A stretch of DNA of 42,623 nt from Pseudomonadota bacterium. Lineage in GTDB: Bacteria > Pseudomonadota > Alphaproteobacteria > Azospirillales > Azospirillaceae. The notes beneath the pieces are model-generated. The model was not told the origin of the DNA, searched no databases, and was given only the letters and a program-made list of their open reading frames with translations. Location of the stretch: positions 1 through 42,623 of the forward strand of contig JAEZID010000196.1 in the NCBI GenBank assembly GCA_023416195.1. Direction: 5' to 3'. Below, piece after piece: positions 1-42,623 of the stretch (its first letter is position 1; each line of letters begins with the position of its first letter). The position numbers and the translations under genes were made by a program.

Positions 1-25
1 CCCGAGCCGGATACCCAGACCGGCG

Positions 26-841
26 TCAGTCATCAGCCTTCTTCACCGGCTCGGTCTGCGGAGCGGCGACGGTGCCCTCGGCCGGCTGACCCGCGAAGAT
101 CGGGGCGGCAGCCGGGTGCCCGGCGAAGATGCCGGCGGCCGGGTGCCCGGCAAAGATGCCCGCGGCCGGTTGACCCGCGAAGATGCCCGCCGCCGTCGTG
201 GCCCCGGTGGCCGGCTGACCCGCGAAGATGTGGTTGCCGGCAGCGGCGCCCGTGGCGGGCTGACCGGCGAAGATCGGGCCGCCGGCCGTGGCGCCCGCCG
301 CCGGCTGGGCGACGAAGATGAACGCGCCCGTGGCCGCGCTGGGAATCGGCTGAGCGACGAAGATGATGGCACTGGCGGTGGCGCCGGTGGCGGGTTGGCC
401 AGCGAAGATCGGGCCGCCCGTCGGCTGGCCAGCGAAAATCCCGGCGGCCGGGTGGCCGGCGAAGATTCCAGCGGCCGGATGGCCGGCAAAAATCCCGGCG
501 CCCGCCCCGCCGTTCGTGCTGGCGCCAGTGGCCGGCTGGCCGGCGAAAATCGGACCGCCGGCCGGCGGAGGCGTGACGGCGGGCGCGCTGGCGCTGGCGA
601 CGGCGGCGGCGGTGGCGATCGACTCGGCGGCCACGTCCGGATCGACGTCTTGGCCCTTGGCGGTCAGGGTGCGCAGCGCATCACCGGCGGCCGACCGCAC
701 CGCCTCGGCGTTCACGCCGTCGAAACCGCTGCTGGCGAGCAGGGTCCGCTTGCCGGCGGCGTCCAGGCCGTTCAGCGTGTTGCGGAACTCGCTGTCGGTG
801 GCGAGGCGTTTGATGAGGTCGAGCGCGCGATTGTTCGCCAT
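26..841 (-). CDS. Putative multi-core RiPP precursor: helical leader-like N-terminus followed by 13 IF[AV][GA][QH]P repeats
   Basis: ATG at 841 follows GGGGGG (purine-rich RBS). The N-terminus ALDLIKRLATDSEFRNTL...LLASSGF...AVRSAAGDALRTL resembles Nif11/NHLP-clan leaders and the borosin-binding domain. The C-terminal half is repetitive. Confidence 0.65.
   Translation of the reverse strand: MANNRALDLIKRLATDSEFRNTLNGLDAAGKRTLLASSGFDGVNAEAVRSAAGDALRTLTAKGQDVDPDVAAESIATAAAVASASAPAVTPPPAGGPIFAGQPATGASTNGGAGAGIFAGHPAAGIFAGHPAAGIFAGQPTGGPIFAGQPATGATASAIIFVAQPIPSAATGAFIFVAQPAAGATAGGPIFAGQPATGAAAGNHIFAGQPATGATTAAGIFAGQPAAGIFAGHPAAGIFAGHPAAAPIFAGQPAEGTVAAPQTEPVKKADD
83..550 (-). repeat. Intragenic peptide repeat array (11x IFAG[QH]P, 2x IFVAQP)
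   Basis: Counted directly in the translation. Some copies are 9-aa tandem units (GIFAGHPAA); others have longer Ala/Gly/Thr spacers. Confidence 0.9.
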
Positions 842-1127
842 CGGATTCCCCCCTGCTGTCCCGTTTGCCTGAAACGACACCCGCTTTCGCTGTGCGCATT
901 GCGGTGTATGCAAGTTATTATAGGCAGCGATAACGATGGAACTACCACCGAATTTCCACGACCGTGAGTGCGTACGAATGCGATAGCGCTCTCATGCGAC
1001 GTTTTGCTGCACGCCGCGCCCATCTCTCGCAGGTTGCATCTTCCTCTCCCGAAGGGACGGCTGACACGGGCGGGCGGTCTGTGCCAGGGTCATGGTGCGC
1101 CGCCCAGCACATCGGGAGGGAATCGCG

Positions 1128-2822
1128 ATGGTGGACAACGCGGTTCGAAGCGGGAATTCCGGCTGGGTGCCGGCGCCGCCCTCGGTGCGCGCCATGCGGC
1201 TGGCTTCCGGCCTCGTGATCTTCAGCTTCGTGACGACGCATCTTCTGAACCACGCGATGGGCCTGATTTCGCTGGACGCGATGGGCGTGGCGCGCGGCTG
1301 GTTCGTCGCCTTCTGGCGCAGCACCCCGGCGACGATCCTGTTCTACGGGTCGGTGCTCGTTCACGCCGCCCTGGCGATGGTGGCCCTGTACCGGCGCCGC
1401 ACGCTGCGCATGCCGCCGGGGGAACTGGTGCAACTGGTCCTCGGGCTGGCGATTCCGTTCCTGGTGATCCCGCACGCGGTGGGAACGCGGCTTCATGCCG
1501 ACCTGACGGGGCTTGAGGACACGTACGACGTGGTCGTGCAGACTCTGTGGGTGGACGCCCCCATGGCCGGCCTGCGCCAAATGCTGACTCTGCTGGTGGC
1601 CTGGACGCACGGCTGCATCGGCATTCACTTCTGGCTGCGCCACCGGTCCTGGTATCCGGCGGCTGCACCCTGGCTGTTCGCCGTGGCCTTGCTGATCCCC
1701 GTCCTGGCCCTGATCGGCTTCGCCCAGGCGGGCAAGGAGGTCGCCGAGCTGGTCGCGCGCTACGGGCCCGAGGCGCGCGGCCCCGATCCGCCGATGCTGG
1801 AGTGGGTGCGGTCGGGCGCTTACGGCCTGTTCGGCGGGGCCATCGCGGCGACCCTCGCGGCGCGGGGCGTGCGGGCGGTGCAGCGGCGCAGCACGCTGGT
1901 GCGGATCGCCTATCCCGACCGCCAGATCGTCGCCGTGCCGCGCGGCTTCAGCGTGTTGGAGGCGAGCCGGCTCGCCGGGATTCCGCACGTCTCGGTCTGC
2001 GGTGGGCGGGGCCGCTGCTCGACCTGCCGGGTGCGCATCGTGGAGGGGGCGGACAAGTTGCCCGAACCGAGCGCGGAGGAGCGCGCCACGCTGGACCGGG
2101 TCAGGGCGCCGCAGGGGGTCCGGCTCGCCTGTCAGTTGCGCCCCACCGCCGACCTCTCAGTGATTCCGCTGATCCGCTCCACGCCGCTGGGACCGAGGCC
2201 GCGCACCGACGGCCGCTGGAGCGGCGAGGAACGCGCCATCGCCGTCCTGTTCTGCGACTTGCGCGGCTTCACCGCCCTGTCCGAACAGAAGCTGCCGTTC
2301 GACGTGGTCCATCTGCTGAACCAGTATTTCGCCATGATCGGGCAGGTGGTGGAAGGGGAGGGCGGGCGTGTGGACAAGTTCATCGGCGACGGCGCCATGG
2401 CCCTGTTCGGGGTGGACGGCAACCCGGACCGCGCCTGCCGTCAGGCCATCGCCGCCGCCTGCGCGGTCGCCGCCGGGGTCGAGGAGATGAGCCAAGGCTT
2501 GCAGACCGAGGTGTCCCACCCGCTGCGTCTCGCCATGGGGCTGCACGCGGGCGTCGCCATTGTCGGGGAGATGGGGTACGGCCCGGCGACCTCGCTCACC
2601 GCCGTCGGCGACGTGGTCAACGTGGCGAGCCGGCTGGAGGGCCTCGCCAAGGAACTGGACGCGGAACTCGTCGTCTCCGACACGGTTGTCCGGCGGGCGG
2701 GGCTGGACCTCGGCGACGGTGCCGCGCGGGACATCGCGGTGCGCGGCCGGGCGGCTCCGGTGCGGGTTCTGGTCCTGCCCCGGACGGCGCCGTTGCAGGC
2801 GGCGCTGAGGCGCCCAGCCTAA
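1128..2822 (+). CDS. Class III adenylate cyclase with His-bearing membrane anchor and 2Fe-2S ferredoxin domain (CyaC-like)
   Basis: RBS GGGAGGG before ATG 1128. TM region with HLLNH, VHAAL, IPHAVG and WTHGCIGIH. Ferredoxin motif CGGRGRCSTC...RLACQ. Cyclase motifs LFCDLRGFT, DKFIGDG and GDVVNVASRLE. Confidence 0.9.
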   Translation: MVDNAVRSGNSGWVPAPPSVRAMRLASGLVIFSFVTTHLLNHAMGLISLDAMGVARGWFVAFWRSTPATILFYGSVLVHAALAMVALYRRRTLRMPPGELVQLVLGLAIPFLVIPHAVGTRLHADLTGLEDTYDVVVQTLWVDAPMAGLRQMLTLLVAWTHGCIGIHFWLRHRSWYPAAAPWLFAVALLIPVLALIGFAQAGKEVAELVARYGPEARGPDPPMLEWVRSGAYGLFGGAIAATLAARGVRAVQRRSTLVRIAYPDRQIVAVPRGFSVLEASRLAGIPHVSVCGGRGRCSTCRVRIVEGADKLPEPSAEERATLDRVRAPQGVRLACQLRPTADLSVIPLIRSTPLGPRPRTDGRWSGEERAIAVLFCDLRGFTALSEQKLPFDVVHLLNQYFAMIGQVVEGEGGRVDKFIGDGAMALFGVDGNPDRACRQAIAAACAVAAGVEEMSQGLQTEVSHPLRLAMGLHAGVAIVGEMGYGPATSLTAVGDVVNVASRLEGLAKELDAELVVSDTVVRRAGLDLGDGAARDIAVRGRAAPVRVLVLPRTAPLQAALRRPA

Positions 2823-2884
2823 CCGGTCGGATTAACCATTCGCACACAAGCCTTGACATGGCAGTGGCCCTGACACAATTATAT

Positions 2885-2896
2885 TGCACTGCAGCA
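2885..2896 (+). promoter_or_regulatory. Putative PhaR/AniA-type binding site
   Basis: TGCACTGCAGCA directly after TATAT. It fits the TGC-N3-GCA-type PhaR boxes described for alphaproteobacteria. Confidence 0.45.
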
Positions 2897-2949
2897 AAAC
2901 AAGAACCCATTCCGGGAGAGACGCCTTCTCGATCCTTGAGGAGGTTTCC

Positions 2950-3162
2950 TTGATCACCACGCATTCCGACGTCTCATCCGCCAATCCCCCCTCGGCCACC
3001 TTCTCCTCGGCCCTTCCGTCCGCCACGGAGTTGCGCCGCATCCGCCGCGAAGCCGAAGAGATGCGCGTCGCGACCATCCGCAACATCGTCCGCAGGCTGA
3101 TCACGGCCCTGTCCGGCTTCGGCCGCGCGCCCTCCCTGCGTCTGGGCGAGCGCCGGGCGTAA
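2950..3162 (+). CDS. Small Arg-rich protein (RSP_7527-like)
   Basis: Strong RBS GAGGAGG before TTG 2950. The amphipathic helix ELRRIRREAEEMRVATIRNIVRRL resembles small alphaproteobacterial proteins of this type. Confidence 0.6.
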   Translation: MITTHSDVSSANPPSATFSSALPSATELRRIRREAEEMRVATIRNIVRRLITALSGFGRAPSLRLGERRA

Positions 3163-3256
3163 AGCGCCCTCTTTCTTGAAAATCCTGCGAACCCCACCGC
3201 GCCCACGGGGCGCGGCGAGGGCTTTCCTTGTCTTTTGTCAATCCATGGAGTTCGTC

Positions 3257-4219
3257 ATGGAAAAGCGAGCGGTCGCCCTCGGCGGCTTCGGTGGCTTCAA
3301 CCTGCATGGGGCGGGTGTTCTGACGGCGCTGGACCGCACCGGCGCGATGCCCGACCTGTTCACGGTGACCTCCGGGCAGATCGTCGTCCTCGCCGCGTGG
3401 CTGCGCGGCGAGAACCTGCGTGATCTGCTTCTGCACCGGGATCGCGCGTCCGGCCCGTTCCAGACCTGGTGGACGGCCATCTTCGGCCACACCGGCGTCT
3501 TCCGGCCCGCCATCCATGAGCACGCGCGCCGCTGGCTCGACGTGCCGCTGTCGCCGGACGCCATGCTGGAACGGCTGATGCCGGCCCGCCAGTATCTTCC
3601 CGCCCGCGAGACCGGCTACGCCGACGAGATCGCGCGCACGCTGAACGAGGCCGAGGTCGGCGTGGTGTTCAACACCTACGACTTCCGGGCCGGGGTGGGG
3701 GTGCTGCACGGCAACCCCGCCGCGCGCCGCCTGATGGCCGGCGAGGTCGGGCTGGAGGACATCACGCCCGAGGCGGTGCAAAGCGCCCTGTGGCTGTACC
3801 TCTACGGTTTCGAGGAGGCGCCCGGTGGCCTGATCGACGGCGCCTATCACCGCAGCGTCATCCTGGCCGAACTGCACGGCTTCGATCGGGTGACCGTAGC
3901 GGCGCCCTTTCCGGTGTCGTGGCTGGGGCCGGTGCCGAAGAACCAGCTGGAGGTGGAGAACTGGAAGATCCGCCAGTGGTTCGCCAACTCCTACAAGGCC
4001 GAGGTGGCCCGCCTGCGCCGCGTGATCGAGCTGATCGACCGGGGCACGTTGCAGGATCCGGCCTACCGCATCCGGTCCCTGACCGAGCTGCCGTTGCGCC
4101 GGCATTACGGCTATTTCGACTACTTCACCGAGAAGGAGGAGGTGTTCGACGACGCCCTGGTTCAGGCGCTCGACGCTTTCGGGGAGCCGGCGCATCGCCG
4201 GATCCGCTCTGCCGGATAA
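3257..4219 (+). CDS. Divergent patatin-like hydrolase
   Basis: GGAG RBS. Gly-rich loop ALGGFGG..HGAGVLTAL, nucleophile elbow VTSGQ, and IDGA (DGG-like) motif. Confidence 0.65.
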   Translation: MEKRAVALGGFGGFNLHGAGVLTALDRTGAMPDLFTVTSGQIVVLAAWLRGENLRDLLLHRDRASGPFQTWWTAIFGHTGVFRPAIHEHARRWLDVPLSPDAMLERLMPARQYLPARETGYADEIARTLNEAEVGVVFNTYDFRAGVGVLHGNPAARRLMAGEVGLEDITPEAVQSALWLYLYGFEEAPGGLIDGAYHRSVILAELHGFDRVTVAAPFPVSWLGPVPKNQLEVENWKIRQWFANSYKAEVARLRRVIELIDRGTLQDPAYRIRSLTELPLRRHYGYFDYFTEKEEVFDDALVQALDAFGEPAHRRIRSAG

Positions 4220-4278
4220 GTGACGTTCCTCATGCCCGCCCCAACTGTTGAAGGGAAGGGCAGACATGAGGAAACGCC

Positions 4279-4530
4279 ATGGCCACCGAACGCAACCGGC
4301 CGGACGGCGCGTCGTCCGGCACCTCATCGGGCAGCAATTCATCGAACGGCGACAAGCCGTCCATCGTCGATCTGGTCACCGACCCCGAACGGTTCGACCA
4401 GTGGCAACGCCAGCGTGAACGGGAAGAGGCGGCGGACAAGCGCTCGCCGTCCTCCGACCGGCCCGCATCGGACCGGCCGCCATCGGACCGTCCAGCATCG
4501 GACCGTGACGAGCGCGGCCGGGATTCCTGA
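4279..4530 (+). CDS. Small hydrophilic hypothetical protein with P[SAP]SDR repeats
   Basis: GAGG RBS. The stop overlaps the start of the CBS gene (TGATG). Four PxSDR repeats. Confidence 0.55.
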   Translation: MATERNRPDGASSGTSSGSNSSNGDKPSIVDLVTDPERFDQWQRQREREEAADKRSPSSDRPASDRPPSDRPASDRDERGRDS

Positions 4531-4976
4531 TGGAGTCCCGGTCGATGCTGGTGTCCGAGCTCATGTCCAAGACGCTGGAATTCATCTCCCCCGACGCCAC
4601 GGTGCAGGAGGCGGCGACCCTGCTGGGCGAACTGGACGTCGGCGCCTTGCCGGTCGGCTCGCCCGAGGATTTGCAGGGCATCCTGACAGACCGCGACATC
4701 CTGTTCCGCGTCGTGGCCGAAGGGGCGGACAACGCCCGGACGCGCGTGCGGGACGTGATGTCCACGACCCTGTTCACCTGCCGCGACACCGACACGCTGG
4801 CGACGGCCATGGACATCATGGGCTCCTACCATGTCCGCCGCCTGCCGGTCCTGAACGGGGACGGGTGCGTCGTCGGCTGGGTCGCCCTGTCGGACGTTTC
4901 GCGCCGGCTGCTGCTGGACACCGGCGCGGTGCAAGACGCCCTCGGCGAACTCAGCGCGTCGGGACAGGAGGTCTGA
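4530..4976 (+). CDS. CBS domain protein
   Basis: Two CBS repeats (VGALPV...GILTDRDI; VRRLPV...VGWVALSDV). Confidence 0.9.
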   Translation: MESRSMLVSELMSKTLEFISPDATVQEAATLLGELDVGALPVGSPEDLQGILTDRDILFRVVAEGADNARTRVRDVMSTTLFTCRDTDTLATAMDIMGSYHVRRLPVLNGDGCVVGWVALSDVSRRLLLDTGAVQDALGELSASGQEV

Positions 4977-5538
4977 CGGCGCGCCCCTCGCCCCGCATGC
5001 CGAAGCGGCGATTCAGCCGGACCACGAGGTCGCCCGGCAGGTCAAGCCGGTGCGCGAGGTAGCGCAGATAGGACCGGTTGACCGCCGTTTCCCTGTCCGA
5101 CACGGCCAGATCCAGCACGGCCAGGGAAACGGCGTAGAAGCGCGCCGCCATGCGCGGCGTGTCCGCCCGGCGAACGAGGGTTTCCAGGCACGGCGGCTCC
5201 TCGATGATCCGTTCCAGATCCCGCCGTTCGGCCTCGCCGATCCGGCTGGTGCGCAGCGCGGCCCGGATCCGTCCACGCTCCCTCGGGTCGAGCGCACCGT
5301 CGGCGTGCGCGGCGGCGGCCATGGCGCGGATCAGCAGGTCGGCCTCCTCCGCAGCCACCGCGTGCAGGTCGGAGGTGGGCAGATCCAGCAGCCGGTGCCG
5401 CTGCCGCAGATGGGCTTCCAGGATCTGCCGGGCCAGCGTGGCGAACAGCACGGGCTGATGCCCGAGCCGCCGGCCGAGGCCGTTGTTCCCGGTCCGCTCG
5501 TTCCCATCCTGGGAGGGTGTCTGGTCTTGCGTGGTCAT
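4951..5538 (-). CDS. DUF533/TerB-like protein
   Basis: LLIRAMAAAAHADGALDPRERGRI, FYAVSLAV and YLRYLAHRLDL motifs. ATG at 5538. The upstream part of the 777-aa ORF is an antisense shadow. Confidence 0.75.
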   Translation of the reverse strand: MTTQDQTPSQDGNERTGNNGLGRRLGHQPVLFATLARQILEAHLRQRHRLLDLPTSDLHAVAAEEADLLIRAMAAAAHADGALDPRERGRIRAALRTSRIGEAERRDLERIIEEPPCLETLVRRADTPRMAARFYAVSLAVLDLAVSDRETAVNRSYLRYLAHRLDLPGDLVVRLNRRFGMRGEGRAVRPPVPTR

Positions 5539-5649
5539 ACCCCGAAAACGGACCGTCGAACGGGTTTGTTTCCGCCGTGGCGGGAACACCGCCGGATGCC
5601 CGTGGTTACGCCTCGACCAATCGTCGCAATTTGATGGATACGGCACCGG

Positions 5650-7416
5650 ATGACCACACCGCAGCTCCTGTCCTTCGCCCTGGTCGGCGGCGTGGTGGTC
5701 CTGCTCGTGTGGAACCGTCTGCGCTACGACGTGGTGGCCGTGCTGGCGCTTCTGGCCGCCGTCGCCCTGGGGCTGGTGCCCGCGAAGGAAGCCTTCTCCG
5801 GCTTCTCCGACGACATCGTCATCATCGTCGCCTCGGCTCTGATCGTCAGCGCGGGCATCGCGCGGTCCGGCGTGATCGACGCGCTGGTGCGGCCGATGGC
5901 GTCCAGGCTCGACACGCCCGGCCGGCAGATCGCCTTCCTCGGCGGGGCGGTGGCCTTCATGTCGGCGCTGATGAAGAACATCGGCGCGCTCGCCATCTTC
6001 CTGCCCATCGCCATGCAGCTGGCCCGCCGCCACCGCACGGGCGTGCACAAGGTGCTGATGCCGATGGCTTTCGCCTCGCTGATGGGCGGGCTGATGACGC
6101 TGGTCGGCACCTCGCCCAACATCATCGTGTCGCGCGTGCGGGCGGAGATGACCGGCGAGCCCTTCGCGATGTTCGACTATCTGCCGGTGGGGCTGGGGAT
6201 CACGGTGGCCGGTCTGGCCTTCTTGGTGGTCGGCTGGCGCCTGCTGCCGGAGGACCGCAGCGGCGCCCGCGCGCCGGAGGAGACCTTCGCCGTCGAGAAT
6301 TACGCCAGCGAGATGCTGCTTCCCGCCACATCGCCTTTCGTCGGGCGCACGGTGGGGGAGGTGGAGGCCCTGGCGGAAGGGGAGGCGGCGGTCATCGGCC
6401 TGATCCGCGAGCGGTTCCGCCGCTACGTGCCGGACGACCATTGGGTGCTGCTGGGCGGCGACATCCTCGTGCTGGAGGGCGACGCCCCGGCGCTCCAGCG
6501 CATCGTCCACGGCGCGGCGCTGGAGCCGGTCGGCCTGCCGGGCGATCCCGGGGTGGGGGAGGCGCTGATCGTGGAGGCGGTGGTGACCCCCGATTCCCCC
6601 CTGGCCGGCCAATCGGCCCGCCGCGTGAACCTGCGCCGGGAGTTCGGGCTCAGCCTGCTGGCGGTCAGCCGGCGCGGCGCGCGCATGACCCAGCGCCTGC
6701 ACCACATCCTGTTCCAGGAAGGCGACCTCCTGCTGCTTCAGGTGCCGACCGACCGCTACCCGGACGCCCTGGCCGACGCCAAGCTCATTCCTTTGGCCGA
6801 ACGCCACCTCCAGCTCGGCCGCCGGCGCCCGGCCTGGGTTCCGGTCGGCATCGTCGCCGTCACCATGCTGGTCGTCGGCTTCAATCTGGCGCCGCTGGCC
6901 GTCACCTTCCTGGCGGCGGCGGCGGCGATGGTCGTCACCGGCGTTCTGACCGCCGACGAGGCCTACAACGCCGTGGAATGGCCGATCCTGGTCCTGCTGG
7001 CCGCCCTGATCCCGGTCAGCGGCACGCTGGAGAGCACCGGCGGCACCGACCTGATCGCCGGGCTGCTGGCCCAGGCGTCGGGCAATCTGCCGCCCTTCGC
7101 CAACGTCACGCTGATCATGGCCGCCGCGATGGCCGTGACGCCCTTTCTCAACAACGCGGCGACCGTGCTGGTGATGGCCCCGATCGGGGCGAGCCTCGCC
7201 AATCAGCTTGGCCTCAACCCCGATCCGTTCCTGATGGCGGTGGCGGTCGGGGCGGGCAGCGACTTCCTGACGCCCATCGGCCACCAGTGCAACACGCTGG
7301 TCATGGCGCCGGGCGGCTACCGCTTCGGCGACTACCCCCGGCTGGGCGGGCCGCTGTCGCTGCTCATCCTCGTGCTGGGGACCTGGCTGATCGTCATGGT
7401 CTGGCCGCTTCGCTGA
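5650..7416 (+). CDS. SLC13/CitMHS-family permease with TrkA-C domains
   Basis: Multiple TM segments. Motifs SALMKNIG, TLVGTSPN, TPFLNNAAT and FLTPIGHQCN. Central TrkA-C repeats. Confidence 0.9.
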   Translation: MTTPQLLSFALVGGVVVLLVWNRLRYDVVAVLALLAAVALGLVPAKEAFSGFSDDIVIIVASALIVSAGIARSGVIDALVRPMASRLDTPGRQIAFLGGAVAFMSALMKNIGALAIFLPIAMQLARRHRTGVHKVLMPMAFASLMGGLMTLVGTSPNIIVSRVRAEMTGEPFAMFDYLPVGLGITVAGLAFLVVGWRLLPEDRSGARAPEETFAVENYASEMLLPATSPFVGRTVGEVEALAEGEAAVIGLIRERFRRYVPDDHWVLLGGDILVLEGDAPALQRIVHGAALEPVGLPGDPGVGEALIVEAVVTPDSPLAGQSARRVNLRREFGLSLLAVSRRGARMTQRLHHILFQEGDLLLLQVPTDRYPDALADAKLIPLAERHLQLGRRRPAWVPVGIVAVTMLVVGFNLAPLAVTFLAAAAAMVVTGVLTADEAYNAVEWPILVLLAALIPVSGTLESTGGTDLIAGLLAQASGNLPPFANVTLIMAAAMAVTPFLNNAATVLVMAPIGASLANQLGLNPDPFLMAVAVGAGSDFLTPIGHQCNTLVMAPGGYRFGDYPRLGGPLSLLILVLGTWLIVMVWPLR

Positions 7417-7430
7417 GCATGCCCTCGATA

Positions 7431-7847
7431 TCAGTCCTCGATGATTTCCACACCCTGTCGGCTCAGTTGTTCAAGGTTGTCCTTCATGGCCTTGAGCTGT
7501 TCGGGGGAGTGCCCCTGCCAGTCCGTGACCTCGCCCGTGACGCGAAGCGGATGGCGAGAGCGGTATGATTTCGTTGGATTGCCGGGATACTTCTTGTCCG
7601 TCAGATTGGGGTCGTCTTCGATCGGGCCGGTCGGCTCCACCACGTAAATTCTGCCGGGTCCTTCGCCAAGAGCCAGCTCGGCCCCCCAGGCGGCCGCATC
7701 CAACGTGGCCGTCAGATAGACGAAGGCCGCCTTTTTCCTCTTGCCGTAGTTGGGGGTGTAGCCGGGCGCGATCAGGTCCCCCCGCTTCAGGTCGGCCTTC
7801 GTGCCATGGTAGAACAACGGCGAACTCGGATCGTCAATGGCGGCCAC
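7431..7847 (-). CDS. arr: NAD(+)-rifampin ADP-ribosyltransferase
   Basis: FYHGTKADL, VYLTATLDAAAWGAELA and VEPTGPIEDDPNLTDKKYPGNPTKSYRS are Arr signature segments. Confidence 0.93.
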   Translation of the reverse strand: MAAIDDPSSPLFYHGTKADLKRGDLIAPGYTPNYGKRKKAAFVYLTATLDAAAWGAELALGEGPGRIYVVEPTGPIEDDPNLTDKKYPGNPTKSYRSRHPLRVTGEVTDWQGHSPEQLKAMKDNLEQLSRQGVEIIED

Positions 7848-8128
7848 CGGCGCGCCCCCTCTGCTGTTCGGCTAATCGGCTAAGCTGCCGCAAATTGCGA
7901 TCCTCCATTTGTAAATCCCGGCGACGAAGAATGCAGCGTGAAAGATTGTCGGCCGGGGTCGGCACCACCAAGGCCACGCACCCGCGACCTGATCGTTGCC
8001 ACTCCCTCCACCGATAAATCGCATAAGGGGTCTTATGGAAAACAAAAGATCATCCTCTCATGGGGTTTACCGTGGCGCGGGAACACCATACATCGCGCGG
8101 GGTTTCACTTTCGCGACAGGCAGACCGC

Positions 8129-8476
8129 ATGAGAGCCTTCATGGACACCCCGATGGACTCCGTAGCCGAGGCCCGGCGCAAAGCCGGTTTGGAGATTCAG
8201 ACGCTGGCCGAGGATTTCGAGCGGAGCGATGAAGCGGCCTTCCGCCGCACGCGCATCGCCTGCTGGGTCGTGGTGGCGGTCGTCACCCTGGTTCTGCTGG
8301 TGCTCCTGGTGGCCGGTGGCGACTGGCGCTATCTGGGGGCCTTCTGGCTGTTCGTCGTCGGTTTCACCTGGGCGGGCTACTGGGTCTCGTCCCGCCGCCA
8401 GCGCGAACAGACCAGCCGCCTGCGGGCGCTTGCTGTCCGCTGGCTGAGCGACGAGCCACCGCCCGCTTATCAATAA
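8129..8476 (+). CDS. Small membrane protein with two TM helices
   Basis: Two clear hydrophobic helices. Start uncertain (8129 or 8141). Confidence 0.65.
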   Translation: MRAFMDTPMDSVAEARRKAGLEIQTLAEDFERSDEAAFRRTRIACWVVVAVVTLVLLVLLVAGGDWRYLGAFWLFVVGFTWAGYWVSSRRQREQTSRLRALAVRWLSDEPPPAYQ

Positions 8477-8507
8477 GGGCCGTGCCAATGCATTCTATGC
8501 CGCTGGG

Positions 8508-8651
8508 TCAGCGCCGCCGACCGGTGTAGAAGCCCGCCACGGCGCAGCACAGCGCCGCCACCACGATACGGATCGGCGTCGGATCGTAGGCGACCACGAC
8601 CACCAGCAGGGCCAAGGCCCCGAACATCATCGCCACCCCCGCAACCCGCAT
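8508..8651 (-). CDS. Very small membrane protein (about 47 aa)
   Basis: MRVAGVAMMFGALALLVVVVAYDPTPIRIVVAALCCAVAGFYTGRRR: hydrophobic hairpin with a basic tail. Confidence 0.5.
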   Translation of the reverse strand: MRVAGVAMMFGALALLVVVVAYDPTPIRIVVAALCCAVAGFYTGRRR

Positions 8652-8778
8652 CGCCGCCCCCGCCCCTTTGCCCACGCCCTTCCGGCGGAACAGCGGCGGG
8701 CGATGCCCGCTCCGCACCCTTGCGACGTACCCAATCCGGGGCGTTGCCGCTCTTTCGGTCCGTGGCGAAGGCCGGAGT

Positions 8779-10047
8779 TCAGTCCGCCCCTTCCGCCGCC
8801 TCCCTGGTGACACGGTCGTTCGCGATCCCGGCGATGCCCTTGGCGGCTTCCCCCGTCGCCCCGGTCTCGGCCCGCGCGATGCGGGTGTAGAGGGCGAGCG
8901 CCTGCGCCACCACCTGATCCATGTTGTAGTAGCGGTAGGTCGCCAGCCGCCCGACGAAATGCACGTTCGGCGTGGTGTCGGCCAGCGCCTGGTACTTGCG
9001 GTACAGCGCCGCGTTCTCCGCCTTCGGCACCGGGTAGTACGGATCGCCCTCGGTCGAGGGGAATTCATAGGTCAGGCTGGTCTTGCCGGCATGGACCTGC
9101 CCGGTCAGGTGCTTGTACTCGGTGATGCGGGTGAAGGGCACGTCCTCGCCGGGGTAGTTCACCACCGCCACCGGCTGGAACCACTCGCGCTCCACCGTCT
9201 CGTGCCGGAAGCGCAGCGACCGGTAGGGCAGCTTGCCGTAGCGGTAATCGAAGAACTCGTCGATCGGGCCGGTGAAGATCAGATTGTCGTGCTGGACCTC
9301 GCGCGCCACCTCGCGGTAATCGGCGTTCAGCATGATCGTGATGTTGGGATGGTCCAGCATGTTCTCGAACATGCGGGTGTAGCCGTGCAACGGCATGTTC
9401 TGGAAGCTGTCGCCGAAATAGCGGTCGTCGTCGTTGGTGCGCGTCGGCACGCGGGCGGTCACCGCCTTGTCCAGTTCCGACGGATCCAGGCCCCACTGCT
9501 TGCGGGTGTAGCCTCGGAAGAACTTCTCGTACAGCTCGCGCCCGACCGCGCCGACCACCACGTCCTCGGAGGTGCGGACCTCGGGCACCGGCTCGGCGCG
9601 TTCCCGGAAGAAGGCCGCCACCCCGGCCTCGTCCAGGTCCAGGCCGTAGAGCCTGTTCACGGTGGTGCGGTTGATCGGGATGGGGACCAGCTGTTGGTCC
9701 ACGCTGGCCAGAACCTTGTGCTCGTAGGGGCGCCACTTGGTGAAGCGCGACAGGTAGTCGGCGACCTGTTGGGAATTGGTGTGGAAGATGTGCGGGCCGT
9801 AGCGGTGGATCAGCAGGCCGTCGTCGTTGTGATGATCGTAGGCGTTGCCGCCGATGTGCGGCCGGCGGTCGATCAGCAGGACCCGCTTGCCCAGCCCCGC
9901 CGCGAGCCGTTCGGCGAGCACGCTGCCGGCGAAGCCCGCCCCGACGATCAGGTAGTCGAATCCGGCACGGCCACCCCCTGGATGTTGCCCGGGACGTCCG
10001 ATGTAGGCGGGCGCCGTGGAGCCTTGCCCGTAATGCAGATCACGCAT
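8779..10047 (-). CDS. glf: UDP-galactopyranose mutase
   Basis: IVGAGFAG FAD motif, HIGGNAYD, YGPHIFHT, YTRKQWG, EYKHLTG and GRLATYRYYNMDQVV. Confidence 0.95.
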   Translation of the reverse strand: MRDLHYGQGSTAPAYIGRPGQHPGGGRAGFDYLIVGAGFAGSVLAERLAAGLGKRVLLIDRRPHIGGNAYDHHNDDGLLIHRYGPHIFHTNSQQVADYLSRFTKWRPYEHKVLASVDQQLVPIPINRTTVNRLYGLDLDEAGVAAFFRERAEPVPEVRTSEDVVVGAVGRELYEKFFRGYTRKQWGLDPSELDKAVTARVPTRTNDDDRYFGDSFQNMPLHGYTRMFENMLDHPNITIMLNADYREVAREVQHDNLIFTGPIDEFFDYRYGKLPYRSLRFRHETVEREWFQPVAVVNYPGEDVPFTRITEYKHLTGQVHAGKTSLTYEFPSTEGDPYYPVPKAENAALYRKYQALADTTPNVHFVGRLATYRYYNMDQVVAQALALYTRIARAETGATGEAAKGIAGIANDRVTREAAEGAD

Positions 10048-10267
10048 CCGATCAGCCCTTCCATGCGAGCCCAGGTCCAGGCTCAGGACATGACCGGCAA
10101 CGCTCCATCGACCTCTTCGATCCAGGGACCGGGATCTGCGACGGCGGCGACAGGCGGTTTCCCGCGTCTTGAAAGCGGATGAAAGCGGGAGATTTCGTTC
10201 GCCGCGACCGGCGGGGTACGCCGAAAACCTCCCACCCCAACAGGACGAGAGGTTTTGTCTGTGCGTG

Positions 10268-10597
10268 TTAAGCCTTCCGCACGCCCCGCCGGGCGCGCTT
10301 CTTGCGGAAGCGGTCGATGCGTTCGATGACCTCGCCCAGTTCCGATGCCTCCTCGACCTCGCCGAGGTGCAGGAGCACGCGGATGTAGGTGTCGATCAGG
10401 CCGAGGACGGCCTCCTCGTCGGTGATGCCGTGCGCCGGACGGCCCAGGGCGTCCACGATCAGGGTCCCGCTGTCGGCGAGCGCCTCGGCCACCTCGTTGA
10501 TGGCGGCCTCAAGCGCCTCGTCATCGCCCTCCGGCGCTTCCAGCACCGGGTCGAGCATGTCGGGAAAGGAAAGCCGGTCGGCGGGATATCCAGCCAT
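10268..10597 (-). CDS. Hypothetical protein (acidic helical)
   Basis: GGAG RBS and normal amino-acid composition; 109 aa. Confidence 0.7.
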   Translation of the reverse strand: MAGYPADRLSFPDMLDPVLEAPEGDDEALEAAINEVAEALADSGTLIVDALGRPAHGITDEEAVLGLIDTYIRVLLHLGEVEEASELGEVIERIDRFRKKRARRGVRKA

Positions 10598-10749
10598 GGG
10601 CTACGCTCCGGAAATCAATGACGGGCTGTGCCCGCTCCGGTCATTATAACCGGATCGGGCGGCCTTTTGCATGGGGGGACGGATCGCCACGATCTTCCCT
10701 CCCGGAAGATCCTACGTTGAAAGGGGATGTTCGGTTCCTGAACCGTCCG

Positions 10750-12240
10750 CTAGGCCGCCATGCGTTCCGGGACGTCCTCTTCCGCCTCTTCGGCACCGAA
10801 GCCCGTCCACGGGATCAGTTCCCGACCGTTGTTGGCGAGGCGGAGCGGCTCGATCCGGCCGGCCACCGACGCGCCGTCGCGGGACAGGCGGATGATGTCG
10901 CCGTCCTCCGGAATCACCGCGCGCTCCACGCCGCAGGCGCGGGCAAGGCGGGCGTGGGCCTCCAGATGCTCCAGCGTGCCGTGCACCGGCACGGCGAAGC
11001 GCGGGCGGATCAGGTCGTACATGCGGATCAGGTCGTCCCGCTTCGGGTGGCCGGAGACGTGGACCGGCGCGTCGGCCGGCGTCACCACCTCGACCCCCTT
11101 GGCCTTCAGATGGTTCTGCACGTCGGCAAGGACCTCCTCGTTGCCGGGGATGGCGCGGGCCGAGAAGATGACCGTGTCGCCGCCCTCCAGCCACAGGTCG
11201 CGGTGCCCGTCGCGGGCCAGGCGGCTCAGCGCCGCGCGCTCCTCGCCCTGGCTGCCGGTGCACAGGAACACGAGGTTCCGGCGCGGGGTCCAGGACGCTT
11301 CCTGCACGCTCATGAACTCCGGCAGGTCGCCCAGATAGCCGCTGTCGCGCGCCGCCTTCTCCATGCGCAGCATGGACCGGCCGACCAGCACGACCTTGCG
11401 GTCGTTGGCGGCGGCGGCCTCGACGACGGCCTTCATGCGCGCCACGTTGGACGCGAAGCCGGTGACCGCGATGGCCCCCTTGCGGCCGGCGAAGGTCTGC
11501 ATCAGGCCGGCGCGGGCGTCCGCCTCCGACCCGGTGGAGCCGTCCACGTTGGCGTTGGTGCTGTCGCACAGCATCGCCAGCACGCCCTGGTCGCCCAGGC
11601 GCTTCAGCGCGGCGATGTCGGCGGTCTCGCCGATCAGCGGGTTGGGGTCGAACTTCCAGTCGCCGGTGTGCAGCACCGTGCCCGCCGGGGTGTGGATCGC
11701 CAGGGAGACCGGCTCGGGAATCGAGTGGGTCATGGCGATGGACTGCACCTTGAACGGACCGACCGGGAAGGACGCGCCGACCTCGAACACCCGGATCCGG
11801 GCCTCGCGCAGCGTGCCCTTCTCCTTGAACCGGTCACGGATGACGTGCGCGGCAAAGGGGGTGGCGTAGATCGGGCACTTCAGGCGCGGCCACAGGTGGT
11901 GGATGGCGCCGATGTGGTCCTCGTGGGCGTGGGTCACGACCAGCCCGACCACATCCTCCATCCGCTCCTCGATGAAGGTCGGATCGGCCATCAGGCTGTC
12001 GATGCCCGGCGCCTCGTCGCCCATGAAGGCGACGCCGGCGTCCACGATCAGCCATTTCCCGGCATGACCGTAGAGCGCCATGTTCATGCCGATCCGCGAA
12101 CAGCCGCCCAGCGGCAGAAAGAGGATTTCGTCGTTGCCGGGAACCGGCCCCTTCACCTTGCGCGGGGCGGTCGGACGGTTCTGCTTCGGGCGGAATCCGC
12201 CCTTCGACGCCATGCGGCGCCGCTTCGGTTCAAAGGACAT
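10750..12240 (-). CDS. rnj: Ribonuclease J family metallo-beta-lactamase/beta-CASP protein, short C-terminus
   Basis: PLGG..IGMNM, THAHEDHIG, HSIPE, HTGDWK, CDSTNA, TGSQGE and HVSGH motifs. Confidence 0.9.
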   Translation of the reverse strand: MSFEPKRRRMASKGGFRPKQNRPTAPRKVKGPVPGNDEILFLPLGGCSRIGMNMALYGHAGKWLIVDAGVAFMGDEAPGIDSLMADPTFIEERMEDVVGLVVTHAHEDHIGAIHHLWPRLKCPIYATPFAAHVIRDRFKEKGTLREARIRVFEVGASFPVGPFKVQSIAMTHSIPEPVSLAIHTPAGTVLHTGDWKFDPNPLIGETADIAALKRLGDQGVLAMLCDSTNANVDGSTGSEADARAGLMQTFAGRKGAIAVTGFASNVARMKAVVEAAAANDRKVVLVGRSMLRMEKAARDSGYLGDLPEFMSVQEASWTPRRNLVFLCTGSQGEERAALSRLARDGHRDLWLEGGDTVIFSARAIPGNEEVLADVQNHLKAKGVEVVTPADAPVHVSGHPKRDDLIRMYDLIRPRFAVPVHGTLEHLEAHARLARACGVERAVIPEDGDIIRLSRDGASVAGRIEPLRLANNGRELIPWTGFGAEEAEEDVPERMAA

Positions 12241-12755
12241 ACTACCTACAGTTCAGTCACAAACTGCCGGCATTCACCGCTGCCGGACGGGCGTGCATCG
12301 CTCGTCGATGCGCAAAGGGGTGGACCTCCCCGGTCTGCCGGCGGCGCCAGGACATTGGGGAGATGTCGAGGCAGCCACCCGGCGTCCGGCCGGGGAGGAG
12401 GGCGGGCGCACCCGGCATGAGGGCGCCGCAACCGTGAATTCTGGGGTTGAAGGACGATGACGCGGAAAGAGGTTTACGTTGCTCGCCGAAGAACGGCTCA
12501 ACAACCGCATCGTCGAAAATTTTGGGCCAAAAAGTGTGGGCCGAGTCCCTTCAGGTCCATCGGCGACTGACCTTATATGACCTTTCCGCCGTTTCTTTCA
12601 AGGGCTAACGAACAAAGACGCTTCGCCGCGGCCGTTTCGTCGTCATGGCTGCCCTGCTTCCGCTTGGCACCCGGTTGATCGGCCATCCAGCCCGAGGCAA
12701 GATGCCGCACCTTACCCACCCGCATGAACATCCACCGCACGAACACGAGGCACCG

Positions 12756-14198
12756 ATGCCGAACAGCCTGAAATTCTACATCGATGGCGCCTGGGTCGAT
12801 CCGGTGGCCGCCCCGGCGGGCGGCGCGACGCTCGACGTGATCGATCCGGCAACGGAGGAACCGTTCGCCACCATCGCCATGGGCACGTCGGCGGACGTTG
12901 ACCGGGCGGTCGCCGCCGCCCGCGCCGCCTTCCCGGCCTTCGCCGCCACATCGCGCGAGGAGCGGCTCGCCCTGATGCGGCGCCTGCTGGACTGCTACAA
13001 GGCGCGCTACGACGAGTTCGCGGACATCCTGTCGCGCGAGATGGGCGCGCCGAAGACCCTGGCCCATCGCGCGCAGGCCGCGATGGGAACCGCCCATCTC
13101 TCCAAGATGATCGAAACGCTGGAGACGTTCGCGTTCGAGGAACTGCGCGGCCCGACCCTGATCAGCAAGGAGCCGATCGGCGTCGTCGGCATGATCACGC
13201 CGTGGAACTGGCCGATCAACCAGATCATGTGCAAGGTCGCTCCAGCCCTCGCCGCCGGCTGCACGATGGTTCTGAAGCCGAGCGAGATCGCGCCGCTGAA
13301 CGCCATTCTCTTCGCCGAGGTCATGCACGAGGCCGGGGTGCCGAAGGGCGTGTTCAACCTCGTCAACGGCGACGGCCCGACGGTGGGCGAGGCCATCGCG
13401 CGCCATCCCGAGGTCGACATGGTGTCCTTCACCGGATCGACGCGGGCCGGCGTCCTGGTCGCCAAGGCGGCGGCCGACACGGTCAAGCGCGTGCACCAGG
13501 AGTTGGGCGGCAAGTCCGCCAACATCATCCTGGACGACGCCGACCTGAACCGCGCGGTGAAGCTGGGCGTCGAGGGTTGCATGAGCAACAGCGGCCAGTC
13601 CTGCAACGCGCCGACCCGGATGTTCGTGCCGGCGGCGCTCCACGAGCAGGCGGTGGCGGTCGCCCGGACCACGGCCGAACGGCTCAAGGTCGGCGCGCCG
13701 TCCGAATCCGACACCCGGCTCGGCCCGGTCGTCAGCCAGATGCAGTACGACAAGATCCAGCGCCTGATCGAAGCCGGCATCGCGGAAGGCGCCGACCTCG
13801 TGACCGGCGGTCCCGGCCGTCCCGAAGGGCTGAACCGCGGCTATTATGTCCGGCCGACGATCTTCGCCAACGTCACCGACGACATGACCGTCGCGCGTGA
13901 GGAGATTTTCGGCCCGGTGCTGGCGATCCTCCCCTACGGCAGCGAGGAGGAGGCGATCCGGCGCGCCAACGACACGCCCTACGGCCTTGCCTCCTACGTC
14001 CAGTCGGGCTCGCTGGAGCGTGCCCGCAAGGTGGCGGCGCGGATGCGCAGCGGCAACGTCTACATCAATTACCCGGCCTGGGACGCCGGCGCGCCGTTCG
14101 GCGGCTACAAGCAGTCCGGCAACGGGCGCGAATACGCCGATTTCGGCCTGGAGGAGTTCCTGGAGATCAAGGGCACCGTCGGCTACGCGCCGGCCTGA
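12756..14198 (+). CDS. Aldehyde dehydrogenase
   Basis: ITPWNWP, LKPSE, FTGSTRAG, ELGGKS, NSGQSC, EEIFGPV and FGGYKQSG motifs. Confidence 0.95.
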   Translation: MPNSLKFYIDGAWVDPVAAPAGGATLDVIDPATEEPFATIAMGTSADVDRAVAAARAAFPAFAATSREERLALMRRLLDCYKARYDEFADILSREMGAPKTLAHRAQAAMGTAHLSKMIETLETFAFEELRGPTLISKEPIGVVGMITPWNWPINQIMCKVAPALAAGCTMVLKPSEIAPLNAILFAEVMHEAGVPKGVFNLVNGDGPTVGEAIARHPEVDMVSFTGSTRAGVLVAKAAADTVKRVHQELGGKSANIILDDADLNRAVKLGVEGCMSNSGQSCNAPTRMFVPAALHEQAVAVARTTAERLKVGAPSESDTRLGPVVSQMQYDKIQRLIEAGIAEGADLVTGGPGRPEGLNRGYYVRPTIFANVTDDMTVAREEIFGPVLAILPYGSEEEAIRRANDTPYGLASYVQSGSLERARKVAARMRSGNVYINYPAWDAGAPFGGYKQSGNGREYADFGLEEFLEIKGTVGYAPA

Positions 14199-14214
14199 TC
14201 CGGTACGGAAGGCG

Positions 14215-14260
14215 GACAAGGAGGGAGGTGGGGCCGCTCAGGCCGCACCTCCCCCTTGTC
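14215..14260. terminator. Stem-loop between convergent genes (aldehyde dehydrogenase / HlyD)
   Basis: GACAAG..GGGAGGTG pairs with CACCTCCC..CTTGTC. No strong U-tract. Confidence 0.5.
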
Positions 14261-14269
14261 AAATATATC

Positions 14270-15625
14270 CTAACGTTCGCGGAAGGCGCGGCGGAAGCTG
14301 TCGAGCACGGGGGTCAGCGCGTAGAGCGCCACCGTGGTCTCGCCCGTCCGGATCATCACCTCCGCCGGCATGCCGGGCAGCGGCACCAGCCCGTCGAGCT
14401 TCGCGAAATCCTGCTCCTGCATGCGGATGTAGCCGGCGTAATAGCCCTGCCCCGTCACCCTGTCGGTCAGCCGGTCGGCCGAAACATAGGAGACGGTGCC
14501 GCCCACCGGGTCGGTCGGATGGCCGCGCGCCGGCAGAAGCCGCACCTCGGCCGGCAGCCCGACATGGACGGCGTCCACGTCCTCGGGGCGAAGCTGAACG
14601 CGCACGGTCAGCCGGTCCTCCCCGGGCACGAGGTCGAGCAGCGGTTCCCCGGCGCCGATCACCCCGCCCGGCGTGTGGATGCGCAGGTCCGTGACAACGC
14701 CGGCCTCCGGCGCCTTGACCTCCGTGCGGGTCAGCGTGTCGGTGGCCGCCTGGATGCGTTCGGTCAGGTCGTGGATCTGCTGCTGCGTCTCGCGCAGCTG
14801 TTCGGCCACGCCGTTCAGATGGTCGTTCTGCACATCGAGAATCGCGGTTTCCGCTTCCGCGATGATCCGTTGCGAGCGGGCGACCCCGGCGATGGCCTCG
14901 CCGCGCTGGCCTTCCAGTTCCGCCTTCAGCCGCTCCAGGCCGAGGATGCGCGTGCGCCGCTCCAACCCCTTGTCCACCAACGGCTGGACGGCGGCGATTT
15001 CCTCGTCCGCCAGTCCGATGCGGCGGTCGATGCTGACCTGTTCGGCGTTCAGGCCCCGGATTTCGGCGTGGGTCTGCTCGATGCGCTGGCGGTACTGCGT
15101 GGTCTTGGAATCGAGCAGCGAGCGGCGCGTCTGGAAGATCCGCCACTGCCCCTCCAGAATGCGGGACACGACGGGCCCCACCACGGGATCATCGCGCCGC
15201 GCTCCCAGCGCCTCCGGCACGATGATGGAGGCGTCGCCGGCCTGCTCGGCCAACAGCCGCGCCTCGCGGGCGAGCGCGTCCCACAGCTGCCCCTGGAGCG
15301 CCGACAGCGTCGTCCGCGCCCGCGTGTCCTCCAGCCGGACCAGCGTCTGGCCGGGCGTCACCGCCTCGCCGTCATGGACCAGGATGGCGGAGACGATGCC
15401 GCCCTCGAAATGCTGGACGGTCTTGCGCTTGCTCTCCGGCTCGACCACGCCGGGGGCGAGCGCCGCGCTGGCCAGGGGCGCGTAGGCCGACCAGACGCCG
15501 AGGCCGACCACGAACACCCCGACCAGCAGAGAGCCGGCGACGGCCGCCCGGCGCACGCGCGGCAACGGCGTCGCGGAGATCGGCGGCAGATCCGGGTCCG
15601 GCCGGTGATCGACGATCAGGGTCAT
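14270..15625 (-). CDS. HlyD/PrtE-family T1SS membrane fusion protein
   Basis: One TM segment, KTVQHFEGGIV..ILVHDG, a coiled coil, KAPEAGVV, PGMPAEVMIRTGE and AFRER. ATG at 15625. Confidence 0.93.
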   Translation of the reverse strand: MTLIVDHRPDPDLPPISATPLPRVRRAAVAGSLLVGVFVVGLGVWSAYAPLASAALAPGVVEPESKRKTVQHFEGGIVSAILVHDGEAVTPGQTLVRLEDTRARTTLSALQGQLWDALAREARLLAEQAGDASIIVPEALGARRDDPVVGPVVSRILEGQWRIFQTRRSLLDSKTTQYRQRIEQTHAEIRGLNAEQVSIDRRIGLADEEIAAVQPLVDKGLERRTRILGLERLKAELEGQRGEAIAGVARSQRIIAEAETAILDVQNDHLNGVAEQLRETQQQIHDLTERIQAATDTLTRTEVKAPEAGVVTDLRIHTPGGVIGAGEPLLDLVPGEDRLTVRVQLRPEDVDAVHVGLPAEVRLLPARGHPTDPVGGTVSYVSADRLTDRVTGQGYYAGYIRMQEQDFAKLDGLVPLPGMPAEVMIRTGETTVALYALTPVLDSFRRAFRER

Positions 15626-15636
15626 GGAAGCCCCTA

Positions 15637-17376
15637 TCAGCTTTGGCGCCGCTGGACGGCCGCGTTCTGTGTGGCGGCCGGCGTGGTCGCCGACGTTGCC
15701 GCCTGGGCGGAATTGAGCCGCGCGATCAGCTCGTTGCGCTGGCCGTAGACCTCCATCACGCCGTCGCGCAGCGCCATGATGCGGTCGGCGATGCCCAGGA
15801 TGCTCGGCCGGTGGGTCACCACGACCACCGTGGTGCCGTCCTCGCGCATCTGGCGGATGGCGTCCAGAAGCGCCTCTTCTCCCGCCGTGTCGAGGCTGGA
15901 GTTCGGCTCGTCCAGCACGACCAGCTTCGGCCCGCCGTACATGGCGCGGGCAAGGCCCAGCCGTTGCCGCTGCCCGCCGGACAGCCGGACGCCGCCGTCG
16001 CCGATTTCCGTGTCGTAGCCCTGGGGCAGGCGCAGGATGGTTTCGTGCAGTCCGGCCAGCTTCGCCACGCGGATCAGCTCGCGCGGGTCGGTCTCCTCGG
16101 GCCGGCGCAGCCGGGCGATGTTGTCGCGCACGGTGCCCGTGAACAGCTCGATGTCCTGCGGCAGATAGCCGAGGTAGCCGGATCCGCCGGAATCCAGCCA
16201 GCTCGCGATATCGGCACCATCCATCCGCACGGCCCCGGCGCCGGGCGCCCAGGCCCCGGCGATCAGACGGGCGAGCGTCGATTTCCCGGCGCCCGACGGC
16301 CCGACGATCACCAGCACCTGACCCGCCGACAGGCGGAAGGACACGTTGCGAAGCGTCAGCCGGGTGCTGCCCGGCGGGACGAAGGAAAGCTGCTCGACCT
16401 CCAGATCCCCGACCGGCTCCGGCAACGCGATGGCCCCCCGGCGCGCCGGGAAGCGCGTCAGCCCCTCGCGCAGGCGGCGGTAGGCGGCGCGCGCCGTCAC
16501 CAGCGATTTCCAGGTGCCGATGGCGTTCTCCACCGGGGCAAGCGCCCGGCTCAGCAGGAAGGACGAGGCGAAGATCGTGCCCGCCGTGGCGTTCTGGTGG
16601 ATGGCCAGCCACGCCGCCGCGCCCATGATGATCGCCTGGATGCCGGTGCGGGCGAAGCGCGACAGCGCGAAGATGATCGTCTGCCGTCGCCCCGCGCGCT
16701 CCAAAGCCTCCTGCGCCATGCGGCCGTCCAGGCGCCAGCGGCGGATGACCCCGTCCTCCATGCCCAGCGCGCGGACGACCTCGGCGTTGCGCAGGCTGGC
16801 GCCGGTGCGCTGGGCCGCCGCCATCTCGGCGGCGGCGGCGCGTTGCAGGGCGCCGCGCGTGGCCATCTCGTTCAGCAGCGCCAGCCCGAACAGGATCACG
16901 GCGCCGGCCACGCCGATCATGCCCAGCAGCGGGTTCAGGACGAACAGCGCCAGCAGGAAGATCGGCGTCCACGGCGCGTCGAGCAGCGGAATCACCCCTC
17001 CCCCGCCGAGAAAGCCGCGCAGCGTCCCCAGATCCTGAAGCCCCTGCCCGCTCAGCACGTTCCCATGCAGCGCCTGCCGCAGCCCGTTTTCCAGAACCGC
17101 CGGTCCGGTGCGGTCTTGAAGCCAGTCGGCCATGCCCGACAGCATCTGCCGGCGCAACCCCTCCAGCGCGCTCAGCACCGCCAAGGCGGCGACCATGATC
17201 AGCGCCAGCAGGATCAGCGTGTCGGTGCTGCGGCTGGGCAGAACGCGGTTGTAGAGTTGCAGCATGTAGAGCGGCGAAGCGAGCGCCAACGCATTCACGC
17301 CGAAGCTGAAGGCTGTGACGATGACGAAGGCGCCGCGGCAGGACGCGAGCGCCTGTTGGATCACGGTGTCCTTCAT
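15637..17376 (-). CDS. PrtD/RsaD-family T1SS ABC permease/ATPase (no C39 domain)
   Basis: LYMLQLYNRVLPSRS, LLDAPWTP, Walker A GPSGAGKST, LSGGQRQR and VLDEPNSSLD. Confidence 0.95.
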   Translation of the reverse strand: MKDTVIQQALASCRGAFVIVTAFSFGVNALALASPLYMLQLYNRVLPSRSTDTLILLALIMVAALAVLSALEGLRRQMLSGMADWLQDRTGPAVLENGLRQALHGNVLSGQGLQDLGTLRGFLGGGGVIPLLDAPWTPIFLLALFVLNPLLGMIGVAGAVILFGLALLNEMATRGALQRAAAAEMAAAQRTGASLRNAEVVRALGMEDGVIRRWRLDGRMAQEALERAGRRQTIIFALSRFARTGIQAIIMGAAAWLAIHQNATAGTIFASSFLLSRALAPVENAIGTWKSLVTARAAYRRLREGLTRFPARRGAIALPEPVGDLEVEQLSFVPPGSTRLTLRNVSFRLSAGQVLVIVGPSGAGKSTLARLIAGAWAPGAGAVRMDGADIASWLDSGGSGYLGYLPQDIELFTGTVRDNIARLRRPEETDPRELIRVAKLAGLHETILRLPQGYDTEIGDGGVRLSGGQRQRLGLARAMYGGPKLVVLDEPNSSLDTAGEEALLDAIRQMREDGTTVVVVTHRPSILGIADRIMALRDGVMEVYGQRNELIARLNSAQAATSATTPAATQNAAVQRRQS

Positions 17377-17429
17377 CCGATGCCCTTATGCCGGGAGTGC
17401 CGCGGGGAAACGCTGCGGGAGAAACCGGC

Positions 17430-17463
17430 GAAGGGCGGGCCGAACGATGCCGGCCCGCCCTTC
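17430..17463. terminator. 13-bp GC-rich stem-loop between the cargo gene and the T1SS genes
   Basis: GAAGGGCGGGCCG pairs with CGGCCCGCCCTTC around an 8-nt loop. Likely an mRNA stabiliser or attenuator. Confidence 0.55.
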
Positions 17464-17475
17464 CCGTCCGCTCCC

Positions 17476-18720
17476 TCAATGGCCGGCGCTGAAGTCGTCG
17501 GCGAGGTGGAAGGCCTGCGGCGTCGTTGTGCCGCCGCTTCCGTCCGTGGCCCCCGTCGTGCCGGCCGTCGTGCCGGTCGAACCCGACGTGCCGGTGCCGC
17601 CCGTACCTGTGCTGCTGCCCGTGCCAGTGTCCGTGCCACCGGTTCCGGTCTCAGTCGAACCGGTCGTGCCGGTGCCACCGGTGCCCGTGCCGCCAGTACC
17701 TGTGCCGCCAGTACCCGTACCGCCGGTCGTTCCACCAGTCCCGCCGGTCGCCAAGCTGTCAACCGGATGAAGCACACCGAAGGCCACGACATCGGACAGC
17801 AGACCACCACCGGTGCCGCCCTGGTCCGTCCCGGTTTCCTCGATCGCGATGGCGCGTTGGTCCAACGACAGCAGAGCGGTCAAGAGCGCCTGGGCGTCGG
17901 AGTTGCCGTCACTCAACGGAATCGTCGTGGAGAAATGCACGTTGCCGTTCGCGTCGGCAACGCCCTGGTTCGACGAGCCGGTTCCGCCGGTCCCCGTGGA
18001 CCCACCCGTTCCCGTGGACCCGCCGGTACCGGTGGAGCCGTCCGTGCCGGTGGTCCCGCCGGTGCCCCCGGTTCCGGTGCTTCCGGTGCCCGTGCCGCCC
18101 GAACCACCGGTTCCGCCCGCGGTTCCGCCCGTGCCTCCGGTTCCAGTGCCACCCGTACCGCTGGTGCCGCTCTCACTCGCAAAGTTATCGAGATTGATGA
18201 CGACGCCGCCGAGCGCCTCGTGAAGGGTGGACAGATCAACGGTGTTTGAACTTCCGCTGCCGGTCGTCCCGCCGGTCCCCGTGGACCCACCCGTTCCCGT
18301 GGTTCCCGTTCCCGTGGAACCACCGGTGCCAGTGGAGCCGTCCGTTCCCGTGGACCCCGTTCCCGTGGACCCGCCGGTGCCCCCGGTTCCGGTGCTTCCG
18401 GTGCCCGTGCCGCCCGAACCACCGGTTCCGCCCGCAGTTCCGCCCGTGCCTCCGGTTCCGGTGCCACCCGTACCGCTGGTGCCGGTCAGCAGCCCGACGA
18501 GGTCGGTGTCGTAATCCGTTCCCGGCGTCAGCCCGGTCACCATCACATCAACCGTGAGTTGATCGGCGGACTGCGTGACCACGGCAATGCCCGTGTTGGC
18601 GGATTCGGTCGAGGTGCCTGTCCCTCCTGTGCCGCCGGTTCCTCCCGTGCCGCCTGTCCCTCCTGTGCCGCCCGTGCCCGTTGCTGATTGCAAAGTAGCA
18701 ACGTAAATTTGGTCTGGCAT
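17476..18720 (-). CDS. Gly/Thr-rich probable T1SS cargo; paralogue of 19276..19953 lacking the His ligands
   Basis: AGGAGG RBS before ATG 18720. Acidic, Cys-free and without a signal peptide. The non-repetitive segments align with the divergent neighbour. Ends in HLADDFSAGH. Confidence 0.85.
   Translation of the reverse strand: MPDQIYVATLQSATGTGGTGGTGGTGGTGGTGGTGTSTESANTGIAVVTQSADQLTVDVMVTGLTPGTDYDTDLVGLLTGTSGTGGTGTGGTGGTAGGTGGSGGTGTGSTGTGGTGGSTGTGSTGTDGSTGTGGSTGTGTTGTGGSTGTGGTTGSGSSNTVDLSTLHEALGGVVINLDNFASESGTSGTGGTGTGGTGGTAGGTGGSGGTGTGSTGTGGTGGTTGTDGSTGTGGSTGTGGSTGTGGTGSSNQGVADANGNVHFSTTIPLSDGNSDAQALLTALLSLDQRAIAIEETGTDQGGTGGGLLSDVVAFGVLHPVDSLATGGTGGTTGGTGTGGTGTGGTGTGGTGTTGSTETGTGGTDTGTGSSTGTGGTGTSGSTGTTAGTTGATDGSGGTTTPQAFHLADDFSAGH
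18056..18484. repeat. 114-bp direct repeat pair (18056-18169 and 18371-18484) within the GT-rich gene
   Basis: By eye the two copies differ at 2 positions. Both encode GTSGTGGTGTGGTGGTAGGTGGSGGTGTGSTGTGGTGG. Confidence 0.85.
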
Positions 18721-19275
18721 TCCAGGCCTCCTGACATGATTTTGGAGAGTTTGAACGAAGGGCAGCACCTCGACGGCTTTTTCGTTCACCGGGCGCCGCC
18801 GTGGACTAAACAGAATACAATCTTGGTCGTTGTTGATTCTTCAAGGTATACGTCAAGCTGTATAAGCTGATTATTTTCCGAATCCACGCGGAAGACCCTT
18901 TCTTTTCTCTGATGCGGTGCGGGCAGTGATTATGCACTTCGACTATGGGACAAGCGCGCAGGCGGCATACGTCGTCCGGTTTCCTCGCCGCCGGGAGAAG
19001 TCTGGACGTTCCGTTTCGCGGATCGTCCCGCCTTTCCGTTCTTCGGTTCGGAAGGCATATGTCATTCACGTCAATGAAATCAGAAGTAATTACACATATA
19101 TAGGAATATTGACCTTCTGAATACCGGATTCTTCACGCCGAGCTTCAGCATCTATCCTTGAATAGATGGGTGATTGCGGATCAAATACTTATGAAAGATG
19201 TGATGTCGGGCGATGGTCGGGAATGCCTCTGCACTCATCCTGTTGCCGTTGCGTGGACAATTCAGGAGGAGCATT

Positions 19276-19953
19276 ATGGCTGACCAAATCTACGTTGCCC
19301 CGATTGCGGCGGAGAACGATTCCGGGGTTAAGGGCATAGCCGTGCTCACGCTGAGCGACAACGCATTGCAAGTCGCTGTCGCGGCCATCGGGCTGGAACC
19401 CGGTCAACAGCACCCGATGCACATCCATGGGTTCTCCGACGGCACGCCGTCCGACCCCACGGCGGCGAGCGACACCGATGGCGACGGCTTCGTCGAGACA
19501 CCGGAGGGCGTGCAGGCCATCGGCCCGATCCTGCTGCCGCTCGCCCCGCAGGGAGGAACCGGGACCGACACCAGCGGCAGCGACGGAAGTGGCAGCGGGA
19601 GCGGGAGCGGCGGCAACGGCTCCACGACGGCCGACGCCAACGGCACGCTGCACTTCACGGAAACCTTCACGAGCAGCGATGATTTCGTCGCGCAGCTTCT
19701 GAACGGCAATGCCTCTCTGGAAGGCCGCGCGGTCGAGATACACGGCCTGACCGTGGACGGCAACGCAGGCGCCGGCACGCCGGGCGAGGTGGACGGAACC
19801 GCCGGCTACAAGCCCCTGCTGCCGGTCGGCGGCGGCGTCATCGAGCCGCTGTCCCAGGTGTCGCTGGCCGACCTTCTCGGCGGTTCCTCGACGTCCTCGG
19901 GCAGCACGGCTGCGCACAACGCAGCGGACGATTTCGCCGCCGGCACCGCCTGA
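19276..19953 (+). CDS. Cu/Zn-SOD-fold-like protein, probable T1SS cargo
   Basis: AGGAGGAG RBS. GLEPGQQHPMHIHG, ADANGTLHF and LEGRAVEIHGL recall SOD_Cu strands. DTDGDG is a Ca-loop-like motif. Ends in AADDFAAGTA. Confidence 0.75.
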   Translation: MADQIYVAPIAAENDSGVKGIAVLTLSDNALQVAVAAIGLEPGQQHPMHIHGFSDGTPSDPTAASDTDGDGFVETPEGVQAIGPILLPLAPQGGTGTDTSGSDGSGSGSGSGGNGSTTADANGTLHFTETFTSSDDFVAQLLNGNASLEGRAVEIHGLTVDGNAGAGTPGEVDGTAGYKPLLPVGGGVIEPLSQVSLADLLGGSSTSSGSTAAHNAADDFAAGTA

Positions 19954-19977
19954 TCGGCGGGACCGCCGCCCAGCCGC

Positions 19978-20403
19978 TTAGGCGGCCAGGGGCGGCCGGT
20001 CGAACAGGACGAGCGCGGCCGGCGGAAAGGAGGGGCGATGCCCGGCAAGCACCTCCTCCGCCGCCGCGACCGCCTGTTCCAAAACCTCGGGCGAGAACGG
20101 CTTCACCAGACAGCCGAGCGCGATGCCGCGCGCCTCCTCCCCGCGATGATCGTACCCGGTGACCAGAAGGGCCGGCACGCCGTGCCGCTCCTTCAACGCG
20201 CGCACGAGGCTCAGCCCGTTCTCGCCACCGGCCAGATGGTAGTCCACCAGCGCCAGTTCCGGGCGAAGCGAATCCCGCTCGACCACGCGCAATGCCTTCA
20301 CCGCCGTCCGCACCGGCCCGATGACCCTGTGCCCGTATTGGCGCAGGACGGCCTTCATCGACGGTCCGATCAACGGATCGTCCTCGACGATCAGAAGTTT
20401 CAA
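19978..20403 (-). CDS. Single-domain response regulator
   Basis: LLIVEDD, LVD, LVTG and KPF receiver motifs. TTG start after AAGGGA. Confidence 0.88.
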   Translation of the reverse strand: MKLLIVEDDPLIGPSMKAVLRQYGHRVIGPVRTAVKALRVVERDSLRPELALVDYHLAGGENGLSLVRALKERHGVPALLVTGYDHRGEEARGIALGCLVKPFSPEVLEQAVAAAEEVLAGHRPSFPPAALVLFDRPPLAA

Positions 20404-20764
20404 CGGGTTCCCTTTCCCCGAAATCCCATGGTGATGCTTCCGCTCTCAACAGCCGCGCCCGCGTTGAATTCCACCGCCCGCACGCAAACCGGACAGATCG
20501 GTCATGACCGGTGGGCATGGGTCGGCGCCCACGCAAACGGCACGCCGTGAAAGCCAGGTCCTGAGTATTGGCGCGACCAACCGTCCGAAGGAAAACGACG
20601 TTCCGAAATAAAAATGGAAACCATCCTCTTGCATGGGAAAACATCACCCCCATCTGTTCGTCGTTGGCTCCGGGCCCCTCTGGCGGTCCATTGGTTGCGG
20701 ACCGTGATGTCGGAGCCCTTCACCTGCGGGGACGAACAAACCGTCCCACATCTGGAGGGTTCGT

Positions 20765-21223
20765 ATGACCGAAGCGTCTTTTTATTCCCGCTACGCCCGC
20801 TATTCCCGACCGAACGCCCCGCGCTACTCCGCCGCCGAGCGGTACGAAGCGCACGAGCGGCTGGAATGGCTCGCCTGGGCAATGGACAGCGCCGTGCGCG
20901 TGCCCGGCACGAACATCCGTCTCGGCGCCGACGCGCTGCTCGGCTTGGTGCCGGGCGTCGGCAACCTCGTGACCACGGCCGTGTCCGGCTATCTGATCCG
21001 CGAGGCCTGGAAGCTGGGCGTGCCGCGCCGGACCATCGCGCGGATGGTCGGCAACGTGGCGCTGGACAGCGTCGTCAGTGCGGTGCCGGTGGTCGGCAAC
21101 GTCGTGGACGTGTTCTGGAAGGCCAACCGCAAGAACATGGAGCTCCTCAACCGGCATCTCGGCCGCGCCGGCCCATCGGGCATCGACGCGGGCATCGACG
21201 GGGAATGGCGGCGGATGCCCTGA
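20765..21223 (+). CDS. DUF4112 domain protein
   Basis: MDSAVRVPGT..GADALLGLVPGVG and VPVVGNVVDVFWKANRKNMELL. GGAGG RBS. Confidence 0.85.
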   Translation: MTEASFYSRYARYSRPNAPRYSAAERYEAHERLEWLAWAMDSAVRVPGTNIRLGADALLGLVPGVGNLVTTAVSGYLIREAWKLGVPRRTIARMVGNVALDSVVSAVPVVGNVVDVFWKANRKNMELLNRHLGRAGPSGIDAGIDGEWRRMP

Positions 21224-21366
21224 CGGATCGTCAAAGTCCGGCTTTGAAAACGTCGAACCGCCGCCCGAGCCTTCAGGATTATTCCCGGCGCAAAAGCGGC
21301 AACGCCGTCGCCGAGACTCAAACTGTAACACGGCGTCCGTATAGTGCGGCCACCCAAGGAACAGCC

Positions 21367-21585
21367 GTGATCAAGGTGATGAATTTCCCGCACAGTTCAG
21401 CCCGGCCGCTGCACTGCACCTGCTGCGGCCGTCCTTTTTCCCGCACCTCCCGCCGGGGCCCGGCGCCGCTCTACTGCTCCTTCGACTGCCGTGCGCAGAT
21501 GCGGGTGCGGGCGCGCGTGTGGAACGGCCGCGCGGCCAAGGCGCCGGCTTACCCCCCGGCCCCGCAACTGGAGCAAGCGTCATGA
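21367..21585 (+). CDS. Small zinc-finger-like protein (CxxC...YCSxxC)
   Basis: AAGGA RBS before GTG 21367 (alternative ATG 21379). Motif CTCCGRPF...YCSFDCR. ATGA overlap with the next gene. Confidence 0.6.
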   Translation: MIKVMNFPHSSARPLHCTCCGRPFSRTSRRGPAPLYCSFDCRAQMRVRARVWNGRAAKAPAYPPAPQLEQAS

Positions 21586-21980
21586 TCAAGCTGGTCGTCC
21601 ATGACGGACACCACGCGGCCGGACTGCGCCTGGACGGCTTCGGCCATCCGCGCGAGGTCGTCGGCGCGCTGCGCCGCCTGCCCCAGGCCGGCAGCGCGTC
21701 GGTCCTGCTGGAAAGCTTCGCCCTGCGCTGTCTGGAGGGCGGGATCGGCTTCGCATCCACCGACCCGCTGACCGCCTGCCCGGACTGCACCACCCTCGTC
21801 GAGGTGGAGGTGCATGCGGAGCCCGGCGTGCCAGTCGCCCTCTTCGCCCGCCTCTACGGCCGGGACAAGGACGGCCTCCTGTCCCGCCGCCATCACGGCA
21901 CCCTCGACGCGGTCGCGCATCAGATCGCGCCGGGCCAGAGCGAGAGAGGCCGGTTCGGCAGCCTCGGCCACGCGGCATAG
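21582..21980 (+). CDS. Hypothetical protein with CPDC motif and His clusters
   Basis: GGAG RBS and ATGA coupling to the upstream gene. Confidence 0.6.
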   Translation: MIKLVVHDGHHAAGLRLDGFGHPREVVGALRRLPQAGSASVLLESFALRCLEGGIGFASTDPLTACPDCTTLVEVEVHAEPGVPVALFARLYGRDKDGLLSRRHHGTLDAVAHQIAPGQSERGRFGSLGHAA

Positions 21981-22070
21981 TCCCCCTTGCGATGTCGCCG
22001 TTTTGCCCCAACCTCTGGCTCGGCCGTGATGGTGGGATGCGGCCTCGATCGTGAAAAGGGAGCTGCCAAC

Positions 22071-22601
22071 GTGTCTCGGGTTCGTCTTGCGTCGGTTCTG
22101 TGCCTGGGCTTGGCCCTTGTTTCCGCGCCGGTGATGGCGCAGTCCGGCTATGGCTACGGTGCGCCCAGCCAAAACAACAACACGACGCTGGGCATCGACA
22201 ACGACCTGCTGGGCAAGCTCGGCGGCGCGGCGGCGGGCGCCCTGATCGGCTCGCAGATCGGCAAGGGCACGGGCAACCTGCTGGCCATCGGCGCCGGCGG
22301 CCTGCTCGGCTATTTCGCGGGCGGCTATCTGATGGACCAGTTGAGCCCCGGTTCGCGCGATGCGGTGCAGTCGGCGGAGACTCGCGCGCTGAACGCGCCG
22401 GTCGGGCAGACCATCCGCTGGAACAGCCCGGACTCCTCCAACACGAGCGGCACCATCACTCCCATCCGCGCCGGCCGCGACCAGTACGGGCGCGAGTGCA
22501 AGGAATTCAAGCACACCGTGACCATCGACGGTCGTCAGGAAGTCGCCAACGGCACCGCCTGCCGCGACGACGCCGGCCAGTGGAAGATCGTCTCCAACTG
22601 A
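22071..22601 (+). CDS. Glycine-zipper 17-kDa surface antigen (RT0821/Lpp0805-like)
   Basis: Signal peptide (..APVMA), GAAAGALIGSQIG glycine zipper, WNSP, CKEF..GTACR..GQW. Confidence 0.85.
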   Translation: MSRVRLASVLCLGLALVSAPVMAQSGYGYGAPSQNNNTTLGIDNDLLGKLGGAAAGALIGSQIGKGTGNLLAIGAGGLLGYFAGGYLMDQLSPGSRDAVQSAETRALNAPVGQTIRWNSPDSSNTSGTITPIRAGRDQYGRECKEFKHTVTIDGRQEVANGTACRDDAGQWKIVSN

Positions 22602-22653
22602 CCCGCGCCCTCTCGCTTCACGGCGCCGGCTATCGCCGGCCGCCGAGCCCCGA

Positions 22654-22935
22654 TCATGGCCCGGCGACCAGATCCCGATAGTCCGGGTGCCGCTCGATGT
22701 AACCCGCGATAAAGGAACAGAGCGGCACCACCGTCATGCCCTTCGCGCGGGCGTCCTCCAGCGCGCCGCGCGCCAGGGCGGATCCGACGCCCTTTCCGGC
22801 CATGCTCTCCGGCACCTCGGTGTGGGTGAAGACACGCCGGCCCTCCTCCATCCGATACGCCGCGAACGCGGTCGCCCCATCGACGACCATCTCATAGCGG
22901 CCGAGCGCCGCGTTGTCCTTCACCTCAACGCTCAT
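22654..22935 (-). CDS. YjdJ-like GNAT acetyltransferase
   Basis: FTHTEVP...GKGVGSAL and VVPLCSFI. Confidence 0.88.
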   Translation of the reverse strand: MSVEVKDNAALGRYEMVVDGATAFAAYRMEEGRRVFTHTEVPESMAGKGVGSALARGALEDARAKGMTVVPLCSFIAGYIERHPDYRDLVAGP

Positions 22936-22965
22936 CCCGACTCCTTGCTTTCGGTGTTCAAAGAC

Positions 22966-22991
22966 AACGGGGGAGAGGGCGCTGACGTTCC
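22966..22991 (-). promoter_or_regulatory. EcfG/RpoE2-type general-stress promoter for the GNAT gene
   Basis: The minus strand reads GGAAC-N17-CGTT, 30 nt upstream of the ATG. Confidence 0.55.
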
Positions 22992-23045
22992 GGCGGCGGC
23001 GCTGTTAAGCTGACCGCCGACATCCACCATCCGGGAACGCCGATC

Positions 23046-23879
23046 ATGGGAGAAGGCGCGGGGACGGGCGATCTGGCCGGCCGACGCATCCTGGTTCCGG
23101 AAAGCCGGGAACTCGACCTGTTCTCACGCATGCTGGAAGGGCATGGGGCGGAAACCCTGCGCTGCCCGATGGTCAGCATGGAGAATGTGGACGACCCCGC
23201 CCCGGTGGAAGCGTGGCTGCGCCGCCTGATCGACGGCCGCTTCGACGACCTGATCCTGTTGACCGGCGAGGGGTTGCGCCGCCTGACCGCGCTCGCCGGG
23301 ACCCTGGGCATCGACGCCGCGATGGTCGAGGCGCTGGGCCGCCTGCGCACCGTCACGCGCGGCCCGAAGCCGGTCCGGGCGCTGCGCGAACTCGGCCTGT
23401 CGCCCTTCCTGACCGCCCCCGCCCCCACGACGGAGGGCGTGATCGAGGCGCTGAAGACGCTCGACCTCTCTGCGCGGACGGTCGGCGTGCAGCTCTACCC
23501 CGACAACCCGAACGAACCGCTGCTGAACGCTATCAAAGCCGCCGGAGCCACCGCCGACGCCGTGGTGCCTTACCGCTACGCCAACGACGCCGAGACCGGC
23601 CGGGTCGAAGCGGCGATCCGCGAGATGGCCGCCGGGCGGATCGACTTCGTGGCCTTCACCAGCTCGCCCCAGGTCCGCCGCCTGCGCGACGTCGCCCGCG
23701 ACCGTGGCCTGGAGGCGGAGTTGCAAGCCGGCCTTGCCCGCACGCGCATCGCCGCCGTGGGGCCGGTCGTCGCCGAGGCGGTGGAGGCGGCTGGCGCCCG
23801 CGTCGAGATTGCACCGGAAAGCGTTTTCCACATGAAGCCCTTGGTCAACGCCATCCGCGAGAAGCTGCGCGCCGAATAG
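23046..23879 (+). CDS. hemD: Uroporphyrinogen-III synthase (HemD family)
   Basis: LAGRRILVPESR, LLTGEG, RGPKP, PYRY, FTSSPQV and AAVGPV. Confidence 0.82.
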   Translation: MGEGAGTGDLAGRRILVPESRELDLFSRMLEGHGAETLRCPMVSMENVDDPAPVEAWLRRLIDGRFDDLILLTGEGLRRLTALAGTLGIDAAMVEALGRLRTVTRGPKPVRALRELGLSPFLTAPAPTTEGVIEALKTLDLSARTVGVQLYPDNPNEPLLNAIKAAGATADAVVPYRYANDAETGRVEAAIREMAAGRIDFVAFTSSPQVRRLRDVARDRGLEAELQAGLARTRIAAVGPVVAEAVEAAGARVEIAPESVFHMKPLVNAIREKLRAE

Positions 23880-23891
23880 GCAGTGGAATTG

Positions 23892-24344
23892 TCAAATATC
23901 GAAATGCGCCGCCGCCTCGCCCACCGCGATCCGGTGGCGCAGCGCATCGGTCAGCGTGCGGTTGTCCAGAACCTCGGCGATGGCGTCGCGCGCCTGGATC
24001 ATCAGCCAGCGGGTGGAGCAGGTCGCCGGATCCTGGCAATCCTCGCAGGGGCGATAGGCGTATTTGCTGGCGCAGGGGATCGGGGCGAGATGGCCGTCGA
24101 TCAGGCGGATGACCTCGCCGAAGGTGATGTCCGAGGCCGGGCGGGCCAGCCGGTAGCCGCCGCTCTTGCCGCGCTTCGCGAACAGCAGCCCGTGCTTGCG
24201 CAGTTCCACCAGGATGGCTTCCAGGAACTTGCGCGGGATGTTCTCGCGCTCCGCGATGTCGGCGATCAGCACAAGCTCGTCGTCCGTCCGCTCGGCCAGC
24301 ATGATCAGCGCGCGCAGGGCGTATTTGGCTTTCTGGGTCAGCAT
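23892..24344 (-). CDS. Rrf2-family transcriptional regulator (4 Cys)
   Basis: MLTQKAKYALRAL, IPRKFLEAIL, RGKSGGYRL and C-x8-C-x2-C-x5-C. Confidence 0.92.
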   Translation of the reverse strand: MLTQKAKYALRALIMLAERTDDELVLIADIAERENIPRKFLEAILVELRKHGLLFAKRGKSGGYRLARPASDITFGEVIRLIDGHLAPIPCASKYAYRPCEDCQDPATCSTRWLMIQARDAIAEVLDNRTLTDALRHRIAVGEAAAHFDI

Positions 24345-24566
24345 GATCGCACCCTGGCTCGTTCCGGCGACGGTTCCCCGTGAAAAGGCACCGGATGCGG
24401 AGAATTGCAAGCCCTTAACCACAGAAGCGCCGAAGAAAGCCTTCTTCCCTGGTGGGGAAGCCCAAATCATCCCACTCCTCTGATCGTCGTGCCCGGACTT
24501 GATCCGGACACGACGCAGAAACCTTTGCCTTCGCAAGGGCGACGGAACGCCGTCCCGAAGCCTCCG

Positions 24567-25808
24567 TCAACCGGCCTTGAGCAGGTCGTACAACGACAGC
24601 GCAACGACCTCGGTCGCCTTGAACAGGTCGGACAGGGGAAGACGCTCGTCGGCGCGGTGGGCGTTGGCTTCCTCGATGGTGTGCGGGCCGGCGCCGAACA
24701 GGACGATGGGCACGCCCGCGTCCGCGTAATGGCGGGCGTCGGTGTAGAGCGGCACGCCCTTCGACCCGACCGGCTCGCCCATGACGCGGCTGGCGTGGCG
24801 GCAGAGAATCTCCGCCAGCCGGTCGGTGCCGGGCAGCGGGGTCAGCGGCCGGGCCAGCAGGATGCGCCGCACCTCCGCCCGCGCCTGCGGAACAGCCTGG
24901 ACGGCCTCGGCGATCAGGGCGCGCAGGCCCGCCTCGACGGTTTCCGGATTCTCTTCCGGGATCATGCGGCGGTCGAGCCGCAGCGTCACGCGGTCCGGCA
25001 CCACGTTGGTGTTGATGCCACCCTTGATGAGGCCGACCGTCAGCTGCGGTGACCCGATGCCCGGCGTCGCCGACACGGTGCCGCCGAAGCGCTTTCGGTG
25101 TTCGTAGAGCGCGTTCAGCACGGCGGTCGCCGCCTCCAGCGCGTCGATGCCGGTGCTCGGCAGGGCAGCGTGGGCGGATTTGCCGGTGACCTCCACCTCC
25201 AGGTGCAGGCAGCCGTTGTGGGCGGTGACGACGGCGTAGCTGAAACCGGCGGCGATGGCGAAGTCGGGCTTGGTCAGCCCCTCGTCCAGCAGCCACTTCG
25301 GCCCGATCTCGCCGCCGGCCTCCTCGTCGTAGGTCAGGTGCAGTTCGACGGTGCCCCGGTCCAGGCCGGTCTTCTCCAGCGCCAGCAGCGCATACGCATA
25401 GGACGCGAAATCCGCCTTCGAGACGGCGACGCCGCGCCCGTACATCCAGCCGTCCACCACCTCGGCACCGTACGGGTCGTGGGTCCAGCCCTCGCCGGGC
25501 GGCACCACGTCGCCGTGCGCGTTCAGCGCCACCACCGGGCCGTCACCGTCATGGGCGCCGAAACGGCGGCGGACGATGAGGTTGGTCGCCGTGACCATGC
25601 CGTTGGCCCGCACCAGTTCGGCCGGAACCGGGTGGCGCTCGACGGTCAGGCCCATGGCCTCCAGCAGTTGGGCGGCGCGCTCCGCATGGGGGGCGCAGTC
25701 GCCGGCCGGATTGTCGGAGGGCACCTTGACCAGCTCGGCCAGGAAGCGGACCTGCTCGTCACGGGCCGTGCCCAGATAGTCGCGGATGGCCTGCTGAGGA
25801 TCGGTCAT
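24567..25808 (-). CDS. M20 family (ArgE/DapE-like) metallohydrolase
   Basis: NAHGDVVP, YGRG, YDEE, GKSAHA and AHRADE. Confidence 0.88.
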   Translation of the reverse strand: MTDPQQAIRDYLGTARDEQVRFLAELVKVPSDNPAGDCAPHAERAAQLLEAMGLTVERHPVPAELVRANGMVTATNLIVRRRFGAHDGDGPVVALNAHGDVVPPGEGWTHDPYGAEVVDGWMYGRGVAVSKADFASYAYALLALEKTGLDRGTVELHLTYDEEAGGEIGPKWLLDEGLTKPDFAIAAGFSYAVVTAHNGCLHLEVEVTGKSAHAALPSTGIDALEAATAVLNALYEHRKRFGGTVSATPGIGSPQLTVGLIKGGINTNVVPDRVTLRLDRRMIPEENPETVEAGLRALIAEAVQAVPQARAEVRRILLARPLTPLPGTDRLAEILCRHASRVMGEPVGSKGVPLYTDARHYADAGVPIVLFGAGPHTIEEANAHRADERLPLSDLFKATEVVALSLYDLLKAG

Positions 25809-25811
25809 GGA

Positions 25812-27038
25812 TCAGAGAGCCCCAAGTTCGAAATGGCGGATGAGATCGAGTAGGACGCGCACCGCCAGATCGGCGTCCTCCTCGGTGATGGATTCGGCGG
25901 GGTTGTGGCTGACGCCGCCCCGGCAGCGGACGAACAGCATGCCCATGGGCAGCACCCCGGCAAAGGCCATGGCGTCGTGCCCGGCCCCGCTCGGCAGGTG
26001 ATGGAACCGGATCCCGGCCCGCCGCACGGCGGCTTCGATTTGCCGGACGATTTCCGGGGAGCAGGGGGCTGCGTCCGCCTCGTGTCCCGGCTCGACGGCG
26101 AGTGTCACGCCGCGCCGCGCCGCGATGGCTTCCAGCTCCGCGCGGATGCCGGCGCAGGCCGCCCGCCGCACGGCGTCGACCGGCGCCCGGATGTCCAGGG
26201 TGAAAAGCACCGCGCCGGGGATGACGTTGACGGCGCCGGGCCTGGCCTCCAGCCGGCCCACGGTCGCCACCAGATCCGGCGTTCCCGCGCCGATCCGCTC
26301 CACCGCCAGCACCATTTCGGACGCCGCCGCCAGGGCGTCGCAGCGCAGGCCCATCGGCACGGTCCCGGCATGGCCGGCCATCCCGCCGACCCGAACCGAG
26401 AATCGCGAGGCCCCGTTGATCCCCGTGACGATGCCGACCGGAAGCCCCTCGGCCTCCAGAACCGGCCCCTGCTCGATGTGGACCTCGACAAAGGCCAGGG
26501 CGTCCGTCCGCGCCGCCGAGGCCACCGCGTCCGGATCGCCGCCGAACTCCCGCAGGGCATCCCGCATCGCCACGCCGTCGCGGTCCCGCGCCTCCAGCGC
26601 CGCCGGGTCGAACCGCCCGGCCACGGCGCGGCTGCCGGTCAGGGTAACGGGAAAGCGCACGCCCTCCTCGTCGCCGAAGCCCAGCACCTCGATGGCGAAG
26701 GGCAACTGCTCGCCGCGCCGGTTCAGTTCCCCCACCGCCGCGACGGCCGCCAGCACACCCAGGTTGCCGTCGTATTTGCCCGCGTTGCGCACCGTGTCGA
26801 TGTGGGAGCCCAGCAGCAGGGCCGGCGCGCCCGGCGTGGTCCCCTCGTACCGCCCGACCACCGTGCCGACCGGATCGAGCGCCGCCGTCATCCCGGCTTC
26901 CCGCATCCAGTCCATCAACTGGTTGGCGGCGGCCCGGTGCTGCGGCGTCAGGAACAGCCGGGTCAACGCCCCGTCCTCCTCGGAGAAGGCGGCGAACCGT
27001 TCCAGCCGTTCCATCAGCGCCCCACCGAACACCGTCAC
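25812..27038 (-). CDS. Allantoate amidohydrolase (M20 family)
   Basis: GSHIDTV, DEEGVRF, EVHIEQG, GHAGT, SGAGHDA and SHNPAE. GTG start overlaps the uraD stop (GTGA). Confidence 0.88.
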
Positions 27039-27532
27039 GGCAGCATGTCCTTCAGGCGCAACCACGCGATCCGCTCGACCTGGGCCAGGGCGGTTGCGAA
27101 CTCCTCATCCGGGTTATTGTGGACGCGCGTTTCGAAGGCCGCCAGGATCTCGGCCCGGCTGCGGCCCTTGACCGCCATGATGAAGGGGAAGCCGAACCGC
27201 GCCTTGTACGCGTCGTTCAATTCGGTGAAGCGCGCGAACTCCTCCGGCGTGCAGCGGTCCAGCCCGGCGCTCGCCTGCTCCTGCGTGGAATCGGCGGTCA
27301 GCTCACCGCGCATCGCCAGCTTGCCGGCAAGGTCCGGGTGCGCGTTCAGCAAGGCCGTTTTCCTTTCGCGGGGTGCGGCGCGCAGCACCGCCACCATGGC
27401 GGCGTGCAGCCCTTCGGCGCTGTCCGGGATGGGGCCGGCGTCCCAAGCGCCTTCGGCGATCCAGGGCGAATGTTCGAACACGCCGCCGAAGCGGGCCAGA
27501 AAGGCGGCGCGGTCCATTTGGCTTGGTCGCAT
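27035..27532 (-). CDS. uraD: OHCU decarboxylase
   Basis: [22 protein letters not shown] and [13 protein letters not shown]. Confidence 0.92.
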
Positions 27533-27680
27533 GGGGCTTCCCCAGTGTGGCGGAGCGGGTATCCTAGCCAAATTTTCCGGCCTCCGCTTTTCGGTTCCGT
27601 TTGAAAGTCTTTTTGGGCGCTCCCGGTTCGGGCCAGGATGGGGCGCCGCTATAACCGAAGCTTCGACGATGGAGGAACGC

Positions 27681-28043
27681 ATGGCCAACACCGGTCGCCT
27701 GACGACGCACGTTCTCGACACGACCCACGGCCGCCCCGGCGCGGGGATCGCCGTGACCCTCTACCGGGTGGAAGGTGACCGCCGGACCCGACTGGTGCAG
27801 ACCCGCACCAACGCCGACGGCCGCTGCGACGCGCCCCTGCTCGCCGGGGCGGCGCTGACACCCGGCGTCTACGAGCTGGTGTTCGAGGCCGGGGCCTATT
27901 TCCGCGCCGCCGGAGTCGGCCTGCCGGATCCGGCCTTCCTCGACGTGGTGCCGATCCGCTTCGGCATCGCCGACGCAGACCAGCATTACCATGTGCCGCT
28001 GCTGATCTCCCCCTACGGCTACTCCACCTACCGGGGCAGCTGA
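27681..28043 (+). CDS. uraH: Hydroxyisourate hydrolase (transthyretin-like)
   Basis: [13 protein letters not shown] and HYHVPLL..YSTYRGS. GGAGG RBS. Confidence 0.95.
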
Positions 28044-29227
28044 TCGGTCGCCCCATCCGTCCAGGCCGCGAGAACCTGCCGTTCCTCCGCCGTGATCCGG
28101 GTGACGTTGCCGGGCGGCATGGCGTTGGACAGAACCGCCCAGGTCCGGATCGGGCCGGCGTGGCGACGGATCTCCTCCGCGCTGTCCAGCCGCAAGCCGC
28201 GCGGCGGGGCGGCGATGCCCTCCCACACCGGGGCGGCGGCGTGGCACATGCTGCACCGTGTGGTGACGATCTCCTCGACCTGAGCGAAGTCGGCGCGGGC
28301 TGGTCCGGCGGCGACGCTATCCTTCGGTCCCGCCGTGCTCAGCGCGACGATGGCGGCCACGCCGGCGGCGGCAACGCCCCAGGTCCACCAGGGCGGCGGC
28401 TTGCCGGCGTGCTTCGAATTGAAGAAGTGGCGGATGGCCGCGCCGACCACCAGCACGACGGCGACGATGACCCAGCTGTAGCGGGTGCCGAAGGCCAGAG
28501 GGTAATGGTTGCTGATCATCAGGAAGACGACCGGCAGGGTCAGGTAGTTGTTGTGCAGCGACCGCTGCTTGGCCGCCTTGCCCAGCGCCGGATCCGGCAC
28601 CTCCCCCGCCATCATCGCCGCCACCGCCTTGCGCTGGTTGGGGATGATCAGCCGGAAGACGTTGGCCGACATGATCGTCCCGATCAGCGCCCCGACATGC
28701 AGCATGGCCGCCCGCCCGCTGAACACGTGACTCAAGCCCCAGGCCACCGCGACCAGGAAGATAAAACCGGCCAAGGCCAGCTTGGTGTCGTCCTTGCCCA
28801 GCGGCGACTTGCACATCCGGTCATAGACGTGCCAGCCCAGCCCCAGCGCGCCCAGGCTGATGAGGACCGCCCCCCACCAGGGCAGGTCCAGCACCTCCGG
28901 GTCGATCAGGAACAGGTTGGCGCCGTGGTAGTACAGCACGGCCAGCAGGCAGAAGCCGCTGAGCCACGTTGCGTAGGCTTCCCACTTGAACCAGGTCAGC
29001 TTCTTCGGCAGCTCATCCGGGGCCACCATGTACTTGACCATGTGGTAGAAGCCGCCGCCATGGATCTGCCACGCCTCGCCCGCCGCGCCCTCGGCCAGCC
29101 CCTCGCGCCGCCGCAGGCTGAGGTCCAGATGGATGAAGTAGAAGGAGGAGCCGATCCAGGCGATGGCCGTGATGACGTGCAGCCAACGCACCAGAAAATT
29201 GACCCATTCCCAGACAATCGGCTCCAT
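28028..29227 (-). CDS. puuD: Urate hydroxylase PuuD (membrane domain plus cytochrome c)
   Basis: [38 protein letters not shown] and C-terminal CSMCH. Confidence 0.92.
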
Positions 29228-29341
29228 CGCGCCATGGCCTCCGTCGTGAATCCGGGGAAAGTGTAGGGGCGCGGCCGCCCCGGCACTTTCAAAAAAAACG
29301 CGAAGGTGAAATGATTTTCCCCATCGAAAGAGGGGTCCGCC

Positions 29342-30262
29342 TTGGCGTTGCTGGAAAACATGCGGGTGTTCGTGCGGGTGGTGGAGCTGGGCAGCCTGTC
29401 GGCGGCCGGCCGCAGCCTGCGCCTTTCGCCCGCCGTGGTCAGCCACCGCCTGCAAAGCCTGGAAGAGCATCTGAACGCCCGCCTGCTGAACCGCACCACC
29501 CGTCAGGTGCAGTTCACCGAGGCCGGCAAGGTCTTCTACGAACAGTGCCTGGAGGTGCTGGACGCCGCCGAGCGCGCCGAGAGTAGTGTGGCCGCCATCG
29601 GCGGCGCCCCGGTGGGCAGCCTGCGCGTCACCGCTCCGCTCGGCTTCGGCCGGCGCATCCTGGCCCCGATGGTGCCGCGCTTCCGGGCGGCCAACCCGCT
29701 GGTGGACGTGCGGCTGCGCCTGTCCGACCACATCCTGGACCTACTGCGCGAGGCCACCGACGTGGCGATCCGCATGGCGGTTTTGAAGGATTCCAGCTTC
29801 GTCGTCCGTAAGGTGGCCGACCTGCCCCGCGTGCTCTGCGCCGCCCCCGCCTATCTGGAGCGGCGCGGCGCGCCGGATCGGCCGGAGGATTTGCTGGACC
29901 ACCATTGCCTGCTGCTGCGCTTCCCCGGCTCGCAGCAGTTCCAATGGACCCTGCAAGGACCGAACGGCCCGATGAACCTGCCGGTCACCGGCCAGTTCGA
30001 CGCTGACGACGGCGACGTGCTGACCGCCTGGGCGCTGGCCGGCGAGGGCATCGTCCTGAAGCCCGTCTGGGAGGTCGCCGAGCATCTGCAAAGCGGCGCC
30101 TTGCGCGTCGTCCTGCCGGACTGCCCCCCGGAGCCGGTGACGCTGGCCGTGCTCTACCCGCACCGCAGCCTGCTGCCGGCCAAGATCCGGGCCTTCATCG
30201 ACTTCTTCGTGGACAACGTCCGCGCCGACCTCACCCGGCTCGGCCCCGGCGTGGTTCTGTGA
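29342..30262 (+). CDS. LysR-family regulator (CrgA-like), divergent from puuD
   Basis: FVRVVELGSLSAAG and LLNRTTR helix-turn-helix. TTG start after GAGGGG. Confidence 0.92.
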   Translation: MALLENMRVFVRVVELGSLSAAGRSLRLSPAVVSHRLQSLEEHLNARLLNRTTRQVQFTEAGKVFYEQCLEVLDAAERAESSVAAIGGAPVGSLRVTAPLGFGRRILAPMVPRFRAANPLVDVRLRLSDHILDLLREATDVAIRMAVLKDSSFVVRKVADLPRVLCAAPAYLERRGAPDRPEDLLDHHCLLLRFPGSQQFQWTLQGPNGPMNLPVTGQFDADDGDVLTAWALAGEGIVLKPVWEVAEHLQSGALRVVLPDCPPEPVTLAVLYPHRSLLPAKIRAFIDFFVDNVRADLTRLGPGVVL

Positions 30263-31034
30263 CCGGGCCATAGAGTTCCGGGCGCCGGTCGGCGAGGTGC
30301 GTGCCGACCGACCGCAGGGCCGGGTCGATGTCCGCGACCAGCAGTTCCTCCCCACCGCCGGCCCGCGCCAGCACCGTCCCGTCCGGCCCGGCCACGGCGC
30401 TCAGCCCGCAATAGGCGAGGTCGCCCTCCCGCCCGCAGCGGTTGGCGTAGGCGACGAAGATCCCGTTCTCGAAGGCGCGCGCCGGGACGATGGTGGTGGC
30501 GACGATCTCGTACGGCGACATCAGCGCGGTCGGCACCAGCACCGCGTCCGCCCCGGCCAAAGCGAGGCGGCGCACCAGTTCCGGGAACTCCACGTCGTAG
30601 CAGATCGCCACACCGACCCGAAGACCCTCGATCCCGGCAAGGCAAACATCGTCTGGACCGGGAAGGAAGGCGCTCCGGTCGAGGTCCCCGTACAGATGGG
30701 CCTTGCGCTGGTTCAGCAGGCGCCGTCCGTCCCGCCCGATCAGTTGAGCGGCGTTGTAAACGCCCCGCTCCGTCCGCTCCGGGTAGCCGTAGAGGATGGC
30801 GATCCCGGCCCTGGCCGCGATCTCCGCCACGCGCCGGGCGGAAGGGCCGTCCGGCGGCTCGGCCAGAGACCGCACCGCGTCGGCACCGATGTTGTAACCG
30901 GTCAGCCCCATCTCGGGCCCGACCAGCAGCCCGGCGCCCTGCCCCGCCGCCGCCCGCGCCGCCCGTTCCAGACGGTCGAGGTTGCGGTCGGGCTTGCCGG
31001 GCTCCGCGTCCGTCTGGAACAGGGCGATGCGCAT
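30231..31034 (-). CDS. Carbon-nitrogen hydrolase (nitrilase-family amidase)
   Basis: Glu-Lys-Cys triad in GPEM, RKAHL and ICYDVEFPE. Confidence 0.9.
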   Translation of the reverse strand: MRIALFQTDAEPGKPDRNLDRLERAARAAAGQGAGLLVGPEMGLTGYNIGADAVRSLAEPPDGPSARRVAEIAARAGIAILYGYPERTERGVYNAAQLIGRDGRRLLNQRKAHLYGDLDRSAFLPGPDDVCLAGIEGLRVGVAICYDVEFPELVRRLALAGADAVLVPTALMSPYEIVATTIVPARAFENGIFVAYANRCGREGDLAYCGLSAVAGPDGTVLARAGGGEELLVADIDPALRSVGTHLADRRPELYGPVTEPRRGRAG

Positions 31035-31053
31035 GGCCTTACCCCCTTGCCCC

Positions 31054-32103
31054 CTACCCTTTGCGGCGGCCCAGCGCGCCAACGGCGAGGCACAGGATCT
31101 CGAACAGCATCTGCGCGCCGGCGTGAGCGGTGTTGGTGGTGGCGTCGTACTGCGGGGCGACCTCCACCACGTCGCCGCCGATCACGTCCAGCCCGTCGAG
31201 CCCGCGCAGAAGCGCCAGGGCTTCCCGCGTCGTCAGCCCGCCGATCTCCGGCGTGCCGGTGCCGGGGGCGAAGACCGGATCCAGGCAATCCACGTCGAAG
31301 GAGACATAGACCGGCCCGTCGCCGACCACCTTGCGCGCCGTCTCGATCACCGAGGCGATGCCGCGCTCGGCGACCTCCTCCGCGTGGATGACGGTCATGC
31401 CGCTGTCGTAGGAGAACTCCCACAGATACTCGGTGCTGCCGCGGATGCCGATCTGCACGGTGCGCTCGGGGTCGAGCACGCCGTCCAGAACCGCCTGCCG
31501 GAACGGCCCGCCGTGGTGGAACTTGGAACCCTCGTAAGGGCCGCCGGTGTCGCAGTGGGCGTCGAAATGGACCATGCCGACCGGCCGCTCGCGCCCCAGC
31601 GCCTTCAGGATCGAATAGGAAATGGAATGGTCGCCGCCGACCGACAGCGGCACGACGCCCGCGTCCATCACGCGGTTGTAGAAGGCCAGTATGTCCTGGT
31701 GGCAGGTCTCAAGGTTGAAGCGGCTGCCCAGCGGCACGTCGCCCACGTCGGCCAGCTTGCAGGAAGCCGCCGGCACCATGCGCAGGGCGTATTCGTAGGG
31801 GCCGATGCGTTCCATCGCCCGCACGGCGCGCGGGCCGAGGCGGGCGCCGGCCCGGTTGGTGACGCCCAGATCCATGGGCACGCCGATCAGCGCGATGTCC
31901 AGACCGCCGAAATCGGCGCTGTCCGGAGCGTCCGGCCGGTAGGGCGCGTCGAGCAGCGTGGACACCCCGGCGAAGGGCTGCACCCGCTTGCCGCCGGAAA
32001 ACTGAAGGGCGGCCACCCGCTTGAACTCCGGGTCGTGGATGTCGTCCCCGCCGGTGCCGCTGTATTTCGTACGCAAGCGGTCAAGCTTCTGAGGGTCGAT
32101 CAT
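31054..32103 (-). CDS. Agmatinase/guanidino-acid ureohydrolase
   Basis: GARLGP, GGDHS, FDAHCD, SFDVDCLDP, APGTGTPE and EVAP. Confidence 0.9.
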   Translation of the reverse strand: MIDPQKLDRLRTKYSGTGGDDIHDPEFKRVAALQFSGGKRVQPFAGVSTLLDAPYRPDAPDSADFGGLDIALIGVPMDLGVTNRAGARLGPRAVRAMERIGPYEYALRMVPAASCKLADVGDVPLGSRFNLETCHQDILAFYNRVMDAGVVPLSVGGDHSISYSILKALGRERPVGMVHFDAHCDTGGPYEGSKFHHGGPFRQAVLDGVLDPERTVQIGIRGSTEYLWEFSYDSGMTVIHAEEVAERGIASVIETARKVVGDGPVYVSFDVDCLDPVFAPGTGTPEIGGLTTREALALLRGLDGLDVIGGDVVEVAPQYDATTNTAHAGAQMLFEILCLAVGALGRRKG

Positions 32104-32129
32104 AGGGCAATCTCGTCCTTGAGGGGGGA

Positions 32130-32930
32130 TCAGTCGTGCTTGGCCCAGGCGCCGAGCAGGCGCGGCAGGTCGCCGAAGAAAGCGATCAGCCCGAACACCA
32201 GCGCGGTGAGCGACACGAACAGGACCGTCACGGCCGCCATGGTCGGCGTGTAGCCGTAACGCAACGCGTTGAAGATCTTGATGGGCAACGTCTCCATTGT
32301 GAAGCCGACCACCATGTAGGCGACGATGTATTCATTCAGCGACAGCACGAAGGCGAAGGCGAAGCCGGAAATCACGTAGGGCAGAACCAGCGGCATGACG
32401 ATGGTGCGCAGCACCGTCCGGTCGTCGGCCCCCATGGTCGCCGCCGCCTCCACATAGGCGCGGTCCACCGCGCCGAAGCCCAGCGACAGCGTGACCAGCG
32501 GCAGCGTCACGAAGAAGACCGCGTGGCTGACCACCACCGTCCAGGGCGATCCGTACTCGCCCACCGCCGCCCAGAAGCTGAGGAAGCCCAGCGCCGTGAT
32601 GACCGGCGGCAGGATGAAGGGCGTCATGCCCAGGATCTCGAAGGCCCGCGCCCAGGGCGCCCGCCACCGCCACAGGAACCACGCCAGCGGAAAGGCGATG
32701 ATGACGGCCAGCGCCGCCGACAGGGTCGCCACCACGAGGCTGGCGATCAGGGCGCCGCGCCAGCCGGGATCGGTGAACACCTCCGCGTACCACGCCAGCG
32801 AGAAGCCCTGCGGCGGGAAGGTCAGCGACTTCTTGGCGTTGACCGACACGCCGGCCACGACCATCAGCGGGGCCGACAGCACCAGCGCGATCAGCGAGGC
32901 GACCACGGTGTTGAGCGTGCGCCAGGGCAT
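32130..32930 (-). CDS. PotC-like ABC permease
   Basis: FPPQGFSLAWY, EAAATMGA and TLPIKIF. Confidence 0.9.
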   Translation of the reverse strand: MPWRTLNTVVASLIALVLSAPLMVVAGVSVNAKKSLTFPPQGFSLAWYAEVFTDPGWRGALIASLVVATLSAALAVIIAFPLAWFLWRWRAPWARAFEILGMTPFILPPVITALGFLSFWAAVGEYGSPWTVVVSHAVFFVTLPLVTLSLGFGAVDRAYVEAAATMGADDRTVLRTIVMPLVLPYVISGFAFAFVLSLNEYIVAYMVVGFTMETLPIKIFNALRYGYTPTMAAVTVLFVSLTALVFGLIAFFGDLPRLLGAWAKHD

Positions 32931-33784
32931 CAGGCCACCTCCTCCCGCCGGCCGGCGAGCAGGGCCAGCCCGACGAGCGCCAGGCTGACCAGCACCAGGA
33001 ACACCGCCATGGCCGCCGCGAAGGGCATGTTGGACTGGTAGATCGCCTGATCGGTGATGAGAACCGACAGCGTCCAGTGCTGCGGCCGGCCGAGCAACTG
33101 CGGCAGCAGGTAGGACCCCAGCGCGAAGACGAAGACCATGATGGTCGTGGCGACGATGGTGTTGCGCAGGGCCGGCACCACCACCGTGAAGAAGGCCCGC
33201 AGCGGCGAGGCGCCGAGCGTCCGCGCCGCCTCCACCAGGAACGGGTCGAACCGCGCGAGCGCCGGGTAAAGGACCAGCACCGTGTAGGGAAAGGCCTGAT
33301 AGACCAGCCCGGCCAGCAGCGCGCCGAAGCTGGGGCTGAGCGACTGCGGTTCGGCCATCAGGCCCAGCGCGACGAACAGGTTGGTGATCCCGGCGGTGCG
33401 CGACAGCAGCGTGGACCACGCGAAGCCGATGATGACCTCCGACAGCGACAGGATCGACAGCAGGAAGACCAGCCAGCGGATCTGGTTGGCGCGTGGCAGG
33501 CGCACCAGCCGGTAGGTGAAGGGAAAGGCGATCCCCACCGCCACCGCCGCGACCAGCCCCGCCAGCCCCAGCGAGAAGGACATCACCCCGCCGAAGAAGC
33601 CGGTCAGGAACCGCTCGTAGTTGGAAAAGACGAAGTCCGGTTCGTAGAAGCCGCCGGGCACGCGCCGGAAGACGCTGACCGCGATCATCAGGCTGAAGGG
33701 GATCACGAAGAAGACGACCAGCATCAGCGCCGGAAACAGGATCGGCGAATGCTCGGCGAAAGTGCGGGGCGCGCGGCGGATCAT
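32930..33784 (-). CDS. PotB-like ABC permease
   Basis: TM segments, EAARTLGA and PQLLG. Confidence 0.9.
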   Translation of the reverse strand: MIRRAPRTFAEHSPILFPALMLVVFFVIPFSLMIAVSVFRRVPGGFYEPDFVFSNYERFLTGFFGGVMSFSLGLAGLVAAVAVGIAFPFTYRLVRLPRANQIRWLVFLLSILSLSEVIIGFAWSTLLSRTAGITNLFVALGLMAEPQSLSPSFGALLAGLVYQAFPYTVLVLYPALARFDPFLVEAARTLGASPLRAFFTVVVPALRNTIVATTIMVFVFALGSYLLPQLLGRPQHWTLSVLITDQAIYQSNMPFAAAMAVFLVLVSLALVGLALLAGRREEVA

Positions 33785-34848
33785 GACGCGGCCATGGGCG
33801 GCAGGACGACGCAGGAGCCGGGCGGCAGCTCGACCGACAGCGCGCCGCCGGGTTCGACCGGCGGGCGGTCCTGCGGGCGGGACAGGGCGATGATCTCCTT
33901 TCCCGCCACGTCGATGCGGAATTCGACGCTTGAGCCGAGATCGCGCATGAAGGACAGCGTGCCGGGCAGGCGGTTCGAGCCGTCTGCCGATCCGTCGGCG
34001 GCGGTCGGATGGACGATCACCTCCTCCGGCCGGATCGACAGCAGCACGCGGCCGGACGGCGGCAGGTTCGGCAGGGACAGGGTACCGCCGGGGACCTGCA
34101 CCGTGCCGGGCCGGGTCACCTGCCCGTCCAGCAGGTTGGTCAGGCCGATGAAGTCGGCGACGAAGGCGTCGGCCGGCTGGCGGTAGACCTCCATGGGCGG
34201 GGCGGCTTGATGGATGCGCCCCTGCGACATGACCACCACGAGATCGGCCATGGTCATGGCCTCGCGCTGGTCGTGGGTGACCACGATGGTGGTGATGCCA
34301 AGCCGCTGCTGAAGCTGCTTCAGCTCGATCTGCATGGCCTCGCGCAGCTTGGCGTCCAGCGCCGACAGCGGCTCGTCCAGCAGGAACAGCCTGGGCGACA
34401 GGGCCAGGGCACGGGCGATGGCGACGCGCTGGCGCTGACCGCCCGACAGCTTGGACACCGGCCGGTCGGCCACGCCGGGCAGGCGGACCAGCTCCAGCAG
34501 CTCATCGGCGCGCTTGCGCTGGTCGGCGCGGGAGGCGCCCCGGATGCGCAGGGGGTAGGCGATGTTTTCGCCCGCCGTCAGGTGTGGGAACAGGGCCAGC
34601 GACTGGAACACCATGCCGAACTCCCGCGTGTGGGCGGGGGCGTCGGTGATGTCCCGGTCGTCGATCAGCAACCGCCCGCCGGACGGCTCCTCAAGCCCGG
34701 CGATCATGCGCAGCAGGGTCGTCTTGCCGCAGCCGCTCGGGCCGAGCAGACAGACGAACCGGCCGTGCGGGATGCGCAGGGACGCGCCGTGCACCGCGAC
34801 CGTGGAGCCGTAACGCTTGGTGAGACCGTCGAGGACGAGTGCGGACAT
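33781..34848 (-). CDS. PotA-like ABC ATPase
   Basis: GPSGCGKTT, LSGGQRQR, LLDEPLSALD and a TOBE-like tail. Confidence 0.92.
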   Translation of the reverse strand: MSALVLDGLTKRYGSTVAVHGASLRIPHGRFVCLLGPSGCGKTTLLRMIAGLEEPSGGRLLIDDRDITDAPAHTREFGMVFQSLALFPHLTAGENIAYPLRIRGASRADQRKRADELLELVRLPGVADRPVSKLSGGQRQRVAIARALALSPRLFLLDEPLSALDAKLREAMQIELKQLQQRLGITTIVVTHDQREAMTMADLVVVMSQGRIHQAAPPMEVYRQPADAFVADFIGLTNLLDGQVTRPGTVQVPGGTLSLPNLPPSGRVLLSIRPEEVIVHPTAADGSADGSNRLPGTLSFMRDLGSSVEFRIDVAGKEIIALSRPQDRPPVEPGGALSVELPPGSCVVLPPMAAS

Positions 34849-34873
34849 GGGCGGACTCTTGAGATGACACATA

Positions 34874-34904
34874 CTCCCCCTCTCCCGTCCCGGGAGAGGG
34901 GGAG
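34874..34904. repeat. REP-like perfect hairpin between the substrate-binding protein and ATPase genes
   Basis: CTCCCCCTCTCCCG-TCC-CGGGAGAGGGGGAG, a 14-bp stem. Confidence 0.7.
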
Positions 34905-34916
34905 GCGAGGGCTTGA

Positions 34917-36038
34917 TCACCCCACGATCATCTCGGTCCACTTCTGGTTCAGCCAGTCGGACTTGGTCTGGTAGAGGTCGTAACGGGGGACGATCGGGGG
35001 GATGTCGGAGGACACCGCCGCGAACTCCTGGTCCGTCAGGTCGGTCAGCTTGCGGTCGATGGTCGGCGCGGTGCCGACCTTGCGCGACAGCAGCGCCTGA
35101 ATCTGCGGCTGGCACATGTAGTCCACGAAGACATGCGCCAGATCGCCGGCCTTCGACGCCCGCGTCACCGCCCAGCTGCCCGAATCGAGGACGCCGCCCT
35201 CCTTCGGGAAGGTGGAGCGCACCGGGTTGCCGTCCGCGGCGGCGAGGCCGGTGACGTCGTGGTAATACTGGCCCATGGGGATCTCGCCGGACTTCAGCGC
35301 CGCTTCGAACTGCGCCTCGTCGCGGTACCAGAGCTTCACGTTGTTCTTCAGTTCGGACAGCTTCTTGAAGGCGTCGAGTCGGCCCTGTTCGGTGTCCAGA
35401 TGCTTGGTGCCGCCGAAGAAGGTGGCGGCGGTGACCTCCAGCAGGAAGGAGTTGCTGACCAGCGCCAGCAGGCCGAGCTTTTCCTTGTTCGCCGGGTTCC
35501 ACAGGGCCGCCCAGCTGGTCGGGGCCTCGGGGTAGGCCTTGGTGTTGGTGACCAGCGTGATGTACCAGGACACCGCGCCGACGCCGCTGACCTTGCCGTC
35601 CGGATATTTGTTGACGAGGTGCGGCAGGACCTTGGAGGCGTTGGGAATCTTGGACAGGTCGAAGGGCGCCCACAGCTCCGCCGCCATGCCCTTCAGCATC
35701 GCCACCTGGGACATCATCGACACGTCGGCGGGCGCCTGCCGCGCGCGGGCCGCCTGTTCCAACTGCACCAGCCACGCCTCGCCGGTCGGTTCCGCCACCG
35801 CTTCGACGGTGATGCCGGTCGCCTTCGAGAAATCGGGGAAGATGTGCTTTTCGAAGGAGTCTTTGAAATAGCCGCCGTAGACGCCGACCTTCAGGGTCTT
35901 GGCCTGGGCGCGGGCGACGTGGGGGAAGCCGGCAACGCCGACAGCCGCCGCCGTCGCGGCCAGGGTGCCGGCGCCCGCCAGCAGGGCGCGCCGGCTGAAG
36001 CCACCGTGAGTTCTCGTTTTTTCGGACGTCTCGGCCAT
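34917..36038 (-). CDS. PotD/F-like ABC substrate-binding protein with Tat signal
   Basis: FSRRALL twin-arginine motif, ARA cleavage site, PTSWAALW and FPKEG. Confidence 0.9.
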   Translation of the reverse strand: MAETSEKTRTHGGFSRRALLAGAGTLAATAAAVGVAGFPHVARAQAKTLKVGVYGGYFKDSFEKHIFPDFSKATGITVEAVAEPTGEAWLVQLEQAARARQAPADVSMMSQVAMLKGMAAELWAPFDLSKIPNASKVLPHLVNKYPDGKVSGVGAVSWYITLVTNTKAYPEAPTSWAALWNPANKEKLGLLALVSNSFLLEVTAATFFGGTKHLDTEQGRLDAFKKLSELKNNVKLWYRDEAQFEAALKSGEIPMGQYYHDVTGLAAADGNPVRSTFPKEGGVLDSGSWAVTRASKAGDLAHVFVDYMCQPQIQALLSRKVGTAPTIDRKLTDLTDQEFAAVSSDIPPIVPRYDLYQTKSDWLNQKWTEMIVG

Positions 36039-36202
36039 GGTTCTTACCCTTCTTGTTCGAGGACGGATGGTGGCAGGCGGTTCGCGGCACGTACAGTGTG
36101 GACTCCGACTATTAGACGGCGGCTTTCCCTCCCCAAAAATCCCGAAGGTTGGTACCTTACTTCGACGTTTTCCGAAGTAAGCCGCAGGGAGGCCCAACCG
36201 CC

Positions 36203-37126
36203 ATGGCGTTGGTGCAGCTGGAGACCGTCGATCTCCGCCTACTCCGTATGTTTATGACCATTGTCGAGGCCGGCGGCTTCACTGCGGCTCAGGGCGAACT
36301 GAACCTGTCGCTCTCGACCATTTCGACCCATTTCGCCGATCTGGAGGGGCGACTCGGTGTGCGGCTGTGCCGGCGGGGGCGGTCCGGATTCCGGCTGACC
36401 GCCGAGGGGCAGGCCGTCTATGACGAGCTGCGCCGGGTCTTCGACACGCTGGACCGATTCGGGGCGCGGGTGCGGGGCCTGCGCGACCGGCTGACCGGGA
36501 CGCTGAGCATCGGGCTGGTGGACAACACGCTGACCGACCCGCAGGCCCCGCTGGAGCGGGTCTTCGCCCGGTTCACGGAGGCGGCGCCGGAGGTGTCATT
36601 GGTCATCAACGTCCGGCCGCCGAACGAACTGCTGCGCGACGTGATCGGCGGACAGCTGCAGCTGGCCATCGCCAGCTTTCCCCGGATCGTGCCGAGCCTC
36701 AGCTACCAGGACCTCTATCAGGAAACGAACCACTTCTACTGCGCCGAGGGGCACCCGCTATTCGCCCTGCCGGACGAGGCCATCAGTCTGGACGAGGTGC
36801 GGCGCTACCGGCTGGTGGCGCGCAGCTATTGGGGATCCCGCGACCTGAAGATCTTCGCCATCACCATGCCGCGCGCCACGGTCAGCGACATGGAGGGGGC
36901 AGCGCGGCTGATCCTGTCCGGATCCTACCTCGGCTATCTGCCGGACCACTACGCCGCCCCGTACGTGAAGGCGGGGCGGCTGCGGGTGCTGCTGCCGAGG
37001 GTGCTGTCCTATCAGGCCCCCTTCCAGGTCGCCCACGACCCGAACCGTGCCGAAAGCCCGGCGGTGGAGCTGTTCATCGGCATGGTCCGGGACGAGGTGA
37101 CGGCGCCGGAGTTCCGGAGGCCCTGA
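36203..37126 (+). CDS. LysR-family regulator (GbuR/GpuR-like), divergent from the ABC operon
   Basis: DLRLLRMF..IVEAGGFTAAQ.ELNLS.STIS and LCRRGRSGF. GGGAGG RBS. Confidence 0.9.
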   Translation: MALVQLETVDLRLLRMFMTIVEAGGFTAAQGELNLSLSTISTHFADLEGRLGVRLCRRGRSGFRLTAEGQAVYDELRRVFDTLDRFGARVRGLRDRLTGTLSIGLVDNTLTDPQAPLERVFARFTEAAPEVSLVINVRPPNELLRDVIGGQLQLAIASFPRIVPSLSYQDLYQETNHFYCAEGHPLFALPDEAISLDEVRRYRLVARSYWGSRDLKIFAITMPRATVSDMEGAARLILSGSYLGYLPDHYAAPYVKAGRLRVLLPRVLSYQAPFQVAHDPNRAESPAVELFIGMVRDEVTAPEFRRP

Positions 37127-37137
37127 TTTATGGAGCC

Positions 37138-38607
37138 TTATGGAGCCAGGAACACCGTCTTGGCGTCGAAGCGGGAGGCGGCGCCGGTCAGGGTAACGGT
37201 CAGCGGGGTCGAGGCGGCGGCCACCGCGCCGGCCGGAGCGCGGACGTGGATGCGGTAGGTCTGGACCGAGTCGGGCGCGGCGGTCAGCTCCAGCGCGCCT
37301 TGGGACGTCGCCTCCGCGCCAGGGGCGGCGACGGTGGCGCCCGCGATCCCGGACAGGGTCAGGCGGTAGCTTTGCGGCTGCCGGGTCATGTTCGAGATCT
37401 TGACCGTGTAGCTGTTCTGGATGGCCCCGTCGGACAGCGTCACGTAGAGCGGGGCGCGGTCGCGCAGGACGGCCACGTCCAGGGACGGCTTCAGCATCAG
37501 GCCGATGGCCATCAGGCCGGTCACCACCACCAGGATCAGCCCATAGACGATGGTGCGCGGGCGGATCAGGCGGTAGGGCGCCGGCACGCGGTTGGTGGCC
37601 TTGGCGGCCTGCGCGGCCTCGGTGTCGTAGCGGATCAGGTCGCCGGGGCGACCGATGCGGGTCATCACGTCGTTGCAGGCGTCGATGCACAGGCCGCAGC
37701 TGATGCAATCCATCTGGATGCCGTTGCGGATGTCGATGCCGGTCGGGCAGACATGGACGCAGGCCCTGCAGTCAATGCAGTCACCGAGACCGGCGGACTT
37801 GCGCTCCTCCCAGCTCTGGTCCTTGCGGATCGGGGCACGGCCCTCGCCACGCCAGTCCTGATAGGTGACGACGAGGCTTTCCTCGTCCAGCAGCGCGGCC
37901 TGGATGCGCGGCCAGGGGCAGACGTAGGTGCACATCTGTTCCCGCATGAAGCCGGCCATGGCGTAGGTGCTGCCGGTCATGAACAGGATCCAGCCGAGGA
38001 CGAGCAGGGACGGCTGGAACGCCACCAGATCGGCCAGGAAGCCCGGCGCGTCCACGAAATAGAGCAGCGCCGTCCCGCCGGTCGCGAGCGCGATCAGCAT
38101 CCAGACGCTGTGCTTGGCGGCTTTCTTCAGCAGCCACGCGGCGTTGCGCGGGCCGTTGTCGAGCCGGATGCGGGCGCCCCGGTCACCCTCGATCCATTCC
38201 TCGACCAGCACGAACAAATCGGTCCATACGGTTTGCGGACAGGTGTAGCCGCACCACACGCGCCCGGCGATGGCCGTCGCCAGGAACAGCCCGACCGCCG
38301 CCAGGATCATCGCCCCGGTCATGTAGTAGATCTGCTGGGGCCACAGTTCGATGGCGAACAGGTAAAAGCGCTGGCTTTCCAGATCGAGCAGCACGGCCTG
38401 GTCCGGCATGCCGGGGCTACGGTCCCAGCGGATCCAGGGAAGGACCACGTAGAAGGCCAGCAGCACCAGCGCCACCCACCACTTGATCCGCCGGAACCGG
38501 CCCCGGACCGCTTTCGGATAAACCTTTTCGTGAGAGGCGTAGAGCGGCGGCGGAGCGGGAGCGGTTTCCGGAGCGTCTCCGGCGGACTTGCGGGCGAGGT
38601 TTTGCAT
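37138..38607 (-). CDS. ccoG: CcoG/FixG 4Fe-4S membrane protein
   Basis: GRVWCGYTCPQT, REQMCTYVCPWPR, DCIDCRACVHVCP and CISCGLCIDAC. Confidence 0.95.
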   Translation of the reverse strand: MQNLARKSAGDAPETAPAPPPLYASHEKVYPKAVRGRFRRIKWWVALVLLAFYVVLPWIRWDRSPGMPDQAVLLDLESQRFYLFAIELWPQQIYYMTGAMILAAVGLFLATAIAGRVWCGYTCPQTVWTDLFVLVEEWIEGDRGARIRLDNGPRNAAWLLKKAAKHSVWMLIALATGGTALLYFVDAPGFLADLVAFQPSLLVLGWILFMTGSTYAMAGFMREQMCTYVCPWPRIQAALLDEESLVVTYQDWRGEGRAPIRKDQSWEERKSAGLGDCIDCRACVHVCPTGIDIRNGIQMDCISCGLCIDACNDVMTRIGRPGDLIRYDTEAAQAAKATNRVPAPYRLIRPRTIVYGLILVVVTGLMAIGLMLKPSLDVAVLRDRAPLYVTLSDGAIQNSYTVKISNMTRQPQSYRLTLSGIAGATVAAPGAEATSQGALELTAAPDSVQTYRIHVRAPAGAVAAASTPLTVTLTGAASRFDAKTVFLAP

Positions 38608-38644
38608 GGCGTGCCTTTGCGCGGTCGATCGCGTGAAGGCCGGC

Positions 38645-38691
38645 ATTGTATGCGGTCAATATGGCCGTCTCAAGGGATATTGAATGGATTG
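38645..38691 (-). promoter_or_regulatory. Sigma70-like promoter of ccoG with a candidate MocR operator
   Basis: Minus strand TTGAGA-N17-TACAAT (38673-38645). ATTGAATGGATTG at 38679-38691. Confidence 0.55.
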
Positions 38692-38751
38692 CTGCGGCGG
38701 ACGGTCGCGGGGGTATCGGGGGTATGATTGATGGGGTGGGCAACCCGCCGG

Positions 38752-40203
38752 TCAGATGATGACCCCGGCGGAGACTGGCAGCTGGTCCAAGGCCTCGGCC
38801 AGGATGGTCAGGACGCGGCGGGTCTCGGCGCGGTCGATGGGGGCGCCGAGGCAGATGCGCAGGGCCTCGGGAATCTCGGAGGTCGTCGCGAAGGTGTCGC
38901 TGACCACGGCGGCGATGCCGCGGGTGCGCAGGTGGGTGGCAAATTCGCCGCGCGTCCAGCTGTCGGGCAGACGGAGCCAGAGGTGGAAAGCCTCCCGCTT
39001 CGATTGGAAACTGCGCGGCGGAAGGATGGAATCGGCAAGCTGGCGGCGCGCCACGGCCTCGGCGCGAACGGCGTCGAGCACCGCATCGGCCGTTCCGTCG
39101 GCGATCCAGCGATGGGCGATGGCCGAGGTCAGCGGCGAAGCCATCAGCGAGGTCGCCCGCTGCGCCGCCGCCAGCTTCAGCGCTTGCCGGGCGTTTGGAG
39201 CCACCACGTAAGCGATGCGCAGCATGGGCGACACGCACTTGGCGAGGCCGGAGACGTGGAAGGTGATGTCCGGTGCGAGGGCCGCCAGGGGACGCGGCGG
39301 GTCCGTCGGCAGAGGGCCGTAGATGTCGTCCTCGATGATTGGCACACCATGCTCGCGCGCCGCCGCGACGACGGCGTTGCGGCGCTCCAGCGGCATCGTC
39401 GCGGTGGTCGGGTTGTGGAAGGTCGGCATGCAGTACAGCGCCTTGGGGCGATGCTGCGCCAGGACCGCGCGGAGCGCGTCGGGGTCGATGCCGTCCGCGT
39501 CCATGGGAACGCCGACGACGCGCAGGCCGAGCTGGGCGGCGACGGCCTTGAAGCCCGGATAGGTCAGCGCCTCCGCGCACACCGTATCGCCGGGCCGGGC
39601 AAGCGCGGTCAGCAGCGCCAGAAGGGCGCCCTGGGTGCCGGGACAGACGAGCAGGCGCTCGGCCGGCAGATCGGGCAGGCGGCGGCGCAGCCAGTGGGCG
39701 CCCGCCGCGCGATCAGCGTTGGGGGCGCCGTTGGGATCGCCGGCCTCGGGGTAGCGCAGGATGGCGGGAAGGCCGGTTCCGGACAGCACGGCGGCCATGC
39801 CCCGGTGCAGGCGGTCCAGCAGGCCCGGCGCGTCCGGCAGCGGCGGCTGGTTCATGGTCATGTCCACGAAGCCGGCCGGACCGGTGGGGATGGTACCGGT
39901 GGAGACGGAGCGTTCCGGTGCGCGGGGAGCCTGGGCGGAGGTGAGCGCGAGAGCGCGGACGAAGGTGCCCTGCCCCACCCGCGCGTCGATCAGGCCGCGA
40001 TGGCGCGCCTCCCCATAGGCGCGGCTGACCGTGGTGAAGTCGATGCCCATGCGTTCGGCCAGCAGGCGTTGCGGCGGCAGGCGCTGGCCGGGGACGAGGC
40101 GCCCGGCGCGGATGTCCTCGGCGATGGCATCCGCGATGGCGAGGTAGACGGGCCTGTCCCGCCCCTCGATCTCCGGAACCCAGAGGCTTTGATCCGGCTG
40201 CAT
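38752..40203 (-). CDS. MocR-family regulator (GntR HTH plus PLP aminotransferase domain)
   Basis: GQRLPPQR..TTVSRAY..GQGTFV, PTFHNPT, IIEDDIYG and SGLAK. Confidence 0.93.
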   Translation of the reverse strand: MQPDQSLWVPEIEGRDRPVYLAIADAIAEDIRAGRLVPGQRLPPQRLLAERMGIDFTTVSRAYGEARHRGLIDARVGQGTFVRALALTSAQAPRAPERSVSTGTIPTGPAGFVDMTMNQPPLPDAPGLLDRLHRGMAAVLSGTGLPAILRYPEAGDPNGAPNADRAAGAHWLRRRLPDLPAERLLVCPGTQGALLALLTALARPGDTVCAEALTYPGFKAVAAQLGLRVVGVPMDADGIDPDALRAVLAQHRPKALYCMPTFHNPTTATMPLERRNAVVAAAREHGVPIIEDDIYGPLPTDPPRPLAALAPDITFHVSGLAKCVSPMLRIAYVVAPNARQALKLAAAQRATSLMASPLTSAIAHRWIADGTADAVLDAVRAEAVARRQLADSILPPRSFQSKREAFHLWLRLPDSWTRGEFATHLRTRGIAAVVSDTFATTSEIPEALRICLGAPIDRAETRRVLTILAEALDQLPVSAGVII

Positions 40204-40233
40204 GGCTTTCCCCGGCGCGCTGGTGACGGTCCG

Positions 40234-40262
40234 ATCATTCCCGTGATTGTATGGATTGTCAA
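40234..40262 (-). promoter_or_regulatory. Sigma70-like promoter of the MocR gene overlapped by the same motif
   Basis: Minus strand TTGACA-N17-AATGAT. ATTGTATGGATTG at 40246-40258. Confidence 0.55.
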
Positions 40263-40343
40263 GAGCGCCGCCGTTTCCGCTCCGCGCCGCACACGGAAAA
40301 AATGCGGCACGCGGTGGAGATCGGCGCGCCGCCGCGCGGGCAG

Positions 40344-40406
40344 AAAAATGGCCGCCGGGTTTGCCCGGCGGCCTGAAGTCTAGGGAGGAAACGCCCTAAA
40401 GCGTAG
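40344..40406 (-). ncRNA. mmgR: MmgR / suhB (alpha-r8) family sRNA
   Basis: The minus strand reads GGGCGTTTCCTCCCTAGACTTCA, then terminator GGCCGCCGGG-CAAA-CCCGGCGGCC-ATTTTT. Upstream TTGATT-N16-CATAAT carries a PhaR-like TGCGCTGCGGCA. The 5' end is approximate. Confidence 0.8.
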
Positions 40407-40497
40407 ACCCCCATTATGCCGCAGCGCACAATATAATCAATATCGTAGGATTTCGTATTTTCGTTGAAATCCGCACATAATAGCGATACGAAGCTTC

Positions 40498-40581
40498 TTA
40501 GAGCCTGAGTCTAGGGAGAAGCCCGCAAAGGGCAGAAGGGGTATGACGGCGCTGAGAACAGCAGCCTCATACCCCTTTTTT
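40498..40581 (+). ncRNA. Predicted novel sRNA divergent from and complementary to MmgR
   Basis: Plus-strand terminator with a U6 tail and no plus-strand CDS upstream. Contains GCCTGAGTCTAGGGAGAAGCCC. Possible promoter TTGAAA-N17-TACGAA. Confidence 0.45.
40536..40581 (+). terminator. Rho-independent terminator, plus-strand orientation
   Basis: AAGGGGTATGA pairs with TCATACCCCTT and is followed by a T-run to 40581. Confidence 0.7.
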
Positions 40582-40625
40582 AATGGCTGCGCTTCAGGTC
40601 GGCGTCGGGTGGATTGCGGAGCCGG

Positions 40626-41696
40626 TCAGGACGAGGCCGGCCGCGTGCTGTCGCGGACCACCAGTTCACACTCAAGGTTGCGCTGCATCGCCAGCGCCTT
40701 GTCGTCGCCGAGGCGCGCGAGGATCAGACCGGCGGCCAGTTCGCCGATTTCCCGCTGGGGCGGGCGCACGGTGGTCAGGGGCGGGATGCAGGAGGCGCTG
40801 AAGGTCAGGTCGCCGAATCCGACCACGGCGAGATCGTCGGGAACGCGCAGCCCCTTCCGGTTCGCCTCGAACAGCACGCCAAGCGCCAGCGCGTCGTTTG
40901 AGCAGACCACGCCGTCGATGTCCGGGTGGGTGGTCAGCACCTCGTCGATCAGCCAGATTCCGACCGGGGTGGAGGCGGTGTCGGGGGCGGTGAAGGCGAT
41001 GGGCTCGTGCAGGCCGCGCCGCCTCACCTCGTCCTCATAGCCGTCGGTGCGGCTGCGCACGCGCATGTCCTGATGCACGGCGGCGCCGATGTAGGCGACC
41101 TTGCGGCTGCCCTGGTCGTAGAGGTGGCTGGTCTGGCGCCGGCCGACCTCGAAATGGGAGAAGCCGACGCTCATGTCCACCGCCGGGCTCTGGGCCGAGG
41201 GAATGTCCCAGGTCTCCACCACCGGAACCCCGCAGGAGCCGAGCATGGCGCGCGTCCGGTCGGTGTGGTGCAGGCCGGTCACCACCATCGCCGCCGGGGA
41301 CCAGGCGAGCATGGCGCGGATCAGCTCCTCCTCCCGCTCGGGGTCGAACTCGCTGACGCCCAGCAGGGTTTGATAGTGCGCCGCCTGGAACGCCTGTTGC
41401 AGCGTGTTGTAGGTCTCGGCGTAGAAGGAGTTGGTGATCGACGGCAAGATGACGCCCACCGTCCGGCTCTTGGCCGCGGCGAGGCTGCCGGCGACGAGGT
41501 TCGGAACATAGCCCAACTCGTCGATCACCGTGCGGACGCGGGCGGCCAGCTCCGCCGACACGGCTTCCGGACGGCGCAGGTAAAGCGAAACGGTGCTGGG
41601 CGACACGCCGGCGGCGCTGGCCACGTCCGTCATGGTCAAACGCTGGGTGGCGCGGCGCGACCGCTTGCGGGGCGTTCTCGACGGGAGCAAGGCCAT
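40626..41696 (-). CDS. LacI-family regulator (gluconate GntR-like)
   Basis: TMTDVASAAGVSPSTVS, ELGYVPN, CSNDALALG and PPLTTV. AAGGAAGG RBS. Confidence 0.92.
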   Translation of the reverse strand: MALLPSRTPRKRSRRATQRLTMTDVASAAGVSPSTVSLYLRRPEAVSAELAARVRTVIDELGYVPNLVAGSLAAAKSRTVGVILPSITNSFYAETYNTLQQAFQAAHYQTLLGVSEFDPEREEELIRAMLAWSPAAMVVTGLHHTDRTRAMLGSCGVPVVETWDIPSAQSPAVDMSVGFSHFEVGRRQTSHLYDQGSRKVAYIGAAVHQDMRVRSRTDGYEDEVRRRGLHEPIAFTAPDTASTPVGIWLIDEVLTTHPDIDGVVCSNDALALGVLFEANRKGLRVPDDLAVVGFGDLTFSASCIPPLTTVRPPQREIGELAAGLILARLGDDKALAMQRNLECELVVRDSTRPASS

Positions 41697-41832
41697 TTTC
41701 TTCCTTCCTTGACGACACGCCATCATAGCATGGCGATGGCGGCCGCAACCGCCAACTTGCAAGGCCCGCCTTGCAATGGAGGGAGATGCACCCGCATTAT
41801 CGGCCCCGCAACGCCTTGCCCCCAGGATCCGC

Positions 41833-42623
41833 ATGAAGCCCAACAGCCGCCAGAATTCCGCCGCCGGCGTGCAGGAGCTGTTGGCCCGCGCCGTCACGCA
41901 TCACCAGAACGGTCAGCTGGCCGAGGCCAAGCCGCTGTACGAGCAGGTTTTGCGCCGCCTGCCGCAGCAGACCGACGCACTGCATCTGCTGGGCCTGCTG
42001 AAGGGGCAGACGGGGGACATCGCAGCGGGAATCGAGCTGATCCGGCGCGCCGTGAAGAACGACGGGCGGCAGCCGGCCTTCCGCCTGAACCTTGGCCGGC
42101 TGCTGGAAGCCACCGGGCAATGGGCGGAGGCCGCCGACGCCTATGGGCACGCGGCACGGCTGGCCCCGCTGGAAGCCGAGCATCACCAGATGGAGGCCAA
42201 CGCCCGCGCCCGCGCCGGCCAGACGGAGGGGGCGGCGAAGGCTCTGACGCGGATTCTGCTGCTGGTGCCGGACCAGGGGGAGATCGCGTCGGTGCTGGGC
42301 GACGCGCTGTACGACCTGGGCCGGCTGCTGCCGGCGGCGGCGTGGTACGGGCGCGCGGTGACCCTGCGGCCGGATCTGTCGGTCGCCGCCTTCAACCGGG
42401 GGGCGGCTCTGCGCGACGCCGGGCGGCCGGTCGAGGCTCTGGCGGCGTTCCGGGCGGCGGCGCAGGCGGATCCGCTGCTGGTCCAGGCGCATGGGGAGGC
42501 GGTCGGGCTGTGCCACGCGCTGGGCGACGCGGAGGGCGCGGCGAAGGCCGGGCGCGCGCTGCTGGCTCTGACGCCCGACCATGCGGAGGCGATCAAGATC
42601 GTCGGCTCGGCGCTGGCGCGGGC
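41833..42623 (+). CDS. TPR-repeat protein (partial, runs off the window end)
   Basis: Manual translation MKPNSRQNSAAGVQELLARAVTHHQNGQLAEAKPLYEQVL..DALHLLG shows tandem TPRs. It is absent from the ORF track, presumably because no stop lies inside the window. Confidence 0.85.
   Translation, partial: MKPNSRQNSAAGVQELLARAVTHHQNGQLAEAKPLYEQVLRRLPQQTDALHLLGLLKGQTGDIAAGIELIRRAVKNDGRQPAFRLNLGRLLEATGQWAEAADAYGHAARLAPLEAEHHQMEANARARAGQTEGAAKALTRILLLVPDQGEIASVLGDALYDLGRLLPAAAWYGRAVTLRPDLSVAAFNRGAALRDAGRPVEALAAFRAAAQADPLLVQAHGEAVGLCHALGDAEGAAKAGRALLALTPDHAEAIKIVGSALAR

Follow-up and report, generated by a model that had tools for sequence, protein, structure and literature searches.

A cassette-repeat gene as the probable substrate of a YcaO–TfuA–ThiS thioamidation operon in Azospirillum

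Outside high-sulfide habitats, thioamide-forming YcaO enzymes rely on a ThiS thiocarboxylate together with a TfuA hydrolase (PMC13063428, PMC8939145). The described system closest in layout to the one presented here is that of the thiovarsolins from Streptomyces varsoviensis. In the precursor VarA, a short core recurs in imperfect copies behind a leader, and varA (the repeating precursor), varY (YcaO) and varT (TfuA) suffice for thioamidated peptides to form, which host peptidases excise, the cluster itself having no protease (PMC6511847). Whole proteins are thioamidated as well, with the thioglycine of McrA and uL16, which in E. coli is modified by YcaO alone, as examples (PMC13063428). Such protein-directed systems act on one site of a folded, conserved protein encoded elsewhere. 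Leaders of the Nif11 type, whose association with TfuA–YcaO genes has been noted bioinformatically in other genera, are helical and precede a single core. Split-borosin precursors, which begin with a helical recognition domain and continue into hydrophobic, sometimes repeated cores, have only this general plan in common with the protein described below. In a 2021 global survey, all TfuA–YcaO thioamidated RiPPs then known came from Actinobacteria, and ~70% of the predicted clusters were proteobacterial (PMC8120280).

At the left end of a 42,623-nt stretch of Azospirillaceae DNA (hereafter, the window) lies an ORF that probably is the ribosomal substrate (the ‘A’ gene) of an Azospirillum YcaO–TfuA–ThiS backbone-thioamidation operon, as gene linkage and homology suggest (Table 1). 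Its resemblance to the thiovarsolin system lies in how the system works. VarA comes from a different phylum and has at most five repeats (PMC6511847), compared with 13 here and 24 to >30 in relatives; its core is APR, whereas the cassettes here embed Phe or Met in Ala, Gly and Pro; and the var cluster encodes a heme-oxygenase-like protein, an ATP-grasp enzyme and an amidinotransferase, in place of which the Azospirillum loci carry ThiS and rhodanese-ThiF. Unlike the protein-directed systems, the substrate here is co-transcribed with the enzymes, hypervariable and repetitive.

Table 1 Features of the window and of the A. soli reference locus (L001).
Feature	Position	Strand	Basis or remark
Precursor/substrate gene	26..841	minus	271 aa + stop; ORF, translation
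N-domain, remote Nif11/NHLP-like leader	602..841	minus	alignments, family searches
Cassette array, 13 x IF[AV][GA][QH]P	83..550	minus	motif coordinates, TRF, shuffle control
C-terminal tail AEGTVAAPQTEPVKKADD	29..82	minus	17/18 residues identical to A. soli
Downstream ycaO, first 11 codons (MTDAGLGIRLG)	1..33	minus	translation; remainder beyond window
Non-coding region shared with divergent cyclase gene	842..1127	minus	86% identical to A. soli
Precursor, A. soli L001	10001-11164		
YcaO, A. soli L001	11157-12479		PF02624, E 6e-72
TfuA, A. soli L001	12476-13873		PF07812, E 4e-44
ThiS, A. soli L001	13870-14178		PF02597, E 3e-6

Running from an ATG at position 841 to a TGA at 26–28, the ORF is a real gene made up of a helical N-domain, a cassette array and a conserved charged tail. 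Its frame, with GC contents of 0.72, 0.65 and 0.87 at the three codon positions, is the only one both open and coding-like in composition; an antisense frame is open too, but with a GC3 of 0.72, and the adjoining genes have GC3 values of 0.91–0.94. Identity to the A. soli orthologue amounts to 77% across residues 1–271 (E 2e-99). We favour the ATG at 841 over a TTG at 913 because M1 is kept across relatives and because the DNA upstream of 841 contains an indel relative to A. soli. With the whole protein as query, the homologue search returned no match at E ≤ 1e-3, probably owing to low complexity, and the N-domain alone was used instead. A plasmid collection yielded nothing for the precursor and only partial matches to the cyclase, in Rhizobium plasmids. 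Short charged tails also end the precursors of other lineages (e.g., DDPTTEA, TDDDTPIKS and KPGDDEA).

The 13 IF[AV][GA][QH]P cassettes and the variable spacers of the initial annotation are borne out, the count being exact: seven IFAGQP, four IFAGHP and two IFVAQP copies alternate with spacers of 3–13 residues composed of Ala, Gly, Thr and Pro, ranging from AAG up to ATGASTNGGAGAG. Shuffling residues 96–271 (n = 20,000) produced at most one motif match (mean 0.002). At the DNA level, Tandem Repeats Finder indicated periods of 27 and 45 nt with 74–82% matches. The synonymous codon variation that had likewise been remarked upon extends over the whole motif (ATC/ATT, TTC/TTT, GCC/GCG/GCT, GGC/GGT/GGG, CAG/CAA, CAC/CAT and CCG/CCC), with 166 synonymous versus 80 nonsynonymous differences across the 78 pairs of cassette copies. 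The array is devoid of Cys, and the cassettes proper of Ser and Thr. In the A. soli orthologue, the same motif recurs in 24 cassettes. A GG-P element does precede three of the window’s cassettes, as first described, but is not conserved, preceding none of the 24 in A. soli; we reject the Gly-Gly pair as a cleavage signal. Two terminator-like matches fall within the array in coding-strand orientation and arise as artefacts where GC-rich spacers run into ATTTT (Ile-Phe) codons. Between lineages, the cassettes are unrelated (IFAGQP, AAFGQPASS, AQSASAVPAPAFSAVAAPASAFSAA, AAMPATANP, AGTAGFAAAGAPSPAASA and ASASAIETADGRALAPRHVAM), Ser/Thr-rich forms (SASAT repeats) being the commonest in Azospirillum, and the precursor proteins measure 270–460 aa.

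The N-terminus, proposed from the outset to be helical, is so in an AF2 model of residues 1–80 (mean pLDDT 67.7). Residues L9, A14, T15, D16, F19, R20, L23, L35, G39 and F40 are invariant in our alignments (A3 and A7), and a second conserved motif, ESIATAA (residues 73–79), sits just ahead of the repeats. In A. soli, 72 of the 80 residues are identical (90%), and a search of 1.84 billion representative proteins gave 23 matches to the N-domain at E ≤ 1e-3. The earlier suggestion of a Nif11/NHLP leader holds as remote homology, but not at the level of curated family cut-offs. Among 21 relatives, the Pfam Nif11 model (PF07862) matched 15 (best E 2.8e-4), TIGR03798 also 15 (best E 1.8e-4) and TIGR04509 19, with all matches to the latter two models under the curated cut-off; bit scores for the Nif11 family were 13.2–21.7, compared with a cut-off of 32.3. 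A bona fide TIGR03798 member (P0024, 33.7 bits) matches the window’s N-domain at E 8.5e-4, its hhalign comparison with the N-domain profile (A7) gave a probability of 97.2%, and the N-domain is co-linear with positions 1–53 of the Nif11 model. The window’s own N-domain showed no Nif11 match at E ≤ 1 in Pfam or NCBIfam, and the same libraries returned only chance-level matches to the whole protein and to residues 1–75 and 1–94 (DUF4186, E 8.7; Arf, E 0.05; TIGR04509, E 0.096). A sequence-profile search of the PDB found nothing below E 0.37, and Foldseek, queried with the AF2 model, itself weak, gave no PDB match at E ≤ 0.001. We take the N-domain to be a remote Nif11-like leader that scores under the family cut-offs. 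Described Nif11-type systems differ from it in three respects: the alignment of relatives contains no conserved Gly-Gly at the end of the N-domain, the annotated loci (L001, L002, L004, L011 and L019) contain no C39 or ABC gene, and a long repeat array follows in place of a single core. C39 domains are encoded elsewhere in the A. soli genome. In a predicted complex of YcaO, TfuA and the N-domain, the N-domain scored 0.01 as a partner, against a mark of 0.32, which neither supports the pairing nor counts against it.

The initial annotation expected the precursor to read out of the left edge and tailoring genes, YcaO among those listed, to lie just outside the window. It is ycaO that follows directly and runs off the edge, its ATG (31–33) overlapping the precursor stop in ATGACTGA. 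The same stop/start overlap occurs in A. soli (GATGACTGA), where YcaO begins with MTETGSGIRLG, and this arrangement indicates translational coupling. In fact, every junction of the A. soli precursor–YcaO–TfuA–ThiS operon overlaps. With its cyclase neighbour 93% and its N-domain 90% identical, A. soli served as a proxy from which we infer that TfuA and ThiS genes also follow the window’s ycaO.

Among solved structures, the YcaO protein is closest to MJ1094 (6pe3/6peu; full-length match, E 3e-41), which we take to be the thioamide-forming YcaO of methanogens; TruD, MusD and LynD come next (E 1e-26 to 1e-30). The N-terminal half of TfuA matches the solved TfuA 6xp8 (E 6e-46), and the TfuA of another locus (L011) is recognized by PF07812 at E 6e-42. 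Unlike the solved protein of 217 aa, TfuA here possesses an extra C-terminal domain of ~250 residues. This extension has no match in Pfam; SurA/PrsA-type chaperone domains emerged as weak leads (cosine 0.90–0.93 in the ESM Atlas; Z 5.0–6.8 by VIA-align, with a model pLDDT of 63.6). Each of the 16 ThiS homologues terminates in Gly-Gly (AGG). A rhodanese-ThiF gene follows thiS in 13 of 14 complete loci, the exception being A. soli, the window’s closest relative, which has a ThiF gene elsewhere in its genome.

In a scan for related loci seeded with the eight closest sequences, tblastn placed YcaO, TfuA and ThiS downstream of the precursor and on the same strand in 14 of 23 genome loci, i.e., in every one of the 14 that could be assessed, the other nine being interrupted by a contig end (seven) or by a 10-N scaffold gap within the repeats (two). 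These tallies rest on tblastn because gene calls based on a GC3 filter were crude: some loci lost their precursor and TfuA calls, and at least one antisense ORF (L019, 14522–16435) was called spuriously. A distant metagenome subgroup retained the linkage in two of four loci, one of which (L041) has the reordered arrangement YcaO–TfuA–ThiS–precursor. Across 129 genomes of the order to which A. soli belongs, the N-domain profile and the profile of the TfuA C-terminal extension each matched 34, and these were the identical 34; since related genomes share traits, the split between these and the other 95 may mirror a single clade. In 23 of the 34, both matches lie on one contig at most 5 kb apart. 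Two tandem precursor genes are present in 10 of the 23 loci. Identities across lineages amount to 72–77% for YcaO, 73–78% for the N-terminal part of TfuA, 68–76% for ThiS and 60–78% for the N-domain. Conserved enzymes and leader combined with replaced cassettes are typical of RiPP systems, and the RiPP-type precursor architecture proposed at first (a leader-like N-domain, hypervariable repeats and adjoining tailoring genes) is what the locus displays.

Being encoded directly ahead of thioamidation enzymes, the precursor is probably the raw material of an uncharacterised thioamide-peptide family. The ~80-residue Nif11-like N-domain would act as the recognition (leader) part and the 13 IFAGQP-type cassettes as the parts modified. 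YcaO would activate a backbone amide with ATP, and thiocarboxylated ThiS would supply sulfide, freed by the TfuA hydrolase, to convert C=O into C=S; this chemistry is established for the YcaO, TfuA and ThiS families and would carry over to the present proteins. ThiS would be loaded by the operon-encoded rhodanese-ThiF in most relatives; in the A. soli-type lineage, that of the window, the operon lacks this gene. The enzyme set, the expected ATP-dependent O-to-S exchange and the delivery of sulfide from ThiS-COSH via TfuA parallel those of YcaO–TfuA–ThiS protein thioamidation (PMC13063428). As the conserved neighbours make up a thioamidation toolkit, each modified site should add ~+16 Da (O to S), not the +14 Da first envisaged.

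As to the fate of the modified chain, our leading, albeit tentative, suggestion by analogy with the thiovarsolins is that proteases encoded elsewhere release many short thioamide peptides. Somewhat unlikely by comparison, yet the strongest competitor, is that the same chemistry yields an intact low-complexity poly-thioamide protein as the final product, the N-domain serving as a docking module only, akin to the protein-level modification of methyl-coenzyme M reductase or uL16. Neither a protease nor a dedicated exporter is conserved in the 14 operons (an MFS gene occurs in L011 only), spacers shrink to AAG and offer no recognisable cleavage motif or conserved GG, the charged tail persists after the array, and a length of 270–460 aa far exceeds that usual for precursors. 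Moreover, YcaO enzymes thioamidate whole proteins (PMC13063428). Against an uncut product, each lineage has entirely different cassettes behind a retained leader, and copy number shifts fast (13 versus 24), as is typical of multi-core RiPPs. In addition, a RimJ/RimL-type GNAT gene closely precedes the precursor in 19 of the 23 genome loci, an arrangement that would fit N-acetylation of freed peptides; the thiovarsolins are N-acetylated, and their release from the repeats is left to host peptidases, no protease being encoded in the cluster (PMC6511847). A more specific version, which we regard as doubtful, pictures an uncut protein with one thioamide per cassette, whose chain is chaperoned by the SurA-like TfuA module and which serves as a protease-resistant material or as an array of soft-metal (e.g., copper) ligands, possibly under the control of a PAS kinase and response regulator.

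It appears improbable that the ORF encodes a structural, low-complexity protein that merely shares the operon, with YcaO, TfuA and ThiS acting on another target such as a housekeeping protein. IniB proteins consist of an N-domain followed by Gly/Ala-rich sequence, and the IniB N-terminal domain model gave weak partial matches to 8 of the 21 relatives (best E 0.0031; 13–17 bits, compared with a cut-off of 40). Around the precursor of one metagenome locus (L038), 6 kb in each direction contain neither YcaO nor TfuA, and YcaO enzymes whose protein substrates are encoded elsewhere exist (PMC13063428). This account is at odds with the stop/start overlap, the linkage in 14 of 14 loci, which outlasts reordering in L041, and the identical set of 34 among 129 genomes, as well as with the homology of the N-domain to Nif11-type RiPP leaders.

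Less probable again is that YcaO installs azolines or amidines on the repeats instead of thioamides. YcaO domains also cyclodehydrate, TruD, MusD and LynD rank second among the solved relatives, and the commonest Azospirillum cassettes, the SASAT repeats, are rich in Ser and Thr. The window’s cassettes, however, would leave azoline formation without a nucleophile, for they lack Cys, Ser and Thr; the annotated loci contain neither an E1-like partner nor a dehydrogenase; TfuA and a Gly-Gly ThiS accompany every complete locus, with rhodanese-ThiF in all but one; and the best solved relative, over its full length, is MJ1094.

The backbone N-methylation of a split-borosin precursor, as initially envisaged, has next to no probability despite the helical N-domain and the hydrophobic repeated cores. 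Two metagenome loci (L039 and L040 only) do encode a class I SAM methyltransferase ahead of the precursor, but this enzyme is of the Methyltransf_25/11 type. None of the 14 complete operons, in which YcaO, TfuA and ThiS are the neighbours, contains or adjoins a gene for a borosin-type methyltransferase, and Pfam annotation of L001, L002, L004, L011 and L019 shows none. PDB searches with the N-domain, by sequence profile and with the weak fold model, gave no significant match.

Our literature search found no product for any proteobacterial TfuA–YcaO cluster, and the precursor family was not found in the main text of the literature searched. Short-ORF precursor finders usually examine sizes below 270–460 aa, which may explain this absence. 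With four overlapping genes, a large and detectable substrate and 13–30 identical target sites, the system constitutes a minimal testable case, further aided by a dedicated sulfur relay and by natural cassette variation between species. It could reveal the sequence recognised by a TfuA-type YcaO, the way in which a Nif11-like leader works when no Gly-Gly/PCAT system accompanies it, and whether the additional TfuA domain chaperones the substrate. If the modified chain indeed stays intact as a poly-thioamide protein, it would be the first known case of a protein with thioamides at numerous positions. Azospirillum species are plant-growth-promoting rhizosphere bacteria, and a secreted thioamide peptide could therefore, speculatively, matter in root-associated competition or signalling.

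The non-coding region upstream of the precursor contains a conserved block with a TATAAT element at window positions 917–922 (minus-strand reading), ~76 nt before the ATG. A consensus sigma-70 scan of this region detected no full promoter, so this element is a putative promoter only. Genes for a PAS-histidine kinase and a response regulator flank most of the operons.

The G+C content of this genome is ~69%, at which spurious long ORFs are common, and the frame of the 271-codon precursor ORF was therefore tested by codon-position composition. The minus-strand frame is open with GC1/2/3 values of 0.72/0.65/0.87; an open antisense frame reaches a GC3 of only 0.72, the remaining frames contain 3-5 stops, and the confident adjoining genes have GC3 values of 0.91-0.94. 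The precursor had initially been thought to read out of the left edge, but it ends within the window, and it is the next gene that runs off. The encoded protein has three parts: it begins with a helical N-domain (residues 1-80), continues with the repeat array and ends in a charged tail. Upstream of the ORF lies a TATAAT hexamer, within a 45-nt block almost identical in Azospirillum soli; a consensus promoter scan found no full sigma-70 site around it.

Coordinates of features in the window and in related loci (L001, A. soli; L002, A. cavernae; L009-L023, other genome loci; L038-L040, metagenome loci; G001, A. soli genome)
Feature	Location	Strand	Remarks
Precursor ORF	window 26-841	-	ATG 841, TGA 26-28
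ycaO start	window 33-1	-	11 codons only
TATAAT	window 917-922	-	~76 nt upstream of precursor ATG
Divergent upstream gene	window 1128-2822	+	N-terminal membrane region/2Fe-2S ferredoxin/class III adenylate/guanylate cyclase fusion
437-aa ORF	window 17476-18789	-	largely Gly/Thr/Ser repeats
DNA tandem repeats	window 17984-18381		period 33-51
AT skew 0.30	window 32000-34000
Extra TfuA C-terminal domain	L001 13097-13870		TfuA residues 208-465
N gap in repeats	L014 10589-10598
N gap in repeats	L021 11211-11220
Contig end in or just after repeats	L009, L015-L018, L022, L023
First A. cavernae precursor	L002 8329-9579		ends Arg-rich
Second A. cavernae precursor	L002 10001-11308		cassettes TIAAGQIAGG
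Second A. soli YcaO gene	G001 C6:141334-142296		PF02624, 4e-81
Possible orphan precursor	L038 6001-6495		cassettes ATSAIVTVHSPAA
Methyltransferase	L039 4987-5850		Methyltransf_25/11
Methyltransferase	L040 520-1455		Methyltransf_25/11

The array contains exactly 13 matches to the six-residue cassette motif IF[AV][GA][QH]P (seven IFAGQP, four IFAGHP and two IFVAQP), as compared to a maximum of one when residues 96-271 were shuffled 20,000 times. Over all copy pairs, codon differences within the motif were synonymous in 166 cases vs 80 nonsynonymous, the latter limited to A/V, G/A and Q/H. Spacers range from AAG to ATGASTNGGAGAG, and Tandem Repeats Finder detected periods of 27 and 45 nt at an identity of only 74-82%. 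The initial annotation of 13 constant cassettes with varying spacers and synonymous codons thus agrees with motif count, shuffles and codon tally. GG-P, noted before three cassettes, is present in the window but not conserved, since it precedes none of the 24 cassettes of the A. soli orthologue.

The whole precursor had no match in a word-indexed search of 5.8 billion clusters and no meaningful Pfam or NCBIfam match. Its first 75 residues, used as a phmmer query against 1.84 billion representatives, had 23 matches at E<=1e-3; in nearly all of these, a conserved N-domain of ~60-80 residues (consensus A-x-x-L-I-K/R-R-L-A-T-D-x-x-F-R-x-x-L ... G-K-R-x-L-L-x-x-x-G-F) precedes a tandem array of short peptide repeats that vary between relatives (AAMPATANP, SAFGA, ASGVA, PQGINPAASALVPITTA, SAGVLNTGVPTA and PQGAPLGASFPFTAV among them). 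A pattern scan with one genome per species yielded 23 loci, almost all from Azospirillum, ten of which carry tandem precursor pairs with different cassettes. The top locus was that of A. soli CC-LY788, whose 387-aa orthologue is 77% identical over residues 1-271, with 72/80 N-domain and 17/18 C-terminal tail residues identical, and carries 24 cassettes (16 IFAGQP, five IFSGQP, two IFVAQP and one IFAGHP). The divergently encoded cyclase fusion is 93% identical between window and A. soli, so the two loci are orthologous; its absence from the other 22 genome loci places it outside the thioamidation system. In A. cavernae, the second precursor has a normal start and its cassettes are followed by ~300 codons of Arg/Leu-rich repeats (ARLRLVRS...); together with the Arg-rich end of the first copy, this looks like a frame error inside the repeats, in the assembly or the genome.

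Against leader models of the Nif11/NHLP clan, the relatives gave weak, yet consistent and co-linear matches: TIGR04509 in 19 of 21 (best E 0.0031), TIGR03798 (leader_Nif11) in 15 (1.8e-4), PF07862 (Nif11) likewise in 15 (2.8e-4) and NF038399 in 14 (0.024). All TIGR03798 scores, at 13-22 bits, fell below the cut-off of 32.3, and the weakest relative to these models was the window's own N-domain, which reached no better than E 0.096 (TIGR04509). P0024, a phmmer match with the typical short shape of a Nif11-type precursor, passes TIGR03798 at 33.7 bits, and a profile of 20 N-domains aligns with it across 52 columns at a probability of 97.2%. From these profile comparisons we conclude that the N-domain is a divergent homologue of Nif11-like leaders, below the curated membership threshold. 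An AF2 model (21-sequence alignment) comprised five helices at a mean pLDDT of 67.7, bearing out the proposed helical N-terminus; Foldseek with this model found no match at E<=0.001, and a PDB sequence search nothing below E 0.37. In contrast to usual Nif11-like leaders, which come with a Gly-Gly site and a C39 exporter, the Azospirillum family has neither; C39 domains occur elsewhere in the A. soli genome. Of the proposed Nif11-like or borosin-binding leader, the remote Nif11 homology stands, whereas nothing supports a borosin-binding domain, and no borosin-type methyltransferase was found among the neighbours in the annotated loci.

The flanking genes did provide a candidate tailoring enzyme, one of the types that the initial annotation had listed. 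In A. soli, a YcaO gene (PF02624, 6e-72) begins with an ATG that overlaps the precursor stop; its own stop overlaps a TfuA gene (PF07812, 4e-44; 465 aa), which in turn overlaps a ThiS-family gene (PF02597, 3e-6). The first junction in the window is exactly as in A. soli, with ycaO ATG and precursor stop both inside ATGACTGA and the start of YcaO reading MTDAGLGIRLG vs MTETGSGIRLG. Based on tblastn with the A. soli proteins, 14 of the 23 loci have YcaO, TfuA and ThiS in the same orientation downstream of the precursor; of the other nine, seven reach a contig edge <1.5 kb after the N-domain and in two the repeats are interrupted by a 10-N scaffold gap, so that the trio is present in 14/14 assessable loci. 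Genes in these loci were called with a crude GC3 filter, with tblastn and Pfam as support. A rhodanese+ThiF gene directly follows ThiS in 13/14 operons (the exception being A. soli), a PAS_7 histidine kinase and a small response regulator lie convergently downstream in 12/14, and a RimJ/RimL-type GNAT directly precedes the precursor in 19/23 loci, and in neither A. soli nor the window. All 16 ThiS homologues have a Gly-Gly end and all 16 TfuA homologues are 454-480 aa long. A second YcaO gene is present elsewhere in the A. soli genome.

Among 129 genomes of A. soli's order, the N-domain profile matched 34, and a profile of the C-terminal extension specific to this TfuA subtype matched the same 34; these are probably one clade and therefore not 34 independent events, which limits the weight of the co-occurrence. 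Both matches lie <=5 kb apart on one contig in 23 of these genomes and on different contigs or scaffold parts in 11, where the contig typically ends a few hundred bases from the N-domain, as would be expected of repeat-induced assembly breaks. Indeed, the arrays break short-read assemblies (9/23 loci end or gap in or just after the repeats), and the cassette numbers obtained from draft genomes are therefore lower bounds.

A more divergent subgroup (N-terminus LNLAEQLIRRLATD) comprised four loci from metagenome contigs. L039 has methyltransferase-precursor-YcaO-TfuA-ThiS, and in L041 linkage is kept despite a changed gene order (YcaO-TfuA-ThiS-precursor); the L040 contig is cut after the precursor. 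The class I SAM methyltransferase just upstream of the precursor in L039 and L040 occupies the place of the Azospirillum GNAT, and accessory tailoring may differ by lineage. In L038, a PAS_7 histidine kinase directly follows the precursor, and the 6 kb to each side contain no YcaO, TfuA or ThiS; either this locus is a true counter-example, or its enzymes are encoded in another part of the genome.

Among solved structures, the YcaO is closest to MJ1094 (6pe3/6peu; E 3e-41, full length), which we take to be the thioamide-forming YcaO of methanogens, with cyanobactin cyclodehydratases ranking behind. For the N-terminal half of TfuA, the structural match is 6xp8, a solved TfuA of 217 aa (E 6e-46). 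As the window's cassettes contain no Cys, Ser or Thr, azoline formation is unavailable to them. Outside sulfide-rich habitats, thioamide-forming YcaOs obtain sulfide via a thiocarboxylated ThiS homologue and a TfuA hydrolase, according to passages of PMC13063428 and of PMC8939145, the latter citing Liu et al. 2021. For the thiovarsolins, PMC6511847 describes a repeating precursor, YcaO and TfuA as enough for thioamidation, with small thioamide peptides freed by host peptidases and then N-acetylated. Judged from sequence, the precursor is likely a substrate of YcaO/TfuA/ThiS, which would put at least one backbone thioamide on each cassette. Identity across Azospirillum loci is 68-78% for the enzymes and 60-78% for the leader, with cassettes unalignable, as is usual for RiPPs.

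As to the fate of the modified protein, we tentatively favor release of short peptides, for which the cassette/spacer logic, the rapid change in copy number (13 vs 24) and complete cassette turnover argue, as would, by analogy, the thiovarsolins and the GNAT that most relatives have. An intact poly-thioamide protein as the final product seems less likely; a conserved tail, large size, spacers without a cleavage motif and the lack of a conserved protease or exporter speak for it. All 16 TfuA proteins carry an extra, helical C-domain of ~250 residues that is absent from the solved TfuA. An Atlas search (cosine 0.90-0.93; several SurA_N clusters among the matches) and VIA-align (Z 6.8, 6.1, 6.0 and 5.0 to PEB4/Cj1289, SurA and PrsA; model pLDDT 63.6) provide weak leads toward a SurA/PrsA/trigger-factor-type chaperone module, which might hold the unfolded repeat substrate; at such scores, the likeness may reflect no more than a widespread arrangement of helices.

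Neither the YcaO-TfuA pair nor the concept of a repetitive precursor for thioamides is new. PMC8120280 describes TfuA-related clusters as abundant among Proteobacteria and notes Nif11-like precursors for some of them, from genera other than Azospirillum and carrying a Gly-Gly motif; its main text contains neither 'Azospirillum' nor 'repeat', and its supplementary tables may list such clusters. An older survey left TfuA-associated YcaOs aside, their substrates being unknown (PMC4603692). A full-text literature search found no paper joining Azospirillum with TfuA, with or without YcaO, and among the matches listed, those for Azospirillum, RiPP and YcaO were by title general genome surveys. The precursor family (270-460 aa, a Nif11-like leader without Gly-Gly, 13 to >30 cassettes), its complete sulfur-relay operon and the long TfuA thus appear to be undescribed.

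Elsewhere in the window, the 437-aa ORF encodes a second low-complexity repeat protein (GTGGTGG..., STGTGGSTGTGG...), which had no Pfam match. The AT skew coincides with two minus-strand ORFs for ABC-type permease-like membrane proteins and is ordinary.

Follow-up and report, generated by a model that had tools for sequence, protein, structure and literature searches.

Across the Alphaproteobacteria, carbon storage and nutrient uptake are controlled by sRNAs of the MmgR type (alphaR8), which act as anti-Shine-Dalgarno regulators. To our knowledge, the first sponge of alphaR8 sRNAs to be described was CrfA; its description dates from 2025 and is confined to Caulobacter. Sibling genes of alphaR8 that lie next to each other or in tandem have reportedly been described by Lagares et al. 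in 2016, a study cited in PMC12559287.

CrfA of Caulobacter crescentus is a sponge of the alphaR8 sRNAs SisA-D (Vogt et al. 2025, PMC12559287). As set out in the sections of that paper used here, CrfA uses a G/A-rich loop to pair with the alphaR8 10-mer in SisA-D, lowers the levels of these sRNAs in an Hfq-dependent manner and de-represses their targets, the evidence being experimental (RIL-seq, probing and compensatory mutants). The same sections mention QrrX, a sponge of the Qrr siblings in Vibrio.

The window analysed here, a stretch of 42,623 nucleotides of Azospirillaceae DNA, contains an mmgR gene and, back-to-back with it, a conserved module built on a second copy of the mmgR body. We consider the chances about even that this module encodes a plus-strand sRNA of ~83 nt, carrying an MmgR anti-seed and acting as a sponge or decoy. 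The predicted RNA would resemble CrfA, as the latter is presented in those sections, in being an independent sRNA that uses a G/A-rich complement of the alphaR8 core UUUCCUCCCU to antagonise all siblings, the anti-Shine-Dalgarno seed being masked. The anti-alphaR8 site of CrfA lies in its second stem-loop, however, and the sections used do not describe its gene as adjacent to its targets, whereas the window element derives visibly from an alphaR8 gene copy, stands back-to-back with mmgR and is known from sequence alone. CrfA was compared by its published description, and a search of Rfam with the plus-strand element of the window returned only a chance-level miRNA match (E 0.88). QrrX would be a parallel in concept, as an sRNA dedicated to antagonising a whole multi-copy family of sRNAs, but its family and its organism are unrelated, and the sections of PMC12559287 used here do not present it as derived from a copy of its target. 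Like the tandem alphaR8 siblings, the window holds a direct repeat of an sRNA body beside a full gene, but those siblings are complete genes on one strand, whereas the window copy is truncated at both ends and appears framed for the opposite strand.

The initial annotation of this DNA, which proposed an anti-MmgR sponge at the site, knew of no description of the arrangement, and this needs qualifying. Because CrfA sponges the alphaR8 family (SisA-D; PMC12559287, in the sections used), the kind of element is already known. A reversed, adjacent alphaR8 copy was not found described in the literature search, the scope of which stopped short of supplements, including Azospirillum sRNA lists. What would be new, if the predicted RNA is real, is a sponge derived visibly from a copy of its target gene, as a flipped alphaR8 duplicate, and placed back-to-back with that target.

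A second copy of the mmgR body

The features of the region are listed below, with coordinates of the window.

38752 to 40203, minus strand: MocR-type GntR/aminotransferase regulator gene, downstream of mmgR (Pfam GntR and Aminotran_1_2)
40335 to 40411, minus strand: mmgR (alphaR8; Rfam RF00519 'suhB') sRNA gene (cmscan 50.2 bits against a gathering threshold of 41, E 1.5e-7)
40373 to 40350 (stem) and 40349 to 40345 (U tract), minus strand: mmgR intrinsic terminator, called by consensus scan
40413 to 40440, minus strand: mmgR promoter from a promoter scan, TTGATT (40440-40435), 16-nt spacer, CATAAT (40418-40413)
40456 to 40494, strand not assigned: invariant block of 39 nt with a candidate plus-strand promoter, TTGAAA (40464-40469), 17 nt, TACGAA (40487-40492)
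40499 to 40581, plus strand: predicted sRNA of ~83 nt, its putative 5' end and extent placed from block, anti-seed and terminator
40503 to 40520, plus strand: anti-seed GCCUGAGUCUAGGGAGAA, which forms the seed half of the truncated alphaR8 copy and is complementary to core and linker of MmgR
40521 to 40533, plus strand: small hairpin GCCC-GCAAA-GGGC, complement of the alphaR8 5' hairpin SL1 (from folds and alignment with mmgR SL1)
40534 to 40581, plus strand: intrinsic terminator, made up of a strong hairpin at 40538-40575, lengthened by A/G-U pairs, and T6 behind it at 40576-40581
40626 to 41630, minus strand: LacI-family regulator gene, lying upstream of the hairpin and read in the same direction as mmgR (Pfam LacI and Peripla_BP)

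The spacer of the mmgR promoter contains TGCGCTGCG (40428-40420), which by eye fits the PhaR core YGCRNYGCR; this core motif and the S. meliloti mmgR site were taken from the portion of PMC12542648 consulted. A. soli (G001) has at least seven copies of RF00519 above the cut-off and further ones below it, some of them adjacent (C22, C26), so alphaR8 is a multi-copy, duplicating family here, a picture that agrees with the sections of PMC12559287 used. A TGC-N6-GCA (PhaR-like) box was seen by eye upstream of six of the eight A. soli RF00519 matches displayed (L081-L085 and L088), and the same box, which fits the PhaR core motif, is present in the window's own mmgR promoter. When a plasmid database was searched with the region, 11 records matched, all of them only over mmgR (query 8-101), and the second copy was matched in none. 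Two of the 11 records have the end of a GntR gene ~50-60 nt upstream of mmgR.

All strings and coordinates of the initial annotation (40371-40396, 40503-40524, the hairpins, the T tract, TTGAAA at 40464 and TACGAA at 40487) were recovered in the window. GCCTGAAGTCTAGGGAGGAAACGCCC at 40371-40396 is the complement of the bona fide mmgR, and GCCTGAGTCTAGGGAGAAGCCC at 40503-40524 is the second copy. A repeat search found the exact 11-mer AGTCTAGGGAG at 40377 and 40508 on the same strand, a spacing of 131 nt. Counted as 10-mers with one mismatch, the repetition did not exceed chance (two matches against a shuffle mean of 1.17, with at least two in 32 of 100 shuffles). Gapped local alignment of the two minus-strand units gave a score of 37, which only two of 500 shuffles reached. 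Minus-strand positions 40536-40503 (34 nt) are homologous to mmgR 40407-40371 (37 nt), and the aligned stretch is the entire mmgR body: 5' end, hairpin SL1 and seed, up to the foot of the terminator. On this alignment the second copy is a real copy of the alphaR8 body. The repeat noticed at the outset was genuine, but its extent had been understated by leaving out SL1; and because the alignment spans the whole body, the GCCC-GCAAA-GGGC hairpin, present at 40521-40533 as annotated, is no independent feature but the complement of SL1.

Read on the minus strand, the second copy resembles MmgR/alphaR8 (RF00519; S. meliloti MmgR) in its 5' hairpin and in the greater part of core and linker. The SL1 hairpin is intact as GCCC-UUUGC-GGGC, and two small deletions in the 10-mer region shorten the family core UUUCCUCCCU to CUUCUCCCU; the slightly shortened core kept on the mmgR strand is CUUCUCCCUAGACUCAGGC. 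Unlike a family member, the copy has neither a terminator nor a PhaR-type box of its own, and the sole terminator lies on the opposite strand. Beyond CUCAGGC on the minus strand come 8 variable nt and then the invariant 39-nt block, with no conserved stem or U tract of a minus-strand terminator behind the copy, and the TGC-N6-GCA or PhaR-type promoter box is absent upstream of it in all three genomes compared. The RF00519 model gave no match over 40503-40581 even at E<=10 (gathering threshold 41 bits), and none of the 43 A. soli matches falls on the orthologous second-copy site. Lacking terminator, box and model match, the copy is a truncated derivative and not a member of the family. Coding by a small ORF was considered for a plus-strand ATG at 40543 and for a minus-strand ATG within the hairpin, and was rejected by eye, the frames being lost in A. 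soli and/or G050.

Conservation and distribution of the module

BLAST searches with the region covered 68 genomes of Azospirillum and 129 of the family. The module is carried by the window, by A. soli (92-97%) and by one more Azospirillum, G050 (84-90%), that is, by two of the 129 family genomes searched. A three-way alignment shows that the conserved unit extends from the mmgR terminator (~40341) to the T tract (~40584) and no further. Between the window and A. soli, 79 of the 82 positions of the module (40503-40584) are the same and three differ, against 53 same and 30 different among the 83 positions of the syntenic non-coding flanks (Fisher p 1e-7); between the window and G050, the second copy has 33 same and two different positions and the block 39 and none, against 8 same and 15 different in the spacers between copy and block (p 1.5e-6 for the copy, 5e-9 for the block), all these p-values being generous since the segments were picked after the alignment had been viewed. 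The anti-seed (40503-40520) is kept at 18 of 18 positions in A. soli and at 18, with one indel, in G050, and the small hairpin (40521-40533) is invariant in all three genomes. For comparison, coding DNA of G050 and the window is only 75-86% identical. These alignments support the view that the copy, the small hairpin, the large hairpin and the plus-strand T tract are one conserved module under purifying selection.

The initial annotation had held two fallbacks in reserve, a decayed mmgR duplicate and a hairpin that is only the terminator of the LacI gene, and both fared poorly. As an inert relic, the locus would be a functionless truncated tandem duplicate of mmgR, its hairpin a bidirectional terminator of the upstream gene and its block an mmgR regulatory site. 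Such a relic would suit a family that is multi-copy and often duplicates in Azospirillum, as the seven RF00519 copies over the cut-off in A. soli illustrate, and the module is confined to a small clade and hence young. The copy is not decaying, however, and a decayed duplicate is disfavoured for that reason: three of 82 positions differ in the module and 30 of 83 in the flanks, in two comparisons the copy shows markedly stronger conservation than the spacers and flanks around it, on a par with that of the mmgR seed, and the U tail on the minus strand is eroding while the T tract on the plus strand is kept. We hold an inert relic to be very unlikely.

The second fallback is answered by synteny. 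In the window the LacI-family gene upstream of the hairpin is 97% identical to its counterpart in Azospirillum soli CC-LY788. The G050 locus has an EamA transporter gene on its left, a PEP carboxylase gene (ppc) that converges on the hairpin, and LacI ~3.9 kb further. Of the seven LacI loci inspected, six have no such hairpin downstream of LacI, namely those of the five further orthologues from Azospirillum or MAGs (81-88%) and that of Hohaiivirga grylli (73%). Since the hairpin follows ppc in G050 and is missing after LacI in these loci, it belongs to the conserved unit and not to the LacI gene.

A covariance model of the plus-strand element, run over the 68 genomes, gave four matches at E<=0.1, two of which were the known loci. 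The other two (G026, G014) were rejected as unrelated GC-rich palindromic repeats with no seed motif. A metagenome scan with the 19-nt second-copy string returned three stretches (one unrelated low-GC sequence, 40-43%), which were set aside as chance matches. Between the T tract and the LacI stop, a ~21-nt GC-rich stretch of the window (40588-40608) has many short matches of 91-100%, scattered over most Azospirillum genomes and each with E ~0.03-0.1, which may be chance or a short repeat. Elsewhere in the window, the terC RNA motif (Rfam RF03067), a known cis-regulatory element, was found at 20662-20722 on the plus strand (61.3 bits against a gathering threshold of 39.9).

Strand, candidate promoter and predicted pairing with MmgR

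The fold of 40489-40583 on the plus strand has a free energy of -48.6 kcal/mol (z -7.18), and none of 200 shuffles was equally stable. At 40538-40581 this strand has a GC-rich stem-loop followed by at least five U, as in an intrinsic terminator, although a simple scan made no terminator call because the stem is bulged. The T run behind the strong hairpin is T6 in the window, T5 in A. soli and T5 in G050, which agrees with the U-tract having first been annotated on the plus strand. On the minus strand the tail of the same hairpin reads UUCU, UCCU and UUCC in the three genomes, T-to-C changes having been acquired; an ordinary upstream-gene terminator in A. soli (L088), examined for comparison, has U5 on the gene's own strand. 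The polarity of the terminator favours the plus strand in all three genomes. Both neighbouring genes, as supported by Pfam, are on the minus strand, and it was rightly noted at the outset that no plus-strand gene needs this terminator.

The conserved unit ends at the mmgR terminator on one side and at the T tract on the other, so that a terminator facing outward closes it at either end, as in a pair of divergent sRNA genes. Purifying selection by itself has no power to name the strand, and the pointers to strand are anatomical. A double change was seen in none of the 28 predicted pairs, covariation being absent because the module was found in three genomes only. In G050 (L090, G050:C221), at the equivalent of window ~40572-40600, the hairpin is followed by three tandem repeats of the tail CCCCTTTTTGAATC-NGGN, a triplication (18 nt, slippage-like) affecting the region of the T tract.

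The half-copy could instead belong to a transcript of the mmgR strand, one that starts at a promoter missed so far or that comes from the upstream gene and runs through the weak, UUCU-tailed hairpin. The product would be a long two-seed precursor or isoform ending at the mmgR terminator, or a seed-bearing 3'UTR element. Selection is equally compatible with the minus strand, on which the copy retains an intact SL1 and most of the core (CUUCUCCCUAGAC). Adjacent same-strand alphaR8 matches do exist in Azospirillum, two of them on A. soli C22, both below the cut-off, and two in genome G033 (L155) at 941-1017 and 1139-1211 on the minus strand (64.2 and 34 bits), and adjacent alphaR8 siblings are mentioned in the sections of PMC12559287 used here. 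Such a transcript would nevertheless have no family promoter box upstream of the copy, and between the copy and the mmgR promoter G050 offers no conserved hairpin or U tract. The upstream gene differs, being LacI in one case and ppc in the other, which makes a co-evolved 3'UTR unlikely, and the conserved T tract on the other strand would go unexplained. We regard a role on the minus strand as clearly unlikely.

In the plus-strand direction the copy is the complement of 40371-40407 with three small gaps, an extended complementarity to the MmgR seed. The gain from co-folding with MmgR was calculated for a hypothetical RNA of 40499-40583(+), with shuffling of its 35-nt head as the control. The gain was -16.5 kcal/mol, using GAGUCUAGGGAG and its flanks, against a mean of -6.5 for the shuffled heads, one of 300 of which reached -16.5. 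The A. soli version gave a negative gain, from -9.7 to -25.6, with all eight A. soli RF00519 matches tested (seven over the cut-off and L088 at 33.7 bits). Pairing of the predicted RNA with the MmgR seed, as first annotated, is borne out by the co-folding gain beyond shuffled heads. Plain RNAduplex energy is uninformative, at -43.0 for the pair and -43.3 on average for dinucleotide shuffles, 252 of 500 of which did equally well. Since the complementarity follows from the homology, co-folding shows capacity and not function. Were the 5' end further upstream, the window fold would sequester UCUAGGGAG in a 9-bp hairpin, which is not conserved in G050.

The block at 40456-40494 is identical at 39 of 39 positions in both A. 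soli and G050. At up to three mismatches it was found nowhere in A. soli (G001) or G050 except at its own locus. It holds the two hexamers, TTGAAA at 40464 and TACGAA at 40487, that had been annotated as a possible plus-strand promoter, but TACGAA is a poor -10 in which the usual final T is missing, and a consensus scan called no plus-strand promoter over the block. The alternative hexamers CATAAT (40476, plus) and TATTAT (minus) were rejected by eye for having no -35 at usable spacing. The block ends 4 nt past TACGAA and is followed by 8 variable nt and then by the anti-seed, an order that makes it a candidate for the pattern expected of promoter, start region and RNA. A divergent promoter shared with mmgR, as originally proposed, is not what this arrangement suggests: the two promoters would be separate and back-to-back.

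Relative to the mmgR start the block lies at about -50 to -88, a typical activator position, and it could alternatively be the site of an upstream regulator (activator) of mmgR. This would be one form of a functional module with another job, a DNA-level operator or upstream-activator site controlling mmgR; in the other form, an sRNA would use the G/A-rich stretch on C/U-rich mRNA sites. The identity of the block in all three genomes and the PhaR-like core in the mmgR promoter itself are in keeping with such roles. A DNA operator, however, leaves unexplained both the homology of the conserved stretch to the mmgR body and a terminator with an oriented T tract, and the block, being unique in both genomes, is no shared regulon motif. 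Another job for the module is in our judgement unlikely. Points to be set against a sponge all the same include the invariant block, which could serve as an mmgR activator site, and the hairpin, which in front of mmgR would also be of use in insulating it from transcripts that run on from the co-directional gene upstream.

The preferred reading remains the plus-strand sponge, which would have arisen and would act as follows. A duplicated alphaR8/MmgR body (5' hairpin and seed, 40503-40536) would have lost the family promoter and terminator on the mmgR strand and been re-framed for the opposite direction, with the invariant block and its candidate promoter upstream and a U6-tailed terminator downstream on the plus strand. 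The resulting ~83-nt RNA (roughly 40499-40581, plus strand) would carry, in GCCUGAGUCUAGGGAGAAG, the complement of the anti-Shine-Dalgarno core that MmgR has in common with its paralogues. If it behaves as CrfA does towards SisA in Caulobacter, the predicted RNA would bind MmgR-family sRNAs, with Hfq as the probable platform, cover their seed and perhaps hasten their decay. Seed masking would in turn de-repress the targets of MmgR. What the sequence comparisons show is the homology, the complementarity, purifying selection on the module and the polarity of its terminator; transcription, the promoter and 5' end, pairing in vivo and any physiological effect are inferred, and an effect of the predicted sponge on PHB would be pure conjecture.

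A candidate anti-alphaR8 element linked to tRNA-Gly in Azospirillum

The sequence TCTAGGGAG occurs at ten sites in A. soli, five of them in RF00519 genes, one in the second copy, three seemingly unrelated and one beside tRNA-Gly. The last lies in an unannotated element of ~115 nt that adjoins tRNA-Gly(GCC) (G001:C26:14481-14601; L152:1577-1696, plus strand). The element is present in 22 of the 68 Azospirillum genomes with a mean column identity of 93%, and is located on small replicons of A. brasilense and A. argentinense. It comprises, in order, a -35-like box (TTGAC), a 5' arm UUUCCUCUC, the stretch GGUCUGGGGAGGAAA, which is complementary to the alphaR8 core, a small hairpin, and a strong terminator ending in U7-9. 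Of the 22 genomes, 21 have an identical GGUCUGGGGAGGAAA, A. soli having an A at one position, and a C follows it in 21 of the 22. The 5' arm is predicted to pair with the anti-seed of the element, and in the predicted helices G-U alternates with C-G or A-U in some genomes, which fits the anti-seed strand only. On that strand no family of Rfam matched.

Neither BLAST nor a covariance model detected homology between the tRNA-Gly-linked element and the window element. The two have the same order of anti-alphaR8 stretch, small hairpin, terminator and U run; they differ in that the tRNA-Gly-linked element has its own 5' arm pairing with the anti-seed, and in their distribution, with 22 of 68 Azospirillum genomes against three for the window module. 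In G033 (L155) the tRNA-Gly-linked element is followed by the two RF00519 matches on the same strand, and the A. soli arrangement is convergent, so the orientation of the element relative to its alphaR8 neighbours differs between species. We propose the tRNA-Gly-linked element as a candidate genus-level anti-alphaR8 (CrfA-like) sRNA. Its distribution shows terminator-bearing predicted RNAs with an anti-alphaR8 stretch to be a conserved feature of Azospirillum, a parallel that counts in favour of a sponge in the window.

More tentatively, and at somewhat short of even chances, Azospirillum may make alphaR8 sponges by reversing duplicated bodies, with a young, clade-specific one back-to-back with mmgR and an older one by tRNA-Gly in about one third of the genus. 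If true, this would be a direct route, visible in the sequence, for the birth of an anti-sRNA from the gene of its target. Should there be no plus-strand RNA, the locus would still be a truncated sRNA copy under clear purifying selection, needing another explanation. If the plus-strand RNA exists, sponging of alphaR8 sRNAs would extend beyond Caulobacter to a second order, and a sponge could arise by the re-framing of a duplicated target gene on the other strand. Target and antagonist would then be wired as divergent neighbours with different promoters, the PhaR-like box being on that of mmgR only.
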